A DNA stretch of 64,000 nt from Yuukianura sp. NJ FZ-2021 (Eukaryota), in the NCBI GenBank assembly GCA_046563655.1, contig CM102289.1, positions 6,014,001 to 6,078,000 on the forward strand, given 5' to 3'. Within the stretch, counting starts at the first letter, position 1. Each line of letters starts with the position of its first letter. This document shows positions 1 through 64,000 of this stretch, one piece after another. The position numbers were made by a program, and so were the translations under genes. The notes beneath the pieces are model-generated. The model had not been told where the DNA came from, searched no databases, and was given only the letters and a program-made list of their open reading frames with translations.

Positions 1-2696
1 GAGGCATCTGGAACTCTTTGTGTTGTTTTGAAGTTAAGAATTCACGAGACATTTGAACTCTTTTCTAACACGTTGGCACTATTTAAAAAAACGAGTCGTA
101 GATGTGTTTAAAACAGAAATGACTAATGATGTGTTTTTCAAGTCACTCAAGTTTTTTAAAAATAGGGCTCGAAGAAGAAACGTTTTTTAACACGTTTTTT
201 TTTAAAAAAAAAACGGATATCTCTGTTTTGCTCGCTAGTTTTGTCGCTTGCGATTACAAAACTGAAAAACAAATCGGATCGATTTCTTCAAAAAAAATGT
301 CGTTTTTGGTGTTGATTGTATTGCTGGTGATGTCAAATAAAGCAGTGTACAAAACGTCAGTTTTTTTTTAAAACTGACTTTTGGAGAAAAACATAATGTC
401 AAAATTAGTACTTTTTGTTCCAAAAATCGATTTCTCACAGTTTCCAATCTTCAGCCGAAAACTAACGGCTTATTCGCCTAATTTGTTTTACTGGAGAGAT
501 CCAAATGACTTTTCAGTTGTCGCTGGAACAGACTGATTTATGATTTTGAGTTTTTTCTGACTTCTTTGGAAACTGCTTTTTCTAAGTTTCAGAAAAGCTG
601 TAAGACGATTTTTGAAATTAGAGTTTACATCGACTCTTCCTTTTTTTCAGTTAAAATGTCCTTGACGAATCGGATTCCACTTTTGGATCTTGTCTTGGAT
701 TTCGAGACAAAATCGGATTTAGTCTTTCTCTGTCCAAATTAGGCGAGTTTCTCAGAAGGACTTTCACCAACTGGCCTCCAATTCTGGAAACGGTTAGAGA
801 CAAAGACTTACATGGAAAATCGCTTTTCCACAACTTTCACCCGGCGGACGAACAGATTTGCAAAATTTTCTGTTCTGACAGAATGATTTGAATTCAAAGA
901 CGATTCGCTAGAAACATTCAAATGCAAGAATTTTGAAAAAGAAATGAGCTGGAACGGTCACTGTCAAGAATTTTTTTTAGACGCAAAAGACTTGGGAACC
1001 CAAGAATTTCTTCTTCCGTTTTTCTTCAATAAATTCTTCTAGGCTTTTACCAACTTTCACTCTAAATTTTTTTTCTCGACTTTAGTAGAAATCTTTGGCA
1101 GATTGAGATCTTATTGTATTCAAAATTTCGAAATTGTGCAATACAAAAGAGCGCGAAATGAAACCACCACTTCAGCTCAAAGTTCAACCAGAACTGGACG
1201 GGAAGGGAGTCGAAAATTCTCAAGTCGGCGCACCGCTCAGCACATTTTCCTAAGCTAAGAGGAAAGCCATGGCACTGGAGTCTGAATAGTTACTCCCTCT
1301 GCTACATCCCAGCATTTCACAACATTCAGAGGAGTCCTCGGATACTGAGCTTAGCATATCCCAGAGAAAAGAAAAAATTCGAACGTTTCCCGCACTTCTT
1401 TTATGCGCCCTTTTCTTCTTTGAGTGACTTGGACAAGTAACCCATCAACATAAAAATCCAATCGTCTTAAAACCGGATGGAATTACACTTTTACTTTCTC
1501 TTTTTTTAAATCTTCGTCCAAACCAGGCTCGATGTCTTTTTTTGATTTTTAATGTTATGTTACACCCAAAATTTGAATAGTATCCAGAAATGGTTCGAGG
1601 CAAAAGTTAAAATATGAAATTCTCAATGCTACACAATCGGAATTCGCACGTATGGAAAATGGAAATTGAAGAGGAAAAACGGCTATTCAGGAATTCATAA
1701 ATTCATGGACTCGGGGAAATTAGACATGGAGCAACCATTGAAAATGTTAGGAGAACGACTCCATTTTCCTCCGCAAAATGACTTTTGAGTGTTGCTATAA
1801 AATTTGAATAACATGCAGGCAAAGAGAGTTTTTTTTAGTGAAAGTATTATATGAATTGTAATTGAAAGGGCAGCACAGACAAGTGTGCAAAAGTGTAATT
1901 TTGCAAATTGAACACGATTTGTTCAAATTATTATTGCAACTTTGCAATAAAAGTGAAACCTAAGAGGGGAATCAATTGCTTGACTTTTCGTCGTCTGCTG
2001 CACTTTTACTTTCTTTTTGGATTTATTTCTGGTCAAAGTCATAAAAATTGTAAAGAAAGTCTTTTCCTTCTTACGCATCACATAAGTGTTAGTTGCTGTA
2101 ACAAAAGTTAGTAAACTGGGAAAAAAGTATAAGAAAGTTTCACACAAAAATAGTACTTTTTTGATTCATCGACTTTCTCCTTTCTTCATTTTTTGTGCCC
2201 CACGGGGAAATCGGATTTCAAAATTTTGTAAAATCACTCTTTCTATTGTTGAAAATTTCCCGTTTTCGGAAAGTTTGTCGTGATTTTGTATGTTTGTAGC
2301 ACAAATGAACATAAAATGGTTTCTGTCACCTTCATTCCAACTAACTTTGACTTTTGAGATTGAGTTTATTAATTGAGAATTGAAAGGTTGTGGTTTCGTG
2401 TTGACAAAAGAGCAGGGTTTAGGCTTCGGAAATGGAGCGAATGGCCCGGGAAATTTGGGGGGTTTGAATTTTGGCGCGCCCATCCTTTCTGTTACTTTTG
2501 AATTCCATCAATTTCTCATAATTCATATGGGAGTTGATTAATTACAGAAACTACTCACTCTTCCCTCTTGATTGACTTCCTTTCACAAAGTTCCCTTTGA
2601 CAGGAACCGTTTCAACCCCATTTCGAAACGTAACTTCAGTTTCTCCTAGGAATCGAACCTAACTTTAAGCTGACCGTAGGTTATATCCAGGCTTAC

Positions 2697-2783
2697 CTTT
2701 CGTGGAAGACAGCAACAAAACACCTTGAGGTGACCACATGAAAAATTACAGTTCAACACATTTCTTTCGAAAGAAAAATCCAT
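2697..2783 (-). CDS. Putative first coding exon (MDFSFERNVLNCNFSCGHLKVFCCCLPRK) of a minus-strand gene continuing leftwards, probably beyond the window
   Basis: ATG at 2783, 29 open codons, then a strong AAG|GTAAGC donor at 2696. Upstream there is a TTGCAG acceptor (~2915) preceded by TGACCTTTGACCT. No downstream exon was found, so the gene identity is unknown. Confidence 0.4.
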
Positions 2784-5700
2784 TGTCTCCACTTTTTTCT
2801 CACACTTCGAAGCTCACAAACAGTCGAGTCCAATTAACCTGTATTAGGAAACTAATCAACCCTGTCCTTGCGTCACCTTCCACACTTAAACCTAACTTCC
2901 TGTTGGTTTGGACACTGCAATGAGCAGTCATCAGCACAAAGGTCAAAGGTCACACTGTACTACGCAATTAGTACGATTCAGATCAAAGAAAACAAAAGAG
3001 AAAGTGACTTCCTCTTCCTGTACTTTTTTCTTTCACTAAGCATTTGATCAGACGGGCAATGAAAATCGTTCTTTTCCAATTTCGACGGCCTGCGACCGTA
3101 ATTATTTTCCTAGGTATTAATTTTTTTTTATTGTGTTTCATTAGTTCGGACTTGCGTGAAAGAGAGGGTAGGGAAAGGCGTAGAATGATCGCTCTCACGC
3201 GGGTTCTAACTTTCATGATTTTCTTTATTAATAATTTATTTAATACTAGAGTAATACTATTTTTATTATAATAATCCTAATGAAAATATATCTGTGTATA
3301 AACATACTAAAGTAAATTGTACCTATTCAACCTTCCGTGTTATTGTTTTCTAAATTGCTTTCACTGCTCCAGCCTTGATTACTTTCACCCGTGCTTCCCT
3401 TTTCTCCTGGCACAAATCCATGGGCAATGCTAAAGCCAAAGTTTTAGAAGGTGCCCAACAATGATGCTTTTTGGCGGGAAAGGGTATGAGTAGTGGAGAA
3501 AGTTGTGAGCATTTCAGAACGCGTTTACGATGTCATTTTCCAACTTCCATTTCATTTCATAATTAATAAGCAGGAGTGAGAGAGGGAAAATTCAAACTTT
3601 CACACGCTCTGGTTTAAGCTATAGGAAATTAGATCTCCACTTTTTAAAAACTTCCCTCCAAAAAGAATTTACACCAAACGTTAGTGCTTGGAAGTGTGAA
3701 GAATCGTGATTCTTTCTGCAAAAGGAGAAATGGAGCAAACTGCAATTCAAGTTTACACTAACTAGGCATATTACCTTTCTAAGTTAGAACGATGACGATG
3801 TGGAAAGAACTAACCTCTCTATGGATTCTGCTGCTGCTGGCTTGTGGTAAAGATAAAAATTTTGAAGTTTGGCGCTTCTCCTTCTCTCTTCCAATGTAAT
3901 TAAGCATTACTTTTAATAGCCTAATTTCAAATGGGGAGGGAGGGGAGCAAAGAGCGGCGGCGGCGGAAGGAAGTTGTTGGAAAACGGGTTCCCGCTCCCC
4001 CAAATTTTTGCTTCGTTCTGGCTAATGGACCAAATTTTCAGTTTTTGTCAATGGAGAAAGCTTTTGCTTCTTTTGACGGAGAAAGCACATTTTTCGTGAG
4101 TTAGAAAAAAAAGTGAAAGTAAGAAGCAGAAATAAGGCGTTGCTCACATTAATGAAATCTTTCAAGAAGAAAAACTAGAAGGGGAAAAGTAAGACGAGAA
4201 CAGAATAAAAATGATTTATGATTTTTTTTTCTCTGATATTTTTTCCTCTCTCTTCTTTGAGCGTTTCTTTTTTTTTTCAGAAAAGCGTCTGCGTCGTTTT
4301 TTGTTGTTGTGTTTCGAACTACGCGCTGGCTGTTTTTGTCTCAACGTGCCCCGTGCGTTTCGTAACTTCCGTCTGCCTTCATTTGGTTTTCATCTTGAGA
4401 CAACTGGAGAAAGTTCGTTTCGGAGAAAAAGGGAAGTGGACTTCATGAATAAGTAAGTCGAGAAGAAAAAATAAAACAAGAGCTGGGCATCAAAGAAACA
4501 AAGTAGAGCAACGAAAATATAAGCAGAGTTGGGCAACCGAAAGGAGAGAAAATCCGTCTTGACAAATGATTTAATTAGACAATATCATCTTCTCTGAAAG
4601 TAGAATTTTTTCATTTCATGAAGCCCGAGAAAGTGCTTTCCTCACTTTCTTTGAAAGAGAAAGTGCATCTTTTTCTGAAAGATCCGGAAGATTAAGGCGG
4701 GAAAGATCCTCATCTCACACTTTCATTTTTTTTTTTAAAAAAAATCTCCCGCCACGGCTGCTTCGCTCCCCTCCTCCCACTACTGGACTTAATGAAGTGA
4801 AAAAGTCCATTATTCCTAATTTCATTCACTCTCTCCCTCATCCAATTCCTGCAGTAACCTTATTCCTTTGGTTAGGTTAACAGCCTTTTACGGTTAGAGT
4901 CAGTTAACCTACTGCCGTTGAGTTAGGTTAACCTAACCATTAGATGTAGACATAGCCTAACATGTCTCCAACAGAAGTTCTGGAAAACCAATAAGTGAAA
5001 AGAGAAAGTCGAAAGTGGCAGACGTAGGGCTAATAATCTCACCACTTTCTCTTACTTTCTCCTGCATGGAAACCTTAGACGACAATTTAATTCAAATCAG
5101 AACTCAATTTCCACAAGAGTAAGAGCGGGAATGGATTTTCACTATTTTGAAATTGGAACTTCGGCAGAAAAAAATGGCACAAAAGTTTCAATTTTTTGGT
5201 AGCACAAAAGAGCTTTACTTTTTTTTCGAACGTCATTTTAAATTGGTTACTTAAAAATTCGCAAAGAAGAAAAGAATTGGCACATGCCTCCTTGTTCCTA
5301 TACGCATTTTCTTGTCTTTCTTGTGACAAGTGGATGATTTCACAAAGTCCTTTTCCAAGAACAAGACGCAGATAAGCAGGGAATGTGCGCGTAAAATTTT
5401 TTGGGAGACTTTTTGAAAAAGTTATGCGGTTTTCACTTTTTTTATGTGGAATTTCCGTTATTGGTAGCATTTGGTGGTGGTTTAGCCGGAAGACGCTAAC
5501 CAAAAGACCCAAATTGAGCTGTAGTGAGTTTGAACTATCCCGCCAAAAGACATTCCCTTTTGTTTTTGGGTCGTAAATGAGTCCATTTGTATTCCGGGAG
5601 TGTCCATGGAAGTTCTGGAAGGAGGACATGGGAAGGGGTATGATTTGGAATTGGCCATTCATAATAAACGACAGTGGAAGTCCTTCATGTCCTTCCACCA

Positions 5701-8700
5701 CTGAAATGATGAATTGAGGAGAGCCACCGGAATTTTTAGGACTTTTTCTCACTACTTTCACTGGAGCGCCAAGTTCAAAAGGGCAGCAGCTTAGGAAGTG
5801 GTGGCAAGACAAAAATCTTCGTGGGCGGCGGCGGGAAGAAGAAATAAATATGAAATGTTAGAGACATTTTCCCGCTTTTTGTTTTCCAAAGGGTGTGGAA
5901 CTTGTGGTTTCGGTTTTCGGATACCGGTTGTGCCCAACTGCTTTGTGCTATTTCAAAAATATTTACCAAAATCCCAGCACTAAAATTTCAAAAAATAAAA
6001 CGTGTTTGAAACATTGCCGACTGCTACAAATACGTTTAGTACTTTGACCCAGAAATATTTTCAATTTTTCACTTTTTTGTGCTTTTGTTTGCCAAATCAC
6101 TGTTTAAATATAAGCGACATATTTTGTACAAAAATTCTTGTTGTAATACTTATCTCGTTCTTTAATGTTGTTGTTACTGCGGGAGGAACAGGATACATGC
6201 AAGATTTACAACTAAAAGTTTCAGTACCGATATCGCGCATCTCGTACCGTTTCGGATTCCGTGTGAATGCAAACCTTGTACAGTGGACAAAGCGTGGTAA
6301 TACTGTAAGTGGGCCTGGACGCAGGATAAACGTCCATTGGTTCTCCATGACACTGGGCCATAAGCCGCTTATCCAAAGTCCATTAAATATTGCCCACTCT
6401 CCACCCTCGTCTCCTCAGACGGTCTTTATCGTCCAGCCTTATAATGCCCAGCAACTAAAGGATTCCACTGTGGTCAGCCCCACCACGACGGTGCCACCAG
6501 ATGGACACAAACCCACCATTAAGCACAAGAAAAAGGAGGAAGACAATCAAATAAAAATTTATCCTTGGCCCAAAGAAAAACATGTAAACCAAACCAAAAG
6601 GCTCCAAATTAGTCCATTTTAACAAACAGCCCCAAAATACTTTTGTTTTTCAAAAGTTTTCGAACAAAACAACAGTTCCCACGCCGGGCATTGTCCTATT
6701 TACTTCATTCTTTGTGTTGAACTCTATTCTTCTTTTCCTTTGTTTAGCGAAATTTTGTTAAGAAAAATGCACAAAGAATTTTTGCGAGTGTTCCCAATAA
6801 TGATTATTTTTTTAAATTAACCGTAAAGCAAAGCTCTTTAAGCAATTTTCAATGCTCGGATTGAAAAAAGCTAATTTCTTTTTTTAACTTTTAAATCCTA
6901 ACAAATTATGCTTTCAGTACTGTTGAACTCCTTGGCCGAATTTAAATGAAGGAGCTCCTGGCTGAGGTTAAGGATGAGCGGATTTGTTGAAAATGAAGGG
7001 TGGATTTGGATCAAAAGAAGTTGAGTACATTAGGGAAAGTGAAGGAGCCATTTTTTCTTTTTTAAAAAGCGGAGCTTTCTTTCTACCTTTGAGCCTGGCG
7101 GATAACGGTGTAAGACAGTACGGTTGCCCAACTCTGTCTTCATATGGCGACTAGAGACCTAATCCAAGTGACTGATCTCTGTCCGCCTGCAGGGAAAGGC
7201 CTAAGAATTCCCTTTCATCTTCCTACCTTCTCGCTTTACTTTTACTCCAAATGTCACCACATATACATACGCTTACTACTTTCTACTTTCCTTCAACTTA
7301 CCTCAAACACGCGTTTTGCGGTAGCCCTTACAGCAACCGCCAGTTCATTTCCAAGGTACTGCATTTCACATCTTTTACAGCATCACTAATGGCACGTGAC
7401 CTGATTTTTTAAAAATAAAATTCACTTAAATTCACACGTAAAGTCACCCGATTAAATTTTTCTGGAGAAAAAATTAGTAAAATTGCATCGCATGGACAAA
7501 AGAATTTTTTTTCTGAAATCCTCCCAAACCGGAACTTTTTTGATTTCATTTTTCTGAAACCCCGCAAATTGCATACTTTCTTTTTAATAATTTGCAGATC
7601 ACACACTACCAAATCACATACTTGAATGAATGACTTTTAGCGTGACCAATTGCTACTCAAGGGATTTGGGTCACCTAAGATCTGTTTTTGTTCGAGTGGT
7701 GCCCTCTTTTCAAAGAGTCGAAGTTAATTAGGAATTAAAATGGGCTCGGAAGAAAGTTGGAAGAAAGTGAAAGTGTTTTGGGAAGAAAGTGTTTAGGATT
7801 TAGTGTGTAAAGTTGTTCAGCACAGAAGATCCGGGAGAGGGATAAGAAACTTGAGACTTTCTTTGTTACTCTGGCACAAAGTCCCGAAGTTTTGGCGGGG
7901 GCCTCCAATGTCCTTCCTAATAAATCTCTTCCAAATTAGGAAGGACCAACCGCCATGAATTATCTCCCGGATCCCTCCACAAAGTCCATGGACCGAAAAG
8001 GCGGTGCACAACTCCAAGGGACCACCAAAGGGACTCCTCATGCCTTAACTTTCTTGTAGTATCGAACATCCCAACGATGGTAAGTTCTCACGTTCGACTT
8101 CTTTTTTTCTACAACCGAAAATAAAAGTTTATCTTTTCTAACGGGCTCTTTCTCTCCCGCGCCGTGTCTAGTCAGTCACCAGAAAATTTCTCGGGGCTTT
8201 AGATGCTCAAAACCTAGCGAACCGTGGTATAGTAGTGCACAAGTTTAGATGAGGGGGTCTCTGGGTGGGGATGGAGATAGAGAAAGTTTTAGTTGAAGCA
8301 ACGAGTTCTAATGAGCAGCGAAACTAAAATTGACCCACATTTCGAGAAAGTCTAAAATTCCTGGATAACCCACAGAAAGCCTGCACTTTCTGCGTACTTT
8401 CTCTTGTTCCTATTAGCAAGATGAGCCACGGAGCTGTAAAATCAAAGGGAAGGACTCCCAAGTGCCAAATTCACACCTCACAGTCATCAAACATTTAAAA
8501 CTGGAGCAGTTGAGTCCCTGGGGAAGCTTCAGACTTTCGTAGTTTGGGAAGAAGGCCAAAACCAAGGAAAGGGTTTGGAGAAGAAAAAACTTGTTTTTCT
8601 ACTTTTTCAAAGAAAAAGAGTAAAGAAAAGCCAGAAAAAGTTTTAGGTGAGGGAAACTTGAAAGATGGGCGGAGAAAGTCATTTGGGTTTTGAACCTCAA

Positions 8701-8976
8701 GTGCATTGTCCAGTCCTCCAACATCAAGATTCCATTATGAAACCACTTGAAACACTATGAGATCAGACCAATTTGCTTTTGTCTATGACAGAGAGCAAAC
8801 GCTATCATCATTAACATTTTTTGAAAGCAAAAGATACAAAGTTGGCAAAAAGTAGCTTCAAGTTTATTCAAATGATTCAAAAAATGATTGTGAAAACTTT
8901 GACTCAACAAACAATTATTGAAGTTGAAATAATTTTTCGAATGAAGGTCATCGGAAATATTTTGTTTGGTATAAAA

Positions 8977-9672
8977 CTAACGGTCTGAAAACATTGGCAT
9001 AGTGCAGAATTTGATTAAACCGTAGACAAGCCATGAAAAGAATTCGGTGACGAGAAGTTTGATCTGAATGCGGGCGACGATGATGAGTTGGGTCAAGATT
9101 GCTAGAACAAAATTGCAAATTCCGAGTGTACATTTACAGTTTGTTGGGAATGCGTTGGTGTCGAAGATACTGATGGAGTCCACTTCGTTCCAGAATTGTT
9201 CTCGGATAACGCCACAAGTACTGGACGTTGCATCCAGAAGAAGCAGAGTCAAGACAAATGGGAGAGTAATGCGCACCTGAAATCAATTGGGACGCAAGGT
9301 TTCGATTAAAATCTGAAACAAAATTTGAGAATTTCTTTTGAAATTCTGAATCTTACAAATTGACCTATCCCAAAATCTCTCCAAGGTTCAACAGACACAA
9401 AGAACCAGAAGTTATCCATCCAGCATTCAAGTGCAGCGTAGATGAGCGGCAAAGCCCGAATTCCAGTGAGAAGTAGGACCGAGTTGACACCGGAACATTG
9501 CAGAACGTAGATGAGCGCCGCTGAGCTGCAAACTATGAAAGACAAGCACGCAGTGTTGAAGAGCTCAAGTTCCTAAATCAAGATCAAAGGTCATTTGAGG
9601 GCATCTTGAACTAACCAAAATGAAATCATGTTGCTGAACACGACTAACCATTCGTGCTGGTAATGAGAACAT
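8977..9672 (-). CDS. Uncharacterised multi-pass membrane protein, tandem copy 1 (~179 aa)
   Basis: Exons 9672-9649, 9572-9357, 9276-8977; GT-AG phase-0 introns; open frame. Shares LTGIRALPLIYA and STCG-x4-QFW-x-EV-x3-SIFDTN-x4-NC-x-CT-x2-IC with copies 2 and 3. Confidence 0.8.
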
Positions 9673-10481
9673 GTTGACCTGTGTCGTATTTGAACATCGG
9701 ATTACATAGTAAAGTACCAAGTGAAACTCAAGTTTTTGACAAAAGGAAAATTTTGATTGAAAAGTTAAAAATTTCTAATTTCAGGGAAAATTTTGAGAGG
9801 AAAACTGTGATGCTTATCGTTGCATCTAAATTCTGCTGAACAAAATCAAGTTGAATTTTGAGTTCAACTGTTTTTTTTATTGTTGTTTCTTTTTTCAGCT
9901 TCAAACTCAATTCTTTTAGTGTGCCATTATTGTATGACAACCAAATTTGTAAATCCAATACCAAAATTGTTTTAATTTTCTTTAATGAGTTTCCAGATGG
10001 CTCTACTGTGCCAAATTTTTTTTTCTCCGAAAACAGGATTAAAGCACTTGGAAAATCCAGTAATATTTAATTCTATTTAATTTAACCTTAGGAAAACGCT
10101 TCGAAACAAAACCTTTATGAGATCAAACAACTTTTTTGTTCATGAGAAGGCAAAGCTGTCATTCATCGTTAGATTTTTTTGCAACAAAAACGAGGATAAA
10201 AATTAAAAACATTGTAAAAGGGCGACCTTTCATATGCTTTTTTAAATATAAGATTTTCCCAAATTGAAAAATGAATGAAATACCAAAATGAGAAACATTT
10301 TTAATGATATTAAATTAATAGTGAAAATATGTAGTGCCTTTGTAGTGACCATGTGCTTTTGACTTCAAATGAAAGGTAATACAATGAATTTTGACTAGTT
10401 CGTTAACGTTTTTAAGAAGCCAGGAAAATTGAGTTTAGAAATTGAATGTTGAAATTGACACGAAGTTGCCGGTTGATGCAT

Positions 10482-11141
10482 TCACCAATTCACCATCCGC
10501 TTAATCATGAGGATGCAGACGAGCCAGAAGAAAAGTTGGAGGACGAGCAATTGCCAGCGGATATGGCAGACGATGAGCAGTTGCGTCATGATTTCCATGA
10601 AGAATCTGCAGATTCTGTTGGTACATTGGCAGTTGAGTGGCGATCCGTTGGTGTCGAAGATGCTTAGCAACGCCACTTCCTTCCAGAACTGTTCTTGGTT
10701 AATGCCGCAAGTACTGTAGGCTTCAATCATACAGAACATGCTCAACACCCATGGGACGCTAATGCGCAGCTGAAATCAAGTAGAAAGTTTAGATTCAAGT
10801 TTGAAAACATAGATTGGAATTTTGAAACTTACAAATGCGGTTATCCCAAAATCCATCCAAGGTCCACTGAAGATTAAGAGCCAATTGTCCAAAACGACTT
10901 GGTATACAGCGTAGATGAGCGGCAAAGTTCGAATTCCGACGAAAAGAGGGGTTGAGTTGATACCCAACCACTGCAGAAAGTACACGAGTGCGGCCGAACC
11001 GCACACACAAGCGGACAAGGTCGCAGTGTCCCATAGCTCAACCACCTAAAAGGAGGTCAAATGTCATTCGGGATAACTTCAAACAGAGATGAAATCATAT
11101 TGCTGAAAAAAACTTACAACTCGTCCAACCCATGACGACAT
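10482..11141 (-). CDS. Uncharacterised multi-pass membrane protein, tandem copy 2 (~174 aa)
   Basis: Exons 11141-11118 (MSSWVGRV), 11045-10833, 10769-10482; same intron positions and phases as the paralogs. Confidence 0.8.
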
Positions 11142-11784
11142 CCTGAATCCTGATCTTTGTTTGGTGCGAGAACTGACCGAAAGTAAAATGTCAAGAGAAA
11201 CTCGAGCTTCTATCAAAAGAGGTTTGAAAGTGCAAGAATTCCGGATTTCAGAAAAGAGCTTGGAGAGTAAAAATTTCAATAATGAAGTGTCACAGTGTTT
11301 GTTTTTTTAAAAATCCTACTGAAAAAAGGCAACTTGAATTTCGAGTTCAATATTTTTTATTGATTTGTTTTTAGCTTTAAACAAAATTTGTGTAATGTCA
11401 AAACGTCATGAAAACCAAATTCGTAAAAATACAAGTAATTTAAATTTTCTTTTGTATGTTTCAAACCGTTTCCGTTGTGTATCGAAAAATGAATAATTTT
11501 TGAGAACAGGCTTGAGACTTTAGTAAGTCCATTGAAACAAAACCACTCTGCGATCAAACCAATCTACTTTTCTCCATAACAGATCAAGCGTTGTCATCAT
11601 TTGCATTTTCTGTTTAAAAAATAATGACCGAAAGTTTGAAAAAACGCGATATCTTGCAAATTTATTTTTCAAAGTGAGATTTTTTTTTGAAATTTTGATT
11701 CTACAGGAATAAACTTACCTACAACAAGTAAGTAATTGTTAGACAAAGTGAAAGTACATGTGAAATATTTTCTTTGACGTGAAA

Positions 11785-12483
11785 TTATCGTAACGGTGCA
11801 GTCATTGTGCGAAAAATGATAAAAAGGAAGACCACCCAAAAGAACAGTTGGAGCATGAGCATTTGGAACCGCAGGCGGCAAACTATGAGTAGTTGGGTCA
11901 ACGCTTCCAGAAAAAATTTGCAAATTTCGTTGGTACATTTGCAGTTGATTGTTGATCCATTGGTGTCGAAGATGCTGATCAACGCCACCTCCTTCCAGAA
12001 CTGTTCTTCGGTAAGGCCGCAAGTACTGTAGGCTTCCACGAGAAAGAAAAGGTTCAAGACATATGGGATGCTGATGCGCATCTAAAATCAATGATGCGAA
12101 GTTTTGATTAAATATATGAAACCAAAATTTATGATTTTTTGTTGAAATTTTCAAAAACTCACAAATGCAGTTAAGCCAAGATCGACGAAAGCTCCACCAG
12201 CAGTGTAGAACCAAGTGTCCATACAAATTTGATATGTTGCGTAGATGAGCGGCAAAGCCCGAATTCCAGTGAGAATTGGGATGGAGTTGACACCGAAACT
12301 CTGCAAAAGGTACACGAGTGCGGCTGAACCAACAACCCAAACAGACAATGTCGTAATGTCCCAAAGTTCAGTGACCTAAGAAGAAGTCAAAGGTCAAAGG
12401 TCATTCGAGGTCATTTTGACCTTAATGGAAACCCAATCTCGTTTCTGAACCAAACTTACGATTCTTCCTAAAGATGATGCCAT
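11785..12483 (-). CDS. Uncharacterised multi-pass membrane protein, tandem copy 3 (177 aa)
   Basis: Exons 12483-12460 (MASSLGRI), 12375-12163, 12081-11785; GT-AG introns; open frame; conserved Cys pattern. Confidence 0.8.
12384..12422. promoter_or_regulatory. Cluster of five AGGTCA/TGACCT-type half-sites (DR1, DR1, DR4, IR3) in intron 1 of copy 3
   Basis: Sequence reads aagtca-a-AGGTCA-a-AGGTCA-ttcg-AGGTCA-ttt-TGACCT. Function (nuclear-receptor element or splicing signal) is inferred only. Confidence 0.4.
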
Positions 12484-15400
12484 GATGACTCTCAGATGTG
12501 TGAAATAAGGATTACACAGTATCGCTTCAAGCGAATTTCGAGATTTTGGTAAAATGAAAAATTTGGTATGAATACTTAGGAATTCTTGATTTCAAAAAAA
12601 ATTATGTGGCTGAAAATTTTGTGAACGCGTAGCGTTTGGCGCGGCGTTTTTGTAAATCCTGAATTTTGAGTAATTGTTTTGTTTTTTGTTGCTTTGTTTT
12701 CAGGTTCAAACATCATTATTACTGTTTAAGCGTCATGACAACCAAATTAGAAAATTTAGTATACAAATTAAAAGAATTTTTTTGTAGCATTTCTTGTGCG
12801 TTGCGAAAAAGATAATTTTCTGAGAAGTGGATTGAAGCACGTTGAGAGCCCCTATTTATATTTATAGAAATGTTAGTTGGTGATTTATGTGGTGAAGATA
12901 GATTTATGTAGTTAGTAAAGATATGAGTCGGGGGAAGGCGGGACTTTTTGAAAAAAGCTTCAAAACCTCCTTAAGTGTCCCATAAGATAGAAGTTATCGA
13001 CACTTTCTCAGACGACTCACTTGAGCTACTAAAAAGACTCTCTCTCTGTTAGATTCTAGATACTTTTTTAGTTCCTAAAAGCAGCTATTTCCAGTTCCAG
13101 CGATTTCCTCCTAAAAAGTATCCAGTTGATGGACCTGAAGAGCCCCATGGGGTCGTTGGAGGTGGGAAATAAGGATGCGAATCCCCAATTCCTTCGTTCT
13201 TTGGCTGAGTTATGGGCAGCACTCTTCGATACCTCGGTGCATAGAAATCACTTGATTATTCTCTAGTCTTCACGCACTAACTTTCTCAAGTCCCTTTAAC
13301 TTAACTTTTCCTGCCAACAAACTCAGGGAAAGTGGAAATGAAACTTTTAGTTTAAAAAAGAAAAAGGCTAATTTCAACTTTCACTTTTTTGACTTCAAAT
13401 TCAGTCACTTTCTTCCCGCTTGTCTGCTGTGAGAACAATTTTTCAAAAATTCCAAGTTCGGTTAGCGTTCTTTGAAATATTTTTTTAAAGATGAATTTTA
13501 AGCTTAAAGTTGATGAGAAAGTTGCGTCTAGGGAAGCGTCCGTGTGGAACGAAAGAGTAATGCATTTGAGAAATTCGTATTTTGTGTACAACATGACATG
13601 GACAATTATTGAATCGCTGGTGAAAGTATGTTATGCACTTTCAAGTGCAATCAACTATAATTGGTGATTTGGAGCAAGAAATTGTAATTTATCGATACGT
13701 ATTGCAGGATTTTTTTTAAATGACGTTCATCGCTTTTGTTCCGTATTTTAGCGTTCGAAGTTATACTGAGATTTTGTTACTATATTTTCTTCCTGTTGAA
13801 AGGATTTAGTAGAAAACAATGTTTTATGATGTTGGAACTTGGAAAACTAAAATTTTAAAAATTTTTGTTGAAAGTGTAAAATAACAGTGATAGGAAAAGT
13901 TGCTCTTCGAGAACTGGCGCTAGTAAAGGATTTGTGCTTTCTCTGCTGAGTTCTGTGAGCTTCATAAAAGCCATCGTAAATCATTTGAAAAAGAGCCATA
14001 AACAGAAAATCGCCTTATTACAATTTTTCTATAGCCATTTCTTATGTAACTGCAACTGTTTAGACAGTAGTCACAACCTTACTTTAGTTTACTGTCAACA
14101 ACGATCATGCGCATGCGTCTCCAACATAAATAGAAAAGCTTTCTTATTTTATTTTTTTTTAAAGTAGAAAGTTGCTGTAATTTTCAGAATTGGATTCAAT
14201 TTCCTTTAAATTTAAAATTTAGCGCTTAAATTTTTCTCAAGCACGTGCAAAACTCAAATAAAGGCAAACTAATTTCCTTGCCCCAAAAATTAAAGAGGAG
14301 AGTACTGGCGGTCAAATTCGAATTTGCAGGTTTCTTGTTTTGGTGTTCTTGGCTGCATTATTAGTTCAAGGTTAAAAGTGTACACGAGGAAGAGAATTCC
14401 ATGTCTTCTACACTAAAGTAATTTCCGTCTTCCTTTTTTCTGCATTCCACATTTACGCGAATTTTGTTTTCAAAGTCGAGATGTATGCGAAATTGGAACT
14501 TGCACACTTCCTTCCTCCTCGTCCCCGTCGGCATAATGCATTAACACGTCACGAGAAGTGCACTTTTTGTTACTCCATTCTCACTTTGCCCCAATGCACA
14601 AGAACAAGGAAAACTCGTTTTCCTTGCCAAAACAAAAAGTTTCGCACTCATTTTATGAGTGCTTAGACGTCCCACCTAAAAAGAATACAAAATTTCAATG
14701 TCGTTTTGCATTACTTTTTGTATAAAGTAGGCTTAATCGTACTTTTTCTTCCGGAATTGCTTTTGAAAGATGGGAAATACAAAGTAAGGTCAGGTGTCTC
14801 TTCATACTCACTCGTAAAAATACGTTTCACCAAAAAGTTGCAGGGTCACAGCAGGAAATTTTAAAAGTTAAGGTCAATTGTCCAGAAATACTTTTTTTTG
14901 GGCAAAAGTTGTGTTGATTTTCTGCCTGATACAGAAGAGTGTAGTTGAGGGGGATGAATGATCTGCAAGGAAGTTTAAGGACGCTTCATTTGGTTTGCAA
15001 AAAGTTGCAGAAAAAACATTTGATGACTTGGCAAAAAACGGGTGAATTGTTGATAAAAAGTGGCGGACTGTATTTGTTTTGTGCTTGAAGATTGTTTTTG
15101 TTGAATTATTTGATATAGCATGATAGAGAGCATTAGCCTTTGTATGTTTCTTCCATGATTCAAAAGTTGTGTAGATCAATCATGTACTACTTGACAGGTC
15201 TGGGCACATTAACCCTTTATGCACACCCCATTATCGTCCAGCACAAAAATCTGGAAGCGTCAGTTCACAATTCCTGGAAAATTCATAATTCACTTGGTGT
15301 GAAAAAAAAACTTAAAGCGATCAAAGGTTACCGATTTTTTCACAAAATTGACATAATCGCTTGCTCAGCAACACGGTTCTGTTTGAACGGTGTTATACTT

Positions 15401-15827
15401 TACCTTTATATACATAGACTTTATAAATCTTTCAGTCAGGTTAACTCAATTTGATATTTAGTCAATTAACTGTCACTCTAACAATAAACTGACTTGAGCA
15501 AAAGTTCTGCTACAGTAGGATATCCGTAGATGAGTTTTGCTTTGTACAATGTAAGAGATAATAGTATTCTGGAAAAATAGATGATTTTGCACTTTTCCAA
15601 AAACATAATCAATCACATTCACAATCATTTGGGAAAAAAGTACTATTACTATGTAAAACTGATGATGATGAGAAGTCAAAAAATTCCAGCGAGATCAAAT
15701 ACCTCTTAGCTGTCAATAAATGCTGCTGGTTTTGTTAATCTCCATTATTATTGAAAATGTTGCAAAAATTTTATGCTATGAATTGGCCAGCATGTGAAGT
15801 AAATTTATTGAAGTTTGAGGGTACGGC

Positions 15828-16200
15828 TTATCCCTTCTGATTTTTTCCTACTTTTCTTCCAATTTGCGCTACACAAGACGTATAATTTTTTGGTTTACAG
15901 ATGAATCCCTTTGTTTTGTACAAAGTATTTTTCGTATTAGGTGTGAGTTTCTGATTCAATTCCAATTCCAAAAAATTGTCGCATATTTTATCAATCCTTG
16001 CCTTCTCAGACGCTTGTGGAACCATGCACTTCTCAAGATTTGGGTTTCGGGCAGCCTCGTTTGCCGTGTCGAGTTATTGCCTAACCTCTTAAGGACCAAA
16101 CTTGCTTACTACCTTCTTCAGCATTGACGCAATCTTTAAAAATGAGATGGTTCATCTGAACTGATTCACAATTACTAGGTGTTCTGCAACCCGACTTTGA
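15828..16200 (-). pseudogene. Partial, disrupted duplicate of the last two exons of the neighbouring Cys-rich secreted gene
   Basis: SKSGCRTPSNCE... and ANEAARNPNLEKC...DKICDNFLELELNQKLTPNTKNTLYKTKGFICKPKNYTSCVAQ match 17386-17838. The junction between the two parts is deleted with in-frame stops, and no signal-peptide exon was found. Confidence 0.65.
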
Positions 16201-17385
16201 CTAAAAATTGCGTTTTTTTTTTTAAATTGATTAATTTTTGATGTAAAATATTAAATCACACCTCATTTGTGCTTTTGTCCTCTTTTATCTTACCAGGATA
16301 GGCTTCCAGTCGTTTCTCAAAATAAATATTTTTTATTTTTACAATATGGGAAAAAACAGTTCAGATTTGAGATTACTAAAACTTTGGAATTGGGAGCAGA
16401 ATTTAAAAAACACATCATGAAGTGAACGTACAAGTTAAACGTTTGGTTTGTCGGTTTGTAAAATGAAGTCAGTCAGGAAAAGCAAGTGATATCCAAAAAC
16501 GATTGAAAATATATACTATTTAGGAAAAAAAAATCCTGATGATGGTGCAATGTCAAAAAAATAATCCAGTGCAATCAAAAACCTTTTGACTGTCATGCAC
16601 AATTCCATCCAATGTGATGAACAGTTGATTGCAATAATCGACCACTGTTGTATATTGTTAAAAAATTTATGAAATTTCAATTAGTCCGTATGTTTCACTT
16701 CAAAAGCATAACTTCTAAGGTTGAATTTTGATTTTCCGAACTAGAACAAGAACTAGAGCGTTTTTCTAGAACAGGATTGAATATTAATAGGGCATTATTC
16801 CAATTGCTCAGTTGAAGGCAACTTTTTTGGCAGTTATTTTCAAATCATAAATATTTTGCAAAAGAACGAGTTCACGAAGTGTCGAAACGTGTTAAATAAT
16901 AAGGGCAGTATTGTATTTTGTTTTTATAATTTTGGAAATAGCCCGATTTTTTTTTTAAATTTCTACTACGAGTTAAATATTTAGTCTGTCCCGTCTTGGG
17001 AAAATACTCAAGAATAACTAATATAACTAATTATGGCATTCCTGATGGACAAATTTGCTACAATTACAATTTACTTACAACTGGAATAGACTGCATTAAA
17101 GACAATTATAGACTGCATTAAGTGAAGTTTACTTTTTCTTAATTCTTGATGACTTTGATAGTGGAATTACTTTATTGAATGATCATGAAAGATTGAGTGG
17201 AGGTTTTAAAACGTCGAAGAAACACTTTGGTCATTTTGATTGTTCTTTGAATAGAGCTATGCAGATCCATATAACAACTTTGGATTCAATGGAAGAGTTG
17301 CAAAAAATAAATTCCAAATTGTATGAAGCAAGACACAAATTTATTGAAATTTGATGTTAGGGTTTATCCCTTAACCCTGATTTTT

Positions 17386-18513
17386 TTACTTTGGTTCCAA
17401 TTGCACTACACATGAAGTGTAATTTTTCGGTCCACAAATGAATCCCTTTGGAGTGTACAAAGTATTCTTCAAGTCAGGAGCAATTTTTGGATTCAATTGC
17501 AAATTTAAAAAATCGTCGCAAATTTTATCAACCATTGCCTTCTGAGATGCTGGTGGAATCTTACATTTTCCGGGATTTGGGTTTCGGGCAGCTTCATTTG
17601 CCCCCAAAACCTAAACAAACGATAATTAATTATCAAAAACTTGATATATGTAAAATCGAAGATTGTTAGGAATACTACAAACTTTAGAGTAGCCGAAAGC
17701 ACAAGCATGGTCACAACTTTTGGGAGCCTGGCATCCTTGTTCCGAATTGAAACAAATTTTAAAAATGCCATGGTTCTTCTGATCAGCTTCACTCAAAATT
17801 TTTTCACAGTCTGTTGGTGTATTGCAACCCGACTTTGACTAAAGAATAATAACATTTTTTTAAAGAAAAGAAAAGTGTTATTTTCTTAACTTAAAATGTT
17901 TAATCAGACCTTTGTTTTTGTTACACATTTGTCGTGTGCCACTTTGCTAGCAAGTTGTGAGGAACATGCCAGAGCGATAACATTCTTTTCCTTCACCGTG
18001 GTATCTTTACATGCGTAGGCGTTGACAATTTTTTGAGAATAAGCTGCATACTTTTGTCGAAATTCTTCAGCGGCCTTTTCGCATGTCTTGACCCACGTAG
18101 AATTCAATTTAGTACATCCAGGAGCTATCGGGTCCTTTGCCTTTGCACAATAACCAACACTTGGAATCTAAATTAAGGCAAAGATGAACAATCTAAGAGA
18201 AGGGTTTAAAAATTAAAAAGATTATAAGTATTATTATGATATTATACATAATCGTAGGTAATGATACACGTCCCTCGTACGATATTTTCCGTACAAACCC
18301 CATTTATCGCAGGATTTTCTACATCCTCTTTGGAAAGAAGGTGCTCACAGTCACTTGAGGTAGAACATTTCTATTTGAATCAAAAAAGTTTTTAGTTCAA
18401 ATTTTTGGTGATGAGAAATTAATATTTTGTGTTACCTCATAAGCATTAGCTCCTCGTGTGCCTTGGCCAAGCATGAATAATAGAATCCAGACAATATTTT
18501 GAAATAGAGCCAT
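17386..18513 (-). CDS. Secreted cysteine-rich protein (~279 aa), family not recognised
   Basis: Exons 18513-18436 (signal peptide MALFQNIVWILLFMLGQGTRGANA), 18370-18248, 18167-17910, 17838-17683, 17610-17386. All introns are phase 0 and GT-AG, and the frame is continuous. Confidence 0.8.
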
Positions 18514-19540
18514 TTTTTTTTCAAATAAAGTTTACTTTGGCAGAAAAATTTCGGTCGATTCGGTAGCTTAACTCACAAATCGCGATGCCTCTTTTATACT
18601 CTTGAATAATAATTACAGTTTAAGAAATTTGTGGTCTTCGAGTAAATAGGGCTTTAGTTTTAGGTGGATTTTGACGTTTCTGGAACAAAAACCTGATTTA
18701 AGTGAAGTATTTTCCAATTTCTTTTTTATTATATTCTTCCTACCATTTCTGTCAATTTGAAATGATGCAAGAATATAGTACACCTTGACTTTATTTTTGC
18801 AACCTATGAACTAAAAGTATTCGGATTTGGGTTTACTTAAACTCTGGAAGTCGGAACAGAATTTTTAAAAAACAAAACCTTTAGTAAGTATTTATTACGA
18901 AGAAAAACTTATGATCATGATGGGATGTAAAAGAAAACTCCAAAGAGGACAAAACCTTTTGACGGACAGAGACAATTCCAATATGATGGACATTTGATTG
19001 CAAAATTCGGTCGTTTCTTTCATACTGTTCAAAACTTTAAGAAATTTAAATTAGTCCATATTTTTACCTCAAAGAAATTGCTTGTAAGGTTGTAAGGACC
19101 AGAAATTAAATATTTAGTATGTCGGTTTTTGAAAAAATATCCAAGAATAAATAATAACTTTAATTAAAAATAGTATAACCGATGGAGGGCAATTTTCCAA
19201 CAACTAAAATGTACTTCTACCGTAAAGTATTTCGGAATTCCCGCGCGAAGTTCATTTTTTGTATTAATTAATAGTACATTTTGATAACGCCTTGATGGTG
19301 GAATTACTGTAGTAACTGATCACAAAAAATTAAAGAGTGAGTGGGAGATTTTAGATCGGAGGTAAAACACTTTGGTCATTTTGATGTTTCTTTGAAAAGA
19401 GCAATACAGATCCATGCAACAACATTAGATTCTATGGAAGAGTTGCAAATAAAAAAGTGCAAATTGTGTGAAGCCAGACGCAAAATTAGTTTAGTTGTTG
19501 TCGTCTGCTCATGTGCACAACAGTGTAAAACTGAACGTCC

Positions 19541-22500
19541 ATGGAGATGCAGTTGCAATTCCAACTGTCGTTGACGACGCTACTTACCGTTACTCTCTGC
19601 TACCTTCACATTACAGGTAAAAGTCCAAGTCAATTTTGGTCTCATTCTGAAATTTTTTGAAAAACAAAATTTTCCAAAATTTTCCTACAGCACAAAATGC
19701 GGTCATTTTTCTAAAATTGAGCGTACATATAAACATCGGGAAATGACAAAATACTTCCCTTTTCCATAAAGTAGAATGTCAGTTTCTCAAAGTAGTATTT
19801 GCGTTCCCTTTGACTTGATTAAATTTAAAATGGCTAGTTTGACCGAACTGTATTCAAAACACTCTGTTTAAAAATTGCAAAAATTTTAAGAAATTTTTTA
19901 GAAGTTCTTGAAAATTAGTGTCTACGATCGGTAGTTCGTAATGAAATGTTAGACATCAATTAGCAAAGCGTTGCTCAAAAGTTGGAACGACCTTGAGACG
20001 AGTGTGGTAGTGAAACAGAAGCCAAAGTTTGCACGCCATAACATTTTAATTAGCAAAAATTTGTCTTAATGTTTAACCTAACCTAACATTTTAACTAAAC
20101 AATGTTTAACCTTGTGGATTCAACACTAAGCATTAAAATCTAAACAGTGTTGATTATAAATAAATGCTTAACATTAAACATTTCTTTTGACACAAACTTA
20201 ATAATTTCTTATTAGTTACGAGGACATTTGTCTGTCCATTTGTGTTCCCGTTTTGACAGGCCTCTTAAGTTCCCATTACTCTTCGTTTCAAATCCTCCGC
20301 CACCTTGGTCGTGCTCCGTTTTCTAAATGAGTACAATAGATTTGTGGCGGGTGAATTTGAGTTTAGGGAAGGAAAGGCAAGTTGGGTTTAGAGCTTGAGC
20401 AAGAAAGTGGTAAGTTTAAAAGTAAAGTTTTGAATGATAGGGATGAAGATGGAACTGGCGGGAAAATTAGTTTTGAAGATGAGTTGCATATTAATTTAAA
20501 TCCCAACTTTCACTTTTCTTCCGCCACCAAAGTTCGAAAGATCAATTTTCCCGGAATTTAGAACTCAAGTTACAAGTTAACTAAACTAACTCGACTGAAG
20601 TTGTTAATTTTGAACCCTGTTTCTGTCTTGTTTGTATTGACAGGAAGAGTTTACAGTGTTGAGGCAGAAGGGACAATCTCAAATCCCCTACCGTGCGTTC
20701 CTAGAAACTTTGGGCGCGGAAGTGTCGTTTGCGTTTGCAATGCCACTTACTGTGACCTTCCGGTGGGCCTGACTGTTCCCTCCAGGAAGTCTCTGGACAC
20801 TCCGGTCCAAGTCTACACGTCGACCAAGACTGGCCTTCGTCTTCATAAATCCACGGGTGCTTTCAGCAGGACTTTCTCCACTTTCTCCATCACTACAAAT
20901 GGAATTTATGGCCACAAGATTGAGAAAAGAAGTGTCCAGAACTTCCTTTACAGAAGTAAGTGAGACACCGTTGAACGAACAAAAATATACAACATTCTTC
21001 TCGAAACTAAATTTTCACTCCAAAACACATTGCTTTTTACTCGATTAATACCACTTTTTTCTAACAAAATATCAACTTTGAAAAAAGATAACGATAAGAA
21101 ACTTTCTAAAAATGGATTTTAAAAAAAAAAATCCTGATTCAAAAAAAGAAAGTTAGCGATATATCAGAAGGGAAAAAGCTCAACAAATTCAGCTTTGCAA
21201 TGCACAGAGCTTTCAAAGTATTTTTACCAAGACTTTTAACTACTTTATTTTCATTGGATTTTTGCAAATGCGTTAGTATTTTTTTATGTTCTGCTGGTTC
21301 CAATAATAATTTATGAAACTAGATAAAATCGAGTACAAGTGAAACTGATTTTAAATTGTGCTGCGGTTGAGCGTCAAAATAAACCAAGTTGGAAAGCTTT
21401 GCTAGGTTGGGTTTGTTGTAGAGGTGAAAGTGAAGAAAGCAGTGACGCTGTCACTCGATATTGGTAACCGTGGTTACGCTGTTGATAATTTAGAATTGGT
21501 GAGGGACAAAGGGCACCAAACAAAAGAAATTGGATTGTACCTGCCCAATAAATAGCATCCACAGAACAATACACAAACTCAATTTCAACAAACATAAATT
21601 AGGAGCACCTCCAGACACGAAATCTTCCTTTGTACACAAACGATTCTATTATTTTCTAGACACACACAGGAGGAGAAATTGAAACCGCTATTTTTATTTC
21701 ATAGAAATCCTTTCTTATATAAAATATTTCATATTTTGTAGTTCTTGGGCATCGACAGACGGGTAGTTCATCGGGGGGAAGAATTGCTGAACCCTCCGAT
21801 ACTGCAACGCTGCGTGTTTTGAGGAAAACCCAGTTTCAGGAAATTTTAGGATTTGGCGGATCTTTTACAGATTCTGCAGGCGGGAACATCCGAAAACTGA
21901 GTCCAGCTAGTCAGAAGAAGCTCATGGAGTAAGTCCTGTTCATTTCTAACTTACAAAACTTACACTGAAAACCATGACTACTGTGTAATGTCAAAAGTTA
22001 ATAAAATGTGAAAAACTAAATGCTGACAGAGGAGAAAGTTTAATTTCCTAAACCTAACTGCAACTGTCACTTCAACCCATGTATCACTAACCTCTACCAA
22101 GAGTTGTCTAGAAAACCTAATCTATCTTTTCCATCTTTTTTTCTAAACATTGTGCATTTTCTAAAAAAAAAGAAGTTGACAGTTTGGCTTTGACCTCACT
22201 TAGGTCCTACTTTACCCCTGAAGGAAGCGACTACTCGCTAGGCAGAGTTCCTATTGGTGGATCTGACTTTTCTCCAAGGCCATACACTTACGATGACGAC
22301 CCTTACAACAGACCAGACTACAACCTCACGCACTTCCGCCTCCAGCCAGAAGACTTCATCCTCAAAGTAACAAAGTTTTATCTGCAGTTTCAGTCAAAAT
22401 TAAACTTTTTGTTTCAATCCGCCACCTTTTGATCAAAGCACGCTCAAAAACTGTGCATTTCACTTTCACTTCCAAATACAAAGCGTTCTTTAACAATCCA

Positions 22501-25500
22501 AAGCCCGAGAATGTATTTTTTTAAACTTTGTGCTTTTGAGTCAAAACCAAAAATCTCACTGCTCAACAGCGTTTTTAAACAAAAAGAAGCATTCACTGCC
22601 AGGTTTTTGTATTCTACAGTTCGACAACACTTTGTTGATCAAATTTGTTGCAAAATTTGCTATTATTTTTCAGCAAGCTTCTAAAAAACGAATTTTTTAC
22701 GAATTAATTTTTTACCTTCTAAAAAATTAAATTTTTATTTCAGATTCCGTTTATAAAGTGGGCAAAAACGTTAAGGGCTGGTAGGCCACTTCGGATTGTC
22801 GCCACTCCATGGAGTGCTCCAGTTTGGATGAAAACGAATCGAAGGCTCAATGGAGCAGGGACGCTAAGGAAAGAATTTTACCAACTGTGGGCAGACTACT
22901 TTGTCAAGTAAAAATAATACTTTTGAAAAAAAAAACAATACATTTTCTGCACATGCTTACCCAAATATGCTTTCACCTTTTTTGTTCTCTCTGCTTGGAA
23001 GGGAAGGTTAACGCAGCAAATTTGAAAAAAAAAGAGAGAAAGCATACGGATGAGATTGATTTCCGCTCTCCTGTTTCCTCCTACCTGCTTCACTCTAATC
23101 GCATTTTCCCGCCTTTTCAAGCAAAAAAGTTGTATCAAGGAACGAACAAAATATTTCGTAATTCATCAACAAAAACATCAGTTTCAGTCTACAAGAAAAC
23201 AATGAAACGCAGGGTATTATTTTGTAACAAGATTTGTAATTCTGCTTTTGTCATTGTTTTCGCAGATTCATAGAAGCTTATGCTGGTAATGGTATTAGCG
23301 TCTGGGGCGTAACTACTGGAAACGAACCACTCAATGGTAACTACTAGCAAAATAAAACGCAGTGGCCTTGACCTTTCCATTTTGATATTTCGTGACCTGT
23401 GACCTTGTTTAGGATTCGTGCCAGCTTTTCCATTTAACTGCATGGGTTGGATTCCAAGCGACGCTAGTCAATGGATTGGAGAAAATTTGGGACCAACTTT
23501 GAGAGCTAAATTTCCAAATCAAAAAATTCACATCATTACGGTGGATGACAATAAAATTATGGTGCCCGCTTGGGGAAGAGCAGTAAGTTCGTAGGAATCT
23601 AAATTTTTCAAAATTTTGACAGACTTATTGCAGTTTTAAAAAAAAAATTGTTGCTGTTAGGTTTTAGATCCAAAGAAGCCATCTTCAGAATTTGTCGACG
23701 GAGTCGGAACGCACTGGTACTTTGACTTCTTGGTACCGAATGATGCTTTAACTCAATTTCACAAAACCTACCCGCATCATTTTCTCCTCTCAACGGAAGC
23801 TTGCCTTGGTAAAAAAAAAATATAGAACTAAATTTTTATTTCAAAAATGTCGCCTTTTTCACAAAAAAAAAATTCACTGCGCTTTCTCTTTTCCGCATTT
23901 CCCATCAGGAGATGGAATTTGTTCCATAAATCAGACTATCATACACATAAACATTTCAAAACACCTTCCGCCCTTTTCCTTTTCTCTACTTTAAAAAAAA
24001 ACAGATACTGAAAAAAGTGGGTTGAAAACTGTAAAAAAAAAGGAACAAACAAAATTAATTTTTCTCCACTTTCCTTCAACAACTAGGAGAAAGTTTTGGA
24101 GGAAAAGTTTCCGGTTTTGTCACACATAGGAGAAAGGTTTTATTTTTTACACTTTTATGGAGACTCAAATACGTTGTCATCTTTTTCTTTTTTGAAAAAA
24201 GACAAAAAAAATTTTTTTAAGATTTTTTTTTCGTTTTTTTATAAAACGCACGAAAAAGATGAGGATTTCATTGTACGAGAAAAGTCGTAAACGTGTACTC
24301 ATAAACTTTCCTTCTTTCTCTTAGTTTCTTCCAAAACAAAAGGAGAGAAAGTATTTTCAACAAGAATTGAATCTTTCCTCCTCATGCGCGGTTCCCACCT
24401 CTTCTCTTCCCCAGGCAAGGTTCCTAGACAACGAAAAGTAATTCTTTAACAGGTTGAGTAATACCTCGCTTGCTGACAAAAAAAAATGAAAAACAAAAAT
24501 TAGTACCCATTTATTATGTAAAATTCATAAAATTCGGTTGTATTGTTATGACTACGATTCCCGGAAATAAAAGGACACGTTTTTTTTTCGCAAAATCAAA
24601 AAAAAAAAAAAGATAAGGTATTACTCAACCTGTTTAAGAAAATCAAGGTCAACAAACCATGCCCCCAGGCCCCCCATCTCCCACTCACCTACTCTTCTTC
24701 CCTCAGATGGAATTGATTCAATTAGTTGATGATAACCATCCTTTCAAATGATTCGTTCTTTAGGCTAGATCGTCTTTAATTGTGGCAGGAAAGGAGAAAA
24801 AAAGTCAATAATCTAACTTAATTTTTTTTTGCTTTCGCTCCAACTAGGATTCGTCCCATGGGACCCCGAGAAGGTTATTCTCGGAAGTTGGGAACGGGGT
24901 GAAACTTATCTCAGGGCAATCATAAACGTAAGACTAACATTAACTCTAAACTGTAATACTAGTACTACTAAAACCTAACCTTATAGTACCGTATTTCCTT
25001 GACTACAAGCCGCGGGTTATCTAAGAAATTTCGGAAAATTTTGGGAAAAAAAATTCCTGTTTTCCCGAAAACTAAAGATTTTTTTAATCAAGAGTAGGAA
25101 TTGTGGGAAAACGTACTAGACTCTACGTTAAACTGTTCTAATCTAGTGTCAATTCATCAAATCCATCAAAATAATTCGAGATATTCTTGGGTATCTGAGT
25201 CTGCCTCTTCCTCCGACTCCTCTCCGATTCCTCCGACTGGAACACTGATCTCCTTCCACGCCTTCACAATCCATTCGCAGACAGTCGAAAACCGTGAAAC
25301 TTTTTTTCTCAGAGCCAGTGGTAACCAATGTGACATCCTTTTGACCCGTCTCGGCGATGGTTCTGGTGCCAGGCAAATCAACCTGACACGGAACGTCGTC
25401 CATGTTGAGAATATTTTTTGTGGAGATTGAACCCAGACACTTCTTTTAAGTTACATAAGCGCGAAAAAGTTCCAACTTTTCTGACCAGTCTTCTGGCAGT

Positions 25501-27292
25501 GGCTGACCAACGGAGGTTCTGCACCGGATTGAGAAGTTGTTTCGTTTCATGAACCCGGGCTTTCATGTCACGCCTGTCCCTAATCCATTTGCTCAATTCC
25601 CGTTCTAGCTCAGGCCATTTTGGCGTTTTCTTACGTAGTGACCGTTTTTTTTATCATTTTGGAAAGACTGTCACATCCATCGTTAAAAACTTATGAGTTA
25701 TACTGATGTAGAAATTAACTTGACCGCAAGAGTAAGAAACCAGGTGTGAAATCTCAGTTCTTAACTTTAAACTACAGGTTTTCGCGCTATTAAGGTATTT
25801 TTGAGAATTTCTTGGTGCGGCTTATACATGAGTGCGGCTTATAGTCAAGGAAATACGGTACTTAATACTATCTAGGAAGAGAGAGAGAGAGAGAAAGCGG
25901 GAAAAACAAAAGGTTTTTATTTATTCTGTCCAAGATGTCCACCTCTGTTGGTGGTCGGTGTCTTTAGAATTCAGAACTGGGCATCCCAACTAAACTATTT
26001 TGAAATCCTAGACTTTTGGCGGGTTTTGATTGCCTCAATGGATCACGTTCAGGACCAATAGTCTTTCTTAGTCGAAACTGAAGAGGGGGAATGAAACTAC
26101 TACCCGTTTCCCGCCTTATTTTAGATCTAATCTCTCCAGTTTGAAAAGTCCTAAAGCGTTCCTTTCTCCAGCAAAACGGCAGCTAGAGTTCTCGTAGGAA
26201 CGGAAAACTTTTCCGAACCTTGATTGGCCCTGGGAAATGTCCCTTTATTGCCCTCTTGGAAAAACTACGAGAAAGTTTTGGCGAAGGGTGTAGTGAGACT
26301 TTAGGCGTGTGGTGCTGGAGGAAGGGTTGTGCACCGTCCCTTCAGGGACACTTCAAGGGACTCTGGAAATTCAAGGAAAATTATTGGAAAACTAAATCCA
26401 TTTTTTATTTTTTCCACTTTCTCTTTTTTTCCTCTCCGCACTCTCCCCCTCTCCAAAGTAGCAGAAGGAATTTAATCAAAAAACGATTGTGGCCTCTCTA
26501 CAAATCAGCTCCACAGTTTTACTGACATTGACAGACTCAGATTTACGTCCATACCTGGGCAAACTTTAAACGAACAAAATTTCCCAATTTTGAAAACGGA
26601 GCTTTCACTAAGGTTTAGTTGAGTGGCGGAAGTAACTATTCCGCCCAAGGCATTCCCTTGTACTTTGTACTTGTCTAATTTTGACAATCCTGAAAGCCAA
26701 AATTAGCTAATTTTTCACTCTATATTTATCTCTTTTGTAGGACATGAAAAATTGGGTGGGAGGATGGATTGACTGGAACTTGGCTTTAGGTAATGGCTTT
26801 GGATTTCAAATTTTGGCGGGTAGTTTGAAACTGGTGATATGGCGAGAGATGGCTAATGACTACTTTGGATTTGAAACTTACAGATTTGGAAGGTGGTCCC
26901 AATTGGGCTGGATGGAAAGCTGATGCAGCGATTCTCGTCAATCCCGAACAAGATGAGTTCTTCAAACAGCCCATTTACTATGCCATTGCTCATGTCTCCA
27001 AATTTGTCCCCCCGGGGTCAATTAGGATTGGACTCAAGGCCAGATCTTTCCCAGATGATGTGGATGCTGTTGCATTTTTGAGACCTGACAATGCCACGGT
27101 CATTGTCCTCTTGAACAAGTAATTCTTAACATTACTTAAACAATTTCCTACTTTGGTTCAATTTTACCAAAATTGCATTATGATTGTAGGAGTTCGAAAT
27201 CGGTGCACATAACGCTGTATGATGACGAGAAGAAAGGAAGCTATCAGTTTAAAGTTCCCGCCAGAGGAATGCAAACGCTCGTATACTGGTGA
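19541..27292 (+). CDS. GBA: Lysosomal acid glucosylceramidase (GH30), 585 aa, 12 exons
   Basis: Exons 19541-19616, 20644-20955, 21742-21928, 22204-22366, 22744-22907, 23266-23336, 23413-23582, 23661-23808, 24848-24927, 26741-26789, 26884-27118, 27190-27292. Motifs PCVPRNFG..SVVCVCNATYCD, GFGGSFTD, RVPIGGSDFS, PWSAP.WMKTN, catalytic NEP and TEAC, WIDWNLAL.LEGGPNW. Confidence 0.95.
24450..24632. mobile_element. Short MITE-like element with CAGGTTGAGTAATACCT terminal inverted repeats (GBA intron 8)
   Basis: Perfect 17-bp inverted repeat at 24450-24466 and 24616-24632, extending imperfectly into the flanks. The CAGGTTGAGT start resembles Tigger-type TIRs. No clean TA target-site duplication. Confidence 0.55.
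24989..25858 (-). mobile_element. Internally deleted pogo/Tc2-family DNA transposon (GBA intron 9)
   Basis: TIRs CCGTATTTCCTTGACTA(C/T)AAGCCGC at both ends, flanked by TA. Frameshifted minus-strand transposase fragments: KWPELERELSKWIRDRR (CENP-B-type HTH), NMDDVPCQVDLPGTRTI...KDVTLVTTGSEKKSFTV (start of the DDE domain) and VCEWIVKAWKEI. Confidence 0.9.
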
Positions 27293-27455
27293 ACTGTCTC
27301 TGTGTCATAGCGTGTTACTACACTAAAATCTCTAGTCATTAGTTATGTACGTTAATTGTTTTATGATTATATACTGTAAAAGAACACAAAAGTTGGTTGC
27401 TTTGAATAATAACTTTAATTTATCTAAAAGTAAATCTCACAGTCAAAGTACAAGG

Positions 27456-28223
27456 TTAGTGGCAACATTCGTTTGCATCTTGGGCATCTTCGCGTTGCCA
27501 TCCGAAGAAGAAGTAACCCGTTGCTGCTCCACATGCCACTCCAAGACAAAGCCAAACGTTGTACGTCATGAAGATGAGCATAAGGAAGTAGGAGAGAATA
27601 AATTGTACCAAATGCAGAAATGTTTGCAGAATGTGGATGCTTGAGAGCATCTTGATTCTCCTAAAACAAAACAAAAGTTAAGAATTTAACTAAATATGAT
27701 TATGATTTTTTCAAAAACCAAAGTTTTACTTTGGTTGTTGGGCAATCCGTGCGGCCATCCGGCCGTTGGCCATTGAGCTATCCAGCTTTTGTCCTGTAGT
27801 TTGCATAGCGTCACCAATTTCCACCGGGGCACAACATGACGATTGTCGCGTTTGAAATCCCGTGTACGCCGATATTTTTTTCTTGTGTTGCATTAACAAA
27901 AAATATCGCAAGTATTTGAGTCCTTCATAAGCCACTGCCATCATAAAAACCACGACAATCGAACACAAGAGTCCTTCCAATGTGGAAATTTTCCAGAATT
28001 TAAACAAAATGGTTTCGTTATATCCAGTATGAAATGCCATCTATAATTCACGTGATTGTAAAAATCAAAACAAACAAACAAAGATAACCAAAAGTTAGAT
28101 TTTAAAGTGGATTTTAAAACTAAACTAAATTGTTATAAGAAAAAACCTTACGCTCATCATGCCAGTCATTGGAGCCATTGTTGTCATTTCGTGATCACCA
28201 CCCATTCCAGGCCCGTGCGACAT
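27456..28223 (-). CDS. SLC31A1: High-affinity copper transporter Ctr1 family, 195 aa
   Basis: Exons 28223-28152 (Met/His-rich N-terminus), 28040-27730, 27660-27456. Motifs MAFHTGYNETILF..W, YEGLKYLR, SYFLMLIFMTYN (MxxxM), GxxxG and C-terminal ECCH. Confidence 0.95.
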
Positions 28224-29837
28224 CTTGTCAACTTTCAATTTTCACAAAAATTTGGAAATAGACTTTGAAATTTTGACACAACTGGATGTTGCTGCACTGG
28301 AATTGCAAAGTGATCTGGACCTGGAAATTACAGATCACGTAGCAAGGCTAATCCGTCATTTATTTGGGGCTCCCACACTATCATCTCTGATGATACGAGA
28401 GACAACGCAGAGGGTGCCAGTCAAACACAATGGGCTAACTGTTACTATGGATTAGTTAACTGTGTTATGACGCGTTAGCTGACTTCAGGTAAGTGAGAAG
28501 CTGAAGTGCCGATGATGACCTAACGAAATATCATAAGTGACGATGCTCCCAAGATACCCACAGGCGTAGGTGTGCATTAACTTTATTTAAATGACTTTCG
28601 GAAGTCCGTTAACATTAAGCTTTAGCCTCAAAGGCATTTAGAATTTGAAATTATTTAAAATTTAGATAATAACTACTCCAAATATAAAATTATTCGTAAC
28701 AAAATTTTCTCGAGTGTTCAATTTTCCAATTTTTTTCAACTTCTAGGTGCATCAATATCATATTTTCATATTGCACTTTTCATCACATTGACCCTGGAAA
28801 GCGTGGATTTCATACATAGAAACAGCGGATTTACTTATCTCAGAAATTTTTAATTTTTTAAAGTTGAAAACCACCAACAGTTAACAGTATAATAATCAAA
28901 ATTTTAACTGTTCACAGTTTCTTCTTGCATTATTTAGAAAGCAAGAATTTGGTAAGGGGAAACAACAAATTTCCAAAATTCAAAGTTTTACAAAGTCTAA
29001 GCGAACTAAAGGTGTAAGTTATGGAAGTTCTGACCCTTGAAAAAGCTCAATGACAATGACCGTCAAGTAAATCAGAAACGATACGTGGTGTAGACATTGA
29101 TGACGCTTTAAAGATTTGGAGTGACGCGCGATACGTTTTTAATTTATTTTGGTATCTTCATAGGGTGAACTCAGCTTTCCAGAAACCAATTGTCATTGAT
29201 CGATGTTTTATAAAGCTAAACCTAACTCTGTTCTGGATATTACACTTTAAGTACACGCTTGTGGTTTTGGTAACCTTGGCATGTGTACTAGACTGCTCAA
29301 AGATGTGATCTTGCTCAACCAAATTCCATGTTTTACAACGAAGGCTTAAGTAGTATAGGGGAGATGAATGGAAGCGTCTGTTTTAATATTTCATATATTC
29401 AAACAAGTTTTGTGCTTGCATGATCAGAGAATAGAGACATCACGAACTTTGTATTTTTATCCACGACCTTCGAAAACGAAACTAGGGAATAGTAGTGCAC
29501 TTTGAGCCAACGATTAGAACAGTGCTAGCCTTATTTTCAATTCTCAACGCGCTTATTGTTCTGCCAGCATTGTTTCATTTTAAGAACTTTTCAAAAATTT
29601 CAATTCTCAACAGATTGGGTTTAAGGACTTTTTTTTTTCTTTAAAGAAAGCGACAAATGGAAATTCGAAAAGTGTGAAAATGGAGCCACAGAATTCGGAA
29701 ATACTAGTGCAAGATTGCCATGGGTTAGTCAAATAGAAGTTAGAATATAAAACTAATAATAAAATTATCAAGTCTGTGAAGCAAAATAGCAGAAGTTTAA
29801 TTTGCTGACGCAACTTTTTTTGTCACGGGTGTTTTAG

Positions 29838-31820
29838 TTGTCATTTCCCATTGGAGGAAAGCCTTGTTCAGGATGTGCCAGAATTCAACCAAAAATTGAT
29901 CAGATGCTTAACCTGTCAGAAATGTAAGAAACACAAACTAAAAAAAAAGAAAGTCAAACATAGAAATGTTTCTGGTGCTAAATTTTTCAAGTCACAACGA
30001 ATTAAGTAAGGAGTGCTTTCTTTTATATTAAAAATGGTGATAGAATTTTCGAAATTACTTTTAAGCTTTCTTTTTACATCCTAATGCCACCATAATTTTA
30101 CATTAATTTTGGAAAATCAAATTAACAACTTTTGAGACGCTGGAAAAGTTAAAATGATTTGCCAAAGATTTTTTGTTCCAAACTTTAAACTTTTCGCCCC
30201 ACTAACCGTTAATCCCTTATTGCTTAATTTACCAAAGATTTAAATTCGTTTTTTTTTCTTTTAAAAAGCGGATATTAATTTACTTTCTCTTTCGTTCAAG
30301 TCCTCGGCATATTTAATTTGAAACTTTTGGAATTAAAAAAACCAAATCCTCCCGCATTCTCCACTGCCTTTTCCCCGACTTTCCAATTGGAAATTAACTA
30401 AAACTTAAAAGCCTAAAAGGGAAAAAAAAGTTTCGGTTCTTCCTTTTTTTCATCTTTTTCTTCAAATGCGTGCTTTCTACAGATTTGAAGCAGGATATTC
30501 CCCTTTAAAAAAAAAGACTAATTAAAAAAGTTGAAAGGAACTTCAAATTTTTTAAAATTGAACTTTTGCTATACACAGGCCGAGGAATTTTCGTAGAGGG
30601 AAAGCTCATCACCATTTCAGATGCATTGGAAACGCACAGAGAAAGTAACGGGTGGAAAGAGGTATCCACTTTCTCTTTTTTCTTAATTTACGCACGTTTT
30701 AGGTTTTAGTGGAAGTAAAAGTAAACTGAAGTTAATTAACAGTTAACAACAAGGTGTTAATTAATCACAATTAATTAACTAAAGCCCTTATTTTCTAGGT
30801 AAACGGTATAGAAGACCGTAGAGCTCTTTTCATCCTAAGTCAAATTCTGCACAATGAACAAGAGTTGAACGACCTTGACGCTATTGAATTCTCACTCCCG
30901 CCATCTACCGACCATGTAAAAATTCTATGGGAATTTGGACGAGCCATTGGCTTCTACAGTATCAAACCCAAAGGTCAGTGACCTGCCTTGACCTCTTTAC
31001 CTTGAATGGCACACGACCCCTCGTATTATGATGTTTTTTTCAGGAACGTTTGACCCTGACACAATGACCTCCTACTCTATGTTCACTTTGGATACAATTT
31101 TTATTCGAAAGTCTCATAGACGTCGGGGATTTGGATTGACAGCACTTCAAACTCTTCGGAATGATTTCCCCTCAGAGAAGATTGGTTTCAGTTATCCGCT
31201 AACTCCTTCTATGAAACAAGGTGAACAACTTGACCTTTGACCCGTCAAATAGTCAATCACGTCCCACTTTCAAAGTAACCTACAAAACTTTTGAAAAGAG
31301 AGGCAGAAATCTTTAGGGAAAGGTGATTTGACAAGAGACATGAACTCTGTTTCCTTTCCACATAAAGCTCTAAAAAAGCGAAGTGAACCGGAGAAAGTTT
31401 TGTTCTCGTTTTCCCCATTCTCATAAAACAAAAGAACAAGTTGAGAGACACTTTTCCATTTGGCTTGGTCGTATTCTTCCAGAACAAAACGTGTGTCCAT
31501 TGTTTCTACCAGAACGACAGTAGACAGGTGGAATTGAGACATGTCATGTCAAAATCACATAGCCTGCATCTTCTTGCCATACTACTGTAGTATTTTTACG
31601 ATAGACTGTCACTTACACTAAACAATCTTCGGTTTTTACAACTTACACTTTCAAGAGTAAATCTGATCCTTTCACTTTTCTAGTGTTATGGAAGCATTTG
31701 ACGGAGACAGGAGAGGATCGACAGCGCTTTTGGGAAATTACGGATCCATGGGGTGGAAGGAGAAACGTTTGGCTCACACTCCAAAGGCAACACAAAACTG
31801 GCACACTCTCAATCACTTAA
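29838..31820 (+). CDS. FAM169: FAM169-like (GNAT-like fold) protein; 5' end unresolved
   Basis: Exons 29838-29923, 30579-30661, 30799-30973, 31044-31220, 31684-31820 splice in frame. Motifs KILW..GRAIGFYSIK.KG, LDTIFIRKSHRRRGFG, IGFSYPLT.SM, RFWEI, RRNVW. The start exon was not found. Confidence 0.8.
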
Positions 31821-31963
31821 CGCCTGTCGTCTTCTGAAAAGTTCAAGTTAAAATAAATTAGTTTTTGATTTAATTATTATAATAAATTTACTTTTGTTCT
31901 TCCATGTCCGTTTCCAATATACCGCCCAATTTCTACAAATCTACGTCTGAGATATTATTAAAA

Positions 31964-34900
31964 TTATTCCAATTTCTCTACTTCTTGTTCTTCATCCTTC
32001 GTATCTTCCTTCTCTTCAGTGTTGGCAGGCGGAATCTCTTCTATTAAGACCTGAAAATTATTTAAATTAAGTAGATTTGATAAGATTTCATAACAAATTT
32101 AATTGTTAATATAAGATTTACTTGAGGTTCTGGAGCAAACACAACGTCTTCCAAAGTTTCAACATCAGAAGTTCCATTGGTCGGTTTGGACTTAGCTTCG
32201 GAATGAAAATCCAGATCTACCAGAAGATCCAAATTAGATTCCAGCCCTTTCTGCTTCTTCTCATTGTCATCTTCATCAGCTGATGAAGAATCTTCAGAAG
32301 ATGAACTCTCTCCAGAACCATCCGATGATGAGCTTGTATTAGATTCTGATCCACCACTTCCACTCGACAGTCCATCCTTGTAGCGAACAACTTTTCGATT
32401 AACGGCTTTCGGCGGTAAGATTCTGTCTGGTTGTTTTGGTATTTTATCATCCGTTGTACTTTCGGATGACGAAGAAGAAGAATCCGACGACGAGTCTTCA
32501 GAACTGTCGTTAGTTCCAGAGTCATCGTCACTTGACTCTTCTTTTGACTCTTCCGATTCAGAGTAAAATGTTGCTTTCTTCTTGCTCTTCCGGTTTGGTT
32601 TTGCAATGTCAAATAGCTGTGCACGAGCCGATGGAGGTGGTTCAACGTTCCTGACAGTTGGATCTGGTGCTTCAACAGGAAAATCTGGAAGTTCTCGATA
32701 CCCGTTGGCGCGAATGTTCAAGTAGTGCGACAGAGAGCCCAGTTGAAAATGTTCACGATCTATTTAAAAAAAAATTAAGATATTCTTTCAAAAAAGTCAA
32801 AACGTTAAAAAAAATTAAACTCCATCATTTACTGTTAAATCTGGAAGTAAGAACCGGTGCTGGCTTGGCCGTGAGCAGAATCCGTTTCGCATAGGATGGT
32901 AATTTCGCTTCTGGATTTTCCGGAAAAAGAAGTTGACGCAGAAACCTTGCTCTGTCGCGAATGTCATAACTTTGATCATATTTAGCCAAATTCAAAACGT
33001 ATTGGCAAAGAAGCGTCGTTTGTGCAGGATTTGTCAGTTGAAGTTTGGCTCCCAAATTCAAAATTTGAAGTTTCACTACATCCTCCTATAAAACATCAAA
33101 AACATGACTTAATTTTATGATAGTTCATGGTTCATAATTTTCAAAAACGGAATTCCTAACATTTCCTTCTTCCATTCCCACTGCCGGAAACTTTCAACTT
33201 TAATCAGCAGAGATATGACTTTTTCTCAACCAGGTTTATCATTCCAAAAAGTATTTGGAAGAAGAAAATTATTTGGAAAATCTTCAAAATCTAAAAGAGA
33301 AAGTTAACTTGTAGAATTAAATTTTATTTGAGGTGGAGTAGGATATCTTTCCAAGTTTCTTAATAACCGTCAAGTGCATCCTTTCAGCCCATTTCCCTTT
33401 CTCTATCACATCTTCCTACGCCATTTAGAAAGTCTCATCTCTCATGTTGTTTTTTTACATCAAGGAGAACCAGGCAAAGATCAGACAAGAAAACGCCAAA
33501 AAGCCAAATAATAATCCTCTTCGTGTGGTCTTACTACATAAGACCAGGGATGAACAAGCGTAGCAGCATACTTAAAACAGACCTGATAATCCCACCTCTC
33601 TCTGGATTATTTACCAATGTCGTCTTTCACTAATTCTCGAATCCAATAAAATACCAATTAGTAGCACAAAGGAGACTTATTTACTTTCATGGCTTCCAAA
33701 AAACTCACCTCATCTGGAAAAGTCTTTGCCATTTTGCGCAGCACGTCCGGCGGAAGATGTGGGATCCTTTCAGCATGTTCACCTAGGAGCCAAAGAATTG
33801 CTGCCCGAGCCGGTGGGACTGTGACACGATCCACCATTTTAGCCAATTGGGCTATAACGGCTTTGTTTCCACTCCGTTGTGTCTGTAGTAAAGTCTTGGC
33901 TACCACAACAGCTCCACCAACAACAGCAGCTGAAACAGGCAGAACAAAAGTTAATTAATCATCACTACTTCCCAGCCACAAAACATTCCTCGTCCTTACT
34001 AGAATATGCTTTTACTACTTTGCAAAACAGTAAATCAGACAAAACTTTTTCCAAAAAATTTCTCTTTCTTCAACTTTAAAAGTAGAAACATAAAACAGAA
34101 GAGCGGCCTGCCTTGTTCATGCTCAAGATAACTTTTTAGAATTGGAAGTTGTACTTAAAACGCAGAAGTACGTTGCCACATATTACAAGTAGCAAGAGAA
34201 AGCGAAGCCCAATGACTTTTTAACAACCAGGAGCTAGAGATCTAACTTTCTCTGTTCCCCAGATTATTATGAGAAGCAGATGCGTAATAAGGGGAAAGTT
34301 ATGAGATCACAAAGAAGGAATTTAAAAACTTTTTCGTGTCTCGTTCTGAATTTAATTCTCTGCTTTTTGGCTTTCTATTATTATAGAAAATGGAAACGTT
34401 TCCCCCGCTCACGCTACTGCATAATCTCAACTTACGATCCCTATGTGACAGGAGAGAGACGAGGCCATTGAGACACGTCTCAGCAACTTCCTTGATGTTT
34501 GACGCACAGCGTCCAATGGCTTCTATTGTAGCAGCGATAAAGTCTTTGTCTTGACTCGAGATGTAGGTTTGAAACTCCCGCAAAATCGCTGAAACGTTAA
34601 CTTCATTGGCAATATTGGTTAAGATCTCCAGTTTAGAAAGTTTGATTTGGAGAGGATCGCTGGTCCTTACGAAGAAATTTTTCATGTAAGGCTCGAAAAG
34701 ATTCTGAAATCAACAAAAACCAAAAGAAAAACATTAGGAAAACAACGTAATCATAAGGTTAATACCGGAAATAGGATTCTGTACCGGGACGACCATGGGA
34801 TACATTTCATTATCATACAAGATAAAAAGTGTAATTTAAAAGAAGAAGAACAGCCGCAGGTTAATTTAATATACAAGACCGAAAAAGTAAACAAGATGCT

Positions 34901-37576
34901 TTCTCAAACAAACAACATTAAAATACCCCTTTCTCCCCAAAACTTCAAACTTTTCAAATTAATTTTCTTTTCTTTTCATTTTTTTTTTGCAAGAAAAAAA
35001 GTTACGTATTTTCTCGCAGATAAGCCGCGGATTATCTGTGAATTTTCAGAAAATTTGGAATGAGGAGAAATTTTTTCCCCCGAAATTCGTCAAAAACAAT
35101 TGTTAATAATGCATAAAACTATGTTTTGAGGCCCTTTCTAAGACTAAACTAAACATTAATCTATTGCTCGCTCATTAGATTCGTCGAGCAGATCACCCGA
35201 CATAAATAAACCTTAAATGAACGCAGAAGATGAAAGGTTTAAGATGAATTTAACTTTGTTTAAGTCTTTTCAAATTTATTTAATTCATTTAATTGAATTT
35301 AAATTTATTTAAGACTAAATGAAACTTTCCGGCACATAAAGAAGCCGACCTTGACCGATAGCATGAAATAAAATGAAGTAAAATGGACTTTTTCCTATAG
35401 CTTAAACCGGAGTTTTGCCTAAATGAGAACCTTCTCTTCTGTTTTCGGTTTTTTGAAAAATGCCGAGGTTCTTCGGTTTAAACTGTTAAAATTTAAAAAT
35501 TACATTTTAAATTGAAAATTAAAAGTAATTTAAAATTAAAGTTTTAAATTGAAAAACGAGTAGAAATTATGGAACTCCTTGGTTGTATTTTAAAAACAAA
35601 ATTTAAAGCGCTGATGAGCAAAAATCTTTTTGTTTAATACCCCTGTTTTTCCTGCTCTCACATGCATATACGGTTTTGAGACTGCGGCTTATACGCGAGA
35701 GCGGCTTATAGGCGAGAAAATACGGTAGTTTGAACTTTGAGACTTCGAGCGGGGGAACACAAAAGGCAGAAAGCAAACTTTGGGCTAAAACTCTCCAGGG
35801 TCATGCAAACAAGCAGACAACACAGCCAAGACTCTAGGATTAGTTGTAAGCAACGGTCATTCCAGAACAATCTTTATAGGAAAACAACACTAAGATGTCT
35901 AATAGCTGATAAACTTGCGTAGATTCTGGCTCAAAATATACAAAATCTGATTTTTCGTTTAACATTCCCGGGGATTACCTTCCGAGTTGTAGACATGGCT
36001 GCAATTGAAGTGAGAACGACAGCTTGTACTTCAGAGTGAGCTCGCAATAGACGAATGAGTGGCTTTATGACTGCATGCACTTCGGCTTTTGGAGCCAAAT
36101 GATGATACAATTGAACGACGGCCATCACCACCTTCGTAATTCAAAAAAAAAAGTTGTGAAATGTCACCCTAAACTTACTCACTTATGAGAACTACGAAAC
36201 TTCAAACTTACGGAAGCACTTCTACTTTGAAGGAGGGGCCTCGTGTTCTTCAGAAGTAAGCGATGATCCGCATCCATTTCCGGTTTCTTGTCGGCTTGTT
36301 CTTGCTTTTGCTCATCATCTTCGTTCTCTTCTTCGTCGTAAAATGGTTTTTCTTCTCCGTCTATAGATAAATCCTGTAACAAACATAAAAAAAAACTTTT
36401 TAGCGGATCGAAATTTTAAGTACAAAAGCATGTTAATAAATTACCCCAATGTTTGGGTCCACAAATTGAGTCCTAGCATAACGTGTGAGTGTATTGACAA
36501 TGACAACTTGACCCCATTCGTCAACGTCAACCAGCAGAGAGCAAAGTTTCCGATAGTTTTTGTGTATCAAATCAATCCGCTCGGGACATACCTAAAAAAG
36601 TTCAGAAATACTTCCATGTGGGTGGATACTGGAAAAGTTCTTAACGGCCTACCTCTTCAAATGCCATGACTGCAGAACCAACAACTAACGTTGTGCGATC
36701 CGCTAGGAGCTTATCCAGAATTTGGACCAACTCATCTTTTTGTTCTGGATCCAAGCTGAAAATAAAATGAACAACGATAAAGAATGCACTTGCCTTTTGG
36801 CAAATATTTTTAGACAGAGAATTTTGTAACAAACCTAAAAAGTTTTGGAATGGCATGTGCCGCAGTTTTTCGTACATAAGGGCTCATATCAGCCACGGAA
36901 TCACGAATGGCGAGCATTACAATTGGAACTATCATTGGCACCCGAATGCTGGAAAGGACACGCAGGGCGCTAGCTCGGATTAGTTGGTTTGGGTCCTATA
37001 AAAAAGTTGACGCTGATTATTATTTTAAGTTCGCGAGTTATTATGAACTAGTACCTTCAGAGCTCTTTGAAACGTTGAGATGGATAACAGAGCGAGATCC
37101 TGCTGTTCTTCGGCATATCGGACAAGGTACACGTAAACTAATTTCTTAACTTCGGCGTTCTTGGAGACAACATTTTTCACCACTGCTGCAAACAAGTCCG
37201 ATGCATCCCGTCCTTTCGCTACCATCTAAGAACCAAAACCAAGGCATGAATTAGAAGATACTCTAAAATTTAACATATTATACTCATTCCTCCAGTATGA
37301 TAGGCACACCCCAATAATCCGCTTCATTGCCTCCAGTTTGAGATTGTCTCTGTTGCTGTCCAGCATTTGCTTCAAGTCATCGTGCCTACAAAAATCGTTC
37401 AGTTCAAATTGGACCTTGACTTACGACATTTTAGATCCCTGCCCAGGGTCATCTCATGTGCTGCTGTTTTTTTAAAAAAGTCACCTCTTGAAATCCGAAC
37501 TGAAGAAAGATCCAACACCGGTATCACGATCTCCAGAACCGGAAGAACCCATCCAATCAGTCAAGCTGGGGTCCAT
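31964..37576 (-). CDS. AP3B: AP-3 complex subunit beta, 843 aa, 13 exons (trunk plus acidic hinge, no appendage seen)
   Basis: Exons 37576-37485, 37385-37310, 37225-37055, 36995-36835, 36755-36653, 36591-36445, 36373-36212, 36131-35979, 34703-34436, 33929-33709, 33085-32833, 32759-32122, 32050-31964. Motifs [81 protein letters not shown]. Confidence 0.95.
35005..35725. mobile_element. Non-autonomous Tc2/pogo-type MITE (AP3B intron 8)
   Basis: Left end TA|CGTATTTTCTCGCAGATAAGCCGC, right end GCGGCTTATAGGCGAGAAAATACGG|TA. It has the same doubled GCGGCTTAT subterminal motif as the element at 24989-25858 and an AT-rich non-coding interior. Confidence 0.8.
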
Positions 37577-38090
37577 GACCTTTGCAACTGCAATCCTACC
37601 GGTCAGCGTACCTCAATAAATCTCCAATTAAAAATTATTAAAAATCAAGTAGAAAAACTCACCAAATACCAAAATCAAAATGACAAGCTTTGAGAAGTGA
37701 GATTACAGTAGCGAATGACAGCATACGATTCAAGTTAAATTGTATTTTTACTCTGCCTGATTCATTTCATGTTTACGCTCAAAATATCGCGTTTTAATAG
37801 TCTGAAAATTCTACTAGTCATTATTATATGATTATTAATTAATTAATAATAATTTCTTTGCAAACACATTATCATATTAATTAATTATTCACTGATTTGG
37901 TATTTCTCTTTGATGCCCAAGTCGGACAGCGAGGTGTGGAGGGTATGTGGCGGGAATTGAAAACTTTAAATTTTGAATTTTGATTGTTTTTGAATTTACC
38001 GCTTGCAATGTCAAATGGTATCATTGCGCACAGCATAGCATGATGTTCCATGCGGCATGTCTGTTTGCTGTAGCATTAGACCTTACCTGA

Positions 38091-38101
38091 CTACTCCTTT
38101 C
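38091..38101 (+). promoter_or_regulatory. Candidate TCT/5'TOP polypyrimidine initiator of RpS6
   Basis: CTACTCCTTTC about 100 nt upstream of the RpS6 ATG, as is typical of ribosomal-protein gene starts. The transcription start itself cannot be observed here. Confidence 0.5.
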
Positions 38102-38195
38102 ACGGCAACAGAAAGTGAACGATGTTTTGGTAATCGTTAATTCCTTTGGTCATCCATCAATTAGTGAATCAATTACTTAGAAAACAACTGTAAAC

Positions 38196-39747
38196 ATGAA
38201 GGTAAGTAACGGTTGCATAAAGATTTGGAGTTGCATGGAGAATTACTAATTCTTTTCTTGTGTATTTAACAGTTGAACGTAGCTATCCCTTCTACGGGAG
38301 CTCAGAAGGTTTTTGAAGAACATGATGAGCATAAGCTTCGTATCTTCTACGAGAAACGTATGGGAGCCGAAGTGGAGGCTGATACTTTGGGAGATGACTG
38401 GAAAGGATATGTCCTCCGTATCACCGGTGGAAATGACAAGCAAGGATTCCCAATGAAACAAGGAGTCCTCACAAACGGTATGTTTTGTGCATGAACATAC
38501 TATTAGAATAAGTCACAGTCCAAGCTCCAGATTAAGAGTATCCTATACCTAGTTTGGTGACGATGACTGTAAAATCAATATGGTATTCATGCTATACCTG
38601 TTCTCTAATTTTCGAGTTCCGGCACGTTGAAGTACCGACAACGATACGACTTGCATTAAAGTGTTAATCAGATTGGATTCCGACGAGGATTTTGATTCCA
38701 TATGATATGTTGTTGTACAGGTCGAGTCCGCCTGCTGTTATCGAAAGGCCAATCTTGCTATCGTCCTCGTCGTACTGGGGAGAGGAAACGTAAATCTGTT
38801 CGTGGATGTATCGTTGATGGAGCGCTTAGCGCCCTTTCTCTTGTTGTAGTTAAGAAGGGAGAAAAGGTGAGTTATTTTATTAAGCGAAATTCATTTGAAG
38901 TTCTAGTTGACTCGTGATACTATACAGTTCCAGCTCCATGTACGATTATACCACATGCGTAACATGGCGTTTATAACTGTAAAATTAAAAAATATTAACC
39001 CTAAAACACCATCGAATTTCTTGTAAATTGTTGGCACCTGGAGTTACTTACACCTAAACAAAGAACAACTTACATTATATGATTGATGAATGATGGACCA
39101 TCTTAACGAAATGCAATTTTTGTTTAGGAAATCGCTGGATTAACCGATGTCACCGTTCCACGACGACTTGGACCTAAGCGAGCATCTAAGATCCGTAAAC
39201 TCTTTAGTTTGTCAAAGGAAGATGATGTTCGACAGTACGTTATCAAACGACCACTTCCACAGAAGGAAGGCAAGAAACAGCGGTTCAAGGCCCCCAAGAT
39301 TCAACGTCTCATTACCCCCGTCATGCTTCAGGTATTTATCAGTGACAAATTGAACTTAATTTTTCTTTAGTCCCACACCACAGGCAACTCCAGTCACAGA
39401 TCAAGTTGACTTCTAGTGTTCAGTAGTGTGGGAAAATAAATCACCGAAAGATTTAAAACTTTCCTGTCCTTTGGATGGATTGTTTTAGTGTACCGGTGAA
39501 ACATTAACATGACACTTGGAACACACATTTGATACTTATAAAGCCGAATGTTTGTTGTTTATAGCGCAAGAGACATCGCGTTGCCCTCAAGCGCCGTCGT
39601 GCCGAGAAGAGGAAGCACGAAGCAGCCGATTACGCCAAACTCCTCGCCCAGCGACAGAAGGAAGCCAAGGAAAGGAAACAACTGGAAGCTAAGCGAAGAC
39701 GTTCAGCGTCCATGCGGGAATCAAAAACATCCGTTTCCAGTAAATAG
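38196..39747 (+). CDS. RPS6: 40S ribosomal protein S6, 247 aa
   Basis: Exons 38196-38201, 38273-38477, 38721-38866, 39128-39331, 39565-39747. Motifs [40 protein letters not shown] and the C-terminal [10 protein letters not shown] phospho-motif. Confidence 0.98.
38513..38643 (+). ncRNA. Box H/ACA snoRNA in RpS6 intron 2
   Basis: Hairpin (ACAGTC/GACTGT), H box AAATCA at 38572-38577, second hairpin (GGTATTCA/TGAAGTACC), ACA at 38638-38640 plus 3 nt; ~130 nt long. Confidence 0.75.
38921..39055 (+). ncRNA. Box H/ACA snoRNA in RpS6 intron 3 (predicted double 28S guide)
   Basis: Hairpin (TACAGTT/AACTGTA, CCATGT/ACATGG), H box AAATTA at 38982-38987, second hairpin, ACA at 39050-39052. Both pockets are complementary to conserved 28S motifs with 14-nt spacing. 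Confidence 0.85.
39369..39506 (+). ncRNA. Box H/ACA snoRNA in RpS6 intron 4
   Basis: Hairpin (TCCCACAC/GTGTGGGA), H box AAATAA at 39434-39439, second hairpin (TCACCG/CGGTGA, TAAAAC/GTTTTA), ACA at 39501-39503 plus 3 nt. Confidence 0.8.
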
Positions 39748-39945
39748 ACACCCCATTTGTCTTGTTCTTTTTACATCCAGAAAATAAATGGTAATCGTTT
39801 TTGGCTCTTAATTCTTCGTAAACGAAACAAAAACGATGCAGTATCTTTTATTTTCCTTTATTACAGTACTTGAATTTAATTTCTTTTGAATCTTAACTTT
39901 ATCCAGAATCCACCTCCAGCATTTTCTGAATGTGCTGTTGCACAA

Positions 39946-42899
39946 TTACCAGTTTGGAGGATACGGCGGAGGTTGCATATAATTCTGTTGTTGTTGTTGC
40001 TGCTGTTGTGAATAATTTTCGTTCATTTGCTGTTGGTAGTACGACGGATACTCTTGCGTTTCATAATAATAGTTTGGATTCCTGAACTGTTGTTGCAGGG
40101 CAGCAAAATGGTCGGAAAGTTGTGCTTGGCTGAACTGAGCCATTGGATGATGCACTTCCTGTTGGAATCCAGCCATACTTGGCATCTGTCCTCCCATCAT
40201 TCCCAAATTGGCGCCATGTACTTGTGGATTCCCTTGATTTTGCGACGACATGAAATTGGCAATCATCTCTGGCGGAATTCTGCTCATGTCAAATCCTGGT
40301 CCACCTCCAGTTCCCGTCGCTCCAAAAACGGATTGGATTTTGGTCAGAACTTCTGGACTAAGCGATTCCTTCAATTGTCTCAAAGCATTTTGGTCAGTAG
40401 ATTCCAGTATGTTTTTAAACTGTGTCATGTTGGGGCTACCATCTCCACTGGACATTGTCATCTGCGTGTCCATTGGCATTGGTGGAGAGCCTCCTGGCAT
40501 TTGCGACTGCGCAAATTGTGGATTCTGTTGAAAGAAGGATCGAGCATAAGCCAGTTCATTTTCAATTGGAAACTGCGTAAAAGGATTGTTGACAAGAGCG
40601 GGAATTTTGCGATTGACAAATTGCATAAAGAAATCCTTGGCTTGTGGAGGAGCTTGTTGCTGCATTGGCATTTGTGGTACTGCAAACTGCGTCTGCTGTG
40701 TATTGTAGCCTTGCATTCCTTGGGCAGCATATTGGGCCTGGAATTGCAGCGTTTGTTGTTGCCTTTGCTGCTCCTGAGCAAGCGCTTGTCCAACAATTTG
40801 GTCTTCAACGAGAACCCACTGAGGGTAGGGATTCAAGTTGAGATTTCCAAGTTGTTCTTGAATTTTTTCAACCTCCGTTTTGGTCATGCGCAAATTGTAT
40901 TCCGTGTGAGAGTCATTCAGTTGCCTCAGATCTGTCAATTTGGTCAGGAGCTGAAAAATTCAAAATGAAAAGACATTTCGAAATTTTGACATTTCAAGAA
41001 TATTTTACCTTTGGGAAAGTTTTTGCTCCTTTTGGACCGTAGCGCCATTCGACATACTTCTTGAGTAAGAGCAGATACTTGTCTTGGACTTGACTGATGT
41101 ACTGCTGATTTTCCAGTGTACCGCGTTCCGGATAGAAGAGAACGACCAGCAGCAGAATCATCACGGTAGCTTCATCTGCACCCAATTCCTGCATTCCGTT
41201 TATAAACTGCATGTGCATGTCATAGAGATCTTTGGAAACTAGTTTTTCCATGTCTTCAACCTAAAAAAAAGTCAGAAATATGTTTGTTTTTGTGTTTTTA
41301 GAATTTTTGTGATGTTAAACATGTCTTTTTTTTTGGAACTCACGCGAAGTTGTGGACAATCTTTGAGGAAAGTCAGTTTCTCAGTGGCTGGCCATCGATT
41401 GTTTTTCATATCAAATGAAAGTGCTCCACGCAACAAGCACATTTCAAGGACGCTGGCCCTGAGCAGTGTACTTTGATCTGGAATGGACAGATGAGTAAAT
41501 TCGGGCAAAAGTTTTGTAAAGTAAGCAAAACGACGCAGAATCGTTGTGAACATTTGAATAATCTCGATTGTGTTGCGACTTCCTTGGCAGTGCGACACTC
41601 GAAACGGAATTTCACGATACGAATGCTGATACTTGTTGACAATACACTCAATTTCGTCTTTTTCTTCAACTGTCATGTAGTTTAGCATTTCATTAACGTC
41701 TGGTTCGTATTCCTTCTCTGCAGCAACTTCCGGTTTCTTTTCTTTCCTAAATTCAAAAATTCTTTAAGGTTTTGATGAAGTTTTAAAGTGGAAATTTTTA
41801 AACTCATAGAACTTACTTTTGAAGTTTAAGTTGATTTCGTTCCTCCTCGCCCATGACCCATTTCGTTTCCATTCCGATTGACAAGCATTTTTGAAATCGA
41901 CAGAACTGACATCCTTTTCGTGACGCTTTGTCCACGGGACAGTGACGATCGTAAGCACAACGGAAAGCTGCATGTGAATCATTGTGAACTGCTCGGCGGA
42001 AGAAAGCTTTACAACTGTCGCAGGACAGTCCACCAAAGTGGAAACTTTTTGCAATGTCACCGCAAACGCCGCAAATCTAAAATTAATGCAAACTTTTCTC
42101 AGTTTCAGCCAATCGTTTTAAAAAAAAATTCAATTTTTTTTTGTTTTTTGATACCTTCTTTCTCTGATTCGTCGTTTTCTCTATCTCTTCCGTTCCGGTT
42201 GAAGAAAGTTTGTTGCTTTGCTCTGGCTGATGTTGTTCTTGTTCCTCTTGATTATCTGTATCTTCCTTCGCTTCTGCAAGTAAAAAGAAGTTTCTAGTCA
42301 ATATTAAAATACAAAATTTTTTTTTTTTTGGAAAAAATATTCCCTTAGGTCACAAATTAAAACCAATTTTTCTCACATGAAAAAAAAATCTTACTTTTTG
42401 TGAACATTATTTTCAAAAAATTCCAAAACAAACAGCCTTTACATAAATCCCGTTCCTCGTTACGAAAGAGAGTGAAAGCTAAAGTGGAGTGGCAGAGTGG
42501 CAAACGACAAACGCTGTAAAAAGCTTCTGGAGAAAGCAGTAAAAGTGAAAATGTGGAGCAACAAGTGATTGATTCCTTGCTGTTGCCAAGCAATGTGAAA
42601 CCAAAAAAATAGCACTGAAATAACATTTCCAGGGAAAAACTTAACGAGGCGAAGTGGAAACTAAGCAACGGAGAGAAAAGTGTGATTCTTTCTCCATCTC
42701 TTCCAAAAATTGATCAAAATCTAAACAGCGTAAGTGCATTACAGCTAAAAACAATTCAGCTTTAGTTTAGCGTGTCAAAAAAAAATCGCTTACCTTGTTC
42801 GGTTCTGTTGTTAGAACTGACTTTGTTTAGTACTTCTCCGTTGACTTTTGGATTCGAAGTGCTGCTGACCCCAGAAGATGATGAATCTGCTTCAAACAT
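39946..42899 (-). CDS. NR1-group nuclear receptor (HR97/HR96-like), 714 aa, with long Q-rich C-terminal extension
   Basis: Exons 42899-42794, 42273-42155, 42076-41817, 41746-41344, 41260-41009, 40950-39946. DBD ICGVCGDIAKSFHFGGLSCDSCKAFFRR...CQFCRFQKCLSIGM; LBD FTKLLPEFTHLSIPDQSTLLR..VLEMCLLR. Subfamily assigned from recollection of the CDSCKA P-box in HR97. Confidence 0.9.
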
Positions 42900-43642
42900 T
42901 ATTTCTTCCAAAATCCCGTTTTTCTTTAGACAAAGAGGTCACGGAGTCCAACAGGTCCAAAAAATTTGAAGTCCTGCCCTTGCTCGTGAAAATTTTGAAA
43001 TGAAATGAGCAATCCCTGGAAAATGTTGTTCATGAACAACACAAAAAGAGTAGTTTGCAAGGTTTTCAATTTTTCTGGATGACACACTGCTCTTGAGCCT
43101 TCAGGACGCAGCTCTACACTACATCTGAAAATGGACAAAACAAGTTTTTACATACCATAAAAAGGGAAACAAGAAACAAATCATTGAAATTTTTTTCACA
43201 TACCTGTAATTCACTCTCCTTAGAACTTAATTACTAAGAGTTGCATGTCCTTGAGAACCACTTGAGCAAATATATTACTTCACTCAAGGTGTGGTTCACG
43301 TCACTGGAATCTTCAAACCGGAGATCCAGTTTCCTTGGATCTTGGGACTTGAAGATCACAATGACTCGAAATACCCAATTCCTGGAAAATCCTATTTTTC
43401 CAAAAGGCTTTTCCGAAAACATGAGAAAATTATAAGCCTTGAGATTTTATTTCCCTTCTGTGTAATAGACATGTACCTCTGTCCAAAATTCTCATAAATT
43501 ATATAATTTTCTATAACTTTTGTTTTGTAATTAGTAGATGAATTGAGAGGCTAATTAAGCAGTTCAAGTACGGGGGGAGTATGGGAATGTTAAGTAAATA
43601 TTGATACACAACAGCTAGATTAAGTTACCTAAAAATTGTTCA

Positions 43643-46489
<2,847 letters not shown>

Positions 46490-47933
46490 CTTGTCTTGTG
46501 TTTGCAAAAAAATTGCAAGGAAAATTACAGGTGATGAACCTGAACGCTGAATATCGATGTGACCAAGGTCAAGCTATCCGAGGGTGCACCTTGTTTTGGA
46601 TACCCGAAGTTGAAGAACTGCAGACAATGACAGTGACAACGAAAGCCAGATCTAATTTATAAACAAATCAGCCGACGAATCAACAAATGCATTCAATCTG
46701 ATTAGTGTAAGTTAGGGATTACATTACCTTCCTGGGGTCTTCAGTGCGATGTCCAGCCAAATGTCAAACAAATTCAATTGACGTGGCAGACCAAAGCCTT
46801 CTTAAGTTTATGTTCTTTTCCATTGCATTGCAAATCCCATATCTTTTCCATCTCCCAATGCAAAAGGAAAAGAAAAACAAGCCAACCGGCGAACCACCCG
46901 GTCCAAAATAAGTAACTTTTACTGCAACCGCATTTTGAAAATCTCGCTTTCTTTTCTGTCAAAGTATAATTTACTTTTAGAAAAAATTACGACAATAGCA
47001 GATACCAAAACCAACGTTAACCAACATTGAAATTTAAGTTGGCATTTAATTAGAATTACGGTATTAGCTAACTACTAATTTATAAATTTGTACCGTAGAT
47101 TTCCAAATAGTACACCCTTCCTAATTATACAGTCTTCCTATGGCAAGTTGCACCACAACACACCCGCCTCGCTCCCCACCCACACCTATTTAATAGTAAT
47201 CAAATCAGGCATGACATAACTTTTAGAAACTTACGGTATTTAATTTGTAAATTGTAATTACTTTGAACATGACTTAAATGAGCTGATGAAATATATAATT
47301 TTATTAGAATAATTAAGTGACCATACATCAGAACTTTTTCAGACACAGGGACTCACTGACTCTTAAGTTATTTTACAGAAATAAATTGCAGTAATTGGAA
47401 TAATTGAAATAATTCTTATGCTTTTTTGACTAATTCACTTTCATGACGCTGACATTTAACAATGTAGTAATTACTCTATTCTAGCACACACAAGGTCATG
47501 TTATACAGAACTTAAGCGATTATCCAGAGCAGCTGTGTAGTAATCCCAATCCCAATGACTAATAAGACTAACTTATGCAAGCAGCAACAACTCGGCTACT
47601 AAAGGAATTAAGATTTAAGTTATAACGCCTTAAACTAATCTGTCTTATCAGTCAAGATATTTAGAAGTTTCCTTAACTGTGTTAGTATGACTGTGGTCTA
47701 TATAATTTTGAAGTGTGTTGAAATGCCTAGTTCTACGTTGTGGGCGAGAGTGTCAAATAATTGAAACTCGGCAACTCAATGTTATTATTACGTTTATACA
47801 AATGTAAATTGCCTTGCTTACTGACTGCTGCAGTGTTGCGTGTATAAATTAGCTCTCATTTTGTTAACCTCACTTTTTCATTTCCATTGTCATTGAGACG
47901 ATGTCGTCCTGAGTTGATTCAGTTCAATCCAAT

Positions 47934-49615
47934 TCAGTATCTGGGAGCATTGTTAGCAGTTGAATTGTTTCCACTGGACATCTGAGCTCTAATGGCCTCA
48001 GAAGCAATGTTAGTGGCTGCTCCTTGAACATGCTCGTTTCGCATCACCGTTCCCGCAAACTCCTGTTGAGCTTTGGCAAAGCTGGCTCCAGTGCTACGAT
48101 ATATTGAATGAACCTATAAAATGACAGTAAAAGGAAAATGAGAATCCAAGTATCACATTTTATAACCCACTTCCAAAACTTACTCTCATAATAAGAAGAA
48201 AATCAATCACTGCAGTGGCAAGGAATCCCAAGCCAATGAGCAGCATAACAATTCCAAGGATTATGTTCCCTGCACCACCTTCATTGATTGTCTCAACTGC
48301 TTCTATCATTCCGCTAGTTAAAAAAAAACAGTAAAACGTAATAATAATGAAATTGTGACGATGTAAGATATAAAGTTTAAACTTATGTTTTACCTCGTGC
48401 TGGAAACAAAGATAGAGAATGCCAGAGCAGCGACACATTGGGCGAAAAATACAAAAAAGAACACCATAAAATTGAAAGAAGAGTCCGATCTGAAATTAAA
48501 AAAATAAACGTCAATTTTTTCCTTCGCATCAGAGCTAACTCGGTTTCCGACTTTAATATGATCAAGAGCACAAAACTTACTTGAATGCTTTATAAGCCGG
48601 TCTGAACCAGCAGATATACGATGCCGGTATGAAGACGACCAGAAAAATAAGAGAGGCAAAGAAATCTTTCAGTTCACCGTGTGTCACCAGTCGTACGAAT
48701 TGTATCACAAAGTTGGCTAGAAGGAGACTGGAGTTCATGATCCAGGCGTAGTAGAGGTAGCGAACGATTCGCTGAAACTAAACAATTGAACGTCGAATAT
48801 TGAGTGGAATGAGTCGAAAAACAAAACTGACTGACGGGTTCATACCTCTACGGGAATGTCAACATTAATGTCCTGATAGAAGCAAGGTTGAATAGGAATT
48901 GCCTGTGGAAGTGGCGGCCAATTGTTCTTCCGAGCTGAAAATGACCAGTTGAATCGTCACGAGCTGCGATCATAAGATTATTATAGAAGTTTTAGTTTTT
49001 ACCATTCAAAGGAGCGTTGTTCAGTTCAGCCTCTCTCCGCTCCAGCTCTCTTGCTTTCCTTTCCAGCTCCTCCTGTCGTCGCTGCAGTTCTGCCGTTGAA
49101 ATCGGCGCCGCTTTCTGTTGCCCATACGGCGGTGGATTATCCACTGTTGGAGACATAACTGCAGGGGACCTTGATTGGTCAGTTGTACCGATTCCACCAT
49201 AATGTGGAGGATTTGAAGCTCCTCTCACCGCCTAAAACAAATAAGCGTTTCAGTCGTCATTTTTGTTGTACGAATTAATACGAAAGTATTGTAACCAAAC
49301 GCTAAAGATCTACAATTGAAGTAACAAAGTGAGTATAGTTTTACTGGATCCACTCCTTCCTGAGTGGGAATTTGTACCGTAGTTGGTCTCTGTGGTCCAT
49401 CGTCAAACGGATTGTAATCTTCTAAATCATTCGCTCCTCCAGCGGGTTTCTTTGCCTGTTGGGCTGACGGGTCCTAAGAACAGTAAAATACTTTCTCAAA
49501 ATTCTATTCCATCAATATTACATTATAATTAAAGTTGCAATGACGATAGTGTGAAGTGTGACTCACTCACCTGAAATGGACTGTCACCAAATGGATTATC
49601 ATCAAACCCGGACAT
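47934..49615 (-). CDS. SCAMP: Secretory carrier-associated membrane protein
   Basis: N-terminal NPF motifs ([14 protein letters not shown]), coiled coil [34 protein letters not shown]-peptide [33 protein letters not shown]. Eight GT-AG-linked exons. Confidence 0.95.
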
Positions 49616-50215
49616 TTCTAACCGCAATGCCTTAAATTAACACTGTTTTTTATCAATTCAAGAAGGGCTTCTCCTACAGAAAATACTAAATTAGAAAACA
49701 ATTGACAATCAATGACCTTTCTGCCCTTCGACTATGAAAGTAAATGTTCAATCGAAAAGTAATGACGATGACTAATCGGCATTCACACTACGATTGCGCT
49801 GCCCCTTGATTTGTTCGAGATAAAAGGACGTTGAGGAAACAACAAATGGATGTCTGATAAGTTAATTACCTTTGAAGTATTCAGTGGGTTGACCGTGGTA
49901 AATCAAGAGATTAATCGAGTTACGTCAACACGAGAAAGATACGATGTCAACCAATTACCGTTGTTGCAAAATCGCTCCGAGTTTCGTACCGTCTGTCCCC
50001 GATCACCGATTAGCATTAGCTTTGAATTGGCAAAAAAGGGAGTCAAAGGAGGAGGAGAAATAAAAACAGTATCTGTTAGTCAGACCTGCCACCCTCAACT
50101 CATATGGGCACACACAAATATCTGGCATGGGCACCACATTTTATTATAAACTTTATTTAAACTTATAGTAAATTGCGCATAATTACCATCTTAATTAATT
50201 CTAACATAAACTTAA

Positions 50216-51297
50216 TTATGGAATACTGACTTTAAGTGGAGTGGTCGTCCAGAGCCTTTTATGTCGCAAGTATTCCTTGGATTTTCTAAACAGCGAATCC
50301 GTTCCGTGGAGCCGATCTAACCATCCCGATACTCCAAAGTTATAATTAAATCTGAAAGATAAAAATTAATCATGTAATAAACAATTAAAATTTATAGATT
50401 AATAAAAATTTTACTTGAGATGATGAAAGTCATGGAATTCTGGAGATACGAGTCCAGGCAAATGGAATCCACTGTGTACTGTCAACGTTTCATAAGTGAC
50501 GTACATAGCATAGAGCCAGAGTAGAGCAGTATGAGACTGCAGAATTGTTGGGCCTGCGGGAAATTTAAATTTTCAAATAAGTTCCAGCGACGACAGTCAC
50601 AACAACATAGCGAAACTTTTTTTTTTGTATCAAAGCTTGCCTAGAATGAGCGGGAAAACGTTGCTAATGACATGTTCAACCGGATGGGCATATGTAGCTG
50701 CAATGGCTACTGGCGACGTCCACGTATGATGCTTCTTGTGAATGTGTTTGTACAACAAAGGATGATGAAGAAGACGATGCGAGTAGTAGAAGCTGACTTC
50801 GCGGCAAAGAATAAAAAAGAAAAACGAAAATACACCGTAGGAAAAACTTGGCAGTTCGCGCTCAAAAATGCGGCCGGTCGATTGGTTGTACTTGAAGGCT
50901 AGGATAGCCAATGGGATCACGAGAAGCTCATTCAAAAGAACAACTTGCATGAGGTCAATGAACTGGGCCCTCGAAATCTGAAAGAAAATCATAAGCTGTT
51001 TTAGTGATCAGTTCATTTCCCGCGATAGTTCAAAACACAAGAAGAAAAGTGCGTAGAACTTTGTTACTTCAACTGCGCCTGCGTAACACTTACTGGATAA
51101 GACTTGACATTCTGCACTCTGTACTTGAGCATAAATTTTGGCCATCCAGTGACATCTACAATCGTATAGAGTCCTCCAATTCCCCAGTACATACAAAATG
51201 ACACCAGGAATGTTCCCCAGACGTTGACATTGAAATCGTCGTTCCCAAAAAAGTCAAGGACGCTGTCCCATTGCCTCTGAGCCCACGAGTCTTCCAT
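50216..51297 (-). CDS. FAXDC2: Fatty acid hydroxylase / sterol desaturase superfamily protein (FAXDC2-like), paralog A
   Basis: Histidine boxes [48 protein letters not shown]. Four exons; intron 2 is GC-AG. Confidence 0.9.
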
Positions 51298-52234
51298 TGT
51301 TTAGAAATTCAAAGCAACTTATTCCAAAAGTCAAAAGTTTTGTGCACTCTGCCGAGCATATACCAAAAATTATCCACAACCTTCTCCACTTTCAATCTAA
51401 ACAAAACTGGTAGTTTGGCTTGATGTAGCCACTCAAAATATATAATTTACGTTACTCCAGCTCCTATATTCTTCGTTGAAGTTCTAAATTTCAAGGTAAC
51501 TTTTTTATTACAGGGTTTTCCCTAGGTCGCTATTTCGCCTGCTTTGGAAACAAAAACTTGAATTCTACATTACCGTTAGCGTTTATATCTAATCGATTTT
51601 CCCTTGTGGACTTTTATTGTAGGCTCAAGTGAGACAAGTGGTTTAAATGGGTGCTGCAATCACTAAAAAAAGTACAATTTCTAGTGATTTCATACATACT
51701 TTAATACATTTACGAAGGTCAATCCATGAACCTCACCCCGTCACCTTGGTCAAAAATAAAGGTCATGCGGATAACATCTTAATCGAAACTGCGTTGTAAA
51801 AGATGGTCAAGGATTTATGTGTTCAGATGAAGCCAAGTATAGTTTAATTGAAATGAGATGAATAAATTTATACATCGTCGATTCAATTTATCAATTTAAA
51901 CTTCAAGGCCATTTTATCCGTAAAAACGCGTCCGGTTCATAGCTCGGTTAACAATTGATGCTGACCTATGTTTGGTAGGCTTCGCATAAAAAGAATCTTC
52001 GTTAATTAGCAGCGTACCAAAAAAAAGTCAAAATTAAAATTGTATGGATCTGTTTACTATGAAGTGTCAAAACAATTAGGAATTTTAATTGTGACATTTC
52101 TTATGTACCTCCTTGTGGTTTCCCGTTGAAAGTAATTTTGCGGCGAAACATTGTTGTACGTTTCATTTGTACACTTTAGAAATTAAAGATTCCAGCGTAG
52201 CGTCAAAACCGTGCAACTTAAGATTTGTTTCATT

Positions 52235-52696
52235 ATGAGGTTATTGCTTCTTCTGCTCTGTTTAGTAGGAACTTTTACTACAATTTTGGAAGGTATGATG
52301 AATTGTAGAACTTATAACTTATTTAGCTTCGGAATAACATTATATTAGGTAAACTAAATTGCATGTAATGTTAAATTCTGATAGAAAATACTTAATTCCG
52401 TAGTGGCTTCTGAAACCATTTGCGAGTTTGGACAACGGACATGCGGTGATAAATGCTACACTCCATTTTCTCAAAAATGTCATCTGGGTGACGTCGTTTG
52501 TGAAGCAAATGAAAAAGTTTGCGGAAAAACGTGCTACGGCGCATTTGAATCCAAAAAATGTCACCGCCCCAGTAATACTCTTTGTGATTTCATGGAAGAG
52601 GTCAACTCCAACAATAGGTGCTACAACCCGGTAAGATTTGGATGGAATGGTGCTAATAACTTTTGTATATAGCAATTGAAATTTTTTCAAATTTGA
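52235..52696 (+). CDS. Small secreted protein with tandem Cys repeats (C-x6-CG-x2-CY-x6/7-C-x5/6-C)
   Basis: Signal-peptide exon 52235-52292 (MRLLLLLLCLVGTFTTILE) splices in phase to 52404-52630. The 3' end is uncertain: either a 42-nt intron to a stop at 52696, or read-through to 52672. Confidence 0.75.
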
Positions 52697-52937
52697 CAAG
52701 TGTGTTTTAAAAATAGACAACTGCAGTAATCGATGTTTCCTACATTAAGTCCAGCTTACAATATTTTTATACGTTAAAGATTTCCAACGTATTGCACATG
52801 ACAATGACAATTATTAGCATAAATTGGGTTTTGCATGGTTAGATTTGTTGCATTGCATTAGTTAATACAAATTATTTTCAACTTAGGACTTAGTTTTTAG
52901 CAGTTTAGAAACAATTTATGAAGCTAAAAGAACAAGT

Positions 52938-54064
52938 TCAGTTGGGGAAAAGTTCTTTGGCAGACTGGAGTGTCCAAAGCGTTCGATGACGAACGGATTC
53001 TTTGGATTTTTTGAACAAGACGTCCGTTCCATGAAGCCGATCCAAAAGACCAATCACACCAAAGTTGTAGTTAAACCTAGGTCAAACGGAACCATTCTTA
53101 AACTTCACAAATTTAACTTCACGAAAATTTGGAGTTTTTTTTTAAACAATGTACTTTAAGTGGTGGAAGTCATGCAATTCAGCTGAAACGAGAAACGGGA
53201 GATGGTAGCCACTATGGGTGATAAGTGTCGTTAGAATGGAAACTGCCATCCAGCCCCACAGAACAGCAACGTGTGTGCCAAGGATAAATGGACCTGGAGG
53301 TTATTATTTAACAAAAAATTTGTAAAACTTAACAAGTTGAACTTTGAAATTCTGAAAGTTTTTAAAAATCGAAGATGTAAAAAAAAAGCGACAGCTAATT
53401 TGATTTCAAATTTACCCGCCACGACTGGAATGATGTTAGACAGGACTTGTTCTACAGGATGACAGTAAATTGCTGCAATTGCCACTGGAGATACCCAAGT
53501 GTGATGCTTTTTGTGAATTCGTTTGTAAATTGGCGGGTAGTGAAGGGCTCTATGGAAGTAGTAAAACAAAACTTCAACCACAATGACGCTGAACAGAAGA
53601 TGGCCAATCACAGTCGTCAGAGATGGCAGTTCTTCGTAGGTAAACACTGGACGCCATTTGTCTAGTTCAAATGCCAGTAAAAGCCCGCCAAAAACTAAGC
53701 CTTGGTTTATGAGCACCACTTGGACCAAATCCAAAAAAGCTGCTTTGGAAATCTGCAGACGAGCGGAAATGAGATAATTCGAAATTTATGGTTTGAAGTG
53801 TTCAAATTCAAAATTTCTCGCAATTATGTGACTTACGGGATATGTCTTGACGTTCTCTTGAATTTTATACCGGGCCATGAACTTTGGTTTGCCAGTGAGG
53901 TCAACAATTGTAAACAGTGATCCAACTAACCAATAGAGACCAAAGAACACACCAAAACTTCCCCATACAAAGACATTGAACTTGTCATGTCCAAAGAAAT
54001 CCAAGACGGCGTCCCATTGATCCTGTGCCCACGAACTGTCAATTTTCGTCCAGGAACTCGCCAT
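52938..54064 (-). CDS. FAXDC2: Fatty acid hydroxylase / sterol desaturase superfamily protein (FAXDC2-like), paralog B
   Basis: [48 protein letters not shown]; same 4-exon structure as paralog A. Confidence 0.9.
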
Positions 54065-55192
54065 ACTTGATAAGGTTACCGCTGTTGACCTCCGACCTAA
54101 GTAAGATTGGCCTTTAGTGTACTAGTTGCCTTTGGGCTTTTTCAGTCTTTCAAACTCCTAGCTGACAACTTTTGACAAAATCGCCCAAGGGTATTAAAAA
54201 ATTGTATTTTGTTTAAAAATACTTTGTTCACTTTTGGTATAAAAATAAAGTATTAGAGGTGCAGGTAGTCAAAACTTGTCTATTCACTTCAAACAGTTTT
54301 CCACTTGACAAGATATTGATTTTTCAGTTTCAATTTTTGAAAAGTTTTGTTGTTCTCAACAACAAAAAAACCACTTTTGTGATGAAATTTCACTTAATAT
54401 ATATTTGCTTTCCTATGTATATGAATGTTTAGAAATGGATATGTCGCAGAGTTGCAAAAGTCCAAAACAGGAGGTCACGGGGAACTTATTCCTGATTAAC
54501 TCTGCGAATCAATGACCTTTGTGCTCATTACGCAAGGACTAGAGCAACACTGCGCAAAAATTTCAACGAATCAACAACTTTTATTTGGGGCCATTGAACA
54601 AACTCTGGAATTTTAAACTGGACTCAAACTAACATTTTCAGCTGCAATTAAATTATTCGTAAATGGGACTGTCCTGGATAAGATTGTACTTATCAAACTG
54701 ACAAAAAATTAACTGAAGTTATTTGTCATATATGAAAAAAAAATTATTTGAAATAATTTCTATTAACATGTACTGAACCATGGAAAAATTTGTATGATTA
54801 AATATTTCTAGCTATTCGTTAAAACGTTGTTTCGAAAAAAAAATTTGTTGCAATTCTTCGTCAACTGTAAAAACGAGTTTTGGATTGAGGTTATGATCTT
54901 CTGTAAGACGCTCTGAGCAATGTAGATTTCAGCAAGAATTTTTTTTGCAAGAAAGTACTTCATCGCGGCATCAATTCCGCATTGTCTTCTGTGCTGTAAA
55001 CTTTAGTCTGTGTCATTTACCCTCTCACCAGGTCAAGTTACACGTTATACTTTGTGCCCTTAATCAAAGTTTTTGGAAAACTTTTGCCATTTTAAAATGT
55101 AAGTGTGTTATTTAATGCAAATATTTTATAAATTATAGAATATTATTTAATAATAAGATATATTTGACTTTCATTGTTCTCTTAGGTGGGAT

Positions 55193-55390
55193 ATGGCTTA
55201 TACGATAGCGGAAGAAGTTATAAATTTCCTGTGTTTTGTGGGGTTAACACTTGCTATTGCAGTTTCAACACTTTGGGTATCCGCATTTTTCGTTTTGTAC
55301 GAGTGGATGAAGCATTTGTCAATTTCCTCCTCTCCTGTTGCCAAAAAACATCTCAATAACCTCATTTATGACAAAGTAGGAGTACTGTAA
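55193..55390 (+). CDS. Possible 65-aa single-pass membrane microprotein
   Basis: The ATG lies 7 nt after a TTCTCTTAG acceptor, with an upstream GTAAGT donor at ~55099. One long hydrophobic stretch. No recognisable homology. Confidence 0.35.
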   Translation: MAYTIAEEVINFLCFVGLTLAIAVSTLWVSAFFVLYEWMKHLSISSSPVAKKHLNNLIYDKVGVL

Positions 55391-56040
55391 AATTTTAAAT
55401 TAACGTATTATTTTATATATTATAATTTGACTAAAAATATTTTATATATTATGCATTGAATGCAAGCGTTTTATATAAATAATCAATTTTGTCTAAATGC
55501 TCAACCAATCTGAGTGAAATTTGTGTACAAAATGTGTATTATAAACCCGTTTTTTTTGGGTTATTTTGCAAAGTAGGGCGCTAAAATGTTTTGCAAAAGC
55601 CAAAACTTTCTCAACTTTTAAAGCGTCACTTTCTCAATAATTTTTGGCACTTTGTGTCAAAATTTGAAGACGAGATTAAGTTACACATAAAAGAGACTCA
55701 AGATTAGAATATTGCGTGACACATGATTTATTTTCGAAATAACTTTAATTTTTTGCTACTTCTCTCGAACGTATTTCGTGCATACTGATAATTAGTTACA
55801 TTAGAGACGACTAACGAAAAAGTTCACAATTTTTTACAGAATAGAGTCTGCTTACTCACGACAGTAATCATGCGCATTAGACATTTTAACTGCGATTCTG
55901 CGATTTCTAAACACAGTAATAAAAAAAAAGTTTAATGCTGAGAGTAATACGTGAAAGTAAATTTGTAGATTTCTAAAATATTTTGGGTAACAACGTATAA
56001 TATCAACAACGAGAAAAACATATTTTCGATGTTTTGAAAA

Positions 56041-57840
56041 TCACAGCGAAAAGAGCTTAACGAACTCCTCCGGTTTGAGTGAAATCAAAAATGGCGTTGA
56101 AATACAATTATGTCCAAACGATGGCCAAAATAGAGTGCGACAAGTCTTGCAAAGGTTGATTTCCTCTGCAAATTTCTCAACCAATCCGTGCTTCCTGTGA
56201 TTTAGTAAAGTACACAAAAAATTGGTTCATTTTTAGGCAATGTTGCGTGACAAAGTAGCATTAAGTGAGTGTTTTAGTTTAGTTTGGTTAGGTTTTTGCA
56301 CTATGAAGGTCACTGACCTCTTGAGACGATGATACATTTCCTTCCAGGTAAAGTTGCCATTGGAGGCTTCAATTGCATCTTGGATTTGGATGCTTGTGAA
56401 ATGGTAGTTACACAATTCCCGCCAAATCCGACTTTCACCGATAATACGTTTGAGAAACTCGGAAGATTCGGAGAGGTTCAACAGGTCAGCGTGATGATTC
56501 AGTTTCAAAATAATTTCTCGAACGGCAACTTCAGGAAGTTCATGGAGATCCTTAAGAAAGAATTTCAAAATTTTGAATTTTGAACTTTTTCAAAAAAGAA
56601 AAAAATTTCAATTCACCCCAGCGGCACAAATAAAGTCTCCCTTGCCAAAAGCCTCCAGTTTTTCAAGTCGGCGTTTATTCTGTTGCTGAAGTGTCGTAGA
56701 GCCCAGCGGTCTTCCCCAACAGCCATATTTTGCAATACTGTCTCTACAAGGTCAAAGGTCAATTTATTTTGGCGCGTATTTGTAATTTGAAAAAAAAATT
56801 ATAAATACCTGAGATTAATAATTAGCTGTTTGAGGATGTGGCTTCCAGTATTATTATTTTCTTTGACAAAAAGAGCAACTTCTTCTAGAAGTGACAGAAG
56901 AATACGCTGAGAAGATCCACCCAAGTGATTCAGATTTTGGTTAATCAAAAGATTCAAAATTGTTGAGGTGTAGCCGAAACGACGAATGTCACGGCAAGCA
57001 GATGGGAAGTCCAATTGAAGCAGAGCTTCACTCAAAGTGTTCTTGTACGGAACCTAAAACACATTTTAAAAAACATGTAAACGTTTTTTGTTTTATTTTT
57101 AGATTCTGCGGAAAAAAACTTTTTAAAAAGATGCCAAATTTCAACTTGGAAAGTTTATGACTCATTTTTTGAAAAATACGTTATGTGGATGTTTTGAACT
57201 GCAGGTGACTAATCCAAGCAGTGCGCAGTTTATCAATGTTGTTCAAAGCCAAACGTAATGCGCACTCCGCAAAACAGGTTTATCATGGGAAAATACCGAT
57301 GGATTATGGTCCATTTTGACTTGATCAAAATTTAAACAACAAATTAGCACTTTTTTCTTATATTGAAGTACTGGACTACAGAAAAATTAAAACTCTCTAA
57401 AAACTATTGGTTTACTAAAGAAGTTTTTTTTTATTAAACTGACCTCTCGAGTTCTTCTGATGGTAACCTGGACATGTGGAGCCGAGTCGCCTTCTTTCTG
57501 TTGACTAACGTCCGGAATCTGAGACAAAAATGACTCGTCGACATCTCTGTCCAGTGACCTGCGTAAGGTCAAGAAAAACAAGAACAAAGTTAAGTTGAGT
57601 TGTGAGAAGGTGAAAGTTCACTTTCTCCAACAAAAGCTCTGCCCGAACAATAAGAAAATTCAAACTTGATGTTCAGGAACTGAATCCGATTGTCTTCAAC
57701 ATGTAAATTTTTGATTTAGAAAAACTGAAATTTTGACTTTACCTCAAAAACTGAAGTATTTTGACCTTTTCCCAGTTTCCATCTTTCGTTTTGACCCAGA
57801 GCTCTCCAGGACCTCTCCAGTCCTTGGAAATGAAAGGCAT
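56041..57840 (-). CDS. FBXO32: F-box protein 32/25 (atrogin-1-like)
   Basis: MPFISKDWRGPGELWVKT, LSEALLQLDFPSACRDIRRFGY, WGRPLGS, F-box LHELPEVAVREIILKL and C-terminal LCKTCRTLFWPSFGHNC. Six exons. Confidence 0.92.
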
Positions 57841-58838
57841 CAAAAGCCTTGATTAACAAAATCCGAAAAAACTTTTTAAAAAAAACGAAACTAAAAGAAA
57901 ATCGTTTTGAGCAGGAACAACAAAGGAAATTGTTTGTAGTGAGCAGTGTGTTACTGCGGACAGCGTTGTGTTTGTGATGCTATCGATTCTCAGCTGAGTC
58001 CGTGTTTACAAATATACCAAAACGGAGGCAGTTTGGTAACTTGCAGTACAGGGAGTCCATCGATCCATGGAATTTACACGCAGAAGGTAGGATTTTGGAT
58101 ATAGCCGAACACTTTTTGGCAAAAAGGGGAGATGACGGGAGAAGTTTTGGCAAATTCTTTGTTCTTTGTCCACAGATCACTATGATTTTTCCCACAGAAG
58201 AGGGGATCTGTGGCCTCACCACAAGGGAAACTGTTCGGCGTAATTCCTACTAAAAACAGATTATAATTTAGCACTTTGTTGGAAGTTTTTGTGTCTTTTG
58301 AACCCATTTCGTTTTTATTTTGAGTCATCATGCTTCAGGAAGCACAACAATTGGATTTATGGAAGGAGGACAATGACTTGCAAGAGACATTAAAAAAAAC
58401 TAACCTATTTAACTTCCCCAAAAATTATCAGACAACTTATTGCAGAAACTGATCAAATTGGGCTTCTGTGTCATCAAAAACAGTTCAACTGCAAAATTGG
58501 ACGACTGCATAGCTAATTTTTTTTTCTGCATACATTGATAATAATAAAAATTATAAAATTCTAAAGTTATACAATTAAAGGCGTTAAGATTTACGACGAA
58601 AACAATTCAAAATATGCAAATTCGGCAGGTTATTGTGAGTACTGCGGCGCTAAATTCGTAAAACCTTGTAATGAGGCAACCTTTTAAAAAAAGGCGGGAA
58701 AGCTTTGTTTTGACTTTTCTTTTTTAAGTTTTATGAATTTGTAGCGAAAAATAACGGAACACAAAATTTTCGGAGTCGTCTCTTTCTTAATTAATTAAAT
58801 TGTCGTTAGTTAATTAGATTTCGATTGTGTATTTGCTA

Positions 58839-60758
58839 ATGGAGGTTTGGTATGATGCAGAGGAATATATCGACGAGGTGGAACGCGGTTGTTATCCCGA
58901 TGTTGAAGCTACGAAATTACGTAAGTAAAATTCAACCAATTTGTTGTGTTTTGCATTCTTCGAAGAAACAAATTCGAAATTTACACATACATGTAATTTG
59001 TTCTCGCTTGTTGCAGAATGTGTCCTGCTGGCTAACCGTTTGGTACAAGAACTTTTCCTGCTCGACCTACCACGATACACCGACATTAGTGAAATTGAAG
59101 TCTCACATTTACTTGAAATGTACTGTCGGATAATGGATTTGAATAGTGATGGTAAATGATAAGAACTACTAACATGATAATTTGTGAATTTACGAAAGCT
59201 AACTTTATTGTTGGGGATAGATTTTATTCCGAGCCGTTACCAATGGAATACCATAGAGCAAATCCTCATGTCAATGCGAGATAAATTCGGCGCAGAACAA
59301 TTCCAGCATCTTGATAGCATGATGATAGCTGTGGGCGAGCCTAGTTATTTCCATTGCCTGCTCGAAATTTTCGAAACCATTGTCAGGTTTCAACGAGAAA
59401 ATGGAAAACGCTACGACAACTTAGATAACCTGAATAGGACAATCTTGACTGACTCCGAAATGTCAACTGTACCTCCGCCTCCCGAGGAAAATGTAAAATA
59501 TAATTTTATAAATCATCTAAGGCAAAATTCTTAAAGTCGATTTCCTTTTTACAGGTTATAAAGGGTGCTCCTCCAGGCGTAGCGGTGTCTTCGTCCGCAT
59601 CAGATTTGGAGCTGGATTTGGTCATTCTACAAGACGATACAGGTAATGAAGAGGTGGGCCTGAAGGAGATTCAGGAAACATCAAAGGGCTACAGATTAGA
59701 AGTCGTCATTCCGAAAATGCCGAAATCAGCTACGGATGGGGAGCAAACATCAAGAAGCGTAAATAATGACCCAGGAGTTAACTCCCCATACGATCAACAG
59801 TTCAGGAATATCACTCCATCGGATGGACGCGAAAAAGCCTCGCTGCCTGGAGCCAAGGTACTTACTCCATATTAAGGTGCATTTTATACTACTACTACTC
59901 AACTACTACTTTTTAGTAGTAGTTGACAAGCTTATTGAACTGTATTGCTTATTTTCATTGTAGCAACCTGGAAGAAAGGATGAAATGCACAAAAGGTTAC
60001 ACAGTGGTAGAGAAAATGATGAAGTATTTCTTCCAGCATATAAGCACTTAGGTAAAAAGAAATCAAGAACAACTTCGGATGCTGCAGTAGGAAAACAAGA
60101 TTTGCCGCAGGAAAATAAGAAAATTCAGGCCAAAGCACAGGCAAAGGGAGACAAATTGGAAAGTATTTCCAATTCAGATGCGCTCAGAATTAGACAAGAC
60201 ATGTCAAACGAAGCAGAACTTAGAAAAGCCAGACTCAAAAAGGCTACAACCAAACCAGAATCAGGGTTTCAGCCAACTAAGGACCAGAACATGCTTAAGA
60301 AAGTGCCCAGTTCTTCAAAGGCAAATCGAAATGAACCTAACGTTCCAATGCAACGTCGACATGACGAACCGGTTAGGATGAAAGACAGGAACCAATCACC
60401 GTCAAAATCAGCCACTACTAGTACAGACGTTGACGAGGGAGACGGTAGTCCGGAATTGGAAGGGGTTTACCGAAATCTTCAACGAAATCTGATAGATCAG
60501 TTGTTACAATTGGAGGAAGAAGTTGATTCTCTGAAGAGAAAACAGAATCGTGATTTCATCAGTAGCGATAGGAAGAAACAAGGGACAAGGTCTAACAAAG
60601 TCAAATACGACTACTTCGGAAGACCAATCAAGGAGAGATTTCCGTACTATCCTTATGGATTCATCCGACCAAGGTGCGAAGGCTCGAAATTGCCACCATT
60701 TTGTCGTCCTAAAACTGCCCAGTCCTCGAACGAGGAAAAGGAAAACATAGATGCGTAA
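58839..60758 (+). CDS. CEP95-like protein (N-terminal CH-like domain, low-complexity and coiled-coil C-terminus)
   Basis: Five exons (58839-58920, 59018-59151, 59221-59492, ~59555-59857, 59964-60758) splice in frame. The pattern LANRL...LLEMY..I...DFIP...IEQILMSM...HLDSMMI..GE....CLLEIF resembles the CEP95 N-terminus from memory. The gene is well supported; its identity is tentative. Confidence 0.65.
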
Positions 60759-60918
60759 ATATTTAATCTTTACGTGAGCTGCTAACTTAAATTTTTTGCT
60801 TCTTGTTTCATCAATTTCACTTTTGAGACAGTTACGGTACTGTGAAATCATTCTTTAATTAAAAAGGACTAGAAAAATCGGAAGAATTTGTTAAGTTAAA
60901 AGAAGGCATGCGTTCTGT

Positions 60919-61493
60919 TCATTTGTATGGTGGTAGCCACACATTTCGGAGTTCCATGAACACTTTGTTGACTTCTGCGTCATCATGGGAAAAAGTGTTT
61001 GCAATTAGAAGGAATTCCTTGAGACCTAGATTAAAATCGATTAATTACAAACAAACAACCCTCTCGTTCGACATACATACCGTGAGTAATATCTTGCTTT
61101 ACCCTCGCTTCCCTTCGCTATTCCCAGTTCCTCCAGAACAGTTTTCTGGACATCCAGTACAATTGGAAACGTCAGTCGCAGTACTTCCACCATGTCATTT
61201 CCAGCTTCTTCTTTTGCTGCATTTACTCGACCAGCTTCTCTTGTCTCCAGTCTCTCCAGCATTTTCCACAGGATATCTGTATCACAATTAAAAGGTAGAC
61301 AGTAAGCAAACTGATTATCATTATCGAACTTTTATCTTCGATGAAAAAAATGATTCAAAAATTTTGCAAACTGCAAGTGAAAACAAACAAAAACGTTTCA
61401 AATTCTTCGTTTACCTTTAACATCCATTGCCGACAACTCTTTCTTGATATTGGCATAAAGTGGAACATTCGAAGACGAATATCCCTCCGCCAT
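60919..61493 (-). CDS. C12orf57: Protein C10 homolog (C12orf57/Grcc10), ~119 aa
   Basis: Exons 61493-61415, 61276-61103, 61025-60919. AKEEAGNDM...FPIV..VQ..VL...G....EG...F......DAEV......LR...LPP matches the C10 family pattern. Confidence 0.85.
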
Positions 61494-63792
61494 TTTCCTT
61501 TTGATCTGACTTATTTAAGTTAATGAATGTCGCTTAGTTACTTAAGTTAATTAACGAGTTCAAGTTAATTGTAGTTACTTATTATAATTCGTGTTTTTTT
61601 TTACATTTGGTTTGTGCGGTTTGTGGAATATTTTTTGAATGAAATTCAACAATCAATTCTTATGTTAAAAAAAACTTCCCGGTTTTTGGCAATGTTATTG
61701 ACTGTAGTTCAGATTTTCCCGCTAGCAGATGGTAGCACATACACGTATTGCTACGTTGAACCAACGCTAATTATTCAATGAGACTCAAGTTTCTAAGTTC
61801 TAATTCATTAATATTAATAATAATTAACATTTGCAAAGTTATATCTCAATTAATTAACACTCGAATTGATTAATCAGTTTAAGAACATGGAATTATTACG
61901 GTATATTGGACCGAAATTCTGTAAACTAATTAACTTTTTTTTTCAATTCGAATGTTTATTTTTCAAGTGTGAAGTGTTTTCAATTTTCTTGACTTTCTTC
62001 GTCGTCTACAACGCATTTTGTAACTGTAAGTGGTGTAAGTGTCCTTGACACATTCTATTTCTTGTATCTAACTTGAAGCCAAGCACCTCAGCAGGAAACT
62101 TTAATTTACAGACCTTCTGTCATTAACTAACAACGACATGAGAGTTGGAGCTACAAAGTGAAAGCACTTTTCTCTGATCTTCTCATAAATCAAAAATAAA
62201 CGTAGAAGAAGCGACGCTGTGAACCGATGAAACGACTCTGTCGTGTTTATATACTTTACTTTGTTACGCTGAAATGTTTGTGGATACATTTCAGTTTCAG
62301 CAACATCCCATCAACACTTCAAAACGAAAAGGCAAGCTATACATCAACATCACTCACTCCATTCAAACTTTGAACTAAACTTTTTAGTAATTTAAGCTCA
62401 AGACGCTTAAGCAACTTCAGTGTTTGGAAAGTAATCTTGTAAGGAAGCATTTTAGCAAAAAGGAACTTGCTTCATATGTTTCCACGCAGTAATCAAATAT
62501 TTACTAGATCCATCAGACTTTACCATCGTTCTTCATTTTTAACTTGTAGTTGGGCTGACTCCGTACAAATGAAAACAGAAACCCAGAAGCTTAAAAGTTT
62601 TTTTTTGAAATTGGATGGAATTGGATCTTGATTTCTATTTTTAGAATTTGCTTCAATCTGACTTGTCCTCTGCTCTGCTCAATTTGAACAAGAAGCTCAT
62701 TGGAAATCAGAGACGCCTCTTTCGATTTGTTTCAAATTCAGCAGAGTAAGCATACCCGTGACACTTTTTAAGTAACGTACAACTTCTTTTTTGTTTGAAC
62801 CCAGAAATTTAAACTTTTTCAGAACAATCTTGTTTTGTCTTGCTGTTACAAACTTTTCGGTGAGTAAAACTCCTTCTGTTGACATAATTTTTTTTTGTCG
62901 AGAGACAACACGGGAAAGTTTCAAACCCAACCTTAACCAATCTTGAAGTTTTGAGACAATGACGCATTGCCAATTTTGAAACCCTTGTTACAAACATTTT
63001 TCAGTTAAAAGTTTTTGGAAATAAAGTTTCCTTTCTAATGAAGTTTTTTTCTGCCAACAAATTGCAAAGTTCAAGCCACATTTTGTAGAGACGCGTAACT
63101 AATTTCACGGCTTTTTGTTAAAAAGAAGCGCCGCTGGAATTGATTGCAAGGAAAACAGCGTTGCAGTAATGAACAGCAACTGCTGGAGGCAAATCAAAGT
63201 TAAAATTTAAAAAAAATTAAAAGCAGCGGAAAAAGTGATGTGACGTTTAATTTCCGTGTGTTTGAAGTCTAATACATCAGCATTTTTTTTCTGTCGTTTT
63301 CTAGGAATATTGAGTAACCCTAAAGTGACTGTAGTGAGTGTGGAGTTAATTAATTAGTTTTGTGGCTGTGACTAAGTTCGTCAGTGATTTATCCTGCCTT
63401 AACCCCTTGACACTGGACGTTCTGGAGCATTTTTGGACTGTTAAGATAAAGTGGGCGTCTTCTGGTTGTTTATTTGGTGAAGAGGCCAAAGGGAACACGG
63501 CGTAACCACAGGAGGTAACCACAGAAAGAGGAGACATTCATTCTTATCGCCAGTCTCTTATGAAATAGCTCTTTAAAACATAACTTAGCTTTTACTAACT
63601 TTAACCAACTTAAGGTTACGCTTAATGTGGATCATGATTAACGTCTTTGTGACAGGATACATATACAAGGGAGTGCTTAAACGAACAAAATAAAGTTCAG
63701 GGTGTGGAAAAATACTCAAAATTTGACACGACGTTTAAATCCCTGCATTCATAAATCGAGTTTTCAAGTTTAAAAACAATAATATTTCAAAA

Positions 63793-63856
63793 ACTACTGC
63801 TTAACACAGTTAGTTTACTACAGCTTAACACTGTTAGTTTACTACTGCTTAACACT
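63793..63856. repeat. 24-bp minisatellite, ~2.7 copies (ACTACTGCTTAACACAGTTAGTTT)
   Basis: Units start at 63793, 63817 and 63841, with 1-2 mismatches. Confidence 0.9.
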
Positions 63857-64000
63857 CTGGTAGCACAGCACTGTTAAAAACGAATCTAAAAAGTCATAGT
63901 CGAACCTAAACTCAAAAGTTTTAATCTGACGAAGTCGCTGAAAATGTTAGCCTAACAAAAGTTCTTGGATTGGTTAATTCGAATTTACTGTCGTCACAGT

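Follow-up and report, generated by a model that had tools for sequence, protein, structure and literature searches.

A candidate ceN36-1-type box H/ACA snoRNA in intron 3 of an RpS6 gene

The stretch of DNA analysed here, 64 kb in length and referred to below as the window, carries an RpS6 gene on the + strand, and the exon/intron map of this gene surrounds a candidate box H/ACA snoRNA (Table 1). RpS6 exon 2 matched the Pfam family Ribosomal_S6e with 89.1 bits, and also matched the eS6 chains of solved ribosomes. The best PDB entries scored 106.8 bits against RpS6 exon sequence, and 92.9 bits were obtained with entry 9bh5, which we take to be the C. elegans ribosome. A gene neighbouring RpS6 encodes a nuclear-receptor ligand-binding domain (Pfam), which marks the host as an animal; the Atlas clusters nearest to the exon specifying this domain are described as 'commonest Nematoda' (score 0.96), which serves as a lead only, a nematode host being tentative. 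Directly 3′ of RpS6, on the opposite strand, lies an open frame of 337 amino acids rich in Q, P and M (39946-40959, -), for which no usable Atlas match was found. A match resembling snoZ159/U59 inside this frame (39996-40096, +; 20.1 bits, E 3.6) is probably due to chance.

Table 1. Features of the RpS6 gene and of the snoRNA candidate in the window
Feature	Position	Strand	Details
RpS6 exon 1	38196-38201	+	ATGAAG
RpS6 intron 1	38202-38272	+	
RpS6 exon 2	38273-38477	+	
RpS6 intron 2	38478-38720	+	
Diverged snoRNA paralog, RpS6 intron 2	38513..38643	+	R1 110.9 bits; 7-copy alignment
RpS6 exon 3	38721-38866	+	
RpS6 intron 3, snoRNA host	38867-39127	+	GT..AG, 261 nt
Box H/ACA snoRNA candidate, RpS6 intron 3	38921..39055	+	135 nt; RF01627, R1, helices in seven copies
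5′ hairpin	38924..38981	+	lower stem, pocket 1, upper stem
5′ hairpin lower stem	38924-38929 (ACAGTT)	+	ACAGTT / AACTGT
Pocket-1 5′ arm	38930-38935	+	CCAGCT
5′ hairpin upper stem		+	CCATGT / ACATGG
Pocket-1 3′ arm	38968-38971	+	CGTT
H box	38982-38987	+	AAATTA (ANANNA)
3′ hairpin	38996..39049	+	lower stem TAAC(C)/(G)aGTTA, pocket 2, upper stem
Pocket-2 5′ arm	39002-39007	+	TAAAAC
3′ hairpin upper stem		+	CCA.../...TGG, closed by A-C apposition
Pocket-2 3′ arm	39036-39040	+	ACCTG
ACA box	39050-39052	+	3 nt from proposed 3′ end; 75 nt before 3′ splice site
RpS6 exon 4	39128-39331	+	
RpS6 intron 4	39332-39564	+	
Second, unrelated H/ACA-like RNA, RpS6 intron 4	39372-39506	+	counterpart at L003 3187-3321 (-)
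RpS6 exon 5	from 39565 to stop near 39750	+	

A run search matched two metatranscriptome runs, X1 (share 0.20) and X2 (share 0.05). The contigs from both runs lie on exons only and are uninformative either way for a snoRNA in intron 3. Those from X1 are 100% identical to the exons and are spliced from 38476/7 to 38720/1 and from 39329 to 39563, corresponding to introns 2 and 4. At intron 3, record 1 of X1 stops at 38867 with an 8-nt overhang, AAATCGCT, which is the start of exon 4. The spliced contigs confirm that the RpS6 host gene is expressed and that the flanking exon borders are correct, and the contig joints together with the 8-nt overhang place the snoRNA candidate inside RpS6 intron 3. 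The sequence-only reading of this locus had named the same intron as host, and the exon map, the splice joints and the overhang all agree with it.

To describe the candidate we took the H/ACA layout to be a hairpin, a hinge with an H box (ANANNA), a second hairpin and an ACA 3 nt from the 3′ end, and a guide pocket to be a bipartite pairing around an unpaired U-N, located about 14-16 nt before the H or ACA box. The candidate has an H box and an ACA, both hairpins fold, and the 3′ end so defined is the one proposed. The first base of the pocket-1 3′ arm lies 14 nt ahead of the H box and the first base of the pocket-2 3′ arm 14 nt ahead of the ACA, and the two pockets form 12 and 11 pairs respectively with unique sites in large subunit (LSU) rRNA. 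Both the hairpin-H-hairpin-ACA order with its two pockets and the 14-nt spacing, as originally proposed, are therefore borne out by the sequence and its coordinates. In the 64-kb window there is one match to CCAGCT..CGTT..ANANNA, where shuffles lead one to expect 0.08, and one to TAAAAC..ACCTG..ACA, where they give 0.15; these two box-anchored patterns adjoin each other on the same strand. Thermodynamic folding alone was unremarkable, with a minimum free energy of -23.6 kcal/mol (z -1.53) that was equalled by 13 of 200 shuffled sequences.

Target sites were sought in a complete eukaryotic rDNA unit (L045, in which SSU, 5.8S and LSU all score far above gathering) by testing bipartite pairing at every U, 1824 positions in total. 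Exactly one site was found for each pocket. Pocket 1 pairs with the LSU sequence ..gggaacg-UG-agctggg.. through 5+7 pairs, including two G-U pairs, and pocket 2 with ..acaggu-UA-guuuua.. through 5+6 pairs, all of them Watson-Crick. When the pocket arms were shuffled, the observed score in L045 was equalled in 8 of 1000 trials for pocket 1 and in 2 of 1000 trials for pocket 2. The unique sites and the low shuffle rates uphold the fit that had been claimed between each pocket and its LSU motif.

Both sites also fit in 7/7 long LSU fragments, which come from other eukaryotes and were retrieved by the two target motifs themselves. The motif search yielded one contig from a viral collection (L005) and at least 37 contaminating contigs of prokaryote assemblies. 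In all 38 fragments among the matches listed the motif match spans 43 nt, with the motifs 18 nt apart, and the target uridines are 31 nt apart in all seven long fragments measured. Since these fragments were fetched with the motifs, the motifs had to be present in them, but nothing in the retrieval imposed the constant spacing or the flanks.

The origin of the retrieved fragments is a separate observation. Eukaryotic LSU rDNA contigs occur in at least 37 assemblies of prokaryote genomes or MAGs (L006-L042, L045), among them contig G001:C34 with a full 18S-5.8S-28S unit; presumably these represent contamination or mis-binning. In the viral-collection contig roughly the first 125 nt (positions 1-125, LSU_rRNA_eukarya 126.8 bits) are eukaryotic LSU rRNA and are followed by unrelated AT-rich coding sequence; this contig is probably a chimeric assembly.

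The first LSU motif, AACG-U-GAGCUGG, contains what we take to be yeast U2944, and the 31-nt distance to the second target uridine equals 2975 minus 2944 in yeast 25S numbering. Human SNORA27 is assigned to the site equivalent to U2975. No Rfam match to the snR37, snR42, SNORA10 or SNORA27 models was obtained at E<=10 in positions 37000-41500. The candidate has its pocket-1 target uridine in common with yeast snR37 and human SNORA10 (25S U2944 / 28S U4521), and its pocket-2 target uridine in common with yeast snR42 and human SNORA27 (25S U2975), in each case by complementarity; only the target sites are shared, without detectable homology of sequence or structure. According to a preprint (bioRxiv 10.64898/2026.03.20.713187), snR37 guides yeast U2944, as shown by CMC primer extension, and also acts as a scaffold with Upa1/Upa2, snR42 guides U2975, and human U4521 is the equivalent of U2944, with SNORA10 as its predicted guide. 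The assignment of the two yeast sites to separate guides by the sequence-only reading holds, and the 31-nt spacing agrees with it. The guides for U2944 and U2975 are two RNAs in yeast, whereas the candidate would combine them in one. Yeast snR34, a single H/ACA RNA described as the guide for two peptidyl-transferase-region pseudouridines, provides a precedent for a double guide of this kind; its target residues differ, and it has no sequence relation to the candidate.

A scan of the whole 64-kb window with Rfam at gathering thresholds gave nothing. At E<=1 there was a single match in the window, to RF01627, the nematode H/ACA snoRNA ceN36-1. This match covers model positions 1-130 and exactly the candidate interval, with both pockets aligned, and is significant (E 1.6e-5 for 4.5 kb, 2.3e-4 for 64 kb); at 43.3 bits, however, it does not reach the gathering score, which is 48. 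The RF01627 consensus reads UCCagCUCC...GGCGuuu at pocket 1 and AAAAAC-A...C-ACCUg at pocket 2. Candidate and family resemble each other in the order of elements, in pocket 1 (CCAGCU / CGUU), in the pocket-2 arms AAAAC / CACCUG, in the single A and C that flank the upper stem of hairpin 2 and in the 9 nt between CACCUG and ACA. They differ throughout in the sequences of the stems, and the consensus has AAAAAC where the candidate has UAAAAC.

As the RF01627 consensus holds both pockets, the two-guide design belongs to a family already described. The pairing of guides had originally been regarded as unrecognised, with comparison against Rfam proposed as the check; that comparison refutes the novelty of the pairing, with 43.3 bits where gathering asks for 48 and an E value of 2.3e-4 for the 64 kb. 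The candidate is most suitably classed as a new member of the known ceN36-1-type family that scores under the threshold. CeN36 and the targets of nematode snoRNAs were reportedly treated by Deng et al. 2006 and Zemann et al. 2006. In a paper on ceN36, the probe 'CeN36-1' stands for more than one family member. Literature on a double guide for this pair of sites was not found in the accessible portions of the sources searched, including PMC12723226, PMC3412847 and PMC3342880, and a full-text search for the Drosophila site names Psi28S-3405/3436 gave no match.

A metagenome pattern scan returned four loci, L001-L004. Two of these, L001 and L003 (the latter from contig Ga0194135_10000519), come from related organisms and contain RpS6, the amino-acid identity of the single exons being 81-97%. 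The other two, L002 and L004, were rejected as relatives and regarded as chance matches; they are GC-rich and contain neither RpS6 nor a hit to the covariance model described below. Seven copies of the snoRNA were obtained in this way, two in the window, three in L003 and two in L001. The L003 copy at 3722-3856 (-) occupies the intron orthologous to intron 3 of the window, and the other two L003 copies lie in consecutive introns of a short-ORF gene just 3′ of RpS6. This gene (L003 1998-2930, -) is spliced, follows the RpS6 stop and has an ORF of about 30 codons besides its two snoRNA-bearing introns, and it looks like a non-coding snoRNA host gene. At L001 (locus 1241-2540, +) it is introns 1 and 2 of RpS6 that hold the copies, and the 77 nt of intron 3 contain no snoRNA. 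With introns 1 and 2 occupied and intron 3 empty in L001, the intron that hosts the snoRNA varies between related organisms.

A covariance model, R1, was built from the seven copies themselves, and its matches in the window and L001-L004 are those seven copies only, the candidate scoring 124.2 bits and the copy in window intron 2 110.9 bits. In the seven-copy alignment 91.5% of the cells of the four helices are paired, against 22-46% in slid controls, the helices having been drawn from the same seven sequences, which favours that structure. Both bases are changed in 7 of the 22 helix pairs, and none of 500 shuffles reached the covariation score. Compensatory stem changes, which the sequence-only reading had suggested looking for in the RpS6 introns of relatives, were thus seen across the seven copies. 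In a joint Rfam scan of L001-L004, RF01627 was found at E<=1 in none of the four loci. A narrower scan of L003 gave weak RF01627 matches of 24.7, 20.4 and 17.3 bits; the highest is to the copy at 3722-3856, which has CGCTAT at the 5′ arm of hairpin 2.

A second, unrelated H/ACA-like RNA is present in RpS6 intron 4. It consists of CCCACAC...GTGTGGG, an H box, CACCG...CGGTG and then ACA, and it is kept in L003 with the compensatory pair CGTCG/CGACG. Its only Rfam match is a weak one to SNORA41 (17.8 bits, E 8.8). In the window and in L003 its hairpin-1 pocket forms 5+6 pairs with ..ggugaac-UA-ugccug.. of the L045 LSU, the single site common to both in a generic pocket scan that is noisy.

The two pockets of the seven copies differ in how far they are conserved. 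Pocket 1 is identical in six copies, the exception being the copy in window intron 2. At the 5′ arm of hairpin 2, TAAAAC occurs in the candidate alone and GCTAT in the other six. A third LSU site, ..ccaagcgu-UC-auagcg.., is matched through 5+6 pairs by pocket 2 of the intron-2 paralog (GCTAT / ACGTT); this site is located 100-101 nt upstream from that of pocket 1 and was found in four of the seven long LSU fragments and once in L045. We take this site to be a known human 28S pseudouridine (4390 in the old numbering). For pocket 1 of the same paralog (CAAGCT / TGACGAT) no target was found in the full rDNA unit L045. In the five copies of L001 and L003 the hairpin-2 5′ arm fits the third site (5-7 pairs) and the 3′ arm, ACCTG or ACCTT, the downstream site (4-6 pairs); pocket 2 of these copies had no site with at least 10 contiguous pairs in L045. 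Since TAAAAC is present in one copy of seven, and the nearest relative has CGCTAT in its orthologous intron, conservation of the second guide does not extend across the clade. Comparison of the copies suggests that the second guide is labile in this clade and the first fixed.

The interval 38921-39055 probably encodes an intron-derived box H/ACA snoRNA that is a member of the ceN36-1 family or at least a close functional counterpart of it. Such an RNA would be freed from intron 3 of RpS6 after splicing, with dyskerin/Cbf5-Nop10-Nhp2-Gar1 binding to each of its hairpins. Guided by the 5′ pocket, the LSU uridine in AACG-U-GAGCUGG, the equivalent of yeast U2944, would be isomerised, and guided by the 3′ pocket, so would the uridine 31 nt downstream in CAGGU-U-AGUUUUA, the equivalent of yeast U2975. 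The two sites are in the peptidyl-transferase region of domain V. Accumulation of the RNA, binding of the H/ACA proteins and modification of either site are predicted here from the sequence. Alternatively, the AT-rich intron might hold just a decayed pseudogene or a sequence that resembles a snoRNA by chance, giving no stable RNA, which would be compatible with a folding z of only -1.53. This is nevertheless extremely unlikely, given that the two box-anchored pocket patterns occur jointly, that both pockets have unique rRNA sites in L045, that the helices covary among seven copies, that the element is conserved at the RpS6 loci of two other organisms, and that the Rfam E value is 2.3e-4.

The variation of the 3′ pocket raises the alternative of a real H/ACA snoRNA in which the 5′ pocket, directed at the U2944 equivalent, is the only one working, the 3′ pocket being an orphan, without function or recently altered, and its fit to the U2975-equivalent site going unused. 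Six of the seven copies have the same pocket 1 while the TAAAAC arm is confined to one, with GCTAT in the rest, and non-matching 3′ pockets appear to persist, as pocket 2 of the L001 and L003 copies lacks a site of at least 10 pairs. Against this, pocket 2 of the candidate forms 11 uninterrupted Watson-Crick pairs with a unique site, a score equalled in only 2 of 1000 shuffles, its geometry is correct at 14 nt from the ACA, and the ceN36-1 consensus has the pocket-2 arms too; its site is moreover a known yeast pseudouridine, according to the preprint (bioRxiv 10.64898/2026.03.20.713187). We consider a single working pocket unlikely. A lineage-specific fusion of two guides that are separate elsewhere, arisen independently of ceN36-1, is very unlikely. 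The minority state of TAAAAC in the sampled clade (one of seven copies), the RF01627 score under gathering and the lack of snR37, snR42, SNORA10 or SNORA27 matches in Rfam at E<=10 in the 4.5-kb scan would all suit such an origin. The RF01627 alignment, however, shares features outside the guides (lengths, stems, the A/C flank and the 9-nt spacer). ACCTG is also found in two copies from relatives (L003_C and L001_1), with the one-step variant ACCTT in three others, a distribution more readily understood if the ancestor already had a pocket for the downstream site. A convergent origin would not alter the fact that this guide pair is already catalogued.

Membership in the ceN36-1 family, or close functional equivalence to it, leaves two ways of accounting for the likeness of pocket 2 to the family. 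The likeness could reflect convergence driven by the shared target; the persistence of ACCTG in relatives favours retained ancestry as the source of the pocket-2 identity with ceN36-1. It is conceivable, though doubtful, that the copies record a guide switch, in which the 5′ hairpin stays fixed and the 3′ pocket shifts arm by arm between two sites of domain V. The intron-3 copy carries both arms for the downstream site, UAAAAC / ACCUG, and the intron-2 paralog both arms for the site 100-101 nt upstream, GCUAU / ACGUU. The five copies of relatives are chimeric, with GCUAU as 5′ arm, and the 3′ arms of these five and of the intron-2 paralog form the series ACCUG, ACCUU, ACGUU.

These results alter nothing fundamental in H/ACA biology; their only mildly novel aspect is that the RpS6-linked copies vary arm by arm in the 3′ pocket. 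They allow a previously unannotated RpS6 intron to be labelled as a snoRNA gene, and they point to a ceN36-type double guide for two uridines of the peptidyl-transferase region where the default Rfam threshold misses it. A labile second pocket beside a fixed first one would be relevant to the turnover of snoRNA targets. If the guide switch were true, the copies would show how an H/ACA pocket can in nature acquire a new target step by step, by way of forms that match only in part.
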